Virus record (IMG/VR): IMGVR_UViG_2851924183_000002 | Location: 1 to 64,000 of that record | DNA length: 64,000 nt | Source: a virus | Lineage: Duplodnaviria > Caudoviricetes | Strand: one strand, 5' to 3' | In this document: in pieces, positions 1 through 64,000 of the stretch | Layout: each line of letters begins with the position of its first letter | Numbering within the stretch: the stretch's first letter is position 1 | The notes under the pieces: generated by a model | Told to the model about the DNA's origin: nothing | Database searches by the model: none | What the model saw: the letters and a program-made list of their open reading frames with translations, nothing else | Program-made: the position numbers and the translations under genes

Positions 1-481
1 CTAAAACCCAGTGCACAACTCCCAAAATTCATCAATTTCTAAATCTGTTCTTTTCAACATATCCCGCATAACATCAATACTCGGGTCTGTACGAACAAAG
101 TTAGTCGCGTCTTTAAAACCGATCATTGTCAATTCACGTGTATATTCATCTTCAATGAGCATGATTTGAGCTTCAATGTCTGAAGATTTATATTCGTTTT
201 CGAGCAAGCCGCGCATGAATTGATAGCGTGTTAGTTTTGGATATTGTGAACGTTTGTATGCGATCTTTTCTTCTTCTGTTCTGCTATCTTCCCAATAGCC
301 ACTAACCCTCTCTACATCCCAAACCCATTGATTGTGCCATTGGGTGGGTTTTGGCGTTTCATGCTGCAGGATTTCTTTGTCAGTCATTAAGCGATATTCA
401 TTTAAATCAATCCAGTTCCCGACTATCACCATCACCAAAGTAGCGAACTTCAGATAAATCATTTTTAATATATTTTTGCAT
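1..481 (-). pseudogene. Tail fibre assembly-like protein, probably frameshifted near its 5' end
   Basis: ATG at 481 just after the fibre stop reads MQKYIKNDLSEVRYFGDG and then stops; the long frame (1..462) continues VIVGNWIDLNEYRLM. Confidence 0.5.
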
Positions 482-489
482 CTTAATAC

Positions 490-1227
490 TCATGAAAATT
501 CAATTGCTGTAATGCCGTTACCTGTGACTTTGTAATCTTCTCCAGGACCCACTGTAAAGCTACCAATGTACAAGTTTGAAGAATTTGTACTGAACAAAAC
601 ATGGGTTTCGATTGTTATAGATGCTGTGTTATTACTAGATCCACTCATTGAGACTGAAATTGTAATCGGCTTATTTTTTGTATTAGTGTATGTTGTACCT
701 GAAATAATAGTCGCTGGTTTTGAAGACTGAGATACTCCAAACATCTTATCGTTCAACTCTTTAGCTTGTGCAGCAGTTAAAGCTTGAGTAATGCTAGTGC
801 TTGTTAGTGTGTTATTTAACTGAACAACACCTTTTTGCGCTGTACTTGCATCTTTCAAATCGCTAGCTTCTAATTTTTTATCTTGTAGCTCTTTGACAGT
901 TCTTGCTGAAGCGACTTTTGTTGCATCATCCGTTGTTAAGTTGTCTATGATTTGATTTTTACGAATGAAATTAGTTTCGATTTCATCTGCTAAAGCTTCA
1001 AGATCAGCCTGCGTTGTTAAAAGATCGTATAACTGACGTTTTGATGCAGGATTAAGCGTAATGCCACGAAGTTCAAGTAAATTACAGAGTTCTTCTTGAA
1101 CAGTATTAAACCATTCAGGACTCACATAAGTCGCGTCTTGTCCTGGTAAATCAGCATTGTCATGAAAGCCGTTTTTACCAACACCAAACATGTTTTCACG
1201 AGAATTAATTGTGTCAATACGCTTCAT
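490..1227 (-). CDS. Tail fibre protein
   Basis: N-terminal anchor GKNGFHD...WFNTVQEEL; fibre repeats DASTAQKGVVQL; follows gp48. Confidence 0.85.
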   Translation of the reverse strand: MKRIDTINSRENMFGVGKNGFHDNADLPGQDATYVSPEWFNTVQEELCNLLELRGITLNPASKRQLYDLLTTQADLEALADEIETNFIRKNQIIDNLTTDDATKVASARTVKELQDKKLEASDLKDASTAQKGVVQLNNTLTSTSITQALTAAQAKELNDKMFGVSQSSKPATIISGTTYTNTKNKPITISVSMSGSSNNTASITIETHVLFSTNSSNLYIGSFTVGPGEDYKVTGNGITAIEFS

Positions 1228-1758
1228 TTAGACCTCAACCACATTTACTTCAAAAAATGCAGGGAAATAACTATTAATAATGCACTGCGTATCTACTGAA
1301 TTAGGATTAGATACAATCAATTTGATTTTAAAGCGCAACTGCTCTGTATTTACAGGCAAGTTGCAATTCTGAGTGCATTGAAACGGTTTGGGCTTGATGT
1401 AATCTATTAACTCAATGCCGTAAAAAGAAAAGAGTTCACGATAATATTCAAGACCACGTAATTTGGTTTGAACCCATTTCACGATACGTACACGCTCTTC
1501 AATTGGAAGAGATGTAGATAGCGTACATTTAAGTGGTAAACCAAAATCTACTTCATATTCTTCTATTAGCTCTGGTTGCACCATTGGAATGGTTTCCAAA
1601 AGTGCTTGAGCATCAATATCGGCTTGAGCCAATACTTTAGCGTGCCCTTGCATATCTTTTGCAATGTCTGTGTCTAACGCATTGTCATACAGACCTTGTG
1701 GTAATAATTGAAGTAATACATCAACGTATTTCTGAGTTCGCTGTTGAAGATCAATCAT
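1228..1758 (-). CDS. Baseplate protein, Mu gp48/YmfQ-like
   Basis: LLQLLPQG motif; ATG at 1758 overlaps the gp47 stop. Confidence 0.8.
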   Translation of the reverse strand: MIDLQQRTQKYVDVLLQLLPQGLYDNALDTDIAKDMQGHAKVLAQADIDAQALLETIPMVQPELIEEYEVDFGLPLKCTLSTSLPIEERVRIVKWVQTKLRGLEYYRELFSFYGIELIDYIKPKPFQCTQNCNLPVNTEQLRFKIKLIVSNPNSVDTQCIINSYFPAFFEVNVVEV

Positions 1759-2795
1759 GAATGAATAACCTCCAATTCGCCTAGTCGCAACCAGTACAGA
1801 TGTTGCCAAGTCACTTCAGGGATAATATTGGTATTTGGCGTTAGAACTGCGTCAGTTACACCACCTACAGCAATAATACGAGAGAGTAGGATTGCATATT
1901 GATAAGGATCAGAAGGGGCGAGTTCAGAAAAATAGTTTCTAATCACTTCTTTTACATCATCAATATTTCCGCCAGTTAAAAACACGTTAATGTCTACAAG
2001 TTGTGGAGTAGGGCTAAATACGCGGCAATCTGTTAAGTCACCAATATAAGCATCCATAATGACTTGAGTATCTTGCAGCAGTTCAGCAGATGGAACTGTT
2101 GGAGGCGTACCTTTTGCTGTAATCGCAACATCATATGAGCCTAAACCACGACGTTTAGGGTAGTGGTAAACGTGTTCAACATTACCTGAAGATTTCAGCA
2201 TGAATTCAACATCATCACGACGTTCTTTATATTCACCAAGGCGCTTTCGTTCGAGTAAACGTAAACGCCATACTTCAAGCTGTTCTTGATCTGTACCACC
2301 GCCGATGGAAATCACAGTTGCAGAACCATCTAAACCAGCTGGAGGACTAACCCAAAGCAAAGCACCTTCAGCAACATTCCAAGATGCGCCAGCTTGATCA
2401 GCAACAACACTCACAAGAGAATGAGTGTCTTGCTGTAAAATTACATCTTCAACAACAGTCCAGTAATAACCTTTACCATTGGTTAATTTACTACCTGCTG
2501 TAATTGTTAAAGCTTCGTTGGAAATCGCTCTAACTTGTCCAGATGCAAATGTACCACCTTGGCGAGGTAGTCCAATTTCTTCAGCATGAACATATAAGAA
2601 TGGTTCATCAGCAGTGGCTACAAAAAGTTGTTTTTGAATGTACTGTTGATGATGATATAAGCCTTCAACAACAGAGACTGTACCCGCAGCGCGAATACCA
2701 GCATCACTGTCATCGGTAATAGTTAATCCTGTTAATCCACGGATCTCTTGAACAATCGTTAAGTAAAGCTTGTTATATGATGGAATTGGGTACAT
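1755..2795 (-). CDS. Baseplate J-like protein (Mu gp47)
   Basis: GGTDQE..R.RLL and YPKRRGLGS motifs; synteny. Confidence 0.9.
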   Translation of the reverse strand: MYPIPSYNKLYLTIVQEIRGLTGLTITDDSDAGIRAAGTVSVVEGLYHHQQYIQKQLFVATADEPFLYVHAEEIGLPRQGGTFASGQVRAISNEALTITAGSKLTNGKGYYWTVVEDVILQQDTHSLVSVVADQAGASWNVAEGALLWVSPPAGLDGSATVISIGGGTDQEQLEVWRLRLLERKRLGEYKERRDDVEFMLKSSGNVEHVYHYPKRRGLGSYDVAITAKGTPPTVPSAELLQDTQVIMDAYIGDLTDCRVFSPTPQLVDINVFLTGGNIDDVKEVIRNYFSELAPSDPYQYAILLSRIIAVGGVTDAVLTPNTNIIPEVTWQHLYWLRLGELEVIHS

Positions 2796-2798
2796 GTA

Positions 2799-3161
2799 TT
2801 AACCTCCAACAGGTACAAAATATAAAATTTTGCCGATTTGCCCATTCAGGCGTGTTATTTCAATTAAAAGATCAATACGACCCACTTCACTGTTTTGTAC
2901 AGAAACATTGAGGTCTAAAAATCGCCCTGGTACTAAATCTTCAAGTGCTTCTTCAGCATATTGTTTTGCCAAAAGATGATTGCGTCTAACGTCCTTAGAA
3001 CGTTTGAGTAAATAGAGGCGACTACCTAAGTTAGGATTAGCCCAATACCGAAAACGCTCAATTTGAAGTCGATGAAGCACACATTGAATTTCATCTTGAG
3101 TAAATACATCATCAAGATTTTGAAGTTCATAATCTTTATTTTCTGAATGAATAACTGCCAT
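2799..3161 (-). CDS. Baseplate protein Mu gp46
   Basis: YWANPNLGSRLYLLKRSK...AKQYAEEAL motif; start at MAVIHS. Confidence 0.85.
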   Translation of the reverse strand: MAVIHSENKDYELQNLDDVFTQDEIQCVLHRLQIERFRYWANPNLGSRLYLLKRSKDVRRNHLLAKQYAEEALEDLVPGRFLDLNVSVQNSEVGRIDLLIEITRLNGQIGKILYFVPVGG

Positions 3162-3168
3162 GTGTGCC

Positions 3169-3696
3169 TCACATTTGATTCGATGGTGTGCCGCCACTAC
3201 TATGGCCTTCGTGGCCGTTATACGTATCACGCATGCTTTGCATTGAGCCACTTGAGTCAGATATTTGCCCAGCACTTTCAATGTTTTGTGTTGCAATTAC
3301 TTTGCCGTTAACTTTTAAGTTGCCTTCATCAACAATCAGATCACCGCCACCAACATGTGTACCATCAGCTTTTAGCCAAAGGGTATGTCCGTGTTGGTCA
3401 TAGACGCATGTTTCACCATTGCCAACAGTCACGTTAACAGCACCGTTAGATGTAGCAATGACAATAGATTTGGCTGTTTTACCGTGTAGGGGGATCACTA
3501 CAACTTTCGCATTTTTAGGGATGTATGATGCAAAGCCAACTTGTTGAACCAGTTCAACTTCTTGTAGCGTTTCATCTGCAAAGCCTGTTAACTGCAAAGC
3601 CTTAGCACCACCACGGGCAACAATACCCCAAAAAGCTTGTCTAACTTGACCAAGCCCTTTAGCAACTTGTGATTGAATTGCTCCAACAGTACTCAT
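3169..3696 (-). CDS. Baseplate spike, Mu gp45-like
   Basis: QQVGFAS, GETCVYD, C-terminal YNGHEGH metal-binding tip. Confidence 0.88.
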   Translation of the reverse strand: MSTVGAIQSQVAKGLGQVRQAFWGIVARGGAKALQLTGFADETLQEVELVQQVGFASYIPKNAKVVVIPLHGKTAKSIVIATSNGAVNVTVGNGETCVYDQHGHTLWLKADGTHVGGGDLIVDEGNLKVNGKVIATQNIESAGQISDSSGSMQSMRDTYNGHEGHSSGGTPSNQM

Positions 3697-4787
3697 GGTT
3701 TTTGTCCTTGATTACTAGATTTTTTCTTAGTTTTCTTAGTTGTCGATTTAGGCTTTTCTTTATGTTTTAACGGCTGTGCCCAATCGCCCTGGCGATGTAA
3801 CTTAAGAGCAGTCTTTTTACCGTTAGAACGAGACAGGGTGAGTGTTCGACCATATACAGCCCATTTCGCAGTCGCTCGATTTAAACGATCTGTTTCAAAG
3901 TTTAAATACATGCCTGTTGCCCATGTTTTTTGGTCAACATCCCAACCTTTTACATTTATGTTGAGTGCATAGGCCTGTAAATTATTATCCTTTTTGACTT
4001 TATCTAAAGCGGCATCAGCTTCTGCTTTTGTTTCAGCATCAGCTAATGTAATGAGTTTTAAACGGTTATAACTGAACTGAGTGTCGACTTTTACAGAGGA
4101 AATAATATGTTGTGCTTTCGAGTCCTGGCTTAGTAACCGAATATCTGAATAAACATTAGAAATGTCTTCGTCATAACTAGCATCGAGCACATTATTTTCA
4201 GAACCTTCGCGATACAGTTTTAACGATTCCTGCACCTGATAGGGGGAGGCGAATGGATCTCCTACTTGAATTGTGCCATCAGGGTCCAACCAAACATGTT
4301 GACCTGTCACCATTGCTGCTTTAGCAATCGCATCCCATAAAGATTCACCAGGCTCAACTGAAATTTTGTTTTTTAGCCAAGCATCATTTTGGATTTTAAC
4401 TTTATTGAATAAAGACTTTAATTCACCCTCTAGGACATACTTATTCAGCAACACATCAAGGTTAACTTGGCGGCCATTAAAAATAGGGACGGAACAATCA
4501 ATAAGCTGACCAACTAAGTCACGACCTGAAATTTTTAAACCGTATCCTGAACGGTCACAAGCTTCATTCACAGCATCAGCTACGCTGGTTAAAATGAGTT
4601 CATCACCATAAAAAGCTTGAACTTTTGCACCTGCTTTCACTGAATCAGGGAGGGTTAAATCTTCCTCACTAAATAGCGCAAAACTCCAGCTCTCAGCTGG
4701 CGTATCAATCGCAGAATCAATAGAGATACTATCCCAAGTTTTAATTTCAACATCGCCAATAATTAAGCGTATTTCTTTATCTTGCAT
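3693..4787 (-). CDS. Baseplate hub, Mu gpP/gp44-like
   Basis: ISGRDLVGQLIDCS and VEPGESLWD motifs. Confidence 0.88.
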   Translation of the reverse strand: MQDKEIRLIIGDVEIKTWDSISIDSAIDTPAESWSFALFSEEDLTLPDSVKAGAKVQAFYGDELILTSVADAVNEACDRSGYGLKISGRDLVGQLIDCSVPIFNGRQVNLDVLLNKYVLEGELKSLFNKVKIQNDAWLKNKISVEPGESLWDAIAKAAMVTGQHVWLDPDGTIQVGDPFASPYQVQESLKLYREGSENNVLDASYDEDISNVYSDIRLLSQDSKAQHIISSVKVDTQFSYNRLKLITLADAETKAEADAALDKVKKDNNLQAYALNINVKGWDVDQKTWATGMYLNFETDRLNRATAKWAVYGRTLTLSRSNGKKTALKLHRQGDWAQPLKHKEKPKSTTKKTKKKSSNQGQKP

Positions 4788-5170
4788 AAACAGATACCTC
4801 CATACCTTTTTCTAAAAGCGAGAGGTTTTGAATTAAAGGATTTAAACGTCGAATTTCAGCAGCACGACTCATATCGTCATATAAATAATGCGATAACCAA
4901 TGCATAGTGCAGGGCACTAATATTGTGGTTTTAGTCAGATTAGGGCGCACATCAATGAGTGCTTGAATCTGAAGATGAACTTGATCAGCTAAAGCTTTGT
5001 ACTCTTTGACTTGAGCAATTGCCTCCATGCTGTTGATTTTTGACCGTTCATAAGTAATTGATTCATTAATCGTGTTACGGTTTTGTTGGCGGATAACTGC
5101 CAAATCATCAGGCGTTAGACTGGTCTCTTTGATGTAGCCATTGCTGCTAGTTCCTTTGTTTTCAACTAGG

Positions 5171-6172
5171 TGTTTAGTCCCAGATTTTAATGGTGCAATA
5201 TTCTCAGATAAATGGAAGGAAGCACTATGGGACAAGTTCTACACAGCAGCGCCACAACGACACAGGCAGTGCGTCGAGCAATACAAAATAGTCAAGAGAG
5301 CTTAAGAACGCTAGCCAAGCGTTACGGCATCAATCAAAAGACCGTCGCAAAATGGAAGAAACGTACTTCAGTAGATGATCTTACAACCGGCCCAAAGAAT
5401 CCTCGCTCAAGCGTGTTATCGCCTGAAGATGAGGCGGCAATTGTTGCTTTTCGAAAACGCACTTTGTTGCCGCTAGACGATTGCCTTTATGCATTGCAGC
5501 CGAGTATTCCTTATCTGACACGCTCGTCGTTACACCGCTGCTTACAGCGGCATGGTATTTCACGACTGCCTGAGGTACAAGGTGATCGCCCTGTCAGGAA
5601 GCGCTTCAAGAGCTACCCCATTGGTTACTTTCATATCGACATCGCTGAGATGCAAACAGCACAGGGTAAGCTTTATCTCTTCGTTGCCATTGATCGCACT
5701 TCCAAGTTTGCGTTCACTGAATTGCATACTAAAGCCAGTAAGATGGCAGCCGCGGAGTTCATGCGCAATCTGGTTAAGGCTGTGCCCTATAGAATCCATA
5801 CGGTGCTAACAGATAACGGCATCCAGTTCACGAACCGCACCTGTGATCGCTACGCCTCTGAGCACATCTTTGATCGGGTTTGTACTGAATGTGGCATTGA
5901 ACATCGTCTTACCAAGGTTAAGCATCCATGGACCAATGGACAGGTCGAGAGGATGAACCGAACGATTAAAGAAGCTACTGTCAAACGGTTCCATTACGAC
6001 GATCACACTCAGCTATGCATTCACCTTGCTGATTTTATTGCTGCATACAACTTCGGCCGCAGACTCAAAACACTCAGGGGCCTGACTCCCTACGAATTCA
6101 TCTGCAAACAGTGGACAGATGAACCTGAACTTTTTAAAATTGATCCGATCCATCAAATGCCGGGACTAAACA
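5171..6172 (+). mobile_element. IS481-family insertion sequence
   Basis: Terminal inverted repeats TGTTTAGTCCC (5171) / GGGACTAAACA (ends 6172); ACTAG on both flanks; higher GC than the phage. Confidence 0.93.
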
Positions 6173-6177
6173 ACTAG
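5227..6177 (+). CDS. IS481-family DDE transposase
   Basis: MGQVLHSSATTT start, HTH, FHIDIAE / VLTDNG / PWTNGQVERMNRTIKE motifs; stop TAG lies in the target site. Confidence 0.95.
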   Translation: MGQVLHSSATTTQAVRRAIQNSQESLRTLAKRYGINQKTVAKWKKRTSVDDLTTGPKNPRSSVLSPEDEAAIVAFRKRTLLPLDDCLYALQPSIPYLTRSSLHRCLQRHGISRLPEVQGDRPVRKRFKSYPIGYFHIDIAEMQTAQGKLYLFVAIDRTSKFAFTELHTKASKMAAAEFMRNLVKAVPYRIHTVLTDNGIQFTNRTCDRYASEHIFDRVCTECGIEHRLTKVKHPWTNGQVERMNRTIKEATVKRFHYDDHTQLCIHLADFIAAYNFGRRLKTLRGLTPYEFICKQWTDEPELFKIDPIHQMPGLNN

Positions 6178-7051
6178 CTCACGTTGAGTATTATTGATGA
6201 CACTTTGAGTCACAGCGATAGATGCAACCGTGTCTAATGTTTTTGCTAGATCGTTTAATTCAGCAGGCGTATCTTCATCATCAGATTTAAAAAAAGAGCT
6301 AATATTTTTTGTGCGATTATTTAAGTCTCGCCATTTTGAAATAGCAGAAATATTTGTATCGAAGGTTAAAATATTAGTAATATCATCAATTAAGCCAACA
6401 GACCATGCACTTGGCGACAAGATATTTTCAATAAAGCCTTTCCCAATGCCCATGTATTTATAGACGTTCTGTAAGCCTGTACGAATGCTATTGATTGCAG
6501 AGATATATTTATTATTGTCTAAGACTTTGAGCTTTTCTAACGCTAAATCTAACGCAGATGCAGGGTTCTTTAAGACTGATTCAATATTAATACCATCTAT
6601 TAATTCAGCATCTAAAAATACTTCTTTCTTATCAGCTTTTGCTTTAATGAATTCAATTGAAATCATGCAACTGTCGTAGCTTTGTTCATCGTGATGAACA
6701 GTGTGGCTAACAACTTGAACATTCAATATTCCAAAAATTGGATGTACTAATTCACCAGCACCACGTTCATTTAATGCAGCTTCTAATTTGTGGTAATCGG
6801 CAAGATATGTTTCACCAGCAAAGACTGCTTGAATCGAAACTTTACGAGGATCATTCCCCATATCTTCAATTTCAGCATCATCTGAATAAGGGGATTGATG
6901 GATTGCTAAAGTTTTTGAATGCACATCATCGGTGCTAATACACTCGAAAGGTACACCTCTAAAACTTGCATCTTGTAATTCAGTTTCCCAACTCATAAAA
7001 AACCCCACTATTGTGAGGTTATTATTTACTGGACTATGAATAAAAACAGTT

Positions 7052-7063
7052 GGAATAATTTCC
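7052..7063 (-). promoter_or_regulatory. Late-activator (Mor/C-type) box GGAA-N4-TTCC upstream of gpN
   Basis: One of six copies, each 56-61 bp upstream of a late gene ATG. Confidence 0.7.
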
Positions 7064-7134
7064 CTAATTTCTACTATTTAGAATAAAAAAATGTTAATAA
7101 TTTGAATGCTATTTCGGCAAAAATAATAGATTAA

Positions 7135-7437
7135 TTGATGAGGGATATTACTTTGAGTAAATATAAAATTGCTCACTTAAGAGAGCAGGGGCAAAATATG
7201 ATTATCATTCCTTTAGATGATAATTTTGAGCACAAAACAAGTAGTGAACAATCTGCCATTGTCGACTCTTTGCAAAGATGTGCTTCAAGCGCTGGTTTAG
7301 CTGGTACAGTCGCTCCAGTTTGGTTGCATGGTCATCAGATGAAATTTATCGCACCGCGACCATGGCATCCATTTTTTAGATCACTTACTTGGAATAATGT
7401 TCTTCAAAACTTAAATAAAGAACTTACTTGTGGCTAA
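7135..7437 (+). CDS. Hypothetical accessory protein, opposite strand to the tail operon
   Basis: About 100 aa ORF with AT-rich upstream region and a downstream hairpin. Confidence 0.7.
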   Translation: MMRDITLSKYKIAHLREQGQNMIIIPLDDNFEHKTSSEQSAIVDSLQRCASSAGLAGTVAPVWLHGHQMKFIAPRPWHPFFRSLTWNNVLQNLNKELTCG

Positions 7438-7603
7438 GTAATTCTTGGATCTGTAAAAGCGCAAGCTCTAATTGCGCTTTTACATCTAGCATTACTTCTT
7501 GATCCAACGAATTTACACCGCCATTTCGGCCTTCTATGTCAAATCTTGAGAATACAACCTCTCCATCTACTTCCACGATTAAACGACTGGTTTTTACTGT
7601 CAT
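7424..7603 (-). CDS. 59-aa hypothetical late protein (not in the ORF track)
   Basis: MTVKTSRLIVEVDGEVVFSRFD...LLSHK; AGGT SD; late box 61 bp upstream. Confidence 0.65.
   Translation of the reverse strand: MTVKTSRLIVEVDGEVVFSRFDIEGRNGGVNSLDQEVMLDVKAQLELALLQIQELLSHK
7452..7484 (+). terminator. 13-bp stem hairpin after 7135..7437
   Basis: TGTAAAAGCGCAA-N7-TTGCGCTTTTACA. Confidence 0.55.
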
Positions 7604-7663
7604 TACCTGATTCCAAAAATATTCGAAATTTCATCTTAAGAGAAAAATTATAAAATTTAAGGG

Positions 7664-7675
7664 GGAATAATTTCC
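7664..7675 (-). promoter_or_regulatory. Late-activator box GGAATAATTTCC
   Basis: Identical to the 7052 copy; 61 bp upstream of the ATG at 7603. Confidence 0.65.
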
Positions 7676-7685
7676 TAATCTAACG

Positions 7686-9782
7686 CTATGGCCTTGCCAG
7701 TAAATAAGGGGGGACTGCTCCGTGACGTTTCTCTTCTTTGCCACCGCCCAGTATGGATTGTTGAAGCGATCCTCCTGGGAAGTTAATGATAGGCTTATTG
7801 TTTTGAGTAACACCAATTAGCGTTTTTATACTGCTAATAAGCTCTCTGCTGTATTGATTGTTTTGTTCTTGTTTAGCAATCATTTCATTATTTTTTTGAG
7901 TCTGCTGTTCAAGGCTTTTATCAATAGCTTGTTGCAAATAGTCTGGACGATCACCAGAACCACCAAAAAACTTATCAATTTTACTATATAGGTAATCATC
8001 AATAGGTTTGTAAAGTTCATAACCAGCATACGCAACCGCTGCTGCACCAGCAGTTTTAGCAACAGGTGCCGCAGCTTTAGTAACAGCCCCACCAACTTTA
8101 GATACAACCCCTCCATCTTTACCGCCTGACAAAACAGTACTAACAGCACCAGCAGCAGCCACAGCAGCTAAAGCTGTAGCAGCAGCATAAGCAGATGCTG
8201 CAAGCCCTTCATTTTCTCTCGCTACATCTGTAACTTTATCCTTGAAATCACCTAATGAGTCTGAAATCGCATCATATGCTTTAGACTGAGCAAAGAGCTT
8301 TTCTTGATTCATTGCTTGGTCTTTTGCCCAATCATTTTGGCTGACCATGTCATATTCACTTGCAACAGTACCACCAGCATTAGGTAAATCATTTTTGATT
8401 TTTGCTAAATCATCTTTTTTATAATAAACCGCCAGTGCCGCCATCAATGCTTGGCGATCTGCTAAAAACTCACCTAATTGACTACCAGAAGCGATATTGC
8501 TCATATCCTCAAGGAGAGATTTTTTCTCTTCATCATTTGTAGAAGCAGAAAGCCTTTTTTGTAAATTTTGATATTCAGAATTTCCAGCAAGCTGGCGCTC
8601 AAGTAACTTTACAAAAGCATCAACACCATAAACACCTTTTTCACGTTCAGCAATTGAGTAGGTTGTCCAATCAAACTCTTGACCAACAACTTTCCCTTTT
8701 TTATTTTTAACAGCTTTGGTTGGTAACCCATCAGTATTCTCTACTGCATCAGCTACAGCTTTTGAAAAATCCCTACTGCTCAGCTTAGCTAAAAGATTGA
8801 CCAGATTATTACCGCCTTCATCTGTTGTTGATGCAGTAGACATCGCAACTTGATTCATCGCAACCAATTCGACAAAACCTTTTTCACCAGAATAACCTGC
8901 CGCTTTTGCAGCTGCCATTTGCTGTGCTAGCCATTTTGCTTGGTCTTTATATTCAAAACTACCAAGCTGTGCACCACGAACAGCAATATCATGGCCTTTT
9001 TGTATATCAGTCATCCCAAAATCCTGCATACGCACCGTTAAGGTTGCAGCATCTTTTGCAGCAGCATCTGTTGAAAAGGCAGTTTTTACAGCTGCATTAA
9101 GTGCAGGAGCAACAGTATTTAAGTCATATTTCCCTGAAGCAATTAAAGCATTTGCTGCCTCAGCTGCATCTTCTCGTGAGCCACCTCCATTACGGACGGC
9201 TGTTTTAATATAGTTATTTAGCGTTTCTTTGCTTTTAAGACGCTCAGCTGTAGATAGTCCTTGACCACCAGTTGCTGTAGCGGTGATATAGGTCAGTTGT
9301 TGGTCATAATCACGAGGCTTTTGCATTGCGTTAGAAACAACAGCTCCAGCAGCAAGTACACCACCACCAATAGCAACAGCCTTTTGCCAATTTGAAATCG
9401 TACTTTTGGATTCTTGTGTTGTGATACGACTGGATTGCTCAACACGCTTCATCCAATCAGCCATATTTTTTGCAGATGCAGCTTGTGTTTTTAATTGCTG
9501 TGATTGCAGTTTTGTCTGAATAGATTGTTGACGCAGAACCCCCTCAAGCATTTTGTTGGTTCGTAGGAGTTGGTCTCCAGCACGCGCTGTACTCACTACA
9601 GCCTGACTACCAACCTTAGCTGTTTGTGTAAACTTGGCTTGAGCTGTTTGGATTTGAGTCCATTGCTGGTTTATTTTTGTAGTTGAACGCACTTGGTCAT
9701 CAGAAATACGCTTCAACTCTTGACTAGCAGCTTGCCCTTTGACTTGAAGCGTTAGCGAGACCGTCGTATTTCCATTAGACAT
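7686..9782 (-). CDS. Tail tape measure protein
   Basis: 698 aa, Ala-rich and helical; GSFEYKDQAKWL core; position. Confidence 0.9.
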   Translation of the reverse strand: MSNGNTTVSLTLQVKGQAASQELKRISDDQVRSTTKINQQWTQIQTAQAKFTQTAKVGSQAVVSTARAGDQLLRTNKMLEGVLRQQSIQTKLQSQQLKTQAASAKNMADWMKRVEQSSRITTQESKSTISNWQKAVAIGGGVLAAGAVVSNAMQKPRDYDQQLTYITATATGGQGLSTAERLKSKETLNNYIKTAVRNGGGSREDAAEAANALIASGKYDLNTVAPALNAAVKTAFSTDAAAKDAATLTVRMQDFGMTDIQKGHDIAVRGAQLGSFEYKDQAKWLAQQMAAAKAAGYSGEKGFVELVAMNQVAMSTASTTDEGGNNLVNLLAKLSSRDFSKAVADAVENTDGLPTKAVKNKKGKVVGQEFDWTTYSIAEREKGVYGVDAFVKLLERQLAGNSEYQNLQKRLSASTNDEEKKSLLEDMSNIASGSQLGEFLADRQALMAALAVYYKKDDLAKIKNDLPNAGGTVASEYDMVSQNDWAKDQAMNQEKLFAQSKAYDAISDSLGDFKDKVTDVARENEGLAASAYAAATALAAVAAAGAVSTVLSGGKDGGVVSKVGGAVTKAAAPVAKTAGAAAVAYAGYELYKPIDDYLYSKIDKFFGGSGDRPDYLQQAIDKSLEQQTQKNNEMIAKQEQNNQYSRELISSIKTLIGVTQNNKPIINFPGGSLQQSILGGGKEEKRHGAVPPYLLARP

Positions 9783-9784
9783 GA

Positions 9785-9982
9785 TTATTTACCTGCGTGT
9801 CTTCGAACTGTAGAAACATACTTCACACTATTCGACTGGTTTGTATTTCTAGGGGCTGAAATAGCGTTAGATTCTTTTATTGGCTTTTGATGAGTATTAT
9901 CTAGCCGCTCATCACTAAGCAGAGCCATCGCTAAATGTAATGGCGTCTGCAAAGCATCTGCATAAGGAATCCCAATATGCAT
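9785..9982 (-). CDS. Tail assembly chaperone frameshift extension (GT-like)
   Basis: Open in the -1 frame upstream into the chaperone 3' end. Confidence 0.5.
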   Translation of the reverse strand: MHIGIPYADALQTPLHLAMALLSDERLDNTHQKPIKESNAISAPRNTNQSNSVKYVSTVRRHAGK

Positions 9983-10011
9983 AAGAGCACGAATTATCCG
10001 TGCTCTTAGCT

Positions 10012-10323
10012 TTAGCTCTCGGCTTTCTCCTTTGCCTCAAGCTTCTCTTTAAGTGACGTTAGATAATCAAGATTCGAACGACTAGAATGACCTAGCATGT
10101 TGTATGAAATTTCGTATTCTTCACCATCTTCAGAAATTAACTTTGTCATAGCTGCAATGTCGGCAATACCGATATAACAACCTGGTTCCAACTTAGCTTG
10201 TGACTCAACATACTCAATTGCTGTCATTTGATGCATAACAACTTTTTTAAGTTTAAGTTCTGTCTGACCATCAACAAGTTTCAGTGCAACGGGTAATTCA
10301 CCTTCAATTTCTAAGCGGTCCAT
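10012..10323 (-). CDS. Tail assembly chaperone
   Basis: Between tube and tape measure genes. Confidence 0.7.
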   Translation of the reverse strand: MDRLEIEGELPVALKLVDGQTELKLKKVVMHQMTAIEYVESQAKLEPGCYIGIADIAAMTKLISEDGEEYEISYNMLGHSSRSNLDYLTSLKEKLEAKEKAES

Positions 10324-10700
10324 TACATTGATTCCTTCATCATACTAAGTGCAAACATCGATAAATTACGACGAGTTTCACCTTCAACAGAGAATGAGTC
10401 ACTTACTTCAGTTGAACTGCAATCAAGATAAGTTTCACGGAAACCGCCTTCAGGGTTTTCTACGGTGATGCGTGCATCTTCGATATTGTCCCAATCGATA
10501 GTGTCTTTACCATTAGGAATAACAACGGAAATACTTAGGTTGTACGATTTCACACCTTGAGTACGGTATTTGTTTACGCGTTTGCGATTCATTGTGGCAA
10601 TAGGTTTACGACCAGTTCCTTTTTGCGCTTCACAACTTACGCAGTCGTATTCATTGCCATCAACAATGAGAACAATTGCACCAACTGCAACTTCAGCCAT
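10323..10700 (-). CDS. Tail tube protein
   Basis: 125 aa, beta-rich, after sheath; TGRKPIATMNR motif. Confidence 0.8.
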   Translation of the reverse strand: MAEVAVGAIVLIVDGNEYDCVSCEAQKGTGRKPIATMNRKRVNKYRTQGVKSYNLSISVVIPNGKDTIDWDNIEDARITVENPEGGFRETYLDCSSTEVSDSFSVEGETRRNLSMFALSMMKESM

Positions 10701-10759
10701 TTTTAAAGCCTCTTATTAAGGATGCCTTACTTTTACATGTGCTTTCTTATTTTAATAAC

Positions 10760-10771
10760 GGAACACTTTCC
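10760..10771 (-). promoter_or_regulatory. Late-activator box GGAACACTTTCC
   Basis: 60 bp upstream of the tube ATG. Confidence 0.7.
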
Positions 10772-10804
10772 AAAAAAAAGCCCCCAATAAAGGGGGCTTT
10801 TTTT
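10772..10804 (-). terminator. Intrinsic terminator
   Basis: A8-GCCCCC-AATAAA-GGGGGC-T tract. Confidence 0.85.
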
Positions 10805-10835
10805 GTTTTCATAATAGAACTCTTTGCTTATGAAA

Positions 10836-11198
10836 TTACTCAATTTGTTTTGAGGTACGGTAAAGTTGTTCTTTTAAAAGATAACCTTCAAGTTGCCAAA
10901 TTTTATTAAGTGCATTTTCATAAGCAAGCTTTTGTCCAATCAACTTGTCAAAATTTTCAGGACTTGCACATGCTGATTCACCAGTCACAGTAAAGCCATT
11001 TTCTAAAGTGAGAATGCAAATAGTTAAGCATGGTGTGCTTTTATCTTCTTTTGCAAAATAATCTTCATGCGCAAAGATTGGGGCAACATCACCAGTCAAG
11101 TAGCGAATTGCTTGTACTTTTGATTCGACATGATCAGGCGTTAAACGTGGAGCATTCAAACTCTTGTCTTGAATTTCTTTTTCAAATTTTTGGTTCAT
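10836..11198 (-). CDS. N4 gp49/Sf6 gp66 family protein (Acb4-like nucleotide sponge candidate)
   Basis: Signature APRLTP...LTICILTLENGFTVTGESACASPENFDKLIG...IWQLEGYLLKEQL. Confidence 0.85.
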   Translation of the reverse strand: MNQKFEKEIQDKSLNAPRLTPDHVESKVQAIRYLTGDVAPIFAHEDYFAKEDKSTPCLTICILTLENGFTVTGESACASPENFDKLIGQKLAYENALNKIWQLEGYLLKEQLYRTSKQIE

Positions 11199-11209
11199 GA
11201 GTCACTTCC

Positions 11210-12310
11210 CTAGTAAACATTCAACGTTGCCGCGATAACGTGCATACCACGCACCCAATCCGCAGGGATGGTCGCATTCACACGATAACGATCAGTACTG
11301 TCCTGCTCAACAACCAGTTGATCAGCTGTTTCTTGGACATTTTGTAGAATTTCAGCATCGTCTAATTTTTTAGCTTCAGCTAAGAAGATTGAACGTAAGT
11401 TACGACGCTGAGCTGCTGTGTTTTTACGACGACGTTCTTTAGATGCAGCAGTACGCATGACTTTACGGACATAGTCAATTACCAGTGCACCATTAATATC
11501 TAGCATGATGTCATCTGCTAAACCTGTATCTGGATTCTTACGGAATGTAGAAACAGCTCGAATGATTTCAGGCTTGCCGTCTGCTCCTGTTGCAATCACA
11601 CAAACACCAGCTTTTAATGCACGCTCTTGACGCTCAAAAGTAAGCTTGTATTTGTTTTCAACAGGACTAACACCCTCTAAATTTACCCCATTAAATGGTA
11701 CGGCAGGATCGTTAGAGTCTGCTAAAGCAGCAGCCATCGCACCAGAAATTTCAGCTTCTTGACCAGTAGCGCCATGATAACAAGCAATAATAACTCGATA
11801 ACTCGTTTCAATTGGTGCTTGAGCTGCAAACGTCGTTGCAGCATCAATGTCAGTAAATGGAATGACTAAAATAGCAGGGCGTTGTTCAATCGCATCACTC
11901 ACAAAATTTAAATGATCCGTCCATGCCATCGTGTCATCACCAACTGTTGGCGCTGTATCTATTGCAAGAATCGTAAAACCTAACGGCTCAATCACTTCTA
12001 ACGTTGCATCAAGGTCAGCAACTGGAGTAGCAGGAACTGTTTTATCAATAATGATTGGCATTGCGTATGCATCGACCAAACGGTTTGTCTTAACAGCAGC
12101 CTTAATCATGCGAGTGACTTTACTATCCGTACCAATTTTTTCATCAGCATCCGATGTATCGTAAATTGCAATTGGTTGATCCAACTCTTTAGGATCTGTC
12201 GTTACAAATAATACTTTTTGTTCATTTGGAATAAGACCAGTACGCTGAGTATTAATATTTACTGCGGTATATACACCAGGTGTACGAATACCAGATTGAA
12301 CACCACTCAT
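11210..12310 (-). CDS. Tail sheath protein
   Basis: IRTPGVY N-terminus; IPADWVRGMHV C-terminus. Confidence 0.9.
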   Translation of the reverse strand: MSGVQSGIRTPGVYTAVNINTQRTGLIPNEQKVLFVTTDPKELDQPIAIYDTSDADEKIGTDSKVTRMIKAAVKTNRLVDAYAMPIIIDKTVPATPVADLDATLEVIEPLGFTILAIDTAPTVGDDTMAWTDHLNFVSDAIEQRPAILVIPFTDIDAATTFAAQAPIETSYRVIIACYHGATGQEAEISGAMAAALADSNDPAVPFNGVNLEGVSPVENKYKLTFERQERALKAGVCVIATGADGKPEIIRAVSTFRKNPDTGLADDIMLDINGALVIDYVRKVMRTAASKERRRKNTAAQRRNLRSIFLAEAKKLDDAEILQNVQETADQLVVEQDSTDRYRVNATIPADWVRGMHVIAATLNVY

Positions 12311-12311
12311 A

Positions 12312-12920
12312 TCAATTTCCTTCTTTGAGTTCAACTAAATCACTTGCAACTGGTTCTTCATGTTGCTCAAAGACATAGTCAAAATTAATTCTTTCGATTG
12401 TTGTTTCAGTCTCTTGCTCTTCACGATCTCGATTAGAAGCAATGATTGTGTATTGGGTTGTAAATTCTTGAGATAAAACACTTAATGATTGACTTCGAAC
12501 TTTTGTGTTGAAAATGGTTTTTGTTTTACCAAGTTCTAAAGATGCGAGTCCTTTAATACCTTGAGAAGACAAGTCGTTTCCAATTAAAAGCCTTTGAACA
12601 AGATCAAGCATTGAAAAAGTACCAATGTCCGAACCCGCACCATGACGACGAGCTTCTTCATTTCTAACGGATTGCGCACCAACCAAAACTACAAAAGTGA
12701 TCGGGTATTCAGTTTTGTTATAACTGATTTTCGTTGGAGTACCTGAACTTACAAATGAAACCCATATCGCTGGAAATGTTTTGATAAAACTCAGCGTGTC
12801 ATCATCAAATTCACCACCATAGGTTTTTATTTCACGAACCCAAGGCCAGACTTTATTTTTAATCTGGTCTGCCATTTCATCTTTAAGAGCTTGTTCAATA
12901 AGTGCTAAATTTAAATTCAC
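12312..12920 (-). CDS. Tail terminator, Mu gp37/DUF1834-like
   Basis: KTYGGEFDD...FPAIWV...RNEEARRHG. Confidence 0.85.
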   Translation of the reverse strand: MNLNLALIEQALKDEMADQIKNKVWPWVREIKTYGGEFDDDTLSFIKTFPAIWVSFVSSGTPTKISYNKTEYPITFVVLVGAQSVRNEEARRHGAGSDIGTFSMLDLVQRLLIGNDLSSQGIKGLASLELGKTKTIFNTKVRSQSLSVLSQEFTTQYTIIASNRDREEQETETTIERINFDYVFEQHEEPVASDLVELKEGN

Positions 12921-13345
12921 CAGCTTCGTCCCCCAAAGTCACGTCTTCCGACAGACAAAACAACACTGTTGTTAGATGTCTGAACTGGTGAGCTTTCACC
13001 AACAGGTGAACCACCCAATGCAATAGTTCCTTTTGAAATTTCTTTTAAGGACTTTACTGCATTTTCATAACGGGTTTTGATTGGATCATTATCAGACATA
13101 GCACCAGTGCAAGCATGGTAGCGTGCCATATGACACGCTAATGACTGAAGAAAAGGAGGGGTGGTTTGCAACGGCAAGGAGTAACGCGATGCAATATAAC
13201 CTTCGATTTCGCTGTTTGCCTCATTCATTGCAGCATTCAACTTATTCATGTTAATTACATCTTGATAAGGTTGCTCATTGTCCGTTAGTTCAATAAGTTG
13301 ACGCTCACCAAATTTTTCAATCATTGCTTCAAGCGTTGCAAACAT
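12917..13345 (-). CDS. Head-tail connector, Mu gp36/DUF1320-like
   Basis: IEGYIASRYSLPL...LACHMARY. Confidence 0.88.
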   Translation of the reverse strand: MFATLEAMIEKFGERQLIELTDNEQPYQDVINMNKLNAAMNEANSEIEGYIASRYSLPLQTTPPFLQSLACHMARYHACTGAMSDNDPIKTRYENAVKSLKEISKGTIALGGSPVGESSPVQTSNNSVVLSVGRRDFGGRSW

Positions 13346-13356
13346 ATCGTTCCCCT

Positions 13357-14265
13357 TTAAGCAGCAGAACCATCGGAGCCGTAAGCAGTTTGCCAGTGGC
13401 CATAACCAGCCGCACCGCGTGCTTCAGCACCAAACTTAAATTCACCCTCGGTGAAAACCGAATCAGATTCAACTGTTGTTTGTTGAACAAATTCAGGCTT
13501 TTTACGTGGTTGATAAATAAATGGTTTTAATGGTTTTGTTGTATCCAATAAGAACCAAGCATCTGGACTAGTTAACCATGCTACAACAACGACTTTGGCA
13601 GTGCCTTTGTATAAATTGGCTTTACCATCATCTAATCGATCAGAGTTAATTAACGCATTTGCAGTTGCTTCTAATGCTGGTGGGACAAGTAATAGATTTG
13701 GATTGACGTTAAGAGGACGACCATCTTCATCTTTCATACTCATAAGAGCAGTACGGGCTTCACCATATGATGCCGCTGCTGCTTCTTGGGATGCAGCAGA
13801 TAGCTTTTTAGTCCCTTTATTGCTTACACCCGATTTACCAACGGGGTGATTAGTCGCAAAGAATGGTTTACCGTCATAACATTTTTCGGTAAATCCTTTA
13901 TTTACAGCAGTGAAAACCAACTCGTCAGGCCACTGTTTTGCCGAGTGCCCAGCACCTTGTGCTTGTGCTGAATAGATGCCAAGTTGATCATCTTCAATAT
14001 CATCGCGTTTTACCGCAATAGTAGCTTCATATGGTTTATTAACCAGAATGTAAGTATATTCAGATAGTTTTTTGATTTGCTTTTTACCGACCCATTCTTT
14101 CATACCTGGAAAGTTAGACAACCACGTATAGTCGTTGTATTTCCCTGAACTTGGTACTTCTGAAGCAATATCTTGCCATTGGCTTGGAGCAGCAGCAAAT
14201 GCACCGTTAAAAGCTCGACTTAAACCTAGAAAGATTGCTGAAATTACAGCACCGTTAATTTTCAT
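13357..14265 (-). CDS. Major capsid protein (Mu gpT)
   Basis: WLSNFPGMKEWVG, CYDGKPFFATNHPV, YGHWQTAYGS motifs. Confidence 0.95.
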   Translation of the reverse strand: MKINGAVISAIFLGLSRAFNGAFAAAPSQWQDIASEVPSSGKYNDYTWLSNFPGMKEWVGKKQIKKLSEYTYILVNKPYEATIAVKRDDIEDDQLGIYSAQAQGAGHSAKQWPDELVFTAVNKGFTEKCYDGKPFFATNHPVGKSGVSNKGTKKLSAASQEAAAASYGEARTALMSMKDEDGRPLNVNPNLLLVPPALEATANALINSDRLDDGKANLYKGTAKVVVVAWLTSPDAWFLLDTTKPLKPFIYQPRKKPEFVQQTTVESDSVFTEGEFKFGAEARGAAGYGHWQTAYGSDGSAA

Positions 14266-14672
14266 GCTACCCATACTCCTTCATTTGTGATTTCTAAAAC
14301 AACACCACCTTCTGATTTGGTATTTGTTGCCGATGTTTTGCATACAGTTTTTGAATCGTGGATGTAGCATTTCTTACCAACCAAAGATTGAACAACTGCA
14401 TCTGCACTAGCGTTATCAAATAAAAAGGCTGAATGTGTACGCACCATCACAAACACGTCTCCATCAGCACCACCAGTGTTATCAATGGTTTCATCAAAGA
14501 TACCTAGATAGGTGAGTCCCGTTGCTGTTTTACCTGGTTCAGCGAATCCTGTTGAACCAACAACAGCTATATGCCCTGCAAAACAAATAGCGTTTGCTTT
14601 TACAGCAACTTGAATAAGGCCTAAATCACGACGTGGTGTTTGGCGATCAGATCCACTTAAAATACTGCTCAT
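14262..14672 (-). CDS. Capsid decoration/cement-like protein
   Basis: DNTGGADGD motif; between protease and capsid. Confidence 0.7.
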   Translation of the reverse strand: MSSILSGSDRQTPRRDLGLIQVAVKANAICFAGHIAVVGSTGFAEPGKTATGLTYLGIFDETIDNTGGADGDVFVMVRTHSAFLFDNASADAVVQSLVGKKCYIHDSKTVCKTSATNTKSEGGVVLEITNEGVWVA

Positions 14673-15742
14673 GCGCCAGCTCCTAAATCAATGCCCATTT
14701 GCTTAGCTACTTCAAAATCTTCAGGTGTGTATTGACCTTGCTTTTGATGATTAGCAGCAATTTGAACGGTTTGTGTTTGTTGTTGACTTAATGCTGCGAT
14801 TTTTGGCAAATCATCTAAGTATGACTTCACAAAATCTGGGTTAGTCTTCGCTTGGTCTTTGACCCAATCAACAGTCGCCTTACCTGTCAATCGACCATCT
14901 GAGCAAGCAGCTAAAATGAGATCATCAATTTCTTTTGCTTGTGCATTTGCCGTTACAGTGGTTGCTTGAGCTAACGCTTCTTTATGCACCGCCATTGGTA
15001 CATATTTGTTTGGGTCGGGTTGTGCCTGGCTATTTGCAGCTAATTTAATTTGATCAATTGCAGAGACAGCATCAAATAAGTTTTGAGCATTAGCAGCAAT
15101 TGTCGTACCTGTTTTTTCTGCAATCTGATTGGTCAGTTTGCTGAGTTCTGCCATAATGTCTTCAGCAGTTGCTGAAATCGGCAGATTCAACATCCAACGC
15201 AGACGTTCTAATAAATCTTCGTTCATTTCTGAATCCTGAGATGTTGTTAAAAATTCTTGTGCAGCTGCTGCAAGCTTGGCTTCAGGCAACTGATCTAAAT
15301 TTGGAGTGTTTGTTAATGCGACGCTATGTAAGCCGAGGATGGTTCCAGTGGTGTCATAGAAGAAGACTGGAGATATGTATTTGTATTCACCCGAATCGAT
15401 AAAGCCTTGAGCTTTTTCGGTCCATTCAAATTGAGTACTACATAAGCCAACTCCTTCTACATAGGTAAAGCCATTTGGTTTTAACCATCCAGCAGCAGGA
15501 GCAGGTTCGCCTTTTTCTTTAGCAATTAATGTGCTGTGTTCATAATCAATGACGAGATCAACACTACGTTGATTTAACACAGCAACCATTTCACGACCAT
15601 GTTCAGGCGTTAGAATCCATGCAGGCGCATCAAATGGGCGACCATCGATACCGCGAAATTCACCTTCAGGTATAATCACAAAATGTTCAGACTGTGCTGA
15701 TAAGCTCATTGAGCATGCAGCAACTAAGAGTGTGCGCTTCAT
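14669..15742 (-). CDS. Prohead protease/scaffold (Mu gpI)
   Basis: IDYEH, APAAGW, EYKYISPVF, VALTNTPNL motifs. Confidence 0.93.
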   Translation of the reverse strand: MKRTLLVAACSMSLSAQSEHFVIIPEGEFRGIDGRPFDAPAWILTPEHGREMVAVLNQRSVDLVIDYEHSTLIAKEKGEPAPAAGWLKPNGFTYVEGVGLCSTQFEWTEKAQGFIDSGEYKYISPVFFYDTTGTILGLHSVALTNTPNLDQLPEAKLAAAAQEFLTTSQDSEMNEDLLERLRWMLNLPISATAEDIMAELSKLTNQIAEKTGTTIAANAQNLFDAVSAIDQIKLAANSQAQPDPNKYVPMAVHKEALAQATTVTANAQAKEIDDLILAACSDGRLTGKATVDWVKDQAKTNPDFVKSYLDDLPKIAALSQQQTQTVQIAANHQKQGQYTPEDFEVAKQMGIDLGAGA

Positions 15743-15800
15743 ACTTCTGCATCTAACTTAAGAAACATGAGTATGAAAAACTTAAGAGGGGATTAGTGTT

Positions 15801-15812
15801 GGAATACGTTCC
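15801..15812 (-). promoter_or_regulatory. Late-activator box GGAATACGTTCC
   Basis: 59 bp upstream of the gpI ATG. Confidence 0.7.
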
Positions 15813-15819
15813 TTATTTT

Positions 15820-15945
15820 TCACTTTTTATAATTTGCGCTGTAATGCGTTCTAACGATCAATAGATATTTCATTCAAGATTCATCGATTTAATTTTTATA
15901 AGTGCATCAATAACAATCTAACGACTATCTAACGCTATATTTATA
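15820..15945. other. Putative strong gyrase site region
   Basis: G-I intergenic position as in Mu; repeated TCTAACG. Confidence 0.45.
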
Positions 15946-16422
15946 TCAATCAAATAGTTTTTGATAGAAATAATCAACATCATCATAGATGGCGCTCTCA
16001 GCTTCTGACTGTAAATTACCATTTTCATCTATAGGCATAAATGGTCGCGCTGGAATATCTCCCCACGGTAATGGACCACCACGAGAAGATTTTCCATATT
16101 GCCCTTGTTTAGCACCAAATTGATGAGTCGGTGCTTTAGGATCAGAGCTGCTGATACTTGCTTCGGTATCATTAGAATCTGGCTGAATACTGTCACGAAG
16201 TTGACCAGACTGACTTAAAATTTTACCAGCCTTGCGTCTTGCCTCTGTGACTGGGCTAAGTCCAGCCCATCCAGGGCGACCTTGAGCATCAAAGTTATCT
16301 TCAACGATAGTCAAAAAACTTCCTGCTATTGCAGAGGTCAAATCCTTTGGACGGTTTATTCCTAAAGCAACTCTAGTTAGCTTTTTGACCAATACATCAT
16401 CATTGATTTGTATCACGCTCAT
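15946..16422 (-). CDS. Virion morphogenesis protein (Mu gpG)
   Basis: GRPGWAGLS, HQFG, IPARPFMP motifs. Confidence 0.92.
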   Translation of the reverse strand: MSVIQINDDVLVKKLTRVALGINRPKDLTSAIAGSFLTIVEDNFDAQGRPGWAGLSPVTEARRKAGKILSQSGQLRDSIQPDSNDTEASISSSDPKAPTHQFGAKQGQYGKSSRGGPLPWGDIPARPFMPIDENGNLQSEAESAIYDDVDYFYQKLFD

Positions 16423-16438
16423 AATTTATACTGTTCCT

Positions 16439-16519
16439 GAGATGGTAGTTTCCTAATAGAAAGGTTACGGTCTAGCAAAGTCTATTCAGTATTATGCTGT
16501 GCAAGTCAGCCACCATCTC
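16439..16519 (+). ncRNA. tRNA-like structured RNA convergent on muF
   Basis: GAGATGGT/ACCATCTC closing stem, TTTC-CTAATA-GAAA arm, GCTG-TGCAAGT-CAGC T-like arm; upstream TTGATT-18-TATACT. Confidence 0.65.
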
Positions 16520-16520
16520 C

Positions 16521-17837
16521 TTATCTGATCAATTCATAGTGCGTAGCATTCAATCCATCTTCAATTGCACCATCCAATATTTTAAAGATACTCACAATTT
16601 CTATTACGCCATTCTGTACTCGCAATGAAAGCTTGATTACCTTTGGATCTTTCTCATCTAAACTCTTAAGAATGTACAGAACACTATCATTTTTTACATC
16701 GTATAAAACAGTTTTAACGTTAGCGATGAGAATAGGTAATTCTTGCCATTCAGCCACGCTTACCGCATCACCAGCATTTTTATGGCGCTTGGCTTTTTTC
16801 CCAATGAGAAGACGATCTTCAACTGTAATGATAGGACTTTCAATTGTTTGTCCTTTTTTAAGCAAGTATGCAACTTCTTCCGCTTGGAACACACCAACCG
16901 TACTTGTTTTACCTTGAGATTTAGCAAAACTTAGGGTGTTCTCAATAAATGCATAATGGGCTTTTTGACGAATAGGGGCGGTTAAAACTTGTTGGACTTG
17001 CTTTAAACCTTCCATATCTCCTAAGTACTTTCGAGCACGCTCTGTCAATACTTGGTCCACAGCATAGCTTGTTGCTGGTGAGCTGTTGAATCCAGCCGCA
17101 GGGCTAAAGCTTATGACTCCATCTTTAGTTGGAATGTCAAAGCGTTGACGTGTCGCATAAACATCAGCACCTGTAAAACTATCTACGCCAATTTTTTCAG
17201 AATATTGAGTCTGATAACCATCACTACTTAAAATTTCTTTACCTTCAACTTCACGTTCAGATCTAGCAATAACACGGCAATTACAACCAAATTTTGAAGG
17301 AGGGTAGGCAGTTGTCCAAAACGGGTCGTCAGCTCTTAAAATACGACCATTCCACGATTTATGCTCTTCACGATAGTTCACCATCGTAATGTGTCGATAC
17401 TCCCAATAAGGACGTGTATCAATAGATTCCATCATTGCTTTATAACGCCCAGCACTAAAAGCCGAACGCATATTGGTGTGATAAATCGTTCGCAATCGAC
17501 GTGGAGATCCAAGCTGTACTTCTTGCTCTTGACCAGCTGGATTAATCACAGTTTTTTTACCCCACCAACCTTTTTCTTGAAGTATTGGGGTAATTTCAGC
17601 TTTCCACTTTTCAAGACTTTGACCTTTTTCCAAAGCCGTGATTAATGATTTCTTAATGTCCTGCAACAAGTCTAATTTAGCAACTTTTGCCACAGTGAAT
17701 GCACGACTATGTGCGTCATCTAAGGTTTGATGCCAATCCCATCCGATTTTATAACCTTTGTTTTTTAAGTATTGAATCGCTTCTTCGGGTGGTTTATGAA
17801 ATAGAGCATTCAATTCAGGGCGTTGAGGTGTGGGCAT
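16521..17837 (-). CDS. MuF (gp30) head morphogenesis protein with putative C-terminal PBECR-like RNase domain
   Basis: AFTVAKV, LRTIYHTN, YPPSKFGCNCRV motifs plus an extra C-terminal domain (KAKRH...LPILIAN..VLYD). Confidence 0.88.
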   Translation of the reverse strand: MPTPQRPELNALFHKPPEEAIQYLKNKGYKIGWDWHQTLDDAHSRAFTVAKVAKLDLLQDIKKSLITALEKGQSLEKWKAEITPILQEKGWWGKKTVINPAGQEQEVQLGSPRRLRTIYHTNMRSAFSAGRYKAMMESIDTRPYWEYRHITMVNYREEHKSWNGRILRADDPFWTTAYPPSKFGCNCRVIARSEREVEGKEILSSDGYQTQYSEKIGVDSFTGADVYATRQRFDIPTKDGVISFSPAAGFNSSPATSYAVDQVLTERARKYLGDMEGLKQVQQVLTAPIRQKAHYAFIENTLSFAKSQGKTSTVGVFQAEEVAYLLKKGQTIESPIITVEDRLLIGKKAKRHKNAGDAVSVAEWQELPILIANVKTVLYDVKNDSVLYILKSLDEKDPKVIKLSLRVQNGVIEIVSIFKILDGAIEDGLNATHYELIR

Positions 17838-19417
17838 TATTCAACCTCAGCTTCAGCACTTAAGCGACCAAGCATTTCACAAGCAAAGATCAGCTGCGTT
17901 AATTTCTCTTGAAGGGCAGGTTCATCATCGTGTGGATGTAGCTCAGAAAGCAGATGAAGTACTTCTTCCTCATTGCTACCAGCTTGAATTTTCTTAACCA
18001 ATTCAGTAAGCCATTGCTCCGAAATGACCTGGCTATTTTCGTCTTGTTCCTTTAAAAGCAACCGCATCGCTTGATCTTCTAACGGAACATTTGCAGTATT
18101 CGCAGCTAGTGATTGCGTTAGAAGTCGAGGAGAAAAAGTATTGGCTGCAAGATTACGAAAATCTGAATTCATTTCTTTCGATTGTTTTGTTAGAACCTCT
18201 TCATTTTCATCCGTAGGCATTGGTATGCCAGTTCGCTCATGTGCCCATCGAACAGGAATTTTCATACCGTTATCGACTAGAGCACCAATCGATTCACTGA
18301 ACGCCTTTAAGTCTTCCGTTTCAGTCAAATCAAAGTAGAATTTTGGATAACGATCAGGTGTAATATTTGGATAATTCAAACGCATTAAATGCGTAATTAA
18401 TGAATCATTAATTGATCTTGCAAGCTGTTTAGAATCCGATTTAACAATGACTTCAAATTGATTTTCATGTGTTTGGCTTTGTGCATTAGTACTGGTTTTA
18501 CCATCAGCCTGGCTAAGTAAAGTCCCACCCACAATAATTTTTGATTGGGTTTGCTCACACCATTTGATTAACGCCATATGATTATCAGTGTCACCATTTG
18601 CAGCACTTTCAAAATCAATGGTCATGCCTTTCGGAATAATACCTCCAGCATTACGTCCGATACTCATAACAGCGCGTAGCAGTGTCATTTTCTCTTCAGC
18701 TGTTGCGCCTTCAGCATATTGACCGATACGAATTGGCAAGCCATAAATTTCTAAGAATTCCATGACATCACGAACGCCATAGTTTTTAAATAAGAAAGGC
18801 CAAGATAAAACACGATGTAAACCTGATCGTGCAATATATCCAGACTTCGCTTTATGACGATGAATAAACCAACCAAAATCCCAAAACTCAGCACCTTCCA
18901 TTGATCCATCATTAAGACGTAGTTCATTGGGGCGATCAACAGGAGTCATAAAATTGCGTGCTAATTGATGCTCAAAACTTGCAGGTAGCCATAGTGAGCC
19001 TATACGTTCCCATTTGATTTCTTGGCAGCTGTAGCCATGACCAACCGCATCCATTGCATCAAACAAGAACATTTCAAAATCTTGAATCTCATCAATCCAT
19101 TCTTTAATTTCTTCAGCAATCTTTTTTTCTTGGTCCGTTGCATTCTTGGGAGGGTTTATTCCCCAAGGCAAGCCATTTACACCTTTCCGACGTTTGTCCA
19201 TTTCACTAAAGATATGACCATCACGTTCTTCCATATCTGCAAAAAGATCAGCTTGAGCTTGAAGACTACCTTGTTCAGCACCGAGGAGTAATTTATGGAG
19301 GCGTGCAGGCGTTAGACCAACAACAGGATGTTCTTGCCACTGATTTGTTAACCAAGCCACATCAGAGGTCTGAGTCGTTTCTAACGCTTGTTTTTGAGAT
19401 TTATCTTTTTTAGCCAT
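17837..19417 (-). CDS. Portal protein (Mu gp29, DUF935)
   Basis: DLFADMEERDGH, FLEIYGLPIRIG motifs. Confidence 0.95.
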   Translation of the reverse strand: MAKKDKSQKQALETTQTSDVAWLTNQWQEHPVVGLTPARLHKLLLGAEQGSLQAQADLFADMEERDGHIFSEMDKRRKGVNGLPWGINPPKNATDQEKKIAEEIKEWIDEIQDFEMFLFDAMDAVGHGYSCQEIKWERIGSLWLPASFEHQLARNFMTPVDRPNELRLNDGSMEGAEFWDFGWFIHRHKAKSGYIARSGLHRVLSWPFLFKNYGVRDVMEFLEIYGLPIRIGQYAEGATAEEKMTLLRAVMSIGRNAGGIIPKGMTIDFESAANGDTDNHMALIKWCEQTQSKIIVGGTLLSQADGKTSTNAQSQTHENQFEVIVKSDSKQLARSINDSLITHLMRLNYPNITPDRYPKFYFDLTETEDLKAFSESIGALVDNGMKIPVRWAHERTGIPMPTDENEEVLTKQSKEMNSDFRNLAANTFSPRLLTQSLAANTANVPLEDQAMRLLLKEQDENSQVISEQWLTELVKKIQAGSNEEEVLHLLSELHPHDDEPALQEKLTQLIFACEMLGRLSAEAEVE

Positions 19418-19477
19418 AACAAAAAGCACAATACGAGATTGTGCTTAGTTTGGGGCAGGCTTGTATATATTTAGAGT

Positions 19478-19489
19478 GGAAGTACTTCC
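19478..19489 (-). promoter_or_regulatory. Late-activator box GGAAGTACTTCC (perfect palindrome)
   Basis: 61 bp upstream of the portal ATG. Confidence 0.7.
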
Positions 19490-19492
19490 TAA

Positions 19493-19951
19493 TTATAGGC
19501 ACTTGTCATCAACAACAATATATTCAAAAAGTTTGATTTTTTCTGCATCGCCTACCTGTTTGTAGTATTCCAATGCATCAAATGCAGCGTTACAAATTTT
19601 AGAATGATTTAATGATCCAGCAGATAATAAAAAATATTCTTGTTCTGCACTTTGTGCTTTTTCAAGTAATTCTTCCCTGGTTGGATTAAGGTAGTGTATT
19701 AACGATAAAAAAATACCTGCAACTAACATTCCAGGCAAAAAACCTTGAGCAAAAGGCTGTTTAACTTTCCCTTGTTTTTTGAGAAAAAATCCTGTTCCCA
19801 ACCAAACAGCAAGCCACAAAAAAATAAATATGTAGAGTGAGGCACCTTGGGTCAAATATGCATCTTTCATTGCTAAGAAAGCCAATACCAGTACAAAGCC
19901 TATAGTTAATGCCCCTATAAGCAATAACACCCATCTAAATATTAATTTCAT
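19493..19951 (-). CDS. Accessory membrane protein (moron), about 3 TM segments
   Basis: Hydrophobic segments, low GC, inserted between terminase and portal. Confidence 0.7.
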   Translation of the reverse strand: MKLIFRWVLLLIGALTIGFVLVLAFLAMKDAYLTQGASLYIFIFLWLAVWLGTGFFLKKQGKVKQPFAQGFLPGMLVAGIFLSLIHYLNPTREELLEKAQSAEQEYFLLSAGSLNHSKICNAAFDALEYYKQVGDAEKIKLFEYIVVDDKCL

Positions 19952-20014
19952 ATAACCCTTCAAAATTTATTATAAAAAATTAATTTTAGTTATTTTTTTT
20001 AAAAATCAAAAGGG

Positions 20015-21538
20015 TTAAATAAATGTTCGTTCTGATGAAAAATCGAAATCTTCAAAACTTGAATTTTCATGACTAGGCAACGGGGTGAACTCATAAGGCG
20101 CACTAGGATTCTTGCTGGCATAATCAGCGAGTAAGTGAGCAATACCACTATCACCATGTCGTTTCTTACCATCTGCACCCGTGGTACGGACATCAGGAAT
20201 ACGCGCTACGCCTTTGACTAATACGAATGCACGGTGGTCATCCATAATATCTTTGTCTTTAGGCATGTTAGCAATATCACCATCTTCTAACGCAGCTTTA
20301 AAGTGAGGTGTATGTTCACGATACCAACCTTCAGACAAATGAATTGCTTCAATTTTGTCACCAAACGCAATTTGCATGGCTTCAGCTAAATAACCACCAT
20401 TACCTGTAGCATCATGTGCACCTTTACTAAAGTTAGGCAACGCCTTAGCAATCAACTTAAAGAGCTGCTCTTGTTGCTTGTAAGGCATATTAGATAGTTC
20501 AAGTACAAAAGGGCAGTGCTTTCGAGTGTCCTGGTACTCAATCAAAGGCCAAAATACACATAGATCCGAACGTCGAGCAAAATCGAGTCCATAATAACTA
20601 CGGTATTTTTTAGGAATTGAATCTAATAATGGTTTAATTACATCATCAAATAATATTTTAATTTCACTATGACGCGCTTCTTCAGTCCACGTTTCAAAGC
20701 CTTTAGGCGCTGACCAACGAATTACAGGAATATCTTTTTGGCGCTGTTCTAATAAACCTTGAGATAACCAACGACCACCGCCTTTAGATGGAATAACATC
20801 AAGCTCTTCATCTGCTGCATCGCCATAGAAACTATAAACATCATCAACCCATGCTTGTTCTTCTTCAGGTTTATATTCAATGCCCTTACGTAGGCAGACT
20901 CGTTTATATAGGCCTTGATCAACAGCTTCACGGAACGTTGTACGGTGTACTGAGCCTTTACGCTTACCAGCACGGATTTCTTTAATGAGTTCATTGAATG
21001 GATTATCTTCGCCATCGTGCGTGCTGATCACGCGCACACATCCACCCCAAATCAGCAAGGCAAGAGCTGCTTTTAAAAGTTCATCTAAATTTTCATGGAA
21101 GCCAGCTTCATCAAGTATGACTCGACCTTGACGACCACGTAAGTTGGATGGTCTGCTTGTTAAGGCTTCAATACGTCGACCAGAGTTAGGGAACCGAATA
21201 ATATAAGTTTGAATATGCTTATCACCATCTTCCCAAACACTTTCTTCAATTTCAGTTGCAGCAGCATCGTAGGCTTTAGCCCACATTGCACAAGCCTGGA
21301 TAAATTCAACAGTCATGTCTTTGTTATAACCTAGGTAATAACAATTTTGACCGCCTTCAGACATTGCATCTAAAACTGCATCGGCAGCTTCAGCCCATGT
21401 CAAACCAATACGACGTGACTTTTCAGCAACCTTCAGCTGGCTTGTATCAGCAATCCATTCCTGTTGATACGGCAATAGAACAGCAGGAACATCACTATTA
21501 AAATCAGGTGCTAGTACTGGATTGATAGGAGCATTCAT
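20015..21538 (-). CDS. Terminase large subunit (Mu gp28)
   Basis: LLPYQ, EKSRRIGLTWAEA, LDEAGFH, GLDFAR, DATGNG. Confidence 0.95.
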   Translation of the reverse strand: MNAPINPVLAPDFNSDVPAVLLPYQQEWIADTSQLKVAEKSRRIGLTWAEAADAVLDAMSEGGQNCYYLGYNKDMTVEFIQACAMWAKAYDAAATEIEESVWEDGDKHIQTYIIRFPNSGRRIEALTSRPSNLRGRQGRVILDEAGFHENLDELLKAALALLIWGGCVRVISTHDGEDNPFNELIKEIRAGKRKGSVHRTTFREAVDQGLYKRVCLRKGIEYKPEEEQAWVDDVYSFYGDAADEELDVIPSKGGGRWLSQGLLEQRQKDIPVIRWSAPKGFETWTEEARHSEIKILFDDVIKPLLDSIPKKYRSYYGLDFARRSDLCVFWPLIEYQDTRKHCPFVLELSNMPYKQQEQLFKLIAKALPNFSKGAHDATGNGGYLAEAMQIAFGDKIEAIHLSEGWYREHTPHFKAALEDGDIANMPKDKDIMDDHRAFVLVKGVARIPDVRTTGADGKKRHGDSGIAHLLADYASKNPSAPYEFTPLPSHENSSFEDFDFSSERTFI

Positions 21539-22083
21539 TATTTGGCAATTCCTAAGATTTCTTTACGAATAGTGGCAGCAGCTTTAGGGGACAAGCCTCC
21601 TTTTTTAGCAATCTCTTCAACAGACTTAGCCACCTTTTCAACTCGATCACGTACATCAAGCATCCATTTCTTTTGACCAATAGATGCTTGAGCCAAAGAA
21701 GCGATGCCTTTACCACATTGAGAAATAAGAGCTAAACGTTTTGCAGGATCAACGCCTTCACTGCCTGCTTCCTGTAAAGCAATTAAGGTGTCAAATAATT
21801 GAGTCTGCATAAGTGAAAGTACAGCTTGAGTGCGCATATCACTATCATCAGGTGCAGCTTCTGAAATCATAATTGCAGCTTGAGTACTCGCTTGAACAGC
21901 TGCTAATTTCTGTTCTAACTTCTGACCATAACGATGAACACTTGATTTACTCACGTTATAGCCACGTTCAGCTAAGAGTTCAGCAATTTCTACATAGCCA
22001 CAAAACCCTTGATCACGGAATCGTGCATCAAGCCACGCTTTGTCTTCAGCATTTAATTGATCAATTGCAGATGGCTTTGCCAT
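21538..22083 (-). CDS. Terminase small subunit-like (Mu gp27/DUF3486)
   Basis: VSKSSVHRYG...IRKEILGI. Confidence 0.88.
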   Translation of the reverse strand: MAKPSAIDQLNAEDKAWLDARFRDQGFCGYVEIAELLAERGYNVSKSSVHRYGQKLEQKLAAVQASTQAAIMISEAAPDDSDMRTQAVLSLMQTQLFDTLIALQEAGSEGVDPAKRLALISQCGKGIASLAQASIGQKKWMLDVRDRVEKVAKSVEEIAKKGGLSPKAAATIRKEILGIAK

Positions 22084-22085
22084 GG

Positions 22086-22397
22086 CTAGACTCCCCAATA
22101 TTTGGCAGGGCGTGCAATCCCAGCAGGACAATCAACTGTGTATTCAACAACATCAATACCGTTAGAATTTAATGTTGAGTGCCAGTGCCCATCAGGCAGA
22201 CGCTTAATATCGACCAATTCTTTATTTTCTAAATAGGCCAATTGAGCATGGAGTTCGTTGGCGGTAGCGTCTGGATAAATGGCTTGAACCACAGTCAGAA
22301 CTAAAACGTCCATTGCACCCAGTGGTCGGGCATTGTTCAGTGCATTCAGTAACAACCAACGCATGTTTTCACGACGTGCTTTTACGAGATCTGTCAT
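22086..22397 (-). CDS. Mu gp26-like winged-helix protein
   Basis: RWLLLNAL...GIDVVE...GIARP. Confidence 0.75.
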   Translation of the reverse strand: MTDLVKARRENMRWLLLNALNNARPLGAMDVLVLTVVQAIYPDATANELHAQLAYLENKELVDIKRLPDGHWHSTLNSNGIDVVEYTVDCPAGIARPAKYWGV

Positions 22398-22741
22398 TGT
22401 TTATTCATTCCTTGGCGTATTTGAACGTTTTCAATTTTTAAAGCCAAAGCATCAAGCTTGACTTCAATCAGCGTTTGGCCGCGAATATAGTCTTCACGAG
22501 CAACATAGACATGTGGCAAATCAATCTGAAACTTATAAAATTTTCGTTCTAGATCACGAATGTCGTCATGGTTCTGTGCGGATTGCTTCGCAACATCCTC
22601 AAGTCGGTTCTGCATCACTTGAAAGTTGTTATTGAGATTTGTTTCAATGCGTCCCCATAGAATTTTGATGGTTGCGATGACAGTACTGATCATCACAATC
22701 AAAATCATGATCCATTGATATAAATCCATTTGAATAGCCAC
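22394..22741 (-). CDS. Mu gp25-like membrane/coiled-coil protein
   Basis: N-terminal TM; LPHVYVAREDYIR. Confidence 0.7.
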   Translation of the reverse strand: MAIQMDLYQWIMILIVMISTVIATIKILWGRIETNLNNNFQVMQNRLEDVAKQSAQNHDDIRDLERKFYKFQIDLPHVYVAREDYIRGQTLIEVKLDALALKIENVQIRQGMNKQ

Positions 22742-22751
22742 ATATCACCCC

Positions 22752-23138
22752 TTAACCAACAAAGGCTTGAAGGACTGAACGACCACTGTTCAGCATGCTA
22801 ATTAAAGAATCGATAAACCAAGACACCGTGGTATGCCAACCTGACCAGATTTGCTTAATTTCTGCGTGAGTTTCTAAGTACTCTTTAATCATGAACTCCA
22901 GCACAGCTTCTTTTTTGGCAAGACCTTTGAGAACACCTTCATTCTCTACAGCTTGCATATATTTTGCGGTGGCTTGAAACATGTCATATACCGCTAACGA
23001 GGTGAGCTTAATATTGGTATACGTCTTTTGGGTGGCCGTAATACCTGCTTCAACGGTTTCGTTGATATGCCCGTAATTTTTTAGAACATAGTCTGCAAGA
23101 TTGATGATTGCAGTTTTTGAAAATGTGACTTTTGGCAT
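22752..23138 (-). CDS. Hypothetical protein in the lysis region
   Basis: 128 aa ORF within the operon. Confidence 0.65.
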   Translation of the reverse strand: MPKVTFSKTAIINLADYVLKNYGHINETVEAGITATQKTYTNIKLTSLAVYDMFQATAKYMQAVENEGVLKGLAKKEAVLEFMIKEYLETHAEIKQIWSGWHTTVSWFIDSLISMLNSGRSVLQAFVG

Positions 23139-23243
23139 TTTGAATACTCTTCTTTATTCGCTTTGTGGTTTGGATTGGATGGCGTATGCCGTCTAATAAA
23201 TCAAACAGGGCATACACCACCACGACTACAGGACGTTTGCGTA

Positions 23244-23852
23244 CTAAGACTTCAATGACCATGATTGAACGCCTTTACTTTGGTTCAAATAACGCCCAGC
23301 GAAACCACAGAATGCAATCCACGCAATCACATAAACACGAATGTTTTCGGGTAGTATGGCAAGCAATTCTGGCGGGATAGGCGTTGTAGCAAAAAACACA
23401 ATTAAGCCAAAGCACCAGTTGCTGATCCACTTCCAACTGGCACGCCAGTTATGCACTAAGAAGTCATTATTTACAGTACTAGCTACGCCCATGACGTACT
23501 CTTGACGCACAGTCTGAAGATTGGATTCGCTCTGCTTAAGTTGCTTCTTAAGACCAATAATCTCTTGGATATGACGATTAACGACTTGACCCTCTTTGAT
23601 CAAAAGTTGGTCTTTGTCACTAAGGGTTAACGCACTCTCATCTAAACGACTTTCAAGAGTAGAGATGTTTAAACGCAACTGTTGAATTTTGTCCGACTCG
23701 TTGGCATTTACAATCAACTGAAGATCTTTTTGCCCAGTTTCATATCCATGCCGATAGTCTGCATTGCCACGCTTTTCAACCTGTTCTTGAACGCCTTGCT
23801 GAATACGGGTTTGAATCAATGAATGAGGAACTTTAGATTTTTTATGGCTCAT
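23244..23852 (-). CDS. Coiled-coil protein with C-terminal holin-like 2-TM domain
   Basis: VHNWRASWKWISNW plus two TM segments; follows the endolysin. Confidence 0.6.
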   Translation of the reverse strand: MSHKKSKVPHSLIQTRIQQGVQEQVEKRGNADYRHGYETGQKDLQLIVNANESDKIQQLRLNISTLESRLDESALTLSDKDQLLIKEGQVVNRHIQEIIGLKKQLKQSESNLQTVRQEYVMGVASTVNNDFLVHNWRASWKWISNWCFGLIVFFATTPIPPELLAILPENIRVYVIAWIAFCGFAGRYLNQSKGVQSWSLKS

Positions 23853-23863
23853 GATCAGATTCC

Positions 23864-24340
23864 TCAAAGTTCAAAATGAGGTGAGTCATATTCACCTTTT
23901 TCACGGTAATTACCATCGTTGTCCCAATCTGCCCCCCAGCGAATGGATACACCTAATTCTTTGGCCGCGGTAAACATGGCTTGAGCCATTTGGTCAAACT
24001 TAGATAAATCATTCCAGTCCACAGGGTAGGGAACCAAATCAACAGCACGACCCGTAACATGCTTACTGTCGAGAGGATTCTTCAACCAAGTCACTTTGGC
24101 TGCTTTAGGTAGGGCATATTTTGCAGGCACACCTTTCGCTGTACATTGTGCAGCAGTACGGCCTTTGCCATAGTTGATGTAGCATTGCTCTTTCGTGCGC
24201 ACACCCTCAACAACCATGAAGTCCTGCGGCGTGATTTCAATGGCACGCTTCACAACTTTGATTAAATTGGCATCTACACCTTCAAGACGACCCAAACTCA
24301 GTTTGGATAACACAAACTTCTTTTTTAACTTTTCAGACAT
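23864..24340 (-). CDS. Endolysin, M15 family L-Ala-D-Glu peptidase
   Basis: SKHVTGRAVD, RWGADW, DSPHFEL. Confidence 0.93.
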   Translation of the reverse strand: MSEKLKKKFVLSKLSLGRLEGVDANLIKVVKRAIEITPQDFMVVEGVRTKEQCYINYGKGRTAAQCTAKGVPAKYALPKAAKVTWLKNPLDSKHVTGRAVDLVPYPVDWNDLSKFDQMAQAMFTAAKELGVSIRWGADWDNDGNYREKGEYDSPHFEL

Positions 24341-24399
24341 TTAATAAACCCTTATCTAACATTGTGTCAGTTTCGAGGTTTAGCGATTAGGTTTGTATC

Positions 24400-24411
24400 G
24401 GAACACTTTCC
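24400..24411 (-). promoter_or_regulatory. Late-activator box GGAACACTTTCC (Plys-like)
   Basis: 60 bp upstream of the endolysin ATG. Confidence 0.7.
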
Positions 24412-24413
24412 AT

Positions 24414-24435
24414 AAAAAAACCGCCCGAAGGCGGT
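24414..24435 (-). terminator. Intrinsic terminator after the Mor-family gene
   Basis: A-tract ACCGCC-CGAA-GGCGGT. Confidence 0.8.
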
Positions 24436-24462
24436 GAGATAAAGAGTGCGATTGAAATGGAG

Positions 24463-24900
24463 TCAGGCTAATTGTGAAAACATATCGAGTTGATTGCTTT
24501 GTTTCTTATTTTCGGCAGGGCTGACTTGATTCTTACGAACTTGCCTAATCCAACGAGTAGTAACATTATATTTTTTTGATAATTCTCGTTGAACTTGTGC
24601 GGTAGCACCTAATTCTTCAAGATCCTGTTCAATACGTTTATCACGTAAAATACTTATATATCTGTCTGACTTTGGAATATAAACAATAACACCATTCCAA
24701 AATTGACAAAGTTTTTTGAGATTATTAAAGCCAAGAAGCTCTGCGAGCTCATGGCTTTCGGATATTGATTTAAGAGGAGGGAAACTATAATCAGAACCGC
24801 CATAATGCTTGATTAGAATCATAGCGGTTCTGTAGTCAGTGAGCTGAATAATCAGCCGAAGGTTGTCTGGTAGTTTATCTAGGTACTCGTCTTGTTTCAT
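24463..24900 (-). CDS. Mor/C-family transcription activator
   Basis: YGG, VYIPK and C-terminal HTH ELSKKYNVTTRWIRQV. Confidence 0.88.
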   Translation of the reverse strand: MKQDEYLDKLPDNLRLIIQLTDYRTAMILIKHYGGSDYSFPPLKSISESHELAELLGFNNLKKLCQFWNGVIVYIPKSDRYISILRDKRIEQDLEELGATAQVQRELSKKYNVTTRWIRQVRKNQVSPAENKKQSNQLDMFSQLA

Positions 24901-25297
24901 TGTTGGCCCGCTTCGCTTTGTACTCCAATGCCGCAACTATACGCCACAGTTCATTTTCCGTACAAAATTCTAACGCGTCTTTTTGAAACATTTGTTTAGC
25001 AATGCCTTTTGCGTAGTTCCAATGCAGCTTATGCTCGGTCAAATGGGCCTCAATTTTTCCGATTAAAGCCTCCTTTGATAGTTTCACTTTGGGCTTATTC
25101 CCAAAATTACGCTTAGAGAATCCAAGCTGATCCAGATGCTGAATGACTTTTAACAAGTCATCCATTGTCATATCTTTGGCAGAACGCTTACCAGTGACAT
25201 GCTGGAGCATGTCACGGTAGGTATCCTCATCAAGGTTCAGCGCTTTTTTACCCATATGGATTGTGGCTAAACGATCATTACGTGAGGATTTTTTCAT
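24875..25297 (-). CDS. gemA: GemA/gp16 family protein
   Basis: IHMGKKALNLDEDTYRDML...TGKRSAKDM. Confidence 0.88.
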   Translation of the reverse strand: MKKSSRNDRLATIHMGKKALNLDEDTYRDMLQHVTGKRSAKDMTMDDLLKVIQHLDQLGFSKRNFGNKPKVKLSKEALIGKIEAHLTEHKLHWNYAKGIAKQMFQKDALEFCTENELWRIVAALEYKAKRANNETRRVPR

Positions 25298-25596
25298 ATA
25301 GGTTTCCCCATATGGTGGGTCGGCAAAATATTGGTATCTTGCTGTTCGACTTTAATATCGTGATACATAACCTCTATGTATTGAAGAATTAAATCTTTAG
25401 CACTGTCTAGATCATTTGCAGATGCAAGAAACCCAGCCACTGCTGTACCAGCAATACAAAATGCAAATTCGTCTGCATCACGTTCGCTAACGTTCGCCAT
25501 TTGAGAATGCATTGGCACAATCATATTATCAAAAATACCTTCGGCAATTTCTTTTGGTGAACCTTGTACTATTTGTTTTTTCGTTTTGTTCATCAT
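25294..25596 (-). CDS. Hypothetical early protein
   Basis: Translationally coupled ORF. Confidence 0.65.
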   Translation of the reverse strand: MMNKTKKQIVQGSPKEIAEGIFDNMIVPMHSQMANVSERDADEFAFCIAGTAVAGFLASANDLDSAKDLILQYIEVMYHDIKVEQQDTNILPTHHMGKPI

Positions 25597-26003
25597 GCTG
25601 CAAACTCCGTGATAAGTTCAATTGACTCAGATACTTTGATTAGGTGGTTAATGGCCCTAGTCGCACTAGAAAAGTAGGGTAGGCGGTATTCATATTTATC
25701 ATCCAGATCTGGATGCTCTCTGTAGGCTTTACGCTTACCGTATATTTTCAAAAGTTTGTTTTTAAATGTAGGCTTATATTTGCTAACGAAGTAAGGTGCC
25801 AGATACTTAGCCTCAGGGTGTTCACTACTTTCGGTACACCAACAGCCTTTAACAGTATCATTCACGAATATACCAACAACGAGTTTCATTTTGTGGCGTT
25901 GAATGCGTAATGAAATTTCATAACCATCGCATAAAAGCTCAACACGGCTACAGGTGTCCAGTTCTTTGATAGCAAATTCTTTTTGTTCTTTACTTAACTT
26001 CAC
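25593..26003 (-). CDS. Conserved Mu-like phage hypothetical protein
   Basis: LLCDGYEISL...VFVND.VKG pattern. Confidence 0.7.
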   Translation of the reverse strand: MKLSKEQKEFAIKELDTCSRVELLCDGYEISLRIQRHKMKLVVGIFVNDTVKGCWCTESSEHPEAKYLAPYFVSKYKPTFKNKLLKIYGKRKAYREHPDLDDKYEYRLPYFSSATRAINHLIKVSESIELITEFAA

Positions 26004-26088
26004 GATGTTTCTCCAAGGCTAATAACAACTTCTGGTGGCAACTTGTCTAAATCTTCAATTTTGATCATGGTTTTCCTAAATTTTGGTC

Positions 26089-26113
26089 AAAAAAATCCCG
26101 CCAAAAGGCGGGA
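26089..26113 (-). terminator. Intrinsic terminator after HU gene
   Basis: A-tract TCCCGCC-AAAA-GGCGGGA. Confidence 0.75.
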
Positions 26114-26150
26114 CCTTTTGTTTTGTTAAACAGTTAAGATGAAAATCTCA

Positions 26151-26423
26151 TCAATTCAGAGCATCCTTTAATGCTTTACTTGCCTTAAATACTGGGCTTT
26201 TTGAAGCAGCAATCGTGATTGCTTCACCCGTCTGAGGATTACGCCCTTGACGTTCAGCACGATCTGTCACTTTAAAAGTACCAAAGCCTTTTAAATCTAC
26301 AGATCCACCATTTGCTAACGTATCAATAACAGCAGTTTCAAAAGCTTGAAGGCTTGCTGTAGCTTGAACTTTGCTAATACCAGCAGTAGAAGCGATGTGT
26401 TGAATAAGTTCAGATTTGTTCAT
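26151..26423 (-). CDS. HU family DNA-binding protein
   Basis: MNKSELI...GFGTF...GRNPQTGE. Confidence 0.95.
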   Translation of the reverse strand: MNKSELIQHIASTAGISKVQATASLQAFETAVIDTLANGGSVDLKGFGTFKVTDRAERQGRNPQTGEAITIAASKSPVFKASKALKDALN

Positions 26424-26458
26424 AGTTTTATATCCAATTAAATTAATATTGAAGGTTG

Positions 26459-27076
26459 TTAAACATTTGCAAAATCGAGCGAAATCGCTTGATATTTGCC
26501 TTCTGCATCACGCTCATAAAAGCGCACATAATTCTTACTATCTGTGACAGTGATACTTTCACTGATTGCATCCATTGCACGTAGCCACTTCTCATCCCGA
26601 ATATCTAAACGACGCAAGGTCAGGACACGACCAGTTGAAATTTTTCCTTCCTTATCCACTTGAAAGGCATCATTGATCAATACGCGAATATTGTCGTTAG
26701 AACCTGTAGCCCACTCGGAAATACATTCGTCAATTAAAGCCTTAGCCGCTTGAAGGCTTTCATCAAAACGAATACTTTCTTGGCTTTGACGCACAATCTT
26801 GTATTTACCGTCAAAGCTAAACAACGTTACATTGCCTTTACTACCACCAATTTGAACGCCATGCTGTTCAGCAGAAAGTTGGATAAATGCCGCAATGTCT
26901 TCAAAAGATAACTTTTTAAAAGCCAACATCTCTTGCTGTAAAACCTTCGCACCACTAATTAAACGTTCAACCAAATCACTACGTTCAATATCCATAGCCT
27001 TGATCTGATCAACAGGAATCAAACGGCCTTTTGCATCAATGCGGTATCCTGCTGGAATTTCTGTTACTGCGTTCAT
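26459..27076 (-). CDS. DUF3164 family Mu-like early protein
   Basis: GGSKGNVTLFSFDG, AKALIDEC, YVRFYER. Confidence 0.85.
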   Translation of the reverse strand: MNAVTEIPAGYRIDAKGRLIPVDQIKAMDIERSDLVERLISGAKVLQQEMLAFKKLSFEDIAAFIQLSAEQHGVQIGGSKGNVTLFSFDGKYKIVRQSQESIRFDESLQAAKALIDECISEWATGSNDNIRVLINDAFQVDKEGKISTGRVLTLRRLDIRDEKWLRAMDAISESITVTDSKNYVRFYERDAEGKYQAISLDFANV

Positions 27077-27300
27077 AAATATCCCACTTTCTTAAAGTTA
27101 TGTTTCGAGTCATTCTCGATTGCAATTTGGCAATCAATGCAAAGTTTTACGTTACCCAGAGCACGTCGCTGCTCTGGAATTTCATTACCGCAGTCTTCAC
27201 ATGCATGAGCGCTGGGTTGGTCAAAATTAGGACGGTTATTGAGAGTGCTTAAGATCAACTCGTCATTCTTGTCGTTTGCTAAATCGGCTAGATCTGCCAT
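27073..27300 (-). CDS. TraR/DksA C4 zinc-finger protein
   Basis: MADLAD, CEDCGNEIPEQRR, CIDCQ. Confidence 0.92.
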   Translation of the reverse strand: MADLADLANDKNDELILSTLNNRPNFDQPSAHACEDCGNEIPEQRRALGNVKLCIDCQIAIENDSKHNFKKVGYL

Positions 27301-27309
27301 TACTACCTC

Positions 27310-27651
27310 TTAAGTGATTCTTTTTTTAACGCAAGCATGTGGACACTTTTGACATGCTCGCCAGTGGCGCATTTCTACTGGATTTTGTGTTGGTGCTTCA
27401 CGTTCATGAAAACCAATACAAGCCTCTGGGGTTATTACTTGGTCTAGGTGAGGGCAGTGAATACTGCCCAACACCCGCATAACAATCTTTTCTAGGCGGT
27501 CTGTACTGCCTACATATTTTCCCCGTAGTGCCAGTGACAAACTAGGTCGGGCATAGCCCAATTCATCCGCAACTTTTTGAATCGTGCCCAGTTGCTCAAT
27601 ACGTTGCTCAACAAGCTGAATCCATTTCGGTTTAGGTGTGTTGCAAGACAT
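27310..27651 (-). CDS. HTH protein with Cys-rich C-terminus
   Basis: VADELGYARPSLSLAL; CPHL...WRACQKC. Confidence 0.75.
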   Translation of the reverse strand: MSCNTPKPKWIQLVEQRIEQLGTIQKVADELGYARPSLSLALRGKYVGSTDRLEKIVMRVLGSIHCPHLDQVITPEACIGFHEREAPTQNPVEMRHWRACQKCPHACVKKRIT

Positions 27652-27850
27652 AAGTGAGTACTCCAATCAGAACAATATTGATTGCGAGAAGCAGTGAAAT
27701 GACTTGCTTACTCCGTACCTGTGTTTCATTCAGCTCAAGTTCATTTTGTTCAGCTAAGCGCTTAAATTCATTACGTTCTGTGAACAGTCGAATTCTGTCC
27801 TGATGAATAAATTCATGTAGTTCTGGGTCAATCTGTGCTTTAAGATTCAT
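27632..27850 (-). CDS. Hypothetical protein with C-terminal TM
   Basis: Coupled ORF. Confidence 0.6.
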   Translation of the reverse strand: MNLKAQIDPELHEFIHQDRIRLFTERNEFKRLAEQNELELNETQVRSKQVISLLLAINIVLIGVLTYVLQHT

Positions 27851-28553
27851 CGTTCATTTCCTCTTGTTCATGTAACAAAGTGCCGTGTTTCATTTCTTCT
27901 TCGAGTTCAGGGCGCTCTGTAAACATCACTTGATTTGTATTAGGGTCAAAGACTTGTTTCGCTCTTTGAATTTGAGGGGGATTTGGGCCTGTATCCATAA
28001 CTGGTAAAAGTCTATATTTAGCTTTACCACCTGCATTATTTGCAGGTCGAGTTAATGTTAAATAACCTGCATGGTGTAATGCCCGAAGGTATTCATTCGC
28101 TGTTTCTAATTTGATAGAAATCTCATCATTCGAAGCCAGTTGAATAAGCTCATGCGCATTAACAGCTTGTTTAGTAATGCGTAAAGCATTCCACATTGCT
28201 TTGTTACCAGTTACGCTTACCACTACTTTTCCATCCTTAGAAATAGACGGCACTGTGTAGCCTAAGTCATTAACTAGCATGAAATATTTTCTTTTAATCG
28301 ACTTACTATGATCGTAGACTTTAGCTTCACGTAGAATTTGCACCACATTGGCTTTCACAAGGCTTGCAACAAATCCACGCGCACTTTCGTATTTCATTTG
28401 CCCCAGTTCAGCCACTTGTTCAATCGTGAACTCTTCACGATGTTTACGAATAGCAGTCCAAGCACGTTGGCGCGGTGATTGATATGGTTGTCCTGCTTTC
28501 ATAGTGTTGATTTCCAGTCCTATAGTGAATGAATTGTTTTTACCAGTTTGCAT
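27840..28553 (-). CDS. Tandem winged-helix protein downstream of B
   Basis: MWNALR...YLRALHHAGYL...TGPNPP. Confidence 0.75.
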   Translation of the reverse strand: MQTGKNNSFTIGLEINTMKAGQPYQSPRQRAWTAIRKHREEFTIEQVAELGQMKYESARGFVASLVKANVVQILREAKVYDHSKSIKRKYFMLVNDLGYTVPSISKDGKVVVSVTGNKAMWNALRITKQAVNAHELIQLASNDEISIKLETANEYLRALHHAGYLTLTRPANNAGGKAKYRLLPVMDTGPNPPQIQRAKQVFDPNTNQVMFTERPELEEEMKHGTLLHEQEEMNDES

Positions 28554-28566
28554 GAATCAAATACCC

Positions 28567-29316
28567 TCAAAAGCTACGTGGCTTAGGGCTTTCGCCAGTC
28601 ACGAAACCATCAGGTAACAGCTCTTTAAGCACTTGTTTTGTGATATGGGGTGTACCTGCTTCTAACGCTTTTTCATTCAGCATTTCTAAATTGGTCGAAA
28701 CACGTCGAGTCGATCCGCGCACTTGGGCAAGCAACTGTTCCAGTACAGGTGCATCAATCTGAAGTTGTGGCGCATAAATCGAAGCCAACAGCGTTACATC
28801 GTTCAGATCGGCAGGAAGGGCGGTGACCCAGTTCAAAATACGCCCATGAAAGCGCTCCCATTTCTCCAACTTACGCGCCAGCATTTCTTCACCGATGATC
28901 AAGAAAGTTCCTTGGCTGCCTTCGTAAAGATCACGGATAATTTCGACTTTATTGCCCTGCACAAGATGGTCAAACTCATCAATGATCAGTGGTCGTCCAG
29001 ACTTCGCCAGTTCACTGGTGGCAAGTTCCATCATTTCTGAAAGTGTTGCAGGGTACGGGATACTCATTTCCCGCAATAGCGCTTGCAGAAAGGCTTTCTT
29101 GGTATAAGTACTTTTTACTTGAACATAAAAAGCATTGGTTTTGGTCGCCACATAGTTGGCTGCGGTAGACTTTCCAAATCCACTTGGACCATAAAAAGCG
29201 GAAATGCCTGGCAACAATGGATTGCGGTCCATGGTACGTTTCACCGCTTCATAGCACTGTGAAATATTTCGAATCTGAGCAATACCTGAGTTGGAAAAAT
29301 TGACATCTGCATTCAT
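28567..29316 (-). CDS. MuB-like AAA+ transposition ATPase
   Basis: Walker A GPSGFGKS; Walker B LIIDEFD. Confidence 0.92.
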   Translation of the reverse strand: MNADVNFSNSGIAQIRNISQCYEAVKRTMDRNPLLPGISAFYGPSGFGKSTAANYVATKTNAFYVQVKSTYTKKAFLQALLREMSIPYPATLSEMMELATSELAKSGRPLIIDEFDHLVQGNKVEIIRDLYEGSQGTFLIIGEEMLARKLEKWERFHGRILNWVTALPADLNDVTLLASIYAPQLQIDAPVLEQLLAQVRGSTRRVSTNLEMLNEKALEAGTPHITKQVLKELLPDGFVTGESPKPRSF

Positions 29317-29371
29317 TTGCATCACCATAAAATAATAAGTTGTTTGTAATTAGTCGGTATTGCAGTACCGA

Positions 29372-31513
29372 CTAGCCTTGGCGCTGAGCTAAATATTTAC
29401 TTAGTTCAGCGTCATCTTCTTCTAGTTGCTTAAACTTTTTAGATGTTTGATACATCTTCCAAAAGTTCTGATTTTCTTGTGATAGTTCATCACCTCCATT
29501 TATTTGCTTATCAAGTTCTATCCAGCGTTGAACTGGGCTTAAAGTATTCAGTGGCTCTGCGTTAACACTTGGCTCACTTACTACATCTTTGAAATAAATA
29601 GCTTCTGTCTCTTGTTTCACAGACAAAGCATTCAGTTCTGCCATTAATTGCTCATGCTTATTGGCATTAAAAGGAATCACATTTTGGTTCTCTATATGTT
29701 CAATCACACGTTGCGGATTCACTTCTTGTAAAACCTCATCCTGTTTCAGAGCCAAACGACGTAGGCGACCATCAGCTCGTTTTTGACGTGCTTGTTCCAC
29801 TTTAGTTTGTGGGAAGTAGGCGCGTTTATTGGCATTCCAGTACGCATGGCAAATCAAGCGTCCATCTTCATCACGCACAGTAATGCGGTCAGCATTGTGG
29901 ATGTCATAACCCACGAGTACAGTGTCACCGTGAAATTCTGCAAGCTCTTGACTAAAGTAACGGTTACCAAACAGCTCAATCTCACCACGTCGAACCTTAC
30001 GTTCCTCATAAGGGCGGAACAGGTCTTCAGCGTCCCAATCTTCCACAAGGTCAATCGGTGCTCCCATGTCTAGCGCTTCATTCCATGCCTCTAACGGGCT
30101 TAAATGACGCTTTTTAAAAGTTACTGGGTCAGTAATACGCTTTAGGCTGCTATGCGGTTTATTGTTATAGTTGTTGACGACTTCATCAGCAAAAGCGAGA
30201 AAATCAGTCCAACTAATCAGGCTTTTTGAAACCCCAATTTGTCTAATTTCACTGCGGGTCAGCTTAAACATCTTATTACTAGCTTCTGCATCCATGTCCT
30301 TACCAATGTATGACGGTAATTTCTTGGCAGCTTTAACCCATAAGGTTTGGTGGCTACGTTCTATAAGTCCTTTCGCTTGCGAGTTATAAGGCAGGGCATG
30401 GCTCATTTCAGTATTCAAACGCGCCAATACACCACGACCTTTTGCCCCCATCATTTGGTTCTTATAGCCTGAACCGTTATCCACATAAAAAATGGCTGGA
30501 ATACCACACTCACAAGCACTCATGCGCACTGCATCCAGTACGGCCCAACCACTTTCAGCTAGGTCTATCGACCAACCCACCATGCGACGTGTCGCCACAT
30601 CAATGATTGCTGTAATTTCAGGTCGAAAAGGCTTGCCATGCATCGGGTGTGCAACTTCAGCATCAAAACAGTGACCATCTGCCGTATAAACATCAGTCGG
30701 TAAAAGCTGCTCTGTATCTCGACGGATAAACGGCAGTAAATTTTTCAATTCACGATTGCCCATACGTCCGCGCTGTGCTTCTACATTGCCCATTTTTTCT
30801 TTAATAAAGCGATAAGCCTGGTTGTAAGTAGGGCAAGTCACGCCTTCTTTTAGGTAGTTTGGAAGCAATTCCAACACCGCTGGCAAAGTCGGCTTCTGTG
30901 GTTGAGCATAAAGTTTGAGTAAATCCATTGCCCAATCAGGTACATCTGACTGACGTGCTTTCGGTGCAAGCACACTCATCACATTAATCTTATGGGTCTC
31001 GGCATCTTCAACTGCTTTAATCCAATCGAACACGCTACGACGGCTTACTGTACGATCTGCACCAGCCTTAGCATTTGCTTTGCTCACAGCATCCTGCATT
31101 TCAGCAGGTAATGTTTGAGCTTCAGCATCAGCAATAAACTTCTCAATTGCTGGAGTCTTTTTCGTACCTTGTTTAATTTGCTGTTGGATATAACGCACAA
31201 CAAATAAACGGTTTTCAGCCACTTCACGTTGCCAATTCAATAAAGTAGTTGGTTCCTGAAGTTCAACTTGAGTACTTAATTCGGTACTTTTTTCAGTAAC
31301 AATGAGTTCGCTTTTAATCTCACCAATAGAAATTAAAGTTCTTAATTCGCTACTAATTTCGTATTCCTTTCGGATTCCGCCTTTTCCTCTGCTTGGAACT
31401 TCTCTATACTTCCAATTATTAGCTTTAACTAGATATTCCCAACCTCTTCGCGTGGTTGGGCAACCATCTAGGTTTAACGCTAATAGATCAGCAATGCTGT
31501 AATGCGTTTTCAT
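29372..31513 (-). CDS. MuA-like DDE transposase
   Basis: N-terminal Mu DNA-binding domain; YTADGH, YVDNGSG, AKGLIER. Confidence 0.95.
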   Translation of the reverse strand: MKTHYSIADLLALNLDGCPTTRRGWEYLVKANNWKYREVPSRGKGGIRKEYEISSELRTLISIGEIKSELIVTEKSTELSTQVELQEPTTLLNWQREVAENRLFVVRYIQQQIKQGTKKTPAIEKFIADAEAQTLPAEMQDAVSKANAKAGADRTVSRRSVFDWIKAVEDAETHKINVMSVLAPKARQSDVPDWAMDLLKLYAQPQKPTLPAVLELLPNYLKEGVTCPTYNQAYRFIKEKMGNVEAQRGRMGNRELKNLLPFIRRDTEQLLPTDVYTADGHCFDAEVAHPMHGKPFRPEITAIIDVATRRMVGWSIDLAESGWAVLDAVRMSACECGIPAIFYVDNGSGYKNQMMGAKGRGVLARLNTEMSHALPYNSQAKGLIERSHQTLWVKAAKKLPSYIGKDMDAEASNKMFKLTRSEIRQIGVSKSLISWTDFLAFADEVVNNYNNKPHSSLKRITDPVTFKKRHLSPLEAWNEALDMGAPIDLVEDWDAEDLFRPYEERKVRRGEIELFGNRYFSQELAEFHGDTVLVGYDIHNADRITVRDEDGRLICHAYWNANKRAYFPQTKVEQARQKRADGRLRRLALKQDEVLQEVNPQRVIEHIENQNVIPFNANKHEQLMAELNALSVKQETEAIYFKDVVSEPSVNAEPLNTLSPVQRWIELDKQINGGDELSQENQNFWKMYQTSKKFKQLEEDDAELSKYLAQRQG

Positions 31514-31782
31514 AAAGCACATTCCTTGTTGCTGTAACGTGGGTATATACGTTTGTTATCAATCGTCCAACGGTCTGGAAATAGCTCGTGCAAAGGTTTT
31601 CCCAGAAAGTTAGAGATAACAATCTCGCCCTTTTTGCTTGGGTGATACAGTGCATTACGAACTGTCCTGTCAGACATTCCGTAATCTTTTGCAAGCTGAG
31701 TAACGCTCTTTCCACGACGTTTAATCTCAGCTTCAATACTGTATCTATCCCATTGTTCTGTGGGGTTTTGCTCTAATCCCAT
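31510..31782 (-). CDS. ner: Ner-like transcriptional regulator
   Basis: IEAEIKRRGKSVTQLA...LFPDRW; GGAG SD. Confidence 0.88.
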   Translation of the reverse strand: MGLEQNPTEQWDRYSIEAEIKRRGKSVTQLAKDYGMSDRTVRNALYHPSKKGEIVISNFLGKPLHELFPDRWTIDNKRIYPRYSNKECAL

Positions 31783-31854
31783 GTGAACTCCTTGCCTTTT
31801 TAGGCATTTTTTTAACTCGCTAGATTGGGTAATTACCCTTTCTAAACAAAAGAT

Positions 31855-31903
31855 ACTTCGTAAAAACTTCGTAGTCAACACTTCGTAATTCAAATTACGA
31901 AGT
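31855..31903. promoter_or_regulatory. Operator cluster between repressor and ner
   Basis: ACTTCGTA at 31855, 31866, 31880 and inverted at 31896. Confidence 0.7.
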
Positions 31904-31925
31904 ATTTTTTGAAGGATATTTCTAA

Positions 31926-32840
31926 ATGATTGATAAAAAACAGAATAAAGAATTTCGTAATTTTGATTTTGGAACTGTCCATACTTCGCAATTCAAGGAG
32001 TTTAATTGCGAAGACGAATTAACACCTATTCAGGCTCGTATGTATTTTTTGATGATCAACAGTTCTATGCCTAGAAGTCCTGATGAGTCTTTATATGGTT
32101 GGTGCGGGCGTATAGGCTTATCAAATTCAACAATTTTTGGAATTTTTAAAAAGAATAATAAAAATATGCACTTATCCGTTGCACAGAAAATTTCTGAAGC
32201 CACTGGTGCAAATATTGATTGGGTACAGAAGGGAATTGGGGAGCCGTTTGAGCAACAAGAAACTAAGCTGCTCGAAGAAATCAAACCGCTAGATACAGTT
32301 TCACGAGATCACCACGATGATGGTGTTGAAATAGGAAAACTTACTAAGAAAAATGACTACATTAATAGCGAAGGTATGAGCCTACACTATTTACGAGAAG
32401 CCGTTCGAATTCATAGAGATATCTGTAGCTCGGCTCGTTCTTCTGAACGAGGCGAATTTGAAAATGGAGAAATGTTTTTACATATATATGAATATTTAGT
32501 GGGTAAAACTGAAAATAGGTTGCGTTATCCAATAGAGATTGCATTTGTTATTGTAGAAAAGGCTTTAAAGAACATCTCAGATGATAAGACTAGGCTGTCA
32601 AATAGGTGGATGGCAATGATCATATCTAGTGTTGCAGAATCTCTTCCGCATAAAATCTCTGTTTTTTCAAATAGATTTTCTAGCTATGACAATAGAAGTC
32701 ATCATTTTTATATGGATATTCACGAGACAAGAAATTTTATTCGTAATGAATGGAGTGATGAGTTATTTCAGTATGAAGTAATCAATAACTTAATAGAAGA
32801 AACATTGAACTATTATGAATATCTCACTAATGAAAGATAA
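31926..32840 (+). CDS. Mu-like repressor (HTH) with uncharacterised C-terminus; start uncertain
   Basis: Divergent from ner; KISEATGANIDWVQKGIGEP. Confidence 0.75.
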   Translation: MIDKKQNKEFRNFDFGTVHTSQFKEFNCEDELTPIQARMYFLMINSSMPRSPDESLYGWCGRIGLSNSTIFGIFKKNNKNMHLSVAQKISEATGANIDWVQKGIGEPFEQQETKLLEEIKPLDTVSRDHHDDGVEIGKLTKKNDYINSEGMSLHYLREAVRIHRDICSSARSSERGEFENGEMFLHIYEYLVGKTENRLRYPIEIAFVIVEKALKNISDDKTRLSNRWMAMIISSVAESLPHKISVFSNRFSSYDNRSHHFYMDIHETRNFIRNEWSDELFQYEVINNLIEETLNYYEYLTNER

Positions 32841-32842
32841 TT

Positions 32843-33044
32843 AGTGCAAAATGAAAACTAAAAAAAAGACTAATCCAAAGAAATCCTAAAATTCAGTGCA
32901 AAATAAAGGGCAAATCAAGTTAATCCTGGTTTGCCCTTAAAAAATCTTCAAATGCTTGTCAGCTCTAGCTTTCATCCCACATCATCTCAGAACTTCCCGA
33001 ATCTTCCCATATCAGTCCAGTGCAGAATCAATTAATAACTCACA
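32843..33044. repeat. Mu-like left end with three transposase-binding repeats
   Basis: AGTGCAAAATGAAA (32843), AGTGCAAAATAAA (32895), AGTGCAGAATCAA (33019); terminal CA. Confidence 0.75.
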
Positions 33045-33074
33045 CTTCCCCAGAAATGCACCAAGATTTCCCCA

Positions 33075-34100
33075 ATGAAAATCCCAAAGCCCGTAAAAAG
33101 AGGCGATGTTTACCGTATTCAAATCCAAATTGATGGAAAAAGAATCTCCTGTACCCGTGACACTATTAAAGAATGTGAGCATTGGGCTGCGACAAAATTT
33201 TTAGAGTCAAAAATTGCTACGAAAGAAGTAGAGCAAGGGATAAAGCCTAAATTTACCTTTAGAGAGTTGGTCGATCATTATTATGAGCACGTTGGCCAGT
33301 TTAGGGAGTCCAAGAGTTCAAGGAATTGGATTAAAGGACAGGTTAGTACCTTTGATGAGAAATTTGGCTTTCTGTCTGGTACATCGGTACATGATATTTC
33401 TCCCAAGCAATTAACCAACTGGCGTAATCGACGTTTGACTCAAGTTGGGGCAAATACTGTTTTAAAAGAGATCTCTTTTTATAGCGCAATTTTTACCTAT
33501 GCTCAGAAAGAGCTATTTCTACTCGATGACAATCAATGGATGCTCATTACCAAGCCGAAGAAACCTAAGGCCAGATCTCGACGGATCCATCCGTCTGAAG
33601 TTGCACTGGTGCTGAAAGCACTAGATTATGAAGTCGGTGATACACCGGTTTTACCGCAGCACTATGTTGCTTGGGGTTTCTTATTTGCCTTAGAAACTGC
33701 CTTACGTCGTGGTGAGCTGATTTCACTAGAAAAGAAGGATGTGCATGAACGTCATATTCATCTGCCTAAAACAAAAAATGGTGAACCGCGCAATGTACCT
33801 TTGTCTGAAGAAGCCAGGGCACTACTCGATTTAATTAAACATGATGGAAAGAAAGTTATTCCACAGACTGAAAATGCCTTTCGGTTGATGTGGGAAAAGA
33901 GAAAAGCAGCGATTGGTCTGAATGGTTTGCACTTTCATGATACGCGCCATGAGGCGATTACGCGTATGGTACGGGTGCGTAAATTGCCAGTAGAGATTTT
34001 AGCGAAAATTACTGGCCATAAGAAAATTGAAGTCTTGGTAAATACTTACTACAACCCAAATGCTGAAGATTTGGTGGAAGCATTTAATCGAGAAAATTAA
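33075..34100 (+). CDS. int: Tyrosine integrase
   Basis: ETALRRGE, KTKNG, HFHDTRH, ITGH, catalytic Y in NTYY. Confidence 0.95.
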   Translation: MKIPKPVKRGDVYRIQIQIDGKRISCTRDTIKECEHWAATKFLESKIATKEVEQGIKPKFTFRELVDHYYEHVGQFRESKSSRNWIKGQVSTFDEKFGFLSGTSVHDISPKQLTNWRNRRLTQVGANTVLKEISFYSAIFTYAQKELFLLDDNQWMLITKPKKPKARSRRIHPSEVALVLKALDYEVGDTPVLPQHYVAWGFLFALETALRRGELISLEKKDVHERHIHLPKTKNGEPRNVPLSEEARALLDLIKHDGKKVIPQTENAFRLMWEKRKAAIGLNGLHFHDTRHEAITRMVRVRKLPVEILAKITGHKKIEVLVNTYYNPNAEDLVEAFNREN

Positions 34101-34123
34101 ACCCGCACAAGGCGGGTATTTTT
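34101..34123 (+). terminator. Terminator between convergent int and xis-like genes
   Basis: ACCCGC-ACAAG-GCGGGT followed by a T tract. Confidence 0.65.
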
Positions 34124-34134
34124 AATTCTTTTAC

Positions 34135-34413
34135 TTAGTTTTTTCTACGGTTATGGGTGCGTGTGTTCTTGGTGAGCATGGCATCTGCCATTTCTGGATC
34201 GTATAAATGTTTCCCACAAGTTCCCTGGTTAATAGTGGCCAGTTTGGTTCTAACGGTCGTGTTAGATAAACCATACTTTTTAGCAAGTTCTGATGCCGAC
34301 ACGAGTTTACGTTTACCCAAATTTAATGCAGTCACTTTGCCACCAAAAAGCTTTTGCCCCAATAAAATTTCAGGTGCTCGGTCGGCTTCAACCGTAATCA
34401 CATACTCAGCCAT
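34135..34413 (-). CDS. Excisionase-like HTH protein
   Basis: SASELAKKYGLSNTTVR; convergent with int. Confidence 0.6.
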   Translation of the reverse strand: MAEYVITVEADRAPEILLGQKLFGGKVTALNLGKRKLVSASELAKKYGLSNTTVRTKLATINQGTCGKHLYDPEMADAMLTKNTRTHNRRKN

Positions 34414-34488
34414 TTATGCCTCCCTGTTTTTCTATTGCGTGAAATTGTGCATGAGTTAAGTCTATAGATTTACTGTTGTTTTGTATTT

Positions 34489-37123
34489 TCATGAGTTTGG
34501 GCTTCCTGAAATGGCAGGATTTTGGAATATCCAACAACGAACGGTATGTTCGCGTAAGGTTTTGTCCTCCAGGGCATTCTTAACTTCATCTGCTGGATAA
34601 CGGTGGCTTTTAACTACTCGGCTCTTGTCGACAAATTTATAGCGTCGGCTGGCGGTTAAAAGATTCTTCATTTCTTTAATGTCTGGGAGCTGCTGATAGT
34701 TCTTCGCAGCGACTTTGTAGACTTCGTTCAAGTTGATGGCAATTTGATGTGCGTCATGGTCAAAATGGTTAATAGAAAACTCGGTAGACCGGCTTGAATT
34801 GAGGTATTCGTAAACGTCCCAAAATTGCTCCACCAATGGATGGTCACCATTGAGCTGTTTCACACGTTCATGCGCCATATCGAGTAGCATGTCTTGGGCT
34901 GCACAGACTTCTTCAAGGTCAATGACGTCATGCAAAATGTGTTTGGCCACAGCATCTATGAGTGCCGAAACCTGTGCATGGCAAAGGGCAATACGTGTAT
35001 GGGTAATGCCATTGTTATGAAACTCTTTTTCGGTTTGCTCTAGTTTTTCGGCATAGGTTTTAAGAAAGGCGTCCTCATGACGGAGGCAATGGGTCATGTA
35101 GGTGCAAAGTACGTGTCAGAATTGCTTCAGATGCCTGAATAGCGGTGTTTTGGCTAATCATGATTGCACCACGAAACGGAGGCTCATAGGTCTCATTTCC
35201 TGCGGTTTTTAAGCCTTTTGAGCGAATTGCACGGCCGTTATAGGCGTCTTTTAATTCATCCCATGAAAACTTAGGCTTACCCACAGAATTACCGTTTTGG
35301 TCGTTACGGTCGCCCTCAATGAGTACGACAGGTAAGTTTGAGATTTGAGCAAAGTTACGATACACCGCAACATTGGTCGATTTGTTTGCATCGAAACCTT
35401 CATAGTCTGGTCGACCTGAAAGTTTCCACATAAATTCGATTAAACGTGACTTACCTGCACCCGCTTCACCGACGATTTCTATAAAGGGGAAAGAGCTGTG
35501 CATAGTGCGGATTTGCTCGGCAAAATATGAGCCTGTCCACCATGCTAAAGCGACCAGACCTTTGGCACCACGCACGCGGTAGAAGTCTTTCCACCATGTC
35601 GGTTTAAATGTGGACTTTGGGTTTAACTGAACATTTGGACTGTTGGCCAAGGTTTTTAATTCGATACGTCCGACTTTGTAGAAGTCATGGTCATTTATGT
35701 CGATGACATGTCCTTTATAAACCGCGTGTTTGTTGAAAATATAGGCCTGATATTCTTTGCTGTAGCCAATAAAGTCGATGGTTTTAACTTCACGTAAACG
35801 CTCGGTTTGATTTTTCATGAAGGTGAGTAGTTGATGGTCATTCCCCGTCCACCATGCACCTACCTGGACCGACAATAAACGCGGGGCAAACTTACCCCGT
35901 GCGGAAATTTGGTCTGCGGTAAAGGTCGCTTTGGCCTCGCTCTCCGGGTTTAAAATTTGGAAGTAGTACCAGGACTCATCGGTTATTTCATTCCGCTGAA
36001 AATACAGAGGGTTGAGCTGTCGATTACAGATTTCGGAAACCGCAGCACACTGCTGGAGTGCGAGCTCTCGTTTTTGGTTATCGAGAAGTAAATCGCGCTC
36101 TGGATCTGCCTCGATGCGTTCCAGTTCTTTAGTGTATTTGTCCATGTCGAGATTAAACCAGTACAAGCGGAAGTTATGAATAAACCAAAAGGTTTTTCTA
36201 CGAGCATCTTTATAGTTATAGATGAGTAGACCTGCTTGCTCAGGTGATTCAGCTATGTGCAGTTCGCCATAATGTTTGTACTGGTCACGGTATTCGGAGT
36301 GCAGTTGGTCGCGTTGGTAGAGGTCGTTCCAGTCTAACTGACCAGATGGCAGGGCTGCGGTGGAGTTCCACTTTTCCTGTAATGCACGGAGGTGAAACTT
36401 CTTAATGGCTTTTTTGCCCGCTTTGTCGTTATCAAAAGCCCAACGTAGGCGCGGTCGGTCTTTTTTAAGTTCGATACAACGGTCGGTAATTTGCTTGAGA
36501 ATGAGGCTTGGATAGTTTGAGGTCGAAAGCGTAGCAATACTTGGTTGTTTGCTAAAACTCAGGGCAATTGCGTTAAAAATACCTTCTGTAATCCAAATAG
36601 ACTGTGCATTACACAGGGTGTCGAGCTGTTCTAACGTCCATGCATGTCCTTCGTACTTACCAATAAAGTTTGCTTTTTGACGTCCGAAGCGCTCTGGACG
36701 GTCGATAAAGCGTTCCCAATAAATACCACTTGCCAGTTTAAAGCGAATGGTTGCGGTGACTTCGTTTGGGTATTTGAGGTCGTTTCTAAAGAGTTCCTGC
36801 GTGTACAGACCTTTGAGCATGTTTGGGTCGAAACCACGGGCATGGAGTAGGTAGGCATCTGCTGCGGCATTTGGATTTTCTTTGGTACGCGGAAAGTCTT
36901 TTGACCAGTCTTTAAAAAGGTCTTCGCAGATTTCTTTGACGTGTTCTTCATATCCGCATTTGTTTAAGCGGGCGCACTTGACCACACGCGGGTTGACTGC
37001 ATGTGTGTAGAGTTCTTTTTTACCGCAGTTCGGGCAGATGCCTTGACGATACCATTCTCCAACGCGTTTAAAGCTGAAGAGCTGATTCAGTTTTTCGTCT
37101 ATGAGAACGTGAATATTTGACAT
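34489..37123 (-). pseudogene. Zn-finger/toprim primase-helicase, split by a frameshifting lesion near 35100
   Basis: CPNC zinc finger, ITEGIFNA/FDND toprim, GEAGAGKS Walker A; continues in another frame as 34489..35097. Confidence 0.8.
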
Positions 37124-37215
37124 TTAGACCCACTAAAATTTAACGGCTTAACTGTTTGAGTTTGTGTATTTTTTTGCATTTTTGTAGCAATGCGATGTTT
37201 ATTAAAATGCTTTCA

Positions 37216-37407
37216 TTACAATTGCGCATCGCTTGGAGGGTCTTGTAGTTCGGGATGATGTTTCACCATAAAGTCACGGATATAGATGGCAATTTTGGTG
37301 TCATTTTCGAATGCAATTTTCTTGAGGGCTTTTAACTGTTTTTTCGTCCAACGCACTTGGGTTAGTTCGGTGTGTTTTGGTTTTGTTTGAATGTTTGTTG
37401 AAGTCAT
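37216..37407 (-). CDS. Cro/Cox-like small DNA-binding protein
   Basis: Divergent from the XRE repressor; RHH-like sequence. Confidence 0.65.
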   Translation of the reverse strand: MTSTNIQTKPKHTELTQVRWTKKQLKALKKIAFENDTKIAIYIRDFMVKHHPELQDPPSDAQL

Positions 37408-37499
37408 GCGAAAATCACCATAAATCGTACTTAGATACTTAGTGTTTCTAAATTTAGTACTATTTATGATGCTTTATAAGTGCTTTTTTAGGAAAAAGT

Positions 37500-37841
37500 A
37501 TGAAAAATGATGATTTAAATACTCGCGGTACACGTTTGCGAGATGAACGGAAGCGTTTGGGGATACAAACTCAAGAAGAACTTGCGGAAATACTTGGGGT
37601 AAAAAAGAACTCTATTGGACGTTTTGAGAAGCACAATGAGCCGCTGAATACTGACTATTTAGACAAGCTCGAAGCTCACGGGTTTAATATTCATTTTATT
37701 TTATGGGGTGAACAACCTGTAAAAAGTGGGGAGCTCTCTGAGGCTGAAGTAAAGCTAATAGAGCTGTACCGTCAGACGCGTGAAGAAATGCGTGGGGGAT
37801 TAGTTTCACTTATTGAAACTTATGCGAATCAATTTAAATAA
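37500..37841 (+). CDS. XRE-family immunity repressor
   Basis: RLRDERKRLG.TQEELAEILGV HTH. Confidence 0.9.
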   Translation: MKNDDLNTRGTRLRDERKRLGIQTQEELAEILGVKKNSIGRFEKHNEPLNTDYLDKLEAHGFNIHFILWGEQPVKSGELSEAEVKLIELYRQTREEMRGGLVSLIETYANQFK

Positions 37842-37861
37842 TTTTTAAATCACTAATAAAT

Positions 37862-38800
37862 ATGTCAATAATTTTACAAGTATCTGCGTGGGTAATTTTA
37901 GCAGTTGGTTTTTTTGCACTGGGTCATAAGTTTTTTCCAAATTTAAAAAATTGGTTTACTACAGGAAAAGTTAGCTATGTTTGGTTAATTTCAATCACTT
38001 TAGGTTTGTTTGTATTGCTGACATATCCAATTTTTTTCAATTGGTGGGCAGTAAATTTCTGGAATGTTCCTGAAAATGAACTTACAGATTTTACTAAATT
38101 AGGACCACTTGGTGATATTTATGGAAGTTTGAATACAATAGTTTCATCTATTGCATTATGTGCAATTGCATTCACTACTTATCTTCAAGTTATTTCCTTA
38201 AAGGAAACAAGAAAAATTACTACTGAGCAAATGGATGAATCTAGAAATGCAATTTTTGCGACTAAATTTTATGCATTACTTAACTACAAAGATGAGAAGT
38301 TAAAAACACTAAGTGTAAAGAGAGATGGGATTGAATATTTTGGATGTCAAATTTTTGATTTTTATTTTTGTTACTTTGATAACCTCTTTAAAAAAGAGTG
38401 GAAGGAATTAACTACATATATTGAGCAGGATATATATTCCCACATAAGAAAGTGTGATTTAGAAGTAAACGATGGAAAAGAATTTTCTGATTGGTATGCA
38501 CATTTTTTACAAATAGCTAATTTAATTGATTTTATTAATACAAGCGATTTAACAGAGAAAGATAAAGACTTTTATTTTAATGTATTACGCTCGTCAATGA
38601 CGATGAGAGAGCAAATAACTTTATTTTGGATTGCACCTGTAACACCTCAAGTTTACGCTAAGTTAAAAAATGGCAGAATATTTAATCTATTTTTTAACAA
38701 AAAACTCGTTCACTATGGAATACAGTTTTACCAAGATAAAAATTTTGAATCTTTTAATTGGCAAAAAGTATTCGATGAAAAAAAAGAAACCCTAGCCTAA
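37862..38800 (+). CDS. Putative abortive-infection membrane protein (putAbiC-like)
   Basis: TM segments then GPLGDIYGSLN...YLQ...KFYALL pattern; low GC. Confidence 0.65.
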   Translation: MSIILQVSAWVILAVGFFALGHKFFPNLKNWFTTGKVSYVWLISITLGLFVLLTYPIFFNWWAVNFWNVPENELTDFTKLGPLGDIYGSLNTIVSSIALCAIAFTTYLQVISLKETRKITTEQMDESRNAIFATKFYALLNYKDEKLKTLSVKRDGIEYFGCQIFDFYFCYFDNLFKKEWKELTTYIEQDIYSHIRKCDLEVNDGKEFSDWYAHFLQIANLIDFINTSDLTEKDKDFYFNVLRSSMTMREQITLFWIAPVTPQVYAKLKNGRIFNLFFNKKLVHYGIQFYQDKNFESFNWQKVFDEKKETLA

Positions 38801-38811
38801 GCTAGGGTTTT
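38787..38811. terminator. Bidirectional terminator
   Basis: AAACCCTAGC-CTAA-GCTAGGGTTT. Confidence 0.8.
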
Positions 38812-38813
38812 CC

Positions 38814-39029
38814 TCATTTATTCTTTACCGCCTTTGAGATTTGGGCGACTTGATAGTGAAGTGTGTTGAATAGAGCCGTTAATTCTTCACCCGTGAGTGG
38901 GTGGTCTAAATGCATTTTTGTGAGTGCGGAAAGCATTAGTTCTAAGTTTTCAATTGGGAATTTAACTTCTTCCAGTATTTGTTCGGCAGTCATGTCTTTA
39001 TGGCTGTTAATTTCTATTGTTGAGTGCAT
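38814..39029 (-). CDS. Hypothetical protein
   Basis: GGGGAG SD; 71 aa. Confidence 0.7.
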   Translation of the reverse strand: MHSTIEINSHKDMTAEQILEEVKFPIENLELMLSALTKMHLDHPLTGEELTALFNTLHYQVAQISKAVKNK

Positions 39030-39201
39030 TGCTCCCCCTGTCTATTGATCATGGGTATATTTTCTAAAATATCTTTAACAAAATATAGGGTAGTGCGACT
39101 TTCAGTGTCGCACTACTTACTGATTTTATGACGTTTTTAGTACGACTTTAGGCGAAGCCTTGAGCTTGGTTTAGTCGTGTTTTGGGTGGGTACACTCATG
39201 A

Positions 39202-39396
39202 TCAGCTCCCCATAAATAAAATAGAAAAGGTCATGACAGCCATGCTTAGAAATACTGTGGCATCGACAAAGTTTTTGAGGAGTTTTTGCTGTTTGAGTTT
39301 TCTTTGACGCTCGAGATATGCCTCTAGGTCATAGATAGGGGAATGTTCTTTTACTTTTTTTGAAGTGTGCGAATGCATTGAAGCGAATGTTTTCAT
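39202..39396 (-). CDS. Small protein with C-terminal TM under c4/CI-type antisense control (icd/kil position)
   Basis: ATG at 39396 with an AGGA SD overlapping the b2 target. Confidence 0.65.
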   Translation of the reverse strand: MKTFASMHSHTSKKVKEHSPIYDLEAYLERQRKLKQQKLLKNFVDATVFLSMAVMTFSILFMGS

Positions 39397-39451
39397 TGGC
39401 TTGTTCCTGTTAGTCAAGTTTTAAACCTGACACCAACACTTTCCACGGTAT

Positions 39452-39530
39452 TGGTGACAGACTGAATAGGGGTGGAAATACCGTACTAACAGGTAACGGC
39501 CAGCCGAAGCTGCCCTATCCAGCCTGCCAT
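39452..39530 (-). ncRNA. c4/CI-type antisense RNA
   Basis: 17-bp closing stem, UUCG hairpin, CCUGUUAGU and UUUCCAC segments complementary to duplicated targets up- and downstream. Confidence 0.88.
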
Positions 39531-39644
39531 AAAAGGCACAGCCGAATTTTACGCAAAAAAATAGCCGCATGGGCGGACTTTTTACGCCTGTTAGTGTTTT
39601 TAGGTTTCCACGCCTAACCACAGATTTTGCTGTGGTAAATTTAG

Positions 39645-39661
39645 AGTAGCTTAGATACTAT
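39645..39661. promoter_or_regulatory. Imperfect palindromic operator-like repeat AGTAGCTTAGATACTAT
   Basis: Within leftward promoter TTGACG-18-TACTCT; exact copy at 43056-43072. Confidence 0.6.
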
Positions 39662-39711
39662 ATGCGCGTCAATACTTTATAAAAAATTGTGATTTGGGTG
39701 GGGGGTTGGGG

Positions 39712-40752
39712 ATGGGTGAGGAATTAAATTTAAGCTGTCATAATGATACTGAACGCTTCAATAAAATAAAGTCAGAACTTTCATCTTTGAAAGATTTAAT
39801 ATCTAAAACACTAGATAAAGTTTGTGTTCCTATTGATCAAGCAGGATATTTTGAAAAATTATTAATAGATATAGACGAGAAATTTAATGAAATTTTTGAT
39901 TATATTGAAAGACTTAATGTAATTTCAAAAACACTTGAGATTGAAATTGAAAATCTTATTTCCTTAAGTGGAGAGGAGATAAAAAATATAAGTGATTTTA
40001 ATCATTTTAAGGCTTTCATTCTTGAATTTAAAGTCAAAATTTTAGTTTTAGCTAGAAGTGTTTTGAAAGACTTTCAAATTCAGACATATAAGGATTATAA
40101 GGGGAAGTCAGAAGAGCTTGTTGACGTGTTAAAGTCAAAAGAGGAGATGCTAAGTCTTAAAATTAATCATCTTAATACATTGATAGATGATCAGAAAAAT
40201 ATTAAAGTCCATAAAATTTTTGAAGATGATTCAACAAAATTTAGATTAATAGCACGCTTCTATGAATTTGCATTTTATTCAATAGTGGGTGTATTGATAC
40301 TCTATTTTTTAGGCTTAACATTTTATGTAAATAATTTTAATTTTTTATTTATTGAAGCCGATTTTCCAGAAAAAATTCATGGCAAACTTTCGCCAGAGTT
40401 TTATATTCAAAAAGTATCCCTGCTAGTACTTTCTACAACACTTGCGGCATTTCTTTTAAAACGTTCGTTTATGAACCGTCGTTTGGCTGATGATGCCTAC
40501 CGCACAGCTAAAGAGTTAGATGCACTTCCACGATATATGGAAGGTATGCCTGAAGAAATGAAAGAAAAAATTCGCTTTGACCTTGCTTATAAGTACTTTG
40601 GTAATAGTATTCACCACGAAAGTTATACAGGTGGTGAGAACTTGATGCATGAAAACATTAAAGCTAATACAGACTTTATTAAAGCAGTGAAGGATTTGTC
40701 GCCAAAGGCAGAAGCACCAAAGGATGATAAATCACCGAAAGATGCGGCTTGA
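39712..40752 (+). CDS. Helical N-terminus + 2TM accessory protein (paralogue 1)
   Basis: C-terminal RRLADDAYRTAKELDALP...LAYKYFG. Confidence 0.8.
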   Translation: MGEELNLSCHNDTERFNKIKSELSSLKDLISKTLDKVCVPIDQAGYFEKLLIDIDEKFNEIFDYIERLNVISKTLEIEIENLISLSGEEIKNISDFNHFKAFILEFKVKILVLARSVLKDFQIQTYKDYKGKSEELVDVLKSKEEMLSLKINHLNTLIDDQKNIKVHKIFEDDSTKFRLIARFYEFAFYSIVGVLILYFLGLTFYVNNFNFLFIEADFPEKIHGKLSPEFYIQKVSLLVLSTTLAAFLLKRSFMNRRLADDAYRTAKELDALPRYMEGMPEEMKEKIRFDLAYKYFGNSIHHESYTGGENLMHENIKANTDFIKAVKDLSPKAEAPKDDKSPKDAA

Positions 40753-40859
40753 TATTTTATATTTAGTGTTTGTAACTGATTTTATTATAGAAAAATTTTT
40801 AGCTTAGATGCTATACGAACTTCAATATTTTAAAGAATGTGACTTAAGTTGAATTTAAC

Positions 40860-41891
40860 ATGATAATAGATGAACCAATAAAGAATTTAATTCGTAATAC
40901 TAGTAGCGATAATCAGAAACTAATAGAAAGAATTAAAGATGATAATATGAAGATAAAATCAAAAATTACTGTTGAAATTGAAAAGGTGATAGATTACTTA
41001 GAGGAATTAAAAGACGGTAAGCATATTGATTATCAAGCCAGTGATAAATATCCTGATTTGTTTGATCTTAATAAACACTTGATAGGTGGATGCGTCAGGC
41101 AAGCCGCAAGGTTAAAAAGTATAATTGAAAGTATTGAAACAGATAGTGAAAACTTAGATTATTTATTTTCAATATCCCTTCCTTTAAAAACTGTAATCAA
41201 GGAGTATGATGAGGAAAATTACTATTTAATGCCAAATGATTTGGCTGTAACGAATGCTAGTTTATTTTCTATGGAATCATTTATCACAGCATTAAAACGT
41301 GAAAAAGATAATTACAGTCGAGTAATAACAGATGAAATTAGAAATATAATATTACATGCTGATGATGAAATAAGTAGATTTCGTCGTATTAGAAATATAG
41401 CAGATAATGCGAAAACTGAGAATATTTATGATCAAGCTGTTACTAAATATCGTGGTTTAGAAAAAGATTATAGATGGTATTTCTATTGGGCACTTGGACT
41501 AACGGTAGCAATTTCGTTAGGGACATTTTTTCTAAAAAAAGTATTAATTCCAGCTTTTCTTGGAAATGTTGAGTTTTGGGTACTTAAGGCTTCAATAATA
41601 GTAGTCGGAGTTACTTTAATTACTTATTTTTTAAAGCAATCTACTCATTATCAGCGTCTTGCAGACCAAAACTACCAAACCCAAGTAGAGCTACAAGCAT
41701 ATCCAAGTTTTATGGAAAGCATACCAACTGAAGAGGCCGCTTCGGTACGTAAAGAACTTGCGCTGAAATACTTCGGTCGTGAAATAGATGGAGCTGCTCA
41801 TAAAGATATGAGTAACCTGATCTCTGACCAATTGAAAAGCACAACAGAAATGGTGAAAGCTGCAACTGATGTGTTGAAAGTTAAGGGGTAA
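40860..41891 (+). CDS. Helical N-terminus + 2TM accessory protein (paralogue 2)
   Basis: C-terminal QRLADQNYQTQVELQAYP...LALKYFG. Confidence 0.8.
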   Translation: MIIDEPIKNLIRNTSSDNQKLIERIKDDNMKIKSKITVEIEKVIDYLEELKDGKHIDYQASDKYPDLFDLNKHLIGGCVRQAARLKSIIESIETDSENLDYLFSISLPLKTVIKEYDEENYYLMPNDLAVTNASLFSMESFITALKREKDNYSRVITDEIRNIILHADDEISRFRRIRNIADNAKTENIYDQAVTKYRGLEKDYRWYFYWALGLTVAISLGTFFLKKVLIPAFLGNVEFWVLKASIIVVGVTLITYFLKQSTHYQRLADQNYQTQVELQAYPSFMESIPTEEAASVRKELALKYFGREIDGAAHKDMSNLISDQLKSTTEMVKAATDVLKVKG

Positions 41892-41894
41892 GGT

Positions 41895-42653
41895 ATGGCT
41901 GCGAATGTTGATGCTAAAGTAGATTTTACTGCTATTCTGAGTGAAATCATGAAAAGTGAATATGGTTTAGTTTTCATTTGCTCATTACTTTTTATAATTG
42001 TTCTAGCTGCATTTTTATACATGTTTGGCAAGTCAGGAATAATTTCACACTTTAAAGTCTACTCTGAATATAGTAATAAAAAATATCTGAGAGAAATTGA
42101 GCAAAAAGAAGACCTTTTGAATGATGAAGCATTAAGCGAATTTAAAGGCGATATGGAATACCATATCAAAGTTTCTAAACTTGAAAACTTCTTAAAATTT
42201 AAGAACAAAGATATAGATTTACTGAAATATATTATTTCATGCAGGGATTCTCAAAGAGCAATTCGTCTGTACAAAAAAGGCTGTGAGTATTTAGAAAAAG
42301 ATAAAGAGACAAAAACATATAAGTTAAAACCTAAATATACGAAAGAGAGTATAGAACTCCAAGAAAAGAGAACTCCTTATATGTACTTTGGTATAAATGG
42401 TATAGGTGGCCTACCAATTTTTTTAAACCTTATTTCTAGTTTATTTCCAGAGCTTATTTCTTTTAATTTTAATGTACTTGAAAGCATTTCTTTCTTTATA
42501 GTCTTTTTTATCATATCGCTAGTGTATACATTCAGAACTTTGAAACCATTTGCCGCGCTTTACTTTTTAGAGATAGAAAAAATAGATGAAAGTCAGCAAG
42601 AAAGAAATATTGCTAAGAATCCTGTCTTAGTTAAAGAAAATAAGGTTGGATAA
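41895..42653 (+). CDS. Accessory membrane protein
   Basis: N-terminal TM and two C-terminal TM segments; low GC. Confidence 0.75.
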   Translation: MAANVDAKVDFTAILSEIMKSEYGLVFICSLLFIIVLAAFLYMFGKSGIISHFKVYSEYSNKKYLREIEQKEDLLNDEALSEFKGDMEYHIKVSKLENFLKFKNKDIDLLKYIISCRDSQRAIRLYKKGCEYLEKDKETKTYKLKPKYTKESIELQEKRTPYMYFGINGIGGLPIFLNLISSLFPELISFNFNVLESISFFIVFFIISLVYTFRTLKPFAALYFLEIEKIDESQQERNIAKNPVLVKENKVG

Positions 42654-42666
42654 GGAGCGGTAAAAT

Positions 42667-42984
42667 ATGATTTACGCTTTGATGTTTGGCTTAGGTATTT
42701 GGTGTGCGATCCCAGTACTTATGATTTGGTATTTGCTACTACCGAAAACTTACTTCCTGACTTTTAATGGTGAGACACCTTCACGGATGTCTATTTTTAC
42801 ACACCATTTCTTATCGATCCTTACGCTGTTTATGATTCTCGGTTTAGGCATCGAAACGGCAGTTAAGTATCCTGAAGGCACGATCGCGCCAGTATTCTTC
42901 TTATTGTCCATTATTTTAACACTCATATTTTGCGTGTACTTTGGGCGCAATAAAATCAATTTGGGTGATAAGAGAAGAGTATAA
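42667..42984 (+). CDS. Small 3-TM membrane protein
   Basis: AGGAG SD; hydrophobic. Confidence 0.7.
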   Translation: MIYALMFGLGIWCAIPVLMIWYLLLPKTYFLTFNGETPSRMSIFTHHFLSILTLFMILGLGIETAVKYPEGTIAPVFFLLSIILTLIFCVYFGRNKINLGDKRRV

Positions 42985-43110
42985 AAATAAACGTGAACTG
43001 AGTCGGAATTAGACTAAAGAGGGTTAAACAATTTGTATTTTTGTAGATAAAAATAAGTAGCTTAGATACTATTCCCTTGCATTTAAAATTAATAATTAGG
43101 GGGAAGTATC

Positions 43111-43305
43111 ATGAGAAATATATCTAAAAAAATCTGTCTAGGTTTAATCCTTTCTGTGGGGTTTGCTTCTATCGCAGATGCAGGGCGTGGACGCCAACCA
43201 TGCTCAGGTTCTAAGGGTGGAGTTAAACACTGTACCGCAGAAGGAAAATTTATGTGTAGAGATGGTTCAGTTAGCCAGTCTAAAAAGAGATGCACAGGAA
43301 GATAA
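43111..43305 (+). CDS. Small secreted Cys-rich protein (YdcA-like)
   Basis: Signal peptide; [12 protein letters not shown]...[16 protein letters not shown]. Confidence 0.8.
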
Positions 43306-43320
43306 TTCTTAAGGAGAATT

Positions 43321-43596
43321 ATGATGGGTTTTAATTTTAGAAAAAGTTTTAAAATTGCACCTGGCGTAAAACTTAATGTATCCAAAAAAGGAATCAGTAG
43401 TGTTTCTTTAGGTGGAAAGAGTGCAAGGGTAAATTTAGGAAAGAAAGGAACTAGGACTACAGTCGGTATTCCTAAAACGGGTCTTTCATATTCTTCATAT
43501 TCGCAGTATGTTCGAAGCAAACCTAAAAGTAAAAGCTCTGTTCATTGGATTTGGATTGGAATTATTGTTTTCTTTATTTTGATTTGGATTTTCTAA
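43321..43596 (+). CDS. DUF4236-like protein
   Basis: GFNFRKSFKIAPGVKLNVSK...GIPKTGLSY plus C-terminal TM. Confidence 0.85.
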   Translation: MMGFNFRKSFKIAPGVKLNVSKKGISSVSLGGKSARVNLGKKGTRTTVGIPKTGLSYSSYSQYVRSKPKSKSSVHWIWIGIIVFFILIWIF

Positions 43597-43660
43597 AAGC
43601 TCTTTACGAGCTTTTAGTTTTATAGATGTAGGAAATATTCTTGGGTAGATAATTCTAAAG

Positions 43661-43804
43661 TCACCACCATCTTAGTGCCGTAATAATATACGAACACCGC
43701 CAGATGATCATACATAAGATAATCAGAAAACTAACTTTCCAGTAGCCATATTTTTCCATGATGACCTCTAAACTTTTAACGATTAATGCTATACTTTCAG
43801 ACAT
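43661..43804 (-). CDS. 47-aa membrane peptide, candidate type I toxin
   Basis: One TM, ends ALRWW; SD inside CCTTA-N7-TAAGG hairpin. Confidence 0.65.
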   Translation of the reverse strand: MSESIALIVKSLEVIMEKYGYWKVSFLIILCMIIWRCSYIITALRWW

Positions 43805-43873
43805 GATTTGATCCTTAGTTGGTGTAAGGCTTGAATACAGAAACCTCAAAGACTGTGAATCTTTGGGGTTTTG
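43802..43873 (+). ncRNA. Candidate antisense antitoxin RNA
   Basis: Extended -10 TGCTATACT at 43787-43795; plus-strand terminator 43841-43872. Confidence 0.45.
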
Positions 43874-43994
43874 CTTTGTCTGGTGAGTCTATTTTTGAAA
43901 GAAGCATTTTTCACGGACTTCAATTTGTTAGAGGGGATAATACAAATTGACTTTTCTTATTTTGGAAATGAGCTTTCAAGTTGAAAACTTGCAT

Positions 43995-44075
43995 TTAATT
44001 TATGAAATATAAGAAATAAATACTGATAGAAATACAGCCAATCATAATGCCCATGAGAAAAGGGTAGATCCACAT
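43995..44075 (-). CDS. 26-aa hydrophobic peptide
   Basis: MWIYPFLMGIMIGCISISIYFLYFIN; GGAG SD; directly follows the upstream stop. Confidence 0.45.
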   Translation of the reverse strand: MWIYPFLMGIMIGCISISIYFLYFIN

Positions 44076-44237
44076 TTAGATCTCCCTTGCTCGCACTTTA
44101 TCAATACAACGTTCAATCATGCTGTGCTCTTGTTTTAGCAAGCTTTGCATACGAATGTATTGATAGTCCAAAATCATCCATAAAAGAACCAAAGCCACCA
44201 CAAACAAAACAATAAAAATAATTCCAAAATGAATCAT
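44076..44237 (-). CDS. 53-aa single-TM protein
   Basis: ATGA overlap with the TraR-family stop. Confidence 0.6.
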   Translation of the reverse strand: MIHFGIIFIVLFVVALVLLWMILDYQYIRMQSLLKQEHSMIERCIDKVRAREI

Positions 44238-44434
44238 CGGTATAAACTCCGCTTTAACTCTAAATTACTCTGGCAAGCAACACACAAAGTCACTGCACCA
44301 TACTTTTGACGTTCTGGTGGAATGTCATTCCCACATTCTTCACACTCAGAAAGTGAAGGCTGTGAATAGTCCTTAGGTTGGATACGAACCTGTTCTAGCT
44401 GGCGTTGTTGAGCGATATCTATAATATCAGCCAT
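44234..44434 (-). CDS. TraR/DksA C4 zinc-finger protein
   Basis: MADIID, CEECGNDIPPER, CVACQ. Confidence 0.92.
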   Translation of the reverse strand: MADIIDIAQQRQLEQVRIQPKDYSQPSLSECEECGNDIPPERQKYGAVTLCVACQSNLELKRSLYR

Positions 44435-44702
44435 GACGACTCCGAAGCTGGCGTGCGTCATGGTTAATGATGTTTCTTGCAAGCGCACATTGTGAAAGAG
44501 GAAGCTTGATAGCGGGGTTAGGTGTAGCTGATGGGGAAATCGTGGCAGCCCATTCCAAATGAGCCCGACCAGTCCAACCACATTCAAGGTTTTGGCACTG
44601 TCCATAAAGTGTTTTTAAAAGCGGATTTTCAACTTGAGAATGCCGAATAATCACTTTAGATCCGCAGTGCGGACAAGCATTCTGATTTCTTGTATTTGCC
44701 AT
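44427..44702 (-). CDS. ogr: Ogr/Delta-family late activator
   Basis: CPHCG...CQNLECG...ISPSATPNP. Confidence 0.92.
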   Translation of the reverse strand: MANTRNQNACPHCGSKVIIRHSQVENPLLKTLYGQCQNLECGWTGRAHLEWAATISPSATPNPAIKLPLSQCALARNIINHDARQLRSRHG

Positions 44703-44844
44703 ACGTGACCTGTTCTCGGTTTATCGTACTTATTGTATAATAAAAGTATTATATATGGTGATTTAATGTTGATTTATGTACGAAATATCGTTATTTTAAT
44801 TAGACCCTCTTGATAGCTGCTCAGTGAATAACTGGCAGCTTTTT

Positions 44845-46152
44845 TTATTTTTCGCCTTTGGCTTTTTGAATACGAGCCCACTCCCGATTTAATGCCACTT
44901 GAGCCGTCTTTTTACTCTTATAAGTGCGTACCAATATCAAAGGCTGGCTTTGGTCACCTACCGTCATAAGCTGAGGTTTAGGCTTTGCCGAATACCATGT
45001 TTTTACACCAGTATAGGTTTTATAGTTTTTCGCTTTTCTTTGCCCTGAACCTGTCTTGGTCTTTTTCTCTTGCTCAATTTTAGTCGTGTCATCAAACAGT
45101 ATGGAAACATCGTCAGCATTAGGCAGTTGTACCTCTAGCTCTATACGTGTGGTATAGCCTGAAGATTCGTTTAAGTCATGGGTAATGGTTTTGCCTAGCC
45201 AAACGATTTCATCGATCTGAGCCTTTAAACCCACAAATGAAAACTCTTGCTCCGGGAGTAAATCGGGTCGACCTTTGGCCAAGGTATAAGACAAAGATTG
45301 CTCAGCCCGTTTACATCGTTTTAATTCAGCTAAAGCGGCCAGTTCGGCTGTTTTCTTGTCACGGTGAATAAAGCGAATTTCTTTAGGGTTATCCGTATGA
45401 CTACCGACAATCACATACAGCTTTTCACCCTTTTTCGGGCTGTGATAATAGGCTTTTACACACTCCACTTTGTCATGACTTTGCCCATAAGAATATGAGT
45501 GTTGGTCACCGTCAGATCTGACCAGTTCAACTGCAGGTAGGTCGAGCCCTGAACTGGTCTGTGCCTCACCAATGGGAAGTAAAAGAAGGGTATTGTTTTT
45601 GACTGTTGCAATCGCATCGTGTTCATCGGCTATGCGGGTCATGATATTGGCATCGGAGTCATTCTGGTCGATATGTGAAACCTTACGACTGCTTAAACTG
45701 CTGTGTACCATCACTTTTAAACCATAGTCAAAGGCCAATGCCTGGAAAATTTCTGCTATGGTCTGTTGGTGGAACGATCGCTCTCGCTTTTGACGAAATG
45801 CTTCTGCAAGGTCGGTACTTTCAGCCGATATTCTCAGAACATCTGGGGCACCAGAATGTGAACCGCCCGTGACCAAATAAGACCCTTTATACATCAGGCC
45901 CGTGTCCGACCAACCGAGCCAAACTTTCATTTCTGCACCGACAGAAGGAATTTCGAGCGCGTTGTCACTGTCGTCTAAAGTGAGGTCGACACTATCTGCC
46001 ACCATTCCTCGGTTGTCTTGCAAACTCAGTCCAACGAGACGCGATGCCAAAGTCGATGAAATATCAATATCATTCACGGTAATGCGGTAAATAGCATGCG
46101 GATAGTTATTGAGGCTTGTATATTGCTCAGTGTTAGAGGGCATAAAACTCAT
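44845..46152 (-). CDS. P2 gpD late control/baseplate protein
   Basis: DNRGMVADSVDLTLDD, HSGAPD. Confidence 0.92.
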   Translation of the reverse strand: MSFMPSNTEQYTSLNNYPHAIYRITVNDIDISSTLASRLVGLSLQDNRGMVADSVDLTLDDSDNALEIPSVGAEMKVWLGWSDTGLMYKGSYLVTGGSHSGAPDVLRISAESTDLAEAFRQKRERSFHQQTIAEIFQALAFDYGLKVMVHSSLSSRKVSHIDQNDSDANIMTRIADEHDAIATVKNNTLLLLPIGEAQTSSGLDLPAVELVRSDGDQHSYSYGQSHDKVECVKAYYHSPKKGEKLYVIVGSHTDNPKEIRFIHRDKKTAELAALAELKRCKRAEQSLSYTLAKGRPDLLPEQEFSFVGLKAQIDEIVWLGKTITHDLNESSGYTTRIELEVQLPNADDVSILFDDTTKIEQEKKTKTGSGQRKAKNYKTYTGVKTWYSAKPKPQLMTVGDQSQPLILVRTYKSKKTAQVALNREWARIQKAKGEK

Positions 46153-46589
46153 AAAATGAGACCCCCAAGACTTAACAATGCCTGACCTGTAGCACCCAAC
46201 AGTTTCTTGGTAGTGTCTTCGGTGATGATTAAAGAGACGCTAAACGTAATTTTTCGGGTACCGCCATTATGGAAAAAGTTGGAACGGGTTTCCTGAACGT
46301 CCTTAATAATCACCAACCCATAAATCTTTCCAGTCCCTTCAATTAAAATGTACTGCTTACCTGTGTCACCCATGTTGCGTAGCATATCGAGCGAGTTTTG
46401 GTAGCCCGTAATTTCAGGATAAATTACACCGGATAAATTGATGGTTTCTTCATCTTTTCCAGTGAACTGATAGGCAGGGGTATTGCCCACACGGCTGTTA
46501 CTTGGATGTCGCCAAGCCGTTGAGCGCTGTAGCTCTTGATAAGATGCGGTCGAGAGTTGAAATACGAATAAACCAAGTGCCATCATCAT
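46149..46589 (-). CDS. P2 gpU tail protein
   Basis: MMALGLFVF...WRHPSNSRVG. Confidence 0.93.
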   Translation of the reverse strand: MMMALGLFVFQLSTASYQELQRSTAWRHPSNSRVGNTPAYQFTGKDEETINLSGVIYPEITGYQNSLDMLRNMGDTGKQYILIEGTGKIYGLVIIKDVQETRSNFFHNGGTRKITFSVSLIITEDTTKKLLGATGQALLSLGGLIL

Positions 46590-46594
46590 GTGTC

Positions 46595-49171
46595 TTACTC
46601 CCGATCTGTCAACATACGACGGATCAGCGCACTGCGTTCCCGATCGCGCTGGGCTAAAGCTTGGCGTACTTCATTGGCAGCGTTGTGTAAAACACCTTTA
46701 CCGCTGTTGTCGATGTGAATCTGAATATTGTCGCTATTATGAATCGTGATATTCCTATGGTTTTGAATAGGCGTTGCTCTCTGAAATTTGGGTGCATTTT
46801 GATTCCAAGCATCGTGGCCACTCATCGATTTTGATGGTTGGGTATTTCCCTTTGAGGCGCTTGCACCTATCAAAGGTTGTTTGGTGCCTGAGCCCACTGT
46901 TGGCATAGCACTATCAAAGACGCCAAGCGTTTGCCGATACTGACTCTGTAGGGCAGGTGTGCGGTTATTCAGTCCTACACCTATACCATCGACAATATGA
47001 CCGCCCATGCCTGCCATGACACGGCTCGGAGAGTGAATATCCATTTTCTTCCGCATAAAGTCGGGCATGAAATTGGTGACTTGTGACCAAATACTTTGCA
47101 GCCCAGGGAACATTGATTTAATTCCGTTGATTAAACCTTTCACCAACATGCTACCAAAGCCAGTGAATTTAGCGGGAAGCTCTATGCCAAACCAAGAAAG
47201 GACTTTGGCAAATATAGAATAGAACAAACCTAATGGTGACCAGTTTAGGATGAGTGCACTTACACCTAAAATCCCACCACTAAAAGCGGTTTTGATGGTT
47301 GACCAAACGTATTTAAAGAAACCTGAAATTGGCTCCCAATTGCGGTAGATGAGATAGGCAGCACCTGCTACCGCAGCGACTACCCCTAAAATAACTAAAC
47401 CGACAGGGGAGAAAATTGCACCTAAGGCACCAAAACCAATCCCTAAAGCGCCGAATGTCATTTTTAAAATAGCTAACGGCCCTAGCAAGGTCACAATACC
47501 CAGCACAAGCGCTGATATACCACCCAGTAAAACAATGCCTGCGACTGCCACTTTGGTGAGGGTTGCAGCAAGTGCTGGATTTTCTTTTGCCCAGTTACGG
47601 ACGTCATTGGTAAACGTACGTACTTTGAGGATTAAACTATTTAGTGGTGGCAGTAGGACGTTACCGATATCGATACCTAATGCAGCCACGCCATTTTTTA
47701 ATAATTTGATATTGTTCGCCGACGTTGCTGCACGTGCTGCATACTCTTTTTCCATGGAGCCGGCATACTGGCTTTTATCTGCTACCAAGCCCAGATTCTT
47801 CTCAAGGGCGCTCATGTTGGTGAGCAGCGGTGCGATCGCACTCAATGACTCTTTACCAAATAAATCTGAAAGAACGGAAGCCTGTTTGTATTTGTCTAAG
47901 GCAGCAATCTGCTTTAACACCATGAGAGTCGTCCCGTTGGCATCTTTTTGCATGTCTTTTGCGACTTTGCCATAGTCCAAACCAAGCTCTTTATAGGCTG
48001 AGATTTGCCCCTTAGTTGCAGACTCGCCCGCAACCAAGGCCAACATAGTATTTTTAATACCAGTCGCAGCAATTTCCTCTTGAATACCCATACCTCGTAA
48101 GGTCGCACCTAACGCGGCAATACTAGAGGCAGCAAAGCCTCCGACTTCACCAAGGGGTCCAATCCTTTGTACAATTTCTAAAATGCCTTTGGCTGCTGCT
48201 GGGGTATTGTTGCCTAAGTAGTTAATTTGGTCGGCTAGGGTGGTTACTTGTGCCTGTGACATCCGAAAAGCTGTTCGTAGTTCAGCCATCGACTGACCAG
48301 ATTCTTCAGCCGAAATATCGAAGGCTACACCCATTTTTACAGCCGTTTCAGCAAAGGTGGTGAGCTCCTTACTTGCAATACCGGACTGCGCACCAGCGGC
48401 GACAATCGCAGCAATGTCCTTGGCTGCCATAGGCAAACGAGTCGACATTTCAACAATTTCATTATTAATGGATTTGAACTCAGCTTCGGTACCGTTAAAG
48501 ACCTTTTTGACATCGGCTAGAGAGGACTCATAATCGATGGCCAGTTTTACGGGCACAGTCATGGCTGCCGTGCCAACACCTGCCACCATTAAGCCTTTTT
48601 TGGCGAAGTCTGAACCTTTTTGTAGGATGGCTTGGGTTTTGGCAAAACGCTCTTGCGCCTTACTGTTTTTATCCAAGGCATCACGACGTTTATTCAACTC
48701 CATGGTGGTGAGGTGGATTTTATTTTTAAGCGCACTTTCTTCGTCAGTGAGCTGTTCTACACCTCTGGATAGTTTGTCGACATTGAGTCCAGCTTTTTGC
48801 AAAGTTTGGATATGGTTTTGCAATTCGTTACGTTGGGTGGTTTCAGTACTCTTGAGCCGGCGAATCCCTTGTTCGAGGTTTTTAATTTTGTTGAGTTGAG
48901 TCTCGGTTAAGGTGTTACCGTTTTTTTGTAAGCTTTGTAGTTGCTTTAATTCACTCCGATACTCTGCCGTTTTATTGGCTGTAGCCTCTAAGGCAGTTTG
49001 CGTTTCCTTATAGCGGTTGATATGGCCTTGTTGATCCTGAAGCGCTTTAAGCTCAGTACGCGTTTTTTTAAAGGCGGTACCGAGGTTCTGTGAGCCACCA
49101 ATAATCGCCTTCATGGGGCCAGACATATTGTCCTTTGCGTCAAAAAAAACGCGTAAATTTAAGGTCGACAT
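46595..49171 (-). CDS. Tail tape measure protein (gpT)
   Basis: YESSLADVKK, LFGKES, IHSPSRV motifs. Confidence 0.93.
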   Translation of the reverse strand: MSTLNLRVFFDAKDNMSGPMKAIIGGSQNLGTAFKKTRTELKALQDQQGHINRYKETQTALEATANKTAEYRSELKQLQSLQKNGNTLTETQLNKIKNLEQGIRRLKSTETTQRNELQNHIQTLQKAGLNVDKLSRGVEQLTDEESALKNKIHLTTMELNKRRDALDKNSKAQERFAKTQAILQKGSDFAKKGLMVAGVGTAAMTVPVKLAIDYESSLADVKKVFNGTEAEFKSINNEIVEMSTRLPMAAKDIAAIVAAGAQSGIASKELTTFAETAVKMGVAFDISAEESGQSMAELRTAFRMSQAQVTTLADQINYLGNNTPAAAKGILEIVQRIGPLGEVGGFAASSIAALGATLRGMGIQEEIAATGIKNTMLALVAGESATKGQISAYKELGLDYGKVAKDMQKDANGTTLMVLKQIAALDKYKQASVLSDLFGKESLSAIAPLLTNMSALEKNLGLVADKSQYAGSMEKEYAARAATSANNIKLLKNGVAALGIDIGNVLLPPLNSLILKVRTFTNDVRNWAKENPALAATLTKVAVAGIVLLGGISALVLGIVTLLGPLAILKMTFGALGIGFGALGAIFSPVGLVILGVVAAVAGAAYLIYRNWEPISGFFKYVWSTIKTAFSGGILGVSALILNWSPLGLFYSIFAKVLSWFGIELPAKFTGFGSMLVKGLINGIKSMFPGLQSIWSQVTNFMPDFMRKKMDIHSPSRVMAGMGGHIVDGIGVGLNNRTPALQSQYRQTLGVFDSAMPTVGSGTKQPLIGASASKGNTQPSKSMSGHDAWNQNAPKFQRATPIQNHRNITIHNSDNIQIHIDNSGKGVLHNAANEVRQALAQRDRERSALIRRMLTDRE

Positions 49172-49185
49172 TGGTGGGAATACCT

Positions 49186-49368
49186 TCACTCGTTGGTTTG
49201 ATTACGCTCTAAAGCTTTTTGGTGCCACATAAATAATTCGCTGAGGCTCATTTCTGCGAAGTCGCGTGGTGACCAGTGGAAGACCAAAGCTATGTTGGCC
49301 ATGACATCGGGAATACTGTCTATAATTGGATATCGGTCGCTGCACGTTGCGACTTCGGCATCAAAAAA
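49186..49368 (-). CDS. gpE' frameshift extension
   Basis: TTTTTTG slip site at 49362-49368; -1 frame gives MANIALVFHWSPRDF...W..KALER. Confidence 0.8.
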   Translation of the reverse strand, partial: FFDAEVATCSDRYPIIDSIPDVMANIALVFHWSPRDFAEMSLSELFMWHQKALERNQTNE

Positions 49369-49658
49369 TAGATGATGTGACCTGCAATTTGACCAAGATC
49401 AACTGGGTCTAAAAGGGGCATTGCTTCACGTGGGATTTGTGGCCATACACATTTGGGAATGATTTGGCAGAGTGCATTTACATCGGAACGGTAAATGTCC
49501 TGGAGGGAGAGTCCAGAAAGTGCGACCGTACCTGGCTTACGAATCATAATTTCCGAAATGGTTTGTCCACCAACTTGAATTGGTGTTTCAAGGGTGTATT
49601 GGGCTTCGTTTGGGTTTTTGATTACTTCGAGGTTTTCTGCTTGTTGTTGCATATTCAT
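49320..49658 (-). CDS. Tail assembly chaperone gpE
   Basis: LETPI, IRKP...LSGLSL, LDPVDL. Confidence 0.9.
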   Translation of the reverse strand: MNMQQQAENLEVIKNPNEAQYTLETPIQVGGQTISEIMIRKPGTVALSGLSLQDIYRSDVNALCQIIPKCVWPQIPREAMPLLDPVDLGQIAGHIIYFLMPKSQRAATDIQL

Positions 49659-49685
49659 CGCGTTTGAATTCCTAAGTTTAAAAAA

Positions 49686-49715
49686 GACCTACTGCATAAA
49701 ATTGTGCAGTAGGTC
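49686..49715. terminator. Hairpin between FII and E
   Basis: GACCTACTGCA-N8-TGCAGTAGGTC. Confidence 0.55.
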
Positions 49716-49720
49716 GGGCA

Positions 49721-50236
49721 TTACAGACCGCAGGCTTTACGCTGTGCTTCTAAACGATCGACACCGTTGACGATTTCTTTCATGGCCAAAGTATCGATTT
49801 CAATTTCTTTATTGCCGTTGACCGTAAGCTTGTAATAGGTCCATTTGGTTTTAATGGTTTGTTCAGTGTCATCACCAGGCTTTTGGGTACCCATACTGAT
49901 TTCTTCATGACGACCACGAATCACAACTTCGACAGGAGTGACTGCACCTGTGTCGTCTTGTTGATATGCACCAGCGAAGCGTAGTAAGACGCCAGAGGCA
50001 GAGGTAATGCCGAACTGACGTAGTGATGTCAGATTGAGACCTCCGATTTTCCATTCAAAATCGATAGAGTCTTCAGACATACCTTGGTCGATGGCAACAG
50101 GGCCATTCATACCACCACCTCGCCAGTTCTCGAAGTTACGTCCTAAGGTTGGAAGCGTACATTCCGCAACTTCACCGACCAATGATTCAGCATCATTGAA
50201 TAGGTTCATGTTTTTAAGTTTGTTTGGTAATCCCAT
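49721..50236 (-). CDS. Major tail tube protein FII
   Basis: MGLPNKLKNMNLF...RGGGM. Confidence 0.95.
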   Translation of the reverse strand: MGLPNKLKNMNLFNDAESLVGEVAECTLPTLGRNFENWRGGGMNGPVAIDQGMSEDSIDFEWKIGGLNLTSLRQFGITSASGVLLRFAGAYQQDDTGAVTPVEVVIRGRHEEISMGTQKPGDDTEQTIKTKWTYYKLTVNGNKEIEIDTLAMKEIVNGVDRLEAQRKACGL

Positions 50237-50274
50237 GTGTGTTTACTCAAATAGGGGGAGGACAAATCACAGCT

Positions 50275-51450
50275 TTATGCTGTGATTCGTGCGCCAAAAT
50301 CTGCGAGGTAGTCGTCTGTGATCATTTGGTAGAAGCCAAGATCTTCAAGTGGTGGAACTGGACCGTAGTCATAAGAGAGGCGGAATTTTCCTGCTTTTAA
50401 ATTTTCTACAGGGTTCTTTGTCTCGTCATACCAAGCTTCACCACCCATGAGGTAGCCGTTATTGGTTAGGTCACTGAGTTTGGCGCGAATGCCCTCAATG
50501 AGGTCGCTGGCCAGTGATGGATGAAGTGGTTTATCGACTGCCCACATATGCGCTTCAGCAACCGTGTCAGCAATGATTTGAGCCGTGCGTGTGTAGTTCT
50601 CGAAAGGAAATAGTCCTTCCGCGTCGCAGGTACGAGAGCCCCAAAAGCGAAAGCCATCTTCACGAATGAGCGTAGTAATGCCATTTGAGTTGAGATAGTC
50701 GGCATCTGTGCCAGTTTGCTGTAGATCCCACCAGACATCTTTACTAATACCAACAACACCACTGACCGCGACATTGGAAATAACTTTGTGCCAACCTGTT
50801 AAATTGTCAATTTTGGCACGTAGCCCCAGTGCATAAGCTACAGGGGAGATAGCTTCATTTTGCGAAGTCTCGGTATTGAAATGAATGAACTGAGGCCAGA
50901 TCAGCATGAGTTCTCGTGCAGCAAACGATTCACGATAAGCCACAACTTCTTCTTTGGTTCCGCAGCCATAAGCATAGGCATAAGCGAAAGCACGTAGCTT
51001 TTGTGCAGTGCTCGCCAGTGCTGTCGTTACTGCTTGGGTATCAAGTCCTGGTGCACCAATTAAACGAGGAGTCACACCCAGTTTTGCTTTTGCCGTGAGT
51101 AGGGCTTTTAAGCCTGTGTATTGACCTGAAGCTGTTGTAGTTCCAATGACAAGTGAACTTTGTTCTGCTTCTGTCTCAGCGCTATCCACACGGACAACTA
51201 CAACCGTTGTATTGGTTTGGTCGACGATCGCTTGTAGCGACGACTTTAAGGTACCTAACTTTCCTGCTTTACCAATCACGCTTTGGATATTGGTGATGAG
51301 GATAGGTGTATTGAGTGGAAAGGAGGTAGCATCCGCATCTGAAGCGGTTGCAATCAAACCGATAATACTGGTGGCCACTGTACGGATCGAACGCGTACCG
51401 TTATTGACCTCTGCAACACGGACACCGTGGTGATATTCATCTAATGCCAT
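50275..51450 (-). CDS. Tail sheath protein FI
   Basis: YHHGVRV, GFRFWGSRTC, PVPPLEDL. Confidence 0.95.
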   Translation of the reverse strand: MALDEYHHGVRVAEVNNGTRSIRTVATSIIGLIATASDADATSFPLNTPILITNIQSVIGKAGKLGTLKSSLQAIVDQTNTTVVVVRVDSAETEAEQSSLVIGTTTASGQYTGLKALLTAKAKLGVTPRLIGAPGLDTQAVTTALASTAQKLRAFAYAYAYGCGTKEEVVAYRESFAARELMLIWPQFIHFNTETSQNEAISPVAYALGLRAKIDNLTGWHKVISNVAVSGVVGISKDVWWDLQQTGTDADYLNSNGITTLIREDGFRFWGSRTCDAEGLFPFENYTRTAQIIADTVAEAHMWAVDKPLHPSLASDLIEGIRAKLSDLTNNGYLMGGEAWYDETKNPVENLKAGKFRLSYDYGPVPPLEDLGFYQMITDDYLADFGARITA

Positions 51451-51524
51451 AGGGCAACCTTTTGTTGATGTTCTAGTTCATCAAAAGGCTTACATACAAA
51501 ACCCCACGTTTTAAGCGCGAGGTT

Positions 51525-51545
51525 TTGTAAGAGGGTATGCTACAA
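51525..51545 (-). promoter_or_regulatory. Ogr-type late promoter box TTGTAA-N9-CTACAA
   Basis: Three near-identical copies upstream of FI, V and O. Confidence 0.75.
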
Positions 51546-51827
51546 ATTGGAGTTTATTAAAGACAGAACATCAGGATTGTTTTTCAAAAATTCAGCCAGT
51601 TTTTCTTCTGGTGTTTCCACTTGCTGAACTTCAGGCTTTTGGATCAGTTCCCATTTGAAACCATTCCAACGTGGCCATTGTTCTTCAGACCATTCAGAAG
51701 GTGGTGCTATCTCGACACAACCTGCAGGGATAGCAAATACACCAGGTTCAAGTGGTGACTCATTGGCTATTGTCTCTCCAACAAATAAACCTGAATAATT
51801 GGTTTGATACACGGTAATCTGATTCAT
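51540..51827 (-). CDS. Tail fibre assembly protein
   Basis: VYQT...ESPLEPGVFAIPAGCVE. Confidence 0.8.
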   Translation of the reverse strand: MNQITVYQTNYSGLFVGETIANESPLEPGVFAIPAGCVEIAPPSEWSEEQWPRWNGFKWELIQKPEVQQVETPEEKLAEFLKNNPDVLSLINSNL

Positions 51828-51837
51828 GTTTCATTCC

Positions 51838-53214
51838 TTAATAGCGGATACAGGCAAGCCATGCGATGTTACGTGGTCTGTTTTCATTTGCAGTGGGTAC
51901 AACACGCGATGCATCAAATGTTGCTGTGAGTAAGCCCCAATTTTCACCTGTTGAAATTCTTCCAGCCGCTTTTTCACTTAGAGAAAAAGCGCCAGTATAT
52001 GAAGATGCGGGCACTCTTGCACCTGACCCACCAGGTGTGTCACCTGTAATGTTTCGAATTGCATCACCTTGTTTGCTGCCGATTAAACGACCAACATCAA
52101 TACCACGTCCATCATCTGCATAACGTGGAAACTCTGCACGTGCATCAGGCACGTTAAAAGTATTTACGCCATCGCCAGCACCATAATAAATACCGATTGC
52201 AGCAAATAGATCTGCATAAGCAGTCCGAGAATAAGCTGCACCATTACATTTTAATAATCGGTAACCAGTCGGGATATTTTGTGAAGCCAAAGTGATAACA
52301 GTACCAGGTGGACAGTCATTGTATCTCGCCTCATCCGAACTCATGACACCTAAGTTCTGGCGTGCTAAAGGTTTATTTAAGATGTCGGAAAGGTTATTTT
52401 TTTGAGCCAAAGGATAAGGTGCAGCTCCTAAAGGTTCATTTTGAACAATCAGGATTTTGGCCCCAGCATAAGCCTTACCCAAAGTAATTTGCGTATTTGA
52501 GGTTGCAAGCCAACCATTGGCACCAACTTTGTTGGTAATACGTTCGCCATTAATGTACACCGCTGCACCACGGGTAGTCGTGCTAGTGAGATCTACAATA
52601 GTTTGGTTAGCAACTAGCGATTGCTCTTCTTCAACTGTATTAACAAAGACGTCCGCATTAGAAGCATCATCCCACTCTATGTCTCCTTCAATGTTCGATT
52701 TTTTCTTCAGAACTTGACCAATCGTTCCACCCGGGAAAAAATATGCTGTTGTCAAAGTATTCATGATCCAACTGTGTGTCGCAGTAACCACGTTGGGATC
52801 AATTTTTAACTCAATACTGTCACTGTTACTCACAACAAATGGAATGCGATATGCAGAGTCACTGAATGCACCATCACTTAAAGATGGTTTATGTACTTCA
52901 GGTGTATTACCAATCATGAGCATATTGCCATTTCTGTCAAATACAGCAATTTCACGAACGACAAAACTCGTTGTTTCAACGGGAATAATTAACTCTGCAG
53001 TGAATAAATTTTCATTTTCTGGATCTTGGTATATTCGGTTGACTGGTGCACGAAACCGTTCACGTTTTAATTGTTTCATCGTCGGATTGGGTATGATTTC
53101 ATTACCGTTTCCATCACCAACAGCCATATGGGTGATTTCAATTTTTGAACCCGTAGCCTCGGCACTTGCTAATAGCTGCAGACCTATTGTTGTATGAATA
53201 GTTTTATATAACAT
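51838..53214 (-). CDS. Tail fibre protein gpH with collar domain
   Basis: MAVGDGNG N-terminus; CNGAAYSRTAYADLF collar; ENRPRNIA. Confidence 0.92.
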   Translation of the reverse strand: MLYKTIHTTIGLQLLASAEATGSKIEITHMAVGDGNGNEIIPNPTMKQLKRERFRAPVNRIYQDPENENLFTAELIIPVETTSFVVREIAVFDRNGNMLMIGNTPEVHKPSLSDGAFSDSAYRIPFVVSNSDSIELKIDPNVVTATHSWIMNTLTTAYFFPGGTIGQVLKKKSNIEGDIEWDDASNADVFVNTVEEEQSLVANQTIVDLTSTTTRGAAVYINGERITNKVGANGWLATSNTQITLGKAYAGAKILIVQNEPLGAAPYPLAQKNNLSDILNKPLARQNLGVMSSDEARYNDCPPGTVITLASQNIPTGYRLLKCNGAAYSRTAYADLFAAIGIYYGAGDGVNTFNVPDARAEFPRYADDGRGIDVGRLIGSKQGDAIRNITGDTPGGSGARVPASSYTGAFSLSEKAAGRISTGENWGLLTATFDASRVVPTANENRPRNIAWLACIRY

Positions 53215-53254
53215 TCTAAAAATTCTCCAATCTTATAATTCCACAATGTTCAGG

Positions 53255-55333
53255 TCATGCAGGATAATTTGGTGTTTCGGGTTTCGGAGGGCGAGTTGGA
53301 TTGACTGGTAATCCAGGAATAGGAGTACCTGTAATTTCACTTTGTCTTGTTTGACTCATATAAGCTTTATCTGCAAGCCAAAACCGTTTAAGCGTGTCTT
53401 CTGGCAGTACAACTAAGCCATCTCGCATGATTTGGTTATATGCCCAGATATATTGCTTTGCGACGTTGTACTCTTTACCAAGATAGGCACTACCCATAAT
53501 GGCTTGCCAAACCTTAGGGCCATCATTGATTAAGTCATATTCAGGGTTTACTAGCTTTCCTAAGAAATTATCAGGAACAAATCCTGCTAAGTAATGTACT
53601 AAGTCCGCTGGATATCCCAATTCATCAATTGCTGAGGTAAATCCCCGAAGCGCTTTATTAAACTCTCCGACGATCAACCAATCGTATGTTTCAGTTTGAA
53701 TGAAATCCAAATTCGGATAACGATAATGTTCAATTGGATAATTCATGATTGAAGCAATGCCACTACCTTCACCTAAGATGCTTGGTAAAAAGAAAAGTGT
53801 GGAGACCTGAGCCTTAGGATAATAATCCCTGACTACTGCGCGTATGCGACGCACGGAGTTGCCCAGCTCCTCTTGCAAGAAAAGCAAATATTCTTGTTCT
53901 GTCGCCCCTGAAACATCACTCATCCGATCGGCAATTTCTGGTGCATACAAACCTGTTTCGTTATTAAATTTAACCTTTGTTGGATAGTCATAAATACACG
54001 GTTTATCATTGGGATTAATCCACCACCACGGCTCACCTACTTGCATGTAAGGAGTATGACCTTCATTATTTAAAATGCCTGCAAACTCGATAAAGACTTG
54101 TTGTAGCCAATTCATTGCTTCAGGAATACAGGGACTCAGCAAATAACTAGGGGGTTCATAACCTGTATATGCATAATTGTTATCCCAATCCCGCTGCGTC
54201 CAACTAAGCTCTGCTGCTTCACTATAAATCTCGTATGAAATAGAAAAAATCATTTTCATGAAATGTTTATGTGCTGCACGGGCAAAATGGGTATGCCAAA
54301 TTGTTGCTTCTCGGTTCAAGTAAGAGTCGAATTGGTCGTCACCCGGACCGCGTCTGACGATAAACCGCTGTTGTTCTATATCCCAACGGGAATCATAAAA
54401 ATGAGACATTCCACAATAGTGATTAATAAAACCTCGATAACCTAAGTCATAGCAGTTTTTTATCAAGCGAGCTGGGTTCACATTGTAGCTATCGTCATAG
54501 CCAGTACACATGCCTAAAGTATGTTGTGGAATACTTAAAGATTTACGCTTATACGTGCTATTGCTTCCAGTACATCGAATCTTGCTAACATGCAATTCAC
54601 CTTGTTGTGGTCGCTCCAAAGGATCACTTAACTCAGCATTAAATCCATGGGTTAAACATCCAATAAAGATACGGTGAATGTCTTCTTTCGGAAATGGAAT
54701 GTTCTGCTCATAACCACTGACTACAGTGTTCCAATCAATCGTGATATCGGCATGGGTTGCTGTTAAAGTTACTGGATCAGCAAGATTTGCTAATCGTAAA
54801 TAGTAAGGTGATTGGCCTGTTTCGCTATCGTCATTAACAATAATCGTCATGACTAACCCGAGATGTTCATTATCAATTGCAGGCACATCACCTGAAGTAT
54901 CGATAGAAAAAGATAAAGTACAGTTTCTAAAATCACCTTTTGTTTCATAGGCCAAATATGGGTGCATCGCTTGATCTTCACTAAAGAAAATAGCTGCAGC
55001 GAAATCGTTTTGACGTCGTGAAGTAAAATAGACATCAAAAGCATCTTCAGCCTCACCCACAAGGCAGAAGGACATACTTCGTGGCCCATCAATTGTCCAG
55101 CAGTCGGCGGAAAAACGAGGGATGGTACTTTCAATGATATGAAAAGCTTCTTGAGTGGAATCTTGGCCTAAATAGTTGCTTATCTCTGTTATTTGATCTT
55201 TCAAAAAAAGAGTTCGATTTCCTAGTGCTTTTGCTTGTTCATTCATGTTGCCATTAATGCCGCCCAAAGCTAATTCATTTTTTTCAAGTAAACGAATTGG
55301 GGACCACTCTGATTTACTGATTATTTCACTCAC
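53255..55333 (-). CDS. Extra tail protein: fibre anchor plus TIM-barrel (non-contractile tail sheath/GH-like)
   Basis: MNEQAKALGNRTL anchor; TGYDDSYN, NHYCGMSH, QVGEPWWW, QTETYDW, HYLAGFV. Confidence 0.7.
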   Translation of the reverse strand: MSEIISKSEWSPIRLLEKNELALGGINGNMNEQAKALGNRTLFLKDQITEISNYLGQDSTQEAFHIIESTIPRFSADCWTIDGPRSMSFCLVGEAEDAFDVYFTSRRQNDFAAAIFFSEDQAMHPYLAYETKGDFRNCTLSFSIDTSGDVPAIDNEHLGLVMTIIVNDDSETGQSPYYLRLANLADPVTLTATHADITIDWNTVVSGYEQNIPFPKEDIHRIFIGCLTHGFNAELSDPLERPQQGELHVSKIRCTGSNSTYKRKSLSIPQHTLGMCTGYDDSYNVNPARLIKNCYDLGYRGFINHYCGMSHFYDSRWDIEQQRFIVRRGPGDDQFDSYLNREATIWHTHFARAAHKHFMKMIFSISYEIYSEAAELSWTQRDWDNNYAYTGYEPPSYLLSPCIPEAMNWLQQVFIEFAGILNNEGHTPYMQVGEPWWWINPNDKPCIYDYPTKVKFNNETGLYAPEIADRMSDVSGATEQEYLLFLQEELGNSVRRIRAVVRDYYPKAQVSTLFFLPSILGEGSGIASIMNYPIEHYRYPNLDFIQTETYDWLIVGEFNKALRGFTSAIDELGYPADLVHYLAGFVPDNFLGKLVNPEYDLINDGPKVWQAIMGSAYLGKEYNVAKQYIWAYNQIMRDGLVVLPEDTLKRFWLADKAYMSQTRQSEITGTPIPGLPVNPTRPPKPETPNYPA

Positions 55334-55931
55334 TTAAATTGACTCCATTTAATCTATAACTGCCGTCGAGTAACCAAGTACCATCTAAATACAATCCACC
55401 TGCGGCCTGAGCGAACTCAATTTCTTGGCCAGTAATAACGGCCGCTGCTGTGTAAATACTCGAAGTACTTTCAAGAACGAGTGATATTCCAGTAAGGTGA
55501 GAACGTAAATTTTTATAAGTACGGACAACTTTCGTTAACTCTTTAAAATCAAACTTACTGATATTATTTTGACTAGTCTTAATAAAAATATTGAATGTAT
55601 AAGGCTTACCTTGTGGCACCATGTTGAACCATTCTTGTACGACAATTGGAAACCCCAATGAATTAAGCGCGCCATCTAACGATCCAATCGTACCTTTAAT
55701 ACTATGGTTCTTCAGGGAGGTTTGTATGACTTGCCGCTTTTGAATTTCGGTCCAATCTTTATTCCATACATCAACTGAACGTTCCCATGCTAACCATGGC
55801 AAAACTTCAACTGGTGCATTCAGTGGATCATTAAAGCTGCGTATATTTACTTCAATATTTGAAACACGTGAAAATGCACTTTCAAAATTCATTTCAAATT
55901 TAGTGGAGTTTGGGGGCAGTAATTTACTCAT
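55326..55931 (-). CDS. Tail protein gpI
   Basis: LLPPNS, LPWLAWERSVD, KNLRSHL. Confidence 0.93.
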   Translation of the reverse strand: MSKLLPPNSTKFEMNFESAFSRVSNIEVNIRSFNDPLNAPVEVLPWLAWERSVDVWNKDWTEIQKRQVIQTSLKNHSIKGTIGSLDGALNSLGFPIVVQEWFNMVPQGKPYTFNIFIKTSQNNISKFDFKELTKVVRTYKNLRSHLTGISLVLESTSSIYTAAAVITGQEIEFAQAAGGLYLDGTWLLDGSYRLNGVNLSE

Positions 55932-56839
55932 GTGTCCACCTTTGAAATATTAATGCTGGTGCAATACGCAACTTGGCCGATTGAAGTATCGATATTGCTT
56001 GCAGGTGAAATCAAATTGACACGGCTGACACCTGCTTGGTGGAGTGCTTGGTAAATCCCAGACAATGAAACGCCATCATTAAATGAATGGACTTTTTGGA
56101 TATATTCTTCTGTGGCTTTATAGCAACTGTTCAAAACGATAGTTTCATCTGGACCTTCATCAATATAAATTTCTGCTTCAATGATGTAATTGATAATAGA
56201 TGCCGAATAAATAATAGGACGATCTGTCAAAGGGCGAACTGATTTAGCATTCAAAGCTGTATTCACAACATTTAAAAGGTCTTCTGATGCAGTACCATTG
56301 CCTTCAGTAGAAAGCACATAGATATTACAAATACCCATTGGGTTTTGGTTTTCATCTAATGGCGCATAAGGATAAATGTCTTTAACCCGTACATCGGCGT
56401 TGAGGCCATGGAAAATGTATGAACCTTCACTACCAGCAGTAGTTTGGCCTTCAGGTGCAAGTTGCACACGCTTACGGAGTGATGCATCAGTTTCGTATAT
56501 AGCTTTTGTTGTTGAGGTTTCAGCAGTAATTAATTGGCGTTTTAGATTTTTTTCAGCAGCTTTATGTTCAAGGTCTATTCCTGAAGAATATGCAAGTAAT
56601 ACGGCTTTAGCCGAATCATTGACATGCTGACGTACAATCATTTCTCGAAATGCAAAGACTTCTGCTAGTTTGTAAGCAGGATCAGATTCACGAAGTCGTG
56701 TATAAGAAATACCAAGGGCATCCATACGACGATAATATTCTTGTAGTCCAGCATCTAAAATTGTTTCGTAGTTTATTTGCTCTACAACTGTTGGTTCAGG
56801 TAGTTGAGATAGATCAATTGCATTAGTCGATTGAGTCAT
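55928..56839 (-). CDS. Baseplate gpJ
   Basis: IDLSQLPEP, AGSEGSY, VRPLTD. Confidence 0.95.
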   Translation of the reverse strand: MTQSTNAIDLSQLPEPTVVEQINYETILDAGLQEYYRRMDALGISYTRLRESDPAYKLAEVFAFREMIVRQHVNDSAKAVLLAYSSGIDLEHKAAEKNLKRQLITAETSTTKAIYETDASLRKRVQLAPEGQTTAGSEGSYIFHGLNADVRVKDIYPYAPLDENQNPMGICNIYVLSTEGNGTASEDLLNVVNTALNAKSVRPLTDRPIIYSASIINYIIEAEIYIDEGPDETIVLNSCYKATEEYIQKVHSFNDGVSLSGIYQALHQAGVSRVNLISPASNIDTSIGQVAYCTSINISKVDT

Positions 56840-57180
56840 GTTGAAGCGCCCATTGTTAATGGAATTGATAATTTATTGATGTCTGAAGAACCAACAATTT
56901 GCATTTCTAGATCCAATTGGAAACGGCTATTTTCTGCCTTAGAAAAATGAGCATTGATCAGTTTGATTCGGTCTTCCCAAGTCAAAATGGCTGTAGCACT
57001 TGCGGCCATCACTTGAAGGCGGACAGCATCATTAAAGGGTTGATCGAGCAATTTAAAAATCATAGAACCGTATTCACGACGCATCACTCGGCTGCCAATG
57101 GGCGTAAATAAAATGTCTTGAATGGATTGTTTAATGTGAGGAATGACCTCGAGGCTTTGACCAGTTTCACGTGACATCAT
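56836..57180 (-). CDS. Baseplate wedge gpW
   Basis: HIKQSIQDILFTPIGSRVMRREYGS. Confidence 0.95.
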   Translation of the reverse strand: MMSRETGQSLEVIPHIKQSIQDILFTPIGSRVMRREYGSMIFKLLDQPFNDAVRLQVMAASATAILTWEDRIKLINAHFSKAENSRFQLDLEMQIVGSSDINKLSIPLTMGAST

Positions 57181-57806
57181 GCTTTTGACACTCCTGTATC
57201 TGATCCACCAGATTGAACCCCACTATGCTTGTGGTTTTTAAGACTAATGCTTCCGGCATTCACATCAGATTCTGTACTGAAGTTGCCAGTAGAGTGACTG
57301 CTACCTTGGATCAATTGGCTGCCACCTACTGTATTATTTCCAGTCATGGCAGTACTGCCATTGACCTGTAAATTACCGTTAATGGAGGTATCGCCATTGA
57401 TCGTGATACCTCCAGATGCAGTAAGAATGGCCGTTCCTCCATTGGGGAGGATGGCTTGTAATGAATGATTAGCAGTGTCATAGCTGATCATGGCCCCATC
57501 CTCATAGACTCTTAATTTAATATTTGGGTTCAATGATGGAGTCGGAAAAGATTCATTGTTTAAACCAACCAAAACAATGCCGAGGGCAAGCTCACCAGTT
57601 GGGCTGAAGACGACACATTCCTCATTGATGCTAGGTAAGTCATGACTTAGGTCTGCACCTGCGCGTAAATTAAATAGACGTAATTCATCGGTCACGATAT
57701 CGCCGAGGTCGACTGTGACGGTATGAAAAGGTTTAGCAGGGGTAACGCTTTTAATTCGTCCTAAACGGATCAAATTTTCTAAGCGGCGATGGATTTCAGC
57801 ACTCAT
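57177..57806 (-). CDS. Baseplate spike gpV
   Basis: RRLENLIRLG; SLKNHKHSGV. Confidence 0.95.
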   Translation of the reverse strand: MSAEIHRRLENLIRLGRIKSVTPAKPFHTVTVDLGDIVTDELRLFNLRAGADLSHDLPSINEECVVFSPTGELALGIVLVGLNNESFPTPSLNPNIKLRVYEDGAMISYDTANHSLQAILPNGGTAILTASGGITINGDTSINGNLQVNGSTAMTGNNTVGGSQLIQGSSHSTGNFSTESDVNAGSISLKNHKHSGVQSGGSDTGVSKA

Positions 57807-57851
57807 GTGCCTACTTTGCGTTAAGGGTTCAAAGCTTGCATTAATGGCAAT

Positions 57852-57872
57852 TTGTAAGAGGGGATATTACAA
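57852..57872 (-). promoter_or_regulatory. Ogr-type late promoter box
   Basis: TTGTAAGAGGGGATATTACAA upstream of V. Confidence 0.75.
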
Positions 57873-57900
57873 ATAGAGAGACTTCATTTTGCTCTAAGAT

Positions 57901-58341
57901 TTAGGGCTTTAAATGCCTCATGACTGAGTCTTCAATCATTTGAATATCAGTTGGAGCAAACCCCAACAATTCACGTTTGGGATAGGTAATGGATGGCCCA
58001 TTTTTACTGACACGGGCACGTAAACCATCTTGGTGGATACGAGCTACAAAAACGACATTACTCAGAAAACCAACGCTTACCATCTCGGCATTTGAAAAAT
58101 TTCTAAAATAACGCTGCGATCGGAGTTTGGTGAACATTTTACGACGAATTCTTTTGCCTTCGCGTAAACGTCTCGGAGCAAAGCTTGAGCCATCTGGGCC
58201 AACTTGTGCCGCAATACGTTGTTGTTGGCTTTTTCTTAAATCTGCTCCAACCTTTTTATTCAGCTTCGTCATTTCAGCATCGCTGAGTTTATTCAGCATC
58301 GGCGTTAGGTATTTGACCAAATCGTCTAAGTTATCACGCAT
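57901..58341 (-). CDS. Tail completion gpS
   Basis: RIAAQVGPDGSSFAPR, ARIHQDG, RELLG. Confidence 0.92.
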   Translation of the reverse strand: MRDNLDDLVKYLTPMLNKLSDAEMTKLNKKVGADLRKSQQQRIAAQVGPDGSSFAPRRLREGKRIRRKMFTKLRSQRYFRNFSNAEMVSVGFLSNVVFVARIHQDGLRARVSKNGPSITYPKRELLGFAPTDIQMIEDSVMRHLKP

Positions 58342-58351
58342 GGCTTGACCC

Positions 58352-58879
58352 TTATGGTTTCTTCGCTAAAGGCATTTCGAGTGCGACTATATTTAAAGTT
58401 TCAACACTGGTCCACGTTGCTAAGAGGTTGCCTTGATCATCTAGCAATTCGCATTCGGTTGCAGGTGAAGCGGGTTGGTACTGAGGTTCTTCGGGATAAG
58501 AAAAGTTGTAGCCACCATGCTCTTGCAGTTGAATAATCACACGTTCTGTCAGTTCTAATTCAAACATGACATCGACTTTATCGTTATCAATAAATTCAGC
58601 CTCGAACTTCACAGCATCTTTGTTTTTATCTAAATTGGCGAGTAACTCTGATTGGTGTACGCGAATCCATTGAAACAGTAAGAAGGCAATCAGGTCAGCA
58701 TCACCTGTAAAGTCTTGAATGACAAACTTCACAGGTGAAATACTTTCCATGCCGTAGCCATTTGCAAGCGTAGTACGATAACGACCGCTTTCAATATGCA
58801 TGCTGAGCTTATCTGGGTTGTCCTGGAGGAACTTCAGATGACTCACCAAATGTTCGCGCAGACTAATCGGCTTTTTCAT
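58352..58879 (-). CDS. Tail completion gpR
   Basis: MKKPISLR, NPDKL, LTERV. Confidence 0.92.
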   Translation of the reverse strand: MKKPISLREHLVSHLKFLQDNPDKLSMHIESGRYRTTLANGYGMESISPVKFVIQDFTGDADLIAFLLFQWIRVHQSELLANLDKNKDAVKFEAEFIDNDKVDVMFELELTERVIIQLQEHGGYNFSYPEEPQYQPASPATECELLDDQGNLLATWTSVETLNIVALEMPLAKKP

Positions 58880-59730
58880 GCAGTTTTTCTCTGGTAGTTT
58901 GGATCGAGGCGATTCATCACTCGAAGGAACTTGCTGTCATAGCCCAGCTTTTTATAGTTGCGACCGTTATATAAGCTAAAGACTGCATCCCAATTCTCTT
59001 GGCGTAATGCTTCTAGCAAAGTCCATTTTTTCCCAGCGACCGTTCCCGACTTAAATTCACAAAAGCGGAGAAAGGCTTCAAACTGTAGGCTTTCACTTTG
59101 ATAATGCTGCTCTACAAATTCCTGAACAGAGGAATAACCGAGGTCTTTCCAGTTTTCGCCCATCAATTGAAAGCGCCCCCATGAAGCCGACATCAGAGCA
59201 GAGTCTTCATCAATTTGCTTTGCTAAAGCTAACCGTGTGTATTCGGCAGCATTGCCGTGGTACCCACCTGTTTGGGTATTTATCACATTGGGATATTGGC
59301 TCATCATTTTGTCTGCAAAAGCTTTGCCACGTTTCTGGCTGAGGTAGAAATACATACGGTGACGTTCAAACAGAATCTTCGGTCGACCATCAGGCAAATA
59401 CCCTTCGCCTTGTGTTTCAACTTCGGCAATCGCACGAATCACAATTTCAGGGACATCAAGCCGTTTTGCACCAATCGTTAAGTCCGCATCTTTTAGATGT
59501 TTAGATAGGTCCAGACCTTTGAGGGCATTCAATGTGGTATTCCCGACAATGCCATCCACTTTAATGTCCATCTTCTTCTGGAATTGAATCACGGCATATT
59601 CAGTACTTTCACCAAAGTGGCCATCGATAGATAGAGGTTTATTATTTTTACCTTTCATGCCATTTTTAATCAGAAGTTGCTGTAGCTCAGAAACGGCTGA
59701 ACCCTTAGCTCCAAATTTAAGTAGCTTCAT
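58876..59730 (-). CDS. Endolysin: PG-binding domain plus N-acetylmuramidase (DUF3380-like)
   Basis: DGIVGNTT; ILFERH, SASWGRFQLMG, YNGRNY. Confidence 0.92.
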   Translation of the reverse strand: MKLLKFGAKGSAVSELQQLLIKNGMKGKNNKPLSIDGHFGESTEYAVIQFQKKMDIKVDGIVGNTTLNALKGLDLSKHLKDADLTIGAKRLDVPEIVIRAIAEVETQGEGYLPDGRPKILFERHRMYFYLSQKRGKAFADKMMSQYPNVINTQTGGYHGNAAEYTRLALAKQIDEDSALMSASWGRFQLMGENWKDLGYSSVQEFVEQHYQSESLQFEAFLRFCEFKSGTVAGKKWTLLEALRQENWDAVFSLYNGRNYKKLGYDSKFLRVMNRLDPNYQRKTA

Positions 59731-59999
59731 GATGGACTCCAAATTAGTTTGGCCACATTTCCTCTGCTGCGAAGCACGATGACAGCAAGAAGCAGTGCAA
59801 AGATGGCATCCCATAGGGTGACGGGATCTTTAAAGAAGAGAATGTGAACCGACTGCCCAAGAAAAGAGGCAATAAGCAATGTTGCCAGCCATGAGTAACC
59901 ACGATGGAAAGCGGTTTCTTTAGGGCTATAACAAGCAATGCGGATACCGCAAATCAGATAGGCCAAAACAGCGATAAATTGAAATAAGAATTCGATCAT
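59727..59999 (-). CDS. Phage holin-family protein
   Basis: Three TM segments; RGNVAKL end. Confidence 0.8.
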   Translation of the reverse strand: MIEFLFQFIAVLAYLICGIRIACYSPKETAFHRGYSWLATLLIASFLGQSVHILFFKDPVTLWDAIFALLLAVIVLRSRGNVAKLIWSPS

Positions 60000-60355
60000 G
60001 AGGCACCTCCACCTCTAAAAGTCTTCCAAATGTCAGACAGTTTGGATGTCTTCACCCAATCAACTGCTTTAATCAAAATGAAAAGTGAAAATGTGGATGC
60101 AATAAGCGCTGCTGTCGCATCGCTGGTGATAAAAGTTCGGCTGGTAATTTCAGATGCAAGCAAATAGCCAATACCCGTTGAAAGCAGCATCGTGCGTAAG
60201 CGCTGCCAAGCAGATAAATCTTTTTCATAGGTGGCAATAAATGCTGCACCTAAAACAGCGCCGAGTAGGGCATTACCATTAATAAAAGGCAGGATGGAAA
60301 CGGCACTTAAACTGATAGCTGTTGCCGTTGTGGTTGTCGTGGTAGGTTCAGGCAT
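59996..60355 (-). CDS. Putative holin
   Basis: MPEPTT, ALLGAVLGAAF; TM segments. Confidence 0.8.
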   Translation of the reverse strand: MPEPTTTTTTATAISLSAVSILPFINGNALLGAVLGAAFIATYEKDLSAWQRLRTMLLSTGIGYLLASEITSRTFITSDATAALIASTFSLFILIKAVDWVKTSKLSDIWKTFRGGGAS

Positions 60356-60357
60356 GC

Positions 60358-60567
60358 TTAATCCCATAAATTAATTGTTTTTGTCATCTGCTGTTGGGCG
60401 GGGATATCAGGCAAAACAACCTCAGTGCCAAGCACCAGTATTGGACCTTGTTCAGCCAAAGCCGGGTTGCTTTCCAACACTGTCTCAGTAACACCAGCGG
60501 TTCGACCGTAATAGCGCCAGCAGATCAGATCAATCGTGTCCCCCTGAACGGACTTCACTGTTTTCAT
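60358..60567 (-). CDS. Tail protein gpX
   Basis: QGDTIDLICWRYYG...INLWD. Confidence 0.95.
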   Translation of the reverse strand: MKTVKSVQGDTIDLICWRYYGRTAGVTETVLESNPALAEQGPILVLGTEVVLPDIPAQQQMTKTINLWD

Positions 60568-61022
60568 ATCAATTCCACGGTACAGCGACTGGTACCAAGC
60601 AAGTCACGAATCGCCCAACGCAAGTTACGTCGATGTTCATCAATGGTCGGTGACAATTCTTCAGCCCGTTTCTGGCCATCACCTGTGCTGTCATAGCTTC
60701 GATATTTTTCATTAATGTCCGCTGCGATCGCAGAATGAATTGCACGTAAATACAGAAGTTCAGTATTGGGCTTTCCATCGATGGTCGAAGTTGCGAGCTC
60801 ACTTAGTGCCGATGCTTTAAATTTGAGCGAGCGTAGTTGCTCATTGATTTCTAACATGGCTGCAATCGCGGCATCTTTTAGACGAGGGTTGGAAATGCTG
60901 CCATCTAAACGCACAGATTCCCGGATCAGATTCAATTGAAGATTGGGAAAGAACCCATCATTGCTAATCGACTCATCTGGCATGGTTGTAGGTGCATTAA
61001 AGCTAAAACCAGTCATAGTCAT
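60564..61022 (-). CDS. Head completion protein gpL
   Basis: NDGFFP, RLDGSI, RWAIRDLLG. Confidence 0.93.
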   Translation of the reverse strand: MTMTGFSFNAPTTMPDESISNDGFFPNLQLNLIRESVRLDGSISNPRLKDAAIAAMLEINEQLRSLKFKASALSELATSTIDGKPNTELLYLRAIHSAIAADINEKYRSYDSTGDGQKRAEELSPTIDEHRRNLRWAIRDLLGTSRCTVELI

Positions 61023-61111
61023 ATCCTAGGTGGTCGGTGGATGATGGTTCAGAACAACAACTTAAAAGTTTTGTCATCCCCATCATGCCGACCAGGTGCG
61101 GGGGGCACAGG

Positions 61112-61795
61112 TTAAGAAGATGCAGCAGCTTGCTGTTCTTCTAATTGTTTGGCCAAGAGCTTTTCAGCACGATCAAGGTCTTGTTTACAGCCGACGTTGT
61201 CTTTCTTGGCAATCGCTTTTTTCATGTACTCAATTGCAGGTACATAATTGTCTTCAGACAGAAAAACTTTCCCAATTGCGCAGTACAACTTGGCGCGAAT
61301 AGGATCATGTAAGTCAAAACCTTCAGTAAGTTTTTCAGCATCAAGCAAAGTATTTAAATCAAATACTTCGCTTGCTTTCAGCTTGGTCAATGCAGCATTA
61401 GCAATTTCTTCAGCCACAATACTTGGAGTGTCCCGGCTAAAAGAGTCAGGCATATCTAATCCGTGTTCTAAAGCAAACACAGCAATCTTTAAGCCTTCAT
61501 GGAACATGCCAGCATCAAAACACCACAGCATGATGGTGGTGACAACTTCGTCGTCCACCTTTTGATTGGCCGCCAAAATACCTTCGACATAAGGTTGGTA
61601 TTTTGGAATCAGTTTGCCTTTAGCTTCAGCACGGCTTTCATCTGATTTGATATGTGAAAGCAGTGATTTATCATTTTTCAGTTCCGCCAACTGGAGTTGA
61701 TAGATCGATGCATCATGGCGGGTTGCTCCAAAGGCATCCGCCTTGGCAGATTTCTCTGCCAAAACGCGAAGAAAGTGGTTACGTGCGTGATTCAT
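61112..61795 (-). CDS. Terminase endonuclease subunit gpM
   Basis: PKYQPYVEG, MLWCFDAG, RAKL, VGCK. Confidence 0.93.
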   Translation of the reverse strand: MNHARNHFLRVLAEKSAKADAFGATRHDASIYQLQLAELKNDKSLLSHIKSDESRAEAKGKLIPKYQPYVEGILAANQKVDDEVVTTIMLWCFDAGMFHEGLKIAVFALEHGLDMPDSFSRDTPSIVAEEIANAALTKLKASEVFDLNTLLDAEKLTEGFDLHDPIRAKLYCAIGKVFLSEDNYVPAIEYMKKAIAKKDNVGCKQDLDRAEKLLAKQLEEQQAAASS

Positions 61796-61802
61796 TTGTC
61801 AC

Positions 61803-62813
61803 CTACAGAACTTCGATGTTTTCAACCAAAGCCACTTTTTCATAGGCTTCGATCACGTAGTCTTCGTTGCTCGATTGATAGTCTGCAACACGGTTTTTCT
61901 CAGGTTCTTCACGAATGAAGCGACGTTTGCCACCTTCTTGGTAGTAAATTGACAAATTGTCGAGAGAGGTGATCAGGAACGTGTTATCTGGGAAGAAGGG
62001 AACGCGAACGGCAGGTAAGCCACCAATTTGCTTTTGACCTACCAAAACCTGACCTGCAAGCGTGTTTTGGTTGTCTTGATCTTGGTTCAAAATGGCAAAG
62101 TTCTTATCGTTCAATAGAGAACGACCGCAGATCACTACTAGATCCGTCGCATCCTGGTGAACTTCATCAATCAAGCTATCAACAGCTTGCTTCACTAAGG
62201 CATCCAAGTTTTTATAGTCACCTGTAGAGCCCACAGTAATTTTGCCTGAGCCTTGTACGACCTCGGTCATATTGCGTTCAGGGCTGCGGGTACGAATTTT
62301 ATATAGCCAGCCTTCGTTTACATCTTGCAGCAATGGATTGGTGTTGCGGTTGGTGGTTGTTGCGATGCTTGTACCGTTCCAGCCAATCATAATGCGGTCT
62401 AAGCCAATCGCTTTGGCACAAGCACCTGCCCATTTTTCAGGGAAGTCGGCAAACTTTGCCCAGGCATCGATTTTTGAATAGAGTAAGGCAATGTCGAAGT
62501 CTGTTTTTTGACAGGCATAGGTGTTAGCCGTTAGACCTGTCGGATCGGATGGATTACGTTTGGCATCACCTGTGGTATCAGTACGACCAGCAATGGTGCT
62601 ATTTACAGAAAGACCAATGGCTTGACCAGTTGCCTCAACCACTTCAATGACATTGATACGACCTAAAAACTCGCTTGATAGCTGAATTTTTTCTTCCAAC
62701 TTTTGTGCCGGTGTTGGTGCAACAGTGAACTGAACCGCTGCACTGTCGACTTCGTTAATGCGGGCAACTTCGCCCATGTAGTGATTAAACTTTTTTCGTG
62801 TATCGTTACGCAT
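61803..62813 (-). CDS. Major capsid protein gpN
   Basis: MRNDTR, LDRIMIGWNG, NPLLQDVNEGW. Confidence 0.96.
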   Translation of the reverse strand: MRNDTRKKFNHYMGEVARINEVDSAAVQFTVAPTPAQKLEEKIQLSSEFLGRINVIEVVEATGQAIGLSVNSTIAGRTDTTGDAKRNPSDPTGLTANTYACQKTDFDIALLYSKIDAWAKFADFPEKWAGACAKAIGLDRIMIGWNGTSIATTTNRNTNPLLQDVNEGWLYKIRTRSPERNMTEVVQGSGKITVGSTGDYKNLDALVKQAVDSLIDEVHQDATDLVVICGRSLLNDKNFAILNQDQDNQNTLAGQVLVGQKQIGGLPAVRVPFFPDNTFLITSLDNLSIYYQEGGKRRFIREEPEKNRVADYQSSNEDYVIEAYEKVALVENIEVL

Positions 62814-62830
62814 GATTAAGAAATTCCGTA

Positions 62831-63652
62831 TTAGTAAACGACAGCAGCATTACTGCCTGAATGCCCAGTGCTTTCAGGTCGTTTGTTATGATTTGGGTCA
62901 GGTTGATGATTGAATGAGTCTGAAAGGGTGCTGTGTTTTTGCTCAAGTTCGCTATATTGGGTTTTCAGCTCGTTTAGTTCCTGCTGCATTTTTGAGAAAG
63001 CCGTACTTTGCTTGCCAAAGGTTTCTGCAATTTGCTCGAGTACTTTTTTGACTTCGGTAAAGTTCAGTTTGGCTTCTGCGCCTTGTTGTTCAATTTGCGG
63101 GGAGAATAGGTCACTGAACTTCTGAACCATTCCAGCAAATAAGCCTTTGCTGTCGTCTTCAAACTCGATTTGAGTTTCTGCAGCAATGGAAAAGGCATTC
63201 TTCTCAGAGTTTTCACCAAACTTAGCAACCATGCTGGAAAAGCTGAGTTTTTCAGTACCGATAGAAGCAGGGGAATCAGTCACTGCTAGGCCTACTAAAT
63301 AGGCTTCGCCTTTACCTTGGAAATTCGGGTCAATTTCGATACTGGTGAAAATCTTCTGACGCTTTTTGTTCATTTCGACCAAGTCAGAAGTTGCGTCAAT
63401 TTGTGCAAACAATGCCAGCTTCTTCTCACCGTTCATGTCGACTTCTTCGGCTTTGACTGCAAGCACATCGCCATAAGCACGGAAGGAAGAATCGGGCATT
63501 ACACCACGTAGGTGCTCAACCCAAATACGCGCGCCATATACAGACTGGTTGTAGTTTTTTGCAGCTTGTTCAATCCAAGAGCGTTCAATCACGCGCTTAT
63601 CAATGGTTTCTCCTTCGACTGCAACACGAAAGAACTTTGATTTATTTGTCAT
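62831..63652 (-). CDS. Capsid scaffolding protein gpO
   Basis: FRVAVEGETIDKR, YLVGLAVTDSPASIGTE. Confidence 0.96.
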   Translation of the reverse strand: MTNKSKFFRVAVEGETIDKRVIERSWIEQAAKNYNQSVYGARIWVEHLRGVMPDSSFRAYGDVLAVKAEEVDMNGEKKLALFAQIDATSDLVEMNKKRQKIFTSIEIDPNFQGKGEAYLVGLAVTDSPASIGTEKLSFSSMVAKFGENSEKNAFSIAAETQIEFEDDSKGLFAGMVQKFSDLFSPQIEQQGAEAKLNFTEVKKVLEQIAETFGKQSTAFSKMQQELNELKTQYSELEQKHSTLSDSFNHQPDPNHNKRPESTGHSGSNAAVVY

Positions 63653-63733
63653 GGTGTTTTAACCGTTCAGAAATTTGCTCATCAAATAATGAGCATCATT
63701 GAAAGTCCGACGGCATTAGTAAATAAATCTGCT

Positions 63734-63754
63734 TTGTAAGAGGGGATGCTACAA
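63734..63754. promoter_or_regulatory. Ogr-type late promoter box
   Basis: TTGTAAGAGGGGATGCTACAA upstream of O. Confidence 0.75.
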
Positions 63755-63872
63755 ATCACAAGGAATGATCTGAGGTAGGAAAACTGAATAATAGGCACAA
63801 AAGCAAAAAGCCAAGAACGGCAATTCTTGGCTTTTTTATTTCCAACCCTTAGATCAAGTAAGGATCAAAAAT

Positions 63873-64000
63873 ATGAGAGATAACAATACTAAATTTTTAG
63901 TTAAGTTTCTAGGAGCGACAATGGAAGCTATGAACTTAAAACCAGAAAGTTTTGTGAAAATATTCTGGAATCTTGCATTAATTGCTATAGCTCTAATGGC
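63873..64000 (+). CDS. Small membrane protein (truncated by window), candidate type I toxin
   Basis: MRDNNTKFLVKFLGATMEAMNLKPESFVKIFWNLALIAIALM...; same leader architecture as 43661..43804. Confidence 0.55.
   Translation, partial: MRDNNTKFLVKFLGATMEAMNLKPESFVKIFWNLALIAIALM

What the first reader, a model, noticed from the sequence alone, without database searches (positions are those of the whole stretch)
16403..17000. MuF with putative RNase domain paired with a convergent tRNA-like RNA: candidate RNA-antitoxin system
Seen: MuF has an extra C-terminal domain and no immunity ORF follows, since gpG is next. The 98-bp gap holds an ~81-nt plus-strand element (16439-16519) ending 1 nt from the muF stop. 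It has an 8-bp acceptor-like stem GAGATGGT/ACCATCTC, U8-A9-G10, a D-like arm TTTC-CTAATA-GAAA, an irregular anticodon-like arm and a T-like arm GCTG-TGCAAGT-CAGC. TTGATT(16403)-18-TATACT(16427) would start transcription at about G16439. Knowledge: MuF proteins carry polymorphic C-terminal toxins, including PBECR (Barnase/EndoU/colicin E5-D/RelE-like) RNases, usually with protein immunity partners. Inference: the tRNA mimic is a constitutively made antitoxin or decoy for a virion-associated tRNase-like domain, a type III-like TA or defence module embedded in a head gene.
Basis: partly seen in the sequence, partly recalled or inferred. Interest (0 to 1): 0.88.

Follow-up and report, generated by a model that had tools for sequence, protein, structure and literature searches.

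The report
tRNA-shaped RNA gene beside phage RNase domain
Between two head genes of an Acinetobacter Mu-like prophage sits a small, conserved, backwards-facing gene for an RNA shaped like a tRNA but unable to decode, and it is kept only in phages whose neighbouring head protein retains a predicted RNA-cutting site, so it may be that enzyme's RNA antidote or partner.

Summary
The 98-nt gap between muF (16521-17837, minus) and gpG (15946-16422, minus) contains an ~81-nt four-helix cloverleaf at 16439-16519.

- **Structure:** across 16 distinct copies, 11 of 19 base pairs show double compensatory changes (0 of 500 shuffles reach this).
- **Strand:** G·U counts favour the window plus strand, 17 cells against 2. 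So does a TTGAT-18-TATACT promoter kept in 14 of 15 copies.
- **Not a tRNA:** ARAGORN and Rfam do not call it. Its covariance model does hit antisense F-G spacers with canonical T-loops in distant Mu-like viruses.
- **MuF C-terminus is not "extra":** it is the ordinary MuF-C domain, published as a phage BECR (PBECR) RNase fold. My fold search agrees only weakly (BrnT Z 5.4; colicin D, RelE, CdiA-CT about Z 4).
- **Link to the RNase site:** in 90 distinct Mu F proteins, a His in the catalytic segment and an F-G spacer of 60 nt or more coincide in 87 (49 have both, 38 have neither). Independent-pair test p is 0.004-0.008 on the full-length tree but unresolved on the C-domain tree. The two features lie about 260 nt apart, so linkage remains a caveat.

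No transcript, binding or toxicity evidence exists. This scan had already noted the same RNA class in other genomes. I found no paper on it.

The parts
16403..16408 (+). -35-like hexamer TTGATT of the RNA gene's promoter. It lies inside gpG codons 5-7 on the other strand.
   Evidence: Promoter scan. TTGAT is kept at the same position in 14 of 15 copies. It is present in 11 of 12 listed element-bearing gpG starts but only 3 of 12 element-less ones.
16427..16432 (+). -10 hexamer TATACT, 18 nt after the -35 and 6 nt before the first paired base of the RNA.
   Evidence: TATACT is kept in 14 of 15 copies, and the 18-nt spacing in all 15.
16439..16519 (+). The ~81-nt non-decoding tRNA-shaped RNA ('type A'). 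Outer stem 16439-16446 / 16512-16519. D-like hairpin 16449-16462. A 3-bp helix 16466-16468 / 16489-16491 closes a variable insert. T-like hairpin 16496-16510 with loop TGCAAGT.
   Evidence: covariation, G·U 17 against 2; the covariance model hits the antisense F-G spacers of L137 at E 1.8e-5 and L138 at E 0.005.
16521..17837 (-). muF (Mu gp30-type minor head protein, 438 aa).
   Evidence: Pfam Phage_Mu_F on residues 59-190 (E 1.6e-20) and phrog_220 on residues 3-399. Aligns over residues 1-438 with Pseudomonas Mu-like phage F proteins.
16524..16943 (-). MuF-C domain (residues 299-438), a predicted BECR/PBECR RNase-like fold. The His-bearing segment K348-A358 lies at 16764-16796 and the H352 codon at 16782-16784.
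   Evidence: AlphaFold model with pLDDT 89.6. Fold hits BrnT Z 5.4, and colicin D, RelE and CdiA-CT at about Z 4. H352 lies in helix 347-355. The published assignment is in PMC5512222.
15946..16422 (-). gpG (Mu gp31-type virion morphogenesis / tail completion protein). Its first codons overlap the RNA promoter's -35.
   Evidence: Pfam Phage_tail_S, E 3.4e-16.

Best explanation
Window 16439-16519 (plus strand) is a real, separately transcribed gene for an ~81-nt tRNA-shaped RNA that cannot decode. It is set antisense between muF and gpG of an Acinetobacter Mu-like prophage and driven by its own sigma-70-type promoter (16403-16432). It is the Acinetobacter branch of a wider class of anticodon-less tRNA-like RNAs that occupy the F-G slot of Mu-like phages.

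It is retained only where the C-terminal BECR-type (MuF-C/PBECR) domain of F keeps its His-bearing helix. The most likely mechanism is that the RNA is the partner of that virion-borne RNase-like domain. As a tRNA-body mimic without an anticodon loop, it would bind the domain without being cut. That would neutralise or hold the enzyme in the lysogen or producer cell, making it an RNA immunity factor in place of the protein immunity genes of other MuF toxins.

Shown: the conserved structure, the likely strand and promoter, homology to forms bearing a T-loop, and co-occurrence with the catalytic segment.

Inferred: transcription, RNase activity, binding, and the direction of the effect.

My odds: real RNA gene about 0.85; functional partner of MuF-C about 0.55; antidote or decoy specifically about 0.35. 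The confidence given for this entry (0.5) is for 'real RNA gene that works with the MuF-C domain'.
For: 1. **Structure.** In 16 distinct copies 98.7% of 304 cells are paired. 11 of 19 pairs change on both sides, 0 of 500 shuffles reach this, and slid controls give 37-60% paired.

2. **Strand.**
- G·U or U·G cells: 17 in 7 pairs on the plus sense, against 2 in 2 pairs on the muF sense. Unpaired cells: 4 against 19 of 304.
- Promoter: -35 TTGAT in 14 of 15 copies, -10 TATACT in 14 of 15, and 18-nt spacing in all 15.
- In L003 the gpG gene was replaced, yet the promoter-bearing stub was kept.
- In other lineages the antisense strand carries -10, cloverleaf, canonical T-loop and a hairpin plus T-run terminator: L149, L168, L186, L076, L077, L084, L085.
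- A canonical T-arm is found antisense in 14 of 80 loci, and sense in 1 of 80 (L137, which also scores antisense).
- Model R1 hits only the antisense strand of the L137 and L138 spacers.

3. **Domain.**
- Iyer et al. 2017 (PMC5512222, passages read) define MuF-C as a PBECR domain with a catalytic His in the N-terminal helix. They call Mu's own copy inactive.
- My C-domain model's best structural matches are BECR/RelE-type RNase toxins.
- H352 sits in helix 347-355.

4. **Coupling.**
- In Acinetobacter, 17 of 17 distinct F proteins next to the RNA keep K-A-x-R-H. 0 of 19 without the RNA do; those carry a 7-9-residue deletion there.
- Across 90 distinct Mu F proteins: His in the segment with spacer of 60 nt or more, 49; neither, 38; discordant, 3.
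- On the full-length tree there are 9 independent pairs. 8-9 go the same way and 0 the opposite way, p 0.004-0.008.
- Mu-type (D108), MP42, PM105 and Shewanella MuM16-1 lack both the His and the spacer.

5. **Orphan and tandem copies.**
- A solitary copy in G201 and three tandem copies in the G006 remnant, both genomes without an F match to this query at E <= 1e-20.
- Two tandem copies in L064, beside an intact F.
- This resembles the arrays of orphan immunity genes in polymorphic toxin systems (that resemblance is recalled, not tested).
Against: - **No transcript evidence.** The runs holding this DNA are kept only as contigs, with no strand or end information.
- **No terminator.** No terminator-like site follows the type-A RNA on the plus strand.
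- **Weak fold matches.** The best Z is 5.4, below the tool's own caution line of 8, and Foldseek gives nothing at E <= 0.001. The C-terminal Ser/Thr of the published active site was not identified.
- **Physical linkage.** The His codon and the RNA lie about 260 nt apart, so block recombination can move both together.
  - Within Acinetobacter the C-domain tree needs only 2 changes, and its supported branches force only 1.
  - On the C-domain-only tree of the 90 proteins only 3 supported pairs exist, p 0.5.
- **Exceptions.**
  - L119, L125 and L126 have a His at the neighbouring site but no spacer.
  - Ralstonia phage YO088_1 has D-x4-H but F and G overlap (not among the 90).
  - L040 has two adjacent His but only a 57-nt AT-rich gap, and L079 has a stem-closed 130-nt spacer but no His that I could see. 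Both were judged by eye, in another subfamily.
- **Timing.** F is a late protein made in a cell that is about to lyse, so the need for an antidote there is not obvious.
Confidence: 0.5

Rival explanations
1. The RNA gene is real but works independently of MuF. It would be a lysogen-expressed 'moron': a tRNA-body mimic that titrates or decoys a host factor, such as a tRNA-targeting defence nuclease, RNase P, or tRNA-modifying or CCA-adding enzymes. Under this reading it sits next to His-bearing MuF-C only because the two are adjacent and inherited as a block.
For: It has its own promoter and the antisense orientation typical of morons. Orphan copies persist in genomes with no F match. The C-domain trees cannot exclude few block events. 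The most conserved parts are the D-like and T-like loops, which would form the tRNA 'elbow' that many host enzymes recognise (the elbow reading is recalled knowledge).
Against: The spacer and the His segment are lost together in very different C-domain backgrounds: the Acinetobacter, Mu/D108-type, L152/L159, L143, MP42, PM105, Shewanella and L078 types. These are two separate indels with the intervening ~85 codons retained. 0 of 90 proteins without a His in the segment has a spacer of 60 nt or more.
Confidence: 0.25
2. The plus-strand RNA is a cis-antisense regulator. It would pair with the F-G junction of the late mRNA and control gpG translation or late-mRNA stability, or silence leaky late expression in the lysogen.
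For: It is perfectly complementary to the late mRNA between the muF stop and the gpG ribosome-binding region. Its promoter overlaps the gpG start.
Against: A pure antisense RNA needs no conserved cloverleaf. Here three of the four helices keep pairing through compensatory changes, and the loops are invariant. Tandem and orphan copies exist where there is no intact F or G to regulate. The predicted RNA starts downstream of the gpG Shine-Dalgarno region, so it would not cover it.
Confidence: 0.08
3. The functional strand is the muF sense strand. The element would be a structured spacer within the late mRNA whose closing stem brings the muF stop next to the gpG start (a substitute for the ATGA overlap of relatives), or an mRNA processing or stability site.
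For: Most relatives couple F and G by an ATGA overlap. The outer stem begins at or within the stop codon and ends ~16 nt before the gpG ATG. The mirror structure still pairs in 93.8% of cells.
Against: The G·U and mismatch asymmetry favours the other strand: 17 against 2 G·U cells, and 4 against 19 unpaired cells. Promoter, T-loop and terminators all lie on the antisense strand in related lineages. Orphan copies keep the antisense promoter.
Confidence: 0.07
4. The element has no present function. It would be a decaying tRNA gene fragment or a selfish insertion that happens to be palindromic.
For: tRNA finders do not call it. It is absent from many otherwise similar prophages.
Against: Compensatory changes keep three helices intact across F proteins down to 34-39% identity. 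Loop sequences and the promoter are invariant or nearly so. The 23-nt core occurs only at this slot or its remnants: 15 copies in 12 of 247 Acinetobacter genomes, against 1 hit for the reversed control pattern.
Confidence: 0.03

Closest known systems
Phage-encoded and non-canonical tRNAs, including the 8/4 'allo-tRNA' type (Mukai et al. 2017, PMC5389517; abstract and passages read)
   Same: A four-way cloverleaf. The acceptor branch is an 8-bp stem plus a 4-bp T-like stem with a 7-nt loop, with one unpaired base between them. Connector lengths are tRNA-like in the plus sense. Relatives carry a canonical TTCGA T-loop. The paper notes that some allo-tRNAs lie near toxin-antitoxin genes and may not be used in translation.
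   Different: There is no anticodon loop (the arm is variable or absent), no G18G19 in the D-like loop, G instead of the second T in the T-loop, and no encoded CCA. ARAGORN and Rfam do not call it.
Type III toxin-antitoxin systems (ToxIN-like; description recalled, not read here)
   Same: The proposed logic is the same: a small structured RNA directly neutralising an endoribonuclease encoded next to it on a mobile element.
   Different: The RNA here is single-copy and cloverleaf-shaped, not tandem repeats cut by the toxin. It is convergent and downstream rather than upstream in the same operon. The nuclease is a BECR-type domain fused to a virion protein, not a ToxN-type protein. No binding has been shown.
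MuF polymorphic toxins with protein immunity genes (Jamet et al. 2017, PMC5576092; Iyer et al. 2017, PMC5512222; passages read)
   Same: An N-terminal MuF head-protein module carries a C-terminal effector domain, here the MuF-C/PBECR RNase-like domain. The slot just downstream of muF is where the immunity determinant sits.
   Different: No small immunity ORF follows. gpG is next, and the only ORF in the gap (plus strand, 16494-16628, 44 aa) is not conserved. The slot holds an RNA gene instead. The C-domain is the ancestral one of the Mu F family rather than a swapped-in cassette.
Colicin D tRNase and its immunity protein ImmD (PDB 1tfk and 5znm appear among my fold hits; that ImmD mimics tRNA is recalled, not read here)
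   Same: A BECR-fold tRNase kept inactive by a molecule that occupies the tRNA-binding site.
   Different: There the inhibitor is a protein that imitates tRNA. Here the proposed inhibitor would itself be a tRNA-like RNA.
Anticodon-less tRNA-shaped RNA genes between F and G of Mu-like prophages, noted earlier by this scan in other genomes (unpublished AI notes)
   Same: Same slot, same antisense orientation with its own promoter, and the same lack of an anticodon. Two notes make the same claim of a link to an intact RNase site in F.
   Different: The window's RNA is a divergent Acinetobacter subfamily. It has a non-canonical T-loop (TGCAAGT), a 3-bp stub with a variable insert instead of a tetraloop-capped stem, and no terminator. 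Model R1 finds none of the lineage-2 forms at a credible score; its only match in those loci (L085, 12.5 bits, E 2.2) lies outside the spacer.

Membership tests
Canonical tRNA (Rfam RF00005 / ARAGORN) | Recognised by tRNA gene finders or the covariance model | tested here: not met
   ARAGORN finds 0 genes in the 64-kb window. Rfam at E <= 10 gives no tRNA match in 15800-17200. ARAGORN finds 0 genes in each of the 8 type-A loci scanned and in 46 of 46 further Mu F loci. It makes one marginal call, in lineage 2 (L085, tRNA-Phe aaa).
Canonical tRNA (Rfam RF00005 / ARAGORN) | Four-helix cloverleaf closed by an acceptor stem | tested here: met
   Four helices with 98.7% of cells paired, and covariation in the outer stem, the stub helix and the T-like stem.
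Canonical tRNA (Rfam RF00005 / ARAGORN) | 5-bp anticodon stem with a 7-nt anticodon loop | tested here: not met
   Only a 3-bp helix is conserved. Its insert differs in every lineage and is reduced to about 10 nt in 4 of 16 copies: L005, L050, L059, L068.
Canonical tRNA (Rfam RF00005 / ARAGORN) | T-loop T-T-C-R-A, D-loop G18G19, 3' CCA | tested here: not met
   The loop is TGCAAGT, the D-like loop has a single G, and ACCATCTC is followed by C-TTA. Homologues L137 and L138 do have TTCGA loops.
MuF-C / PBECR domain (Iyer et al. 2017) | C-terminal domain of a Mu F (gp30)-type protein, homologous along its length to the Mu F family | tested here: met
   Aligns over residues 1-438 to Pseudomonas Mu-like phage F proteins and to many representatives over residues 8-438. 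D108 gp30 is matched over residues 16-429.
MuF-C / PBECR domain (Iyer et al. 2017) | [quoted passage not shown] | tested here: inconclusive
   The model has pLDDT 89.6 and consists of helices followed by a four-stranded sheet. The best matches are BrnT (Z 5.4, rmsd 3.3, 75 residues aligned) and colicin D, RelE, CdiA-CT and ParE at Z 4.0-4.2. All are below Z 8. Foldseek finds none at E <= 0.001.
MuF-C / PBECR domain (Iyer et al. 2017) | Catalytic His in the N-terminal helix | tested here: met
   H352 lies in the motif K-A-K-R-H, inside helix 347-355. The segment is deleted in element-less relatives. That this His is the catalytic one is inferred from the paper's description.
MuF-C / PBECR domain (Iyer et al. 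2017) | C-terminal Ser/Thr of the active site | not tested
   I did not identify the equivalent residue. The paper's alignment figure and supplements were not available to me.
Type III toxin-antitoxin (ToxIN-like; features recalled) | Antitoxin is an array of short repeats upstream of the toxin and in the same orientation, processed by the toxin | tested here: not met
   There is a single ~81-nt cloverleaf, convergent with and downstream of muF. Tandem copies occur only in L064 (2 copies) and G006 (3 copies).
Type III toxin-antitoxin (ToxIN-like; features recalled) | The RNA binds and inhibits the RNase protein | not testable with these tools
   The complex predictor takes proteins and small ligands only.
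MuF polymorphic toxin with immunity protein (Jamet et al. 2017) | A small immunity ORF immediately downstream of muF | tested here: not met
   gpG follows after 98 nt. The only ORF touching the gap is on the plus strand at 16494-16628 (44 aa). It stops after 11 codons in L005.
C4/CI-type processed antisense immunity RNAs of P1/P4 (Rfam C4; recalled) | Match to the Rfam family model | tested here: not met
   No such match at E <= 10 in the window stretch, nor at E <= 1 in 12 related loci.

The most novel reading that the evidence does not exclude
Mu-like phages carry a widespread, undescribed kind of immunity. Dedicated tRNA-shaped RNAs without anticodons would act as uncleavable substrate mimics that switch off the BECR-type tRNase domain of the virion protein F. 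This would be an RNA counterpart of colicin and CDI immunity proteins. Orphan and tandem copies would be 'orphan immunity' genes kept by hosts to blunt the RNase that related phages inject. One such copy sits right after the last repeat of a type I-F CRISPR array.
Probability: 0.3. Interest if true: 0.9.

Novelty: new variant of a known kind. Interest (0 to 1): 0.8.

Why it matters
If the pairing is real, it gives a function to two long-unexplained parts of a classic phage family: the C-terminal domain of Mu protein F and the F-G spacer. It would also add a new class of RNA-protein conflict module, in which a tRNA mimic serves as the immunity factor for a virion-delivered RNase. The module is common in prophages of Acinetobacter and, by the wider survey here, of many other Proteobacteria.

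It is directly testable with ordinary toxin-antitoxin assays. It would also explain why some Mu F proteins, Mu's own included, have lost both the catalytic segment and the spacer. Even without that link, this is a conserved phage small RNA family that tRNA finders and Rfam miss.

Tried and rejected
- **tRNA and known RNA families.** ARAGORN on the window, on 22 related loci and on 46 further loci gave one marginal call (L085), outside type A. Rfam gave only chance-level snoRNA-type rows and nothing at E <= 1 in 12 loci.

- **Repeat or mobile element.** The 98-nt gap occurs once in the 74-kb provirus record. The conserved D-like segment has no second, near-complementary site in the window at up to 3 mismatches, so I found no trans-target.

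- **Collection scans.** The genome contigs pattern scan gave 6 stretches. Only 1 (Acinetobacter sp. ANC 4470) is the element. The other 5 match the two pattern halves only and were dropped.

- **Expression.** The look-up of sequencing runs listed 21 runs, all kept as Logan contigs, with only one on record as RNA. Laying X11, X1, X3 and X6 gave no strand, start or end information. Contigs cross the element, and some branch inside it, which shows variants rather than transcripts. No conclusion was drawn.

- **Whole-protein fold search.** It gave nothing, so I folded the C-domain alone.

- **Invalid tree.** The second tree was built from unaligned rows through my own error (equal-length rows were taken as already aligned). 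It is discarded and was redone.

- **Model R1.** It does not credibly find lineage 2 (L076, L077, L084, L085), and the 'GGAGGGAC' type spacers give no match. The only row in those loci is a match in L085 at 3352-3425, outside the spacer, at 12.5 bits and E 2.2. Those spacers are analogous occupants of the slot, not shown to be homologous.

- **Literature.** Searches found no paper describing a tRNA-like RNA beside Mu F. The library lacks most subscription journals. Supplements were closed, including the catalogue of 10,006 viral structured RNAs (PMC10690425) and the alignments of PMC5512222. Either might list this motif or the active-site residues.

- **First submission.** One search was returned for a missing confidence field. 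This report is the same with that field added.
Full report
**Setting.** The window is part of a 74-kb provirus record. The region holds a Mu-type head module on the minus strand:
- portal, 17837-19429
- muF, 16521-17837 (438 aa)
- gpG, 15946-16422
- protease/scaffold I, 14669-15742

Close homologues of MuF are named as Acinetobacter phage head morphogenesis proteins.

**Checking the observation.** On this single sequence the evidence is thin:
- Fold z-scores are -2.4 on the plus strand and -2.3 on the minus strand.
- Promoter-like sites are no more frequent than in shuffles: 3 found against 4.1 expected.
- ARAGORN and Rfam find no tRNA or any known family.

**Comparative evidence for an RNA.** I collected F-G junctions from IMG/VR, metagenomes and 247 Acinetobacter species genomes.
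- Many relatives join F and G by an ATGA overlap and have no element.
- Sixteen distinct copies of the element were found. All lie at the F-G junction or in its remnants.
- The 23-nt core occurs 15 times in 12 of 247 genomes, against 1 hit for the reversed control.
- Aligned in the plus sense (A2), a four-helix cloverleaf pairs in 98.7% of 304 cells. 11 of 19 pairs change on both sides, 0 of 500 shuffles reach this, and slid controls give 37-60% paired.
- Covariation lies in three helices: the outer stem (6 of 8 pairs), a 3-bp helix TAC/GTA that closes a variable insert (3 of 3), and the T-like stem (2 of 4).
- The D-like stem is invariant, so it is neither supported nor refuted.

**Which strand.** The mirror structure on the muF-sense alignment (A1) pairs in 93.8% of cells. 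Several lines favour the plus strand:
- G·U or U·G cells number 17, in 7 pairs, on the plus sense. They number 2, in 2 pairs, on the muF sense. Ten of the 17 sit in one pair, so by pairs the asymmetry is 7 against 2.
- The plus-strand promoter is kept: TTGAT in 14 of 15 copies, TATACT in 14 of 15, and 18-nt spacing in all 15.
- The -35 lies in gpG codons. ATCAA at that place is found in 11 of 12 listed element-bearing gpG genes and in 3 of 12 listed element-less ones.
- In L003, gpG was replaced by recombination, but the stub carrying the -35 was kept.
- In other Mu-like lineages the antisense strand of the F-G spacer shows, in order, a -10, a cloverleaf with a canonical D-loop and T-loop, and a hairpin plus T-run terminator or a T-run directly after the acceptor stem.
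- A canonical T-arm is found antisense in 14 of 80 loci and sense in 1 of 80. That one locus, L137, scores on both strands.
- The covariance model built from the 16 copies (R1) hits the antisense spacer of L137 (E 1.8e-5, F 39% identical) and L138 (E 0.005, F 34% identical). There the loop aligned to TGCAAGT is TTCGATT or TTCGAGT.

It is not a tRNA. It has no anticodon loop, no G18G19, no CCA, and G in place of the second T of the T-loop.

**The protein.** Pfam sees only Phage_Mu_F on residues 59-190. The rest is not an add-on, however:
- The whole 438 residues align to F proteins of Pseudomonas Mu-like phages at 36% identity.
- They also align to many 50%-identity cluster representatives, out of 7763 hits.

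Iyer et al. 2017 (PMC5512222, passages read) define this C-terminal 'MuF-C' region as a phage BECR (PBECR) domain. They place a catalytic His in the N-terminal helix, call Mu's own copy inactive, and predict that orthologues are active RNases.

My models are confident: pLDDT 87.6 for the whole protein and 89.6 for residues 299-438. The search results were:
- The whole protein found nothing in the PDB.
- For the C-domain, Foldseek ranked RelE-type toxins first, but at E 0.2 or worse.
- The exhaustive aligner ranked BrnT first (Z 5.4). Colicin D, RelE, CdiA-CT tRNases, ParE, YoeB and HigB followed at Z 3.3-4.2.

This is coherent with the published assignment but too weak to stand alone.

**The link between RNA and RNase site.** Earlier notes of this scan claimed that such RNAs occur only beside F proteins with an intact RNase site, so I tested this.

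Within Acinetobacter:
- 17 of 17 distinct F proteins beside the RNA keep K-A-x-R-H (H352 in the window, in helix 347-355).
- 0 of 19 without it do. These carry a 7-9-residue deletion exactly there.
- On the N-terminal-domain tree this needs 5 changes. On the C-domain tree it needs only 2, and supported branches force only 1.
- So inside this genus, block recombination of 'C-domain plus spacer' can explain the pattern.

Wider survey. I fetched 80 more Mu F loci. Together with the earlier loci and four annotated phages, this gave 90 distinct F proteins with an aligned C-domain and a located gpG. Short F proteins, proteins whose C-domain did not align, and loci without a gpG hit were dropped.
- His at the R-H site with a spacer of 60 nt or more: 42.
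- Neither: 41.
- Spacer without that His: 7. All 7 have a His at the neighbouring site.
- Counting any His in the segment: 49 have both, 38 have neither, and 3 are discordant. The discordant ones are L119, L125 and L126, with a His but no spacer.
- Independent pairs on the full-length tree: 9 pairs, of which 8-9 go the same way and 0 the opposite way, p 0.004-0.008.
- On a C-domain-only tree there are just 3 supported pairs, p 0.5, although the best tree needs 7 changes of the spacer trait.

Named phages fit the pattern. D108 (Mu-type), MP42, PM105 and Shewanella MuM16-1 lack both the His and the spacer. BcepMu has no C-domain and no spacer.

Exceptions outside the 90:
- Ralstonia phage YO088_1 has D-x4-H but F and G overlap.
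- L040 has two adjacent His but a short AT-rich gap. L079 has a stem-closed spacer but no evident His. Both were judged by eye, in another subfamily.

The losses occur in very different C-domain sequence backgrounds. Each is made of two separate indels about 260 nt apart. I therefore read the coupling as probably functional, with linkage as the stated caveat.

**Mechanism.** BECR toxins such as colicin D and several CdiA-CT domains are tRNases (as named in the PDB titles, and from general knowledge). A tRNA body without an anticodon arm is what an uncleavable competitive inhibitor of such an enzyme would look like. It occupies the slot where MuF toxins of other phages carry a protein immunity gene (PMC5576092).

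A constitutive promoter would load the lysogen with the RNA. That would protect it from F injected by sibling virions, or hold F inactive during assembly.

Orphan and tandem copies fit an immunity-gene pattern. There are three tandem copies in a prophage remnant in G006. A solitary copy in G201 lies directly after the last repeat of a 33-repeat type I-F CRISPR array. There are also two tandem copies in L064.

None of this shows binding, inhibition or even transcription. The RNA could equally be a cofactor, a substrate or cargo of the domain, or serve a host-directed role.

**Novelty.** This scan had already noted the same class in at least six other genomes, so this is not the scan's first sighting. 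I found no paper describing it, and supplements were closed.

The window adds three things:
- a divergent Acinetobacter subfamily
- its homology to forms bearing a T-loop
- a broader, partly phylogeny-corrected test of the link to the RNase site

**Verdict.** This is a real and unusual feature whose proposed function is plausible, testable and unproven.

Noticed in passing
L111 (G201:C25) about 7055-9175: A solitary type-A RNA gene, with its promoter and a ~100-nt stub of gpG, lies directly after the last repeat of a 33-repeat type I-F CRISPR array. csy1-4 lie upstream and gyrA is convergent downstream. The RNA gene points the same way as the cas genes. G201 has no MuF match to this query at E <= 1e-20.
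   Followed up: partly
L089/L112 (G006:C4) about 1360-1625; L064 1327-1506: Tandem copies of the RNA gene: three in a decayed prophage remnant on a 2.9-kb contig, and two in an intact prophage. The cores are alike but the outer stems differ.
   Followed up: partly
L139, L141, L164, L165, L027, L029, L033, L034 (F-G spacers): Other Mu-like lineages fill the same slot with differently shaped structured spacers. One type has a GGAGG...CCTCC hairpin with a 9-10-nt loop. Each is closed by a stem that starts at the muF stop. Neither model R1 nor Rfam recognises them.
   Followed up: partly
L149, L168, L186 (F-G spacers, antisense strand): Complete antisense transcription units. In order they show a -10, a tRNA-like cloverleaf with an AATGGTAA D-loop and a GGTTCGA T-loop, a capped stem in place of the anticodon arm, and then a clear hairpin plus T-run terminator.
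   Followed up: partly
L003 / L044 / L113, about 60 nt after the element: gpG was replaced by a 52%-identical version. The junction lies just beyond the RNA promoter's -35 and leaves a short remnant ORF, so the promoter and RNA behaved as one unit.
   Followed up: partly
window 16494-16628 (+): A 44-aa plus-strand ORF starts inside the T-like arm and runs antisense into muF. In L005 the same frame stops after 11 codons, so it is probably not a gene.
   Followed up: yes
window 15743-15945: A ~200-nt gap between gpG and the protease gene I. Another first-stage note places a GGAA-N4-TTCC late-promoter box at 15801. In Pseudomonas relatives this slot holds small accessory genes (MP42 gp32 and gp33).
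   Followed up: no
window 16430-16467 in runs X1 and X6: Wastewater contigs share 30-40 nt of the promoter-proximal part of the element and then diverge, one of them at higher depth than the window-like contig. This suggests several variants of the locus co-occur in those samples.
   Followed up: no
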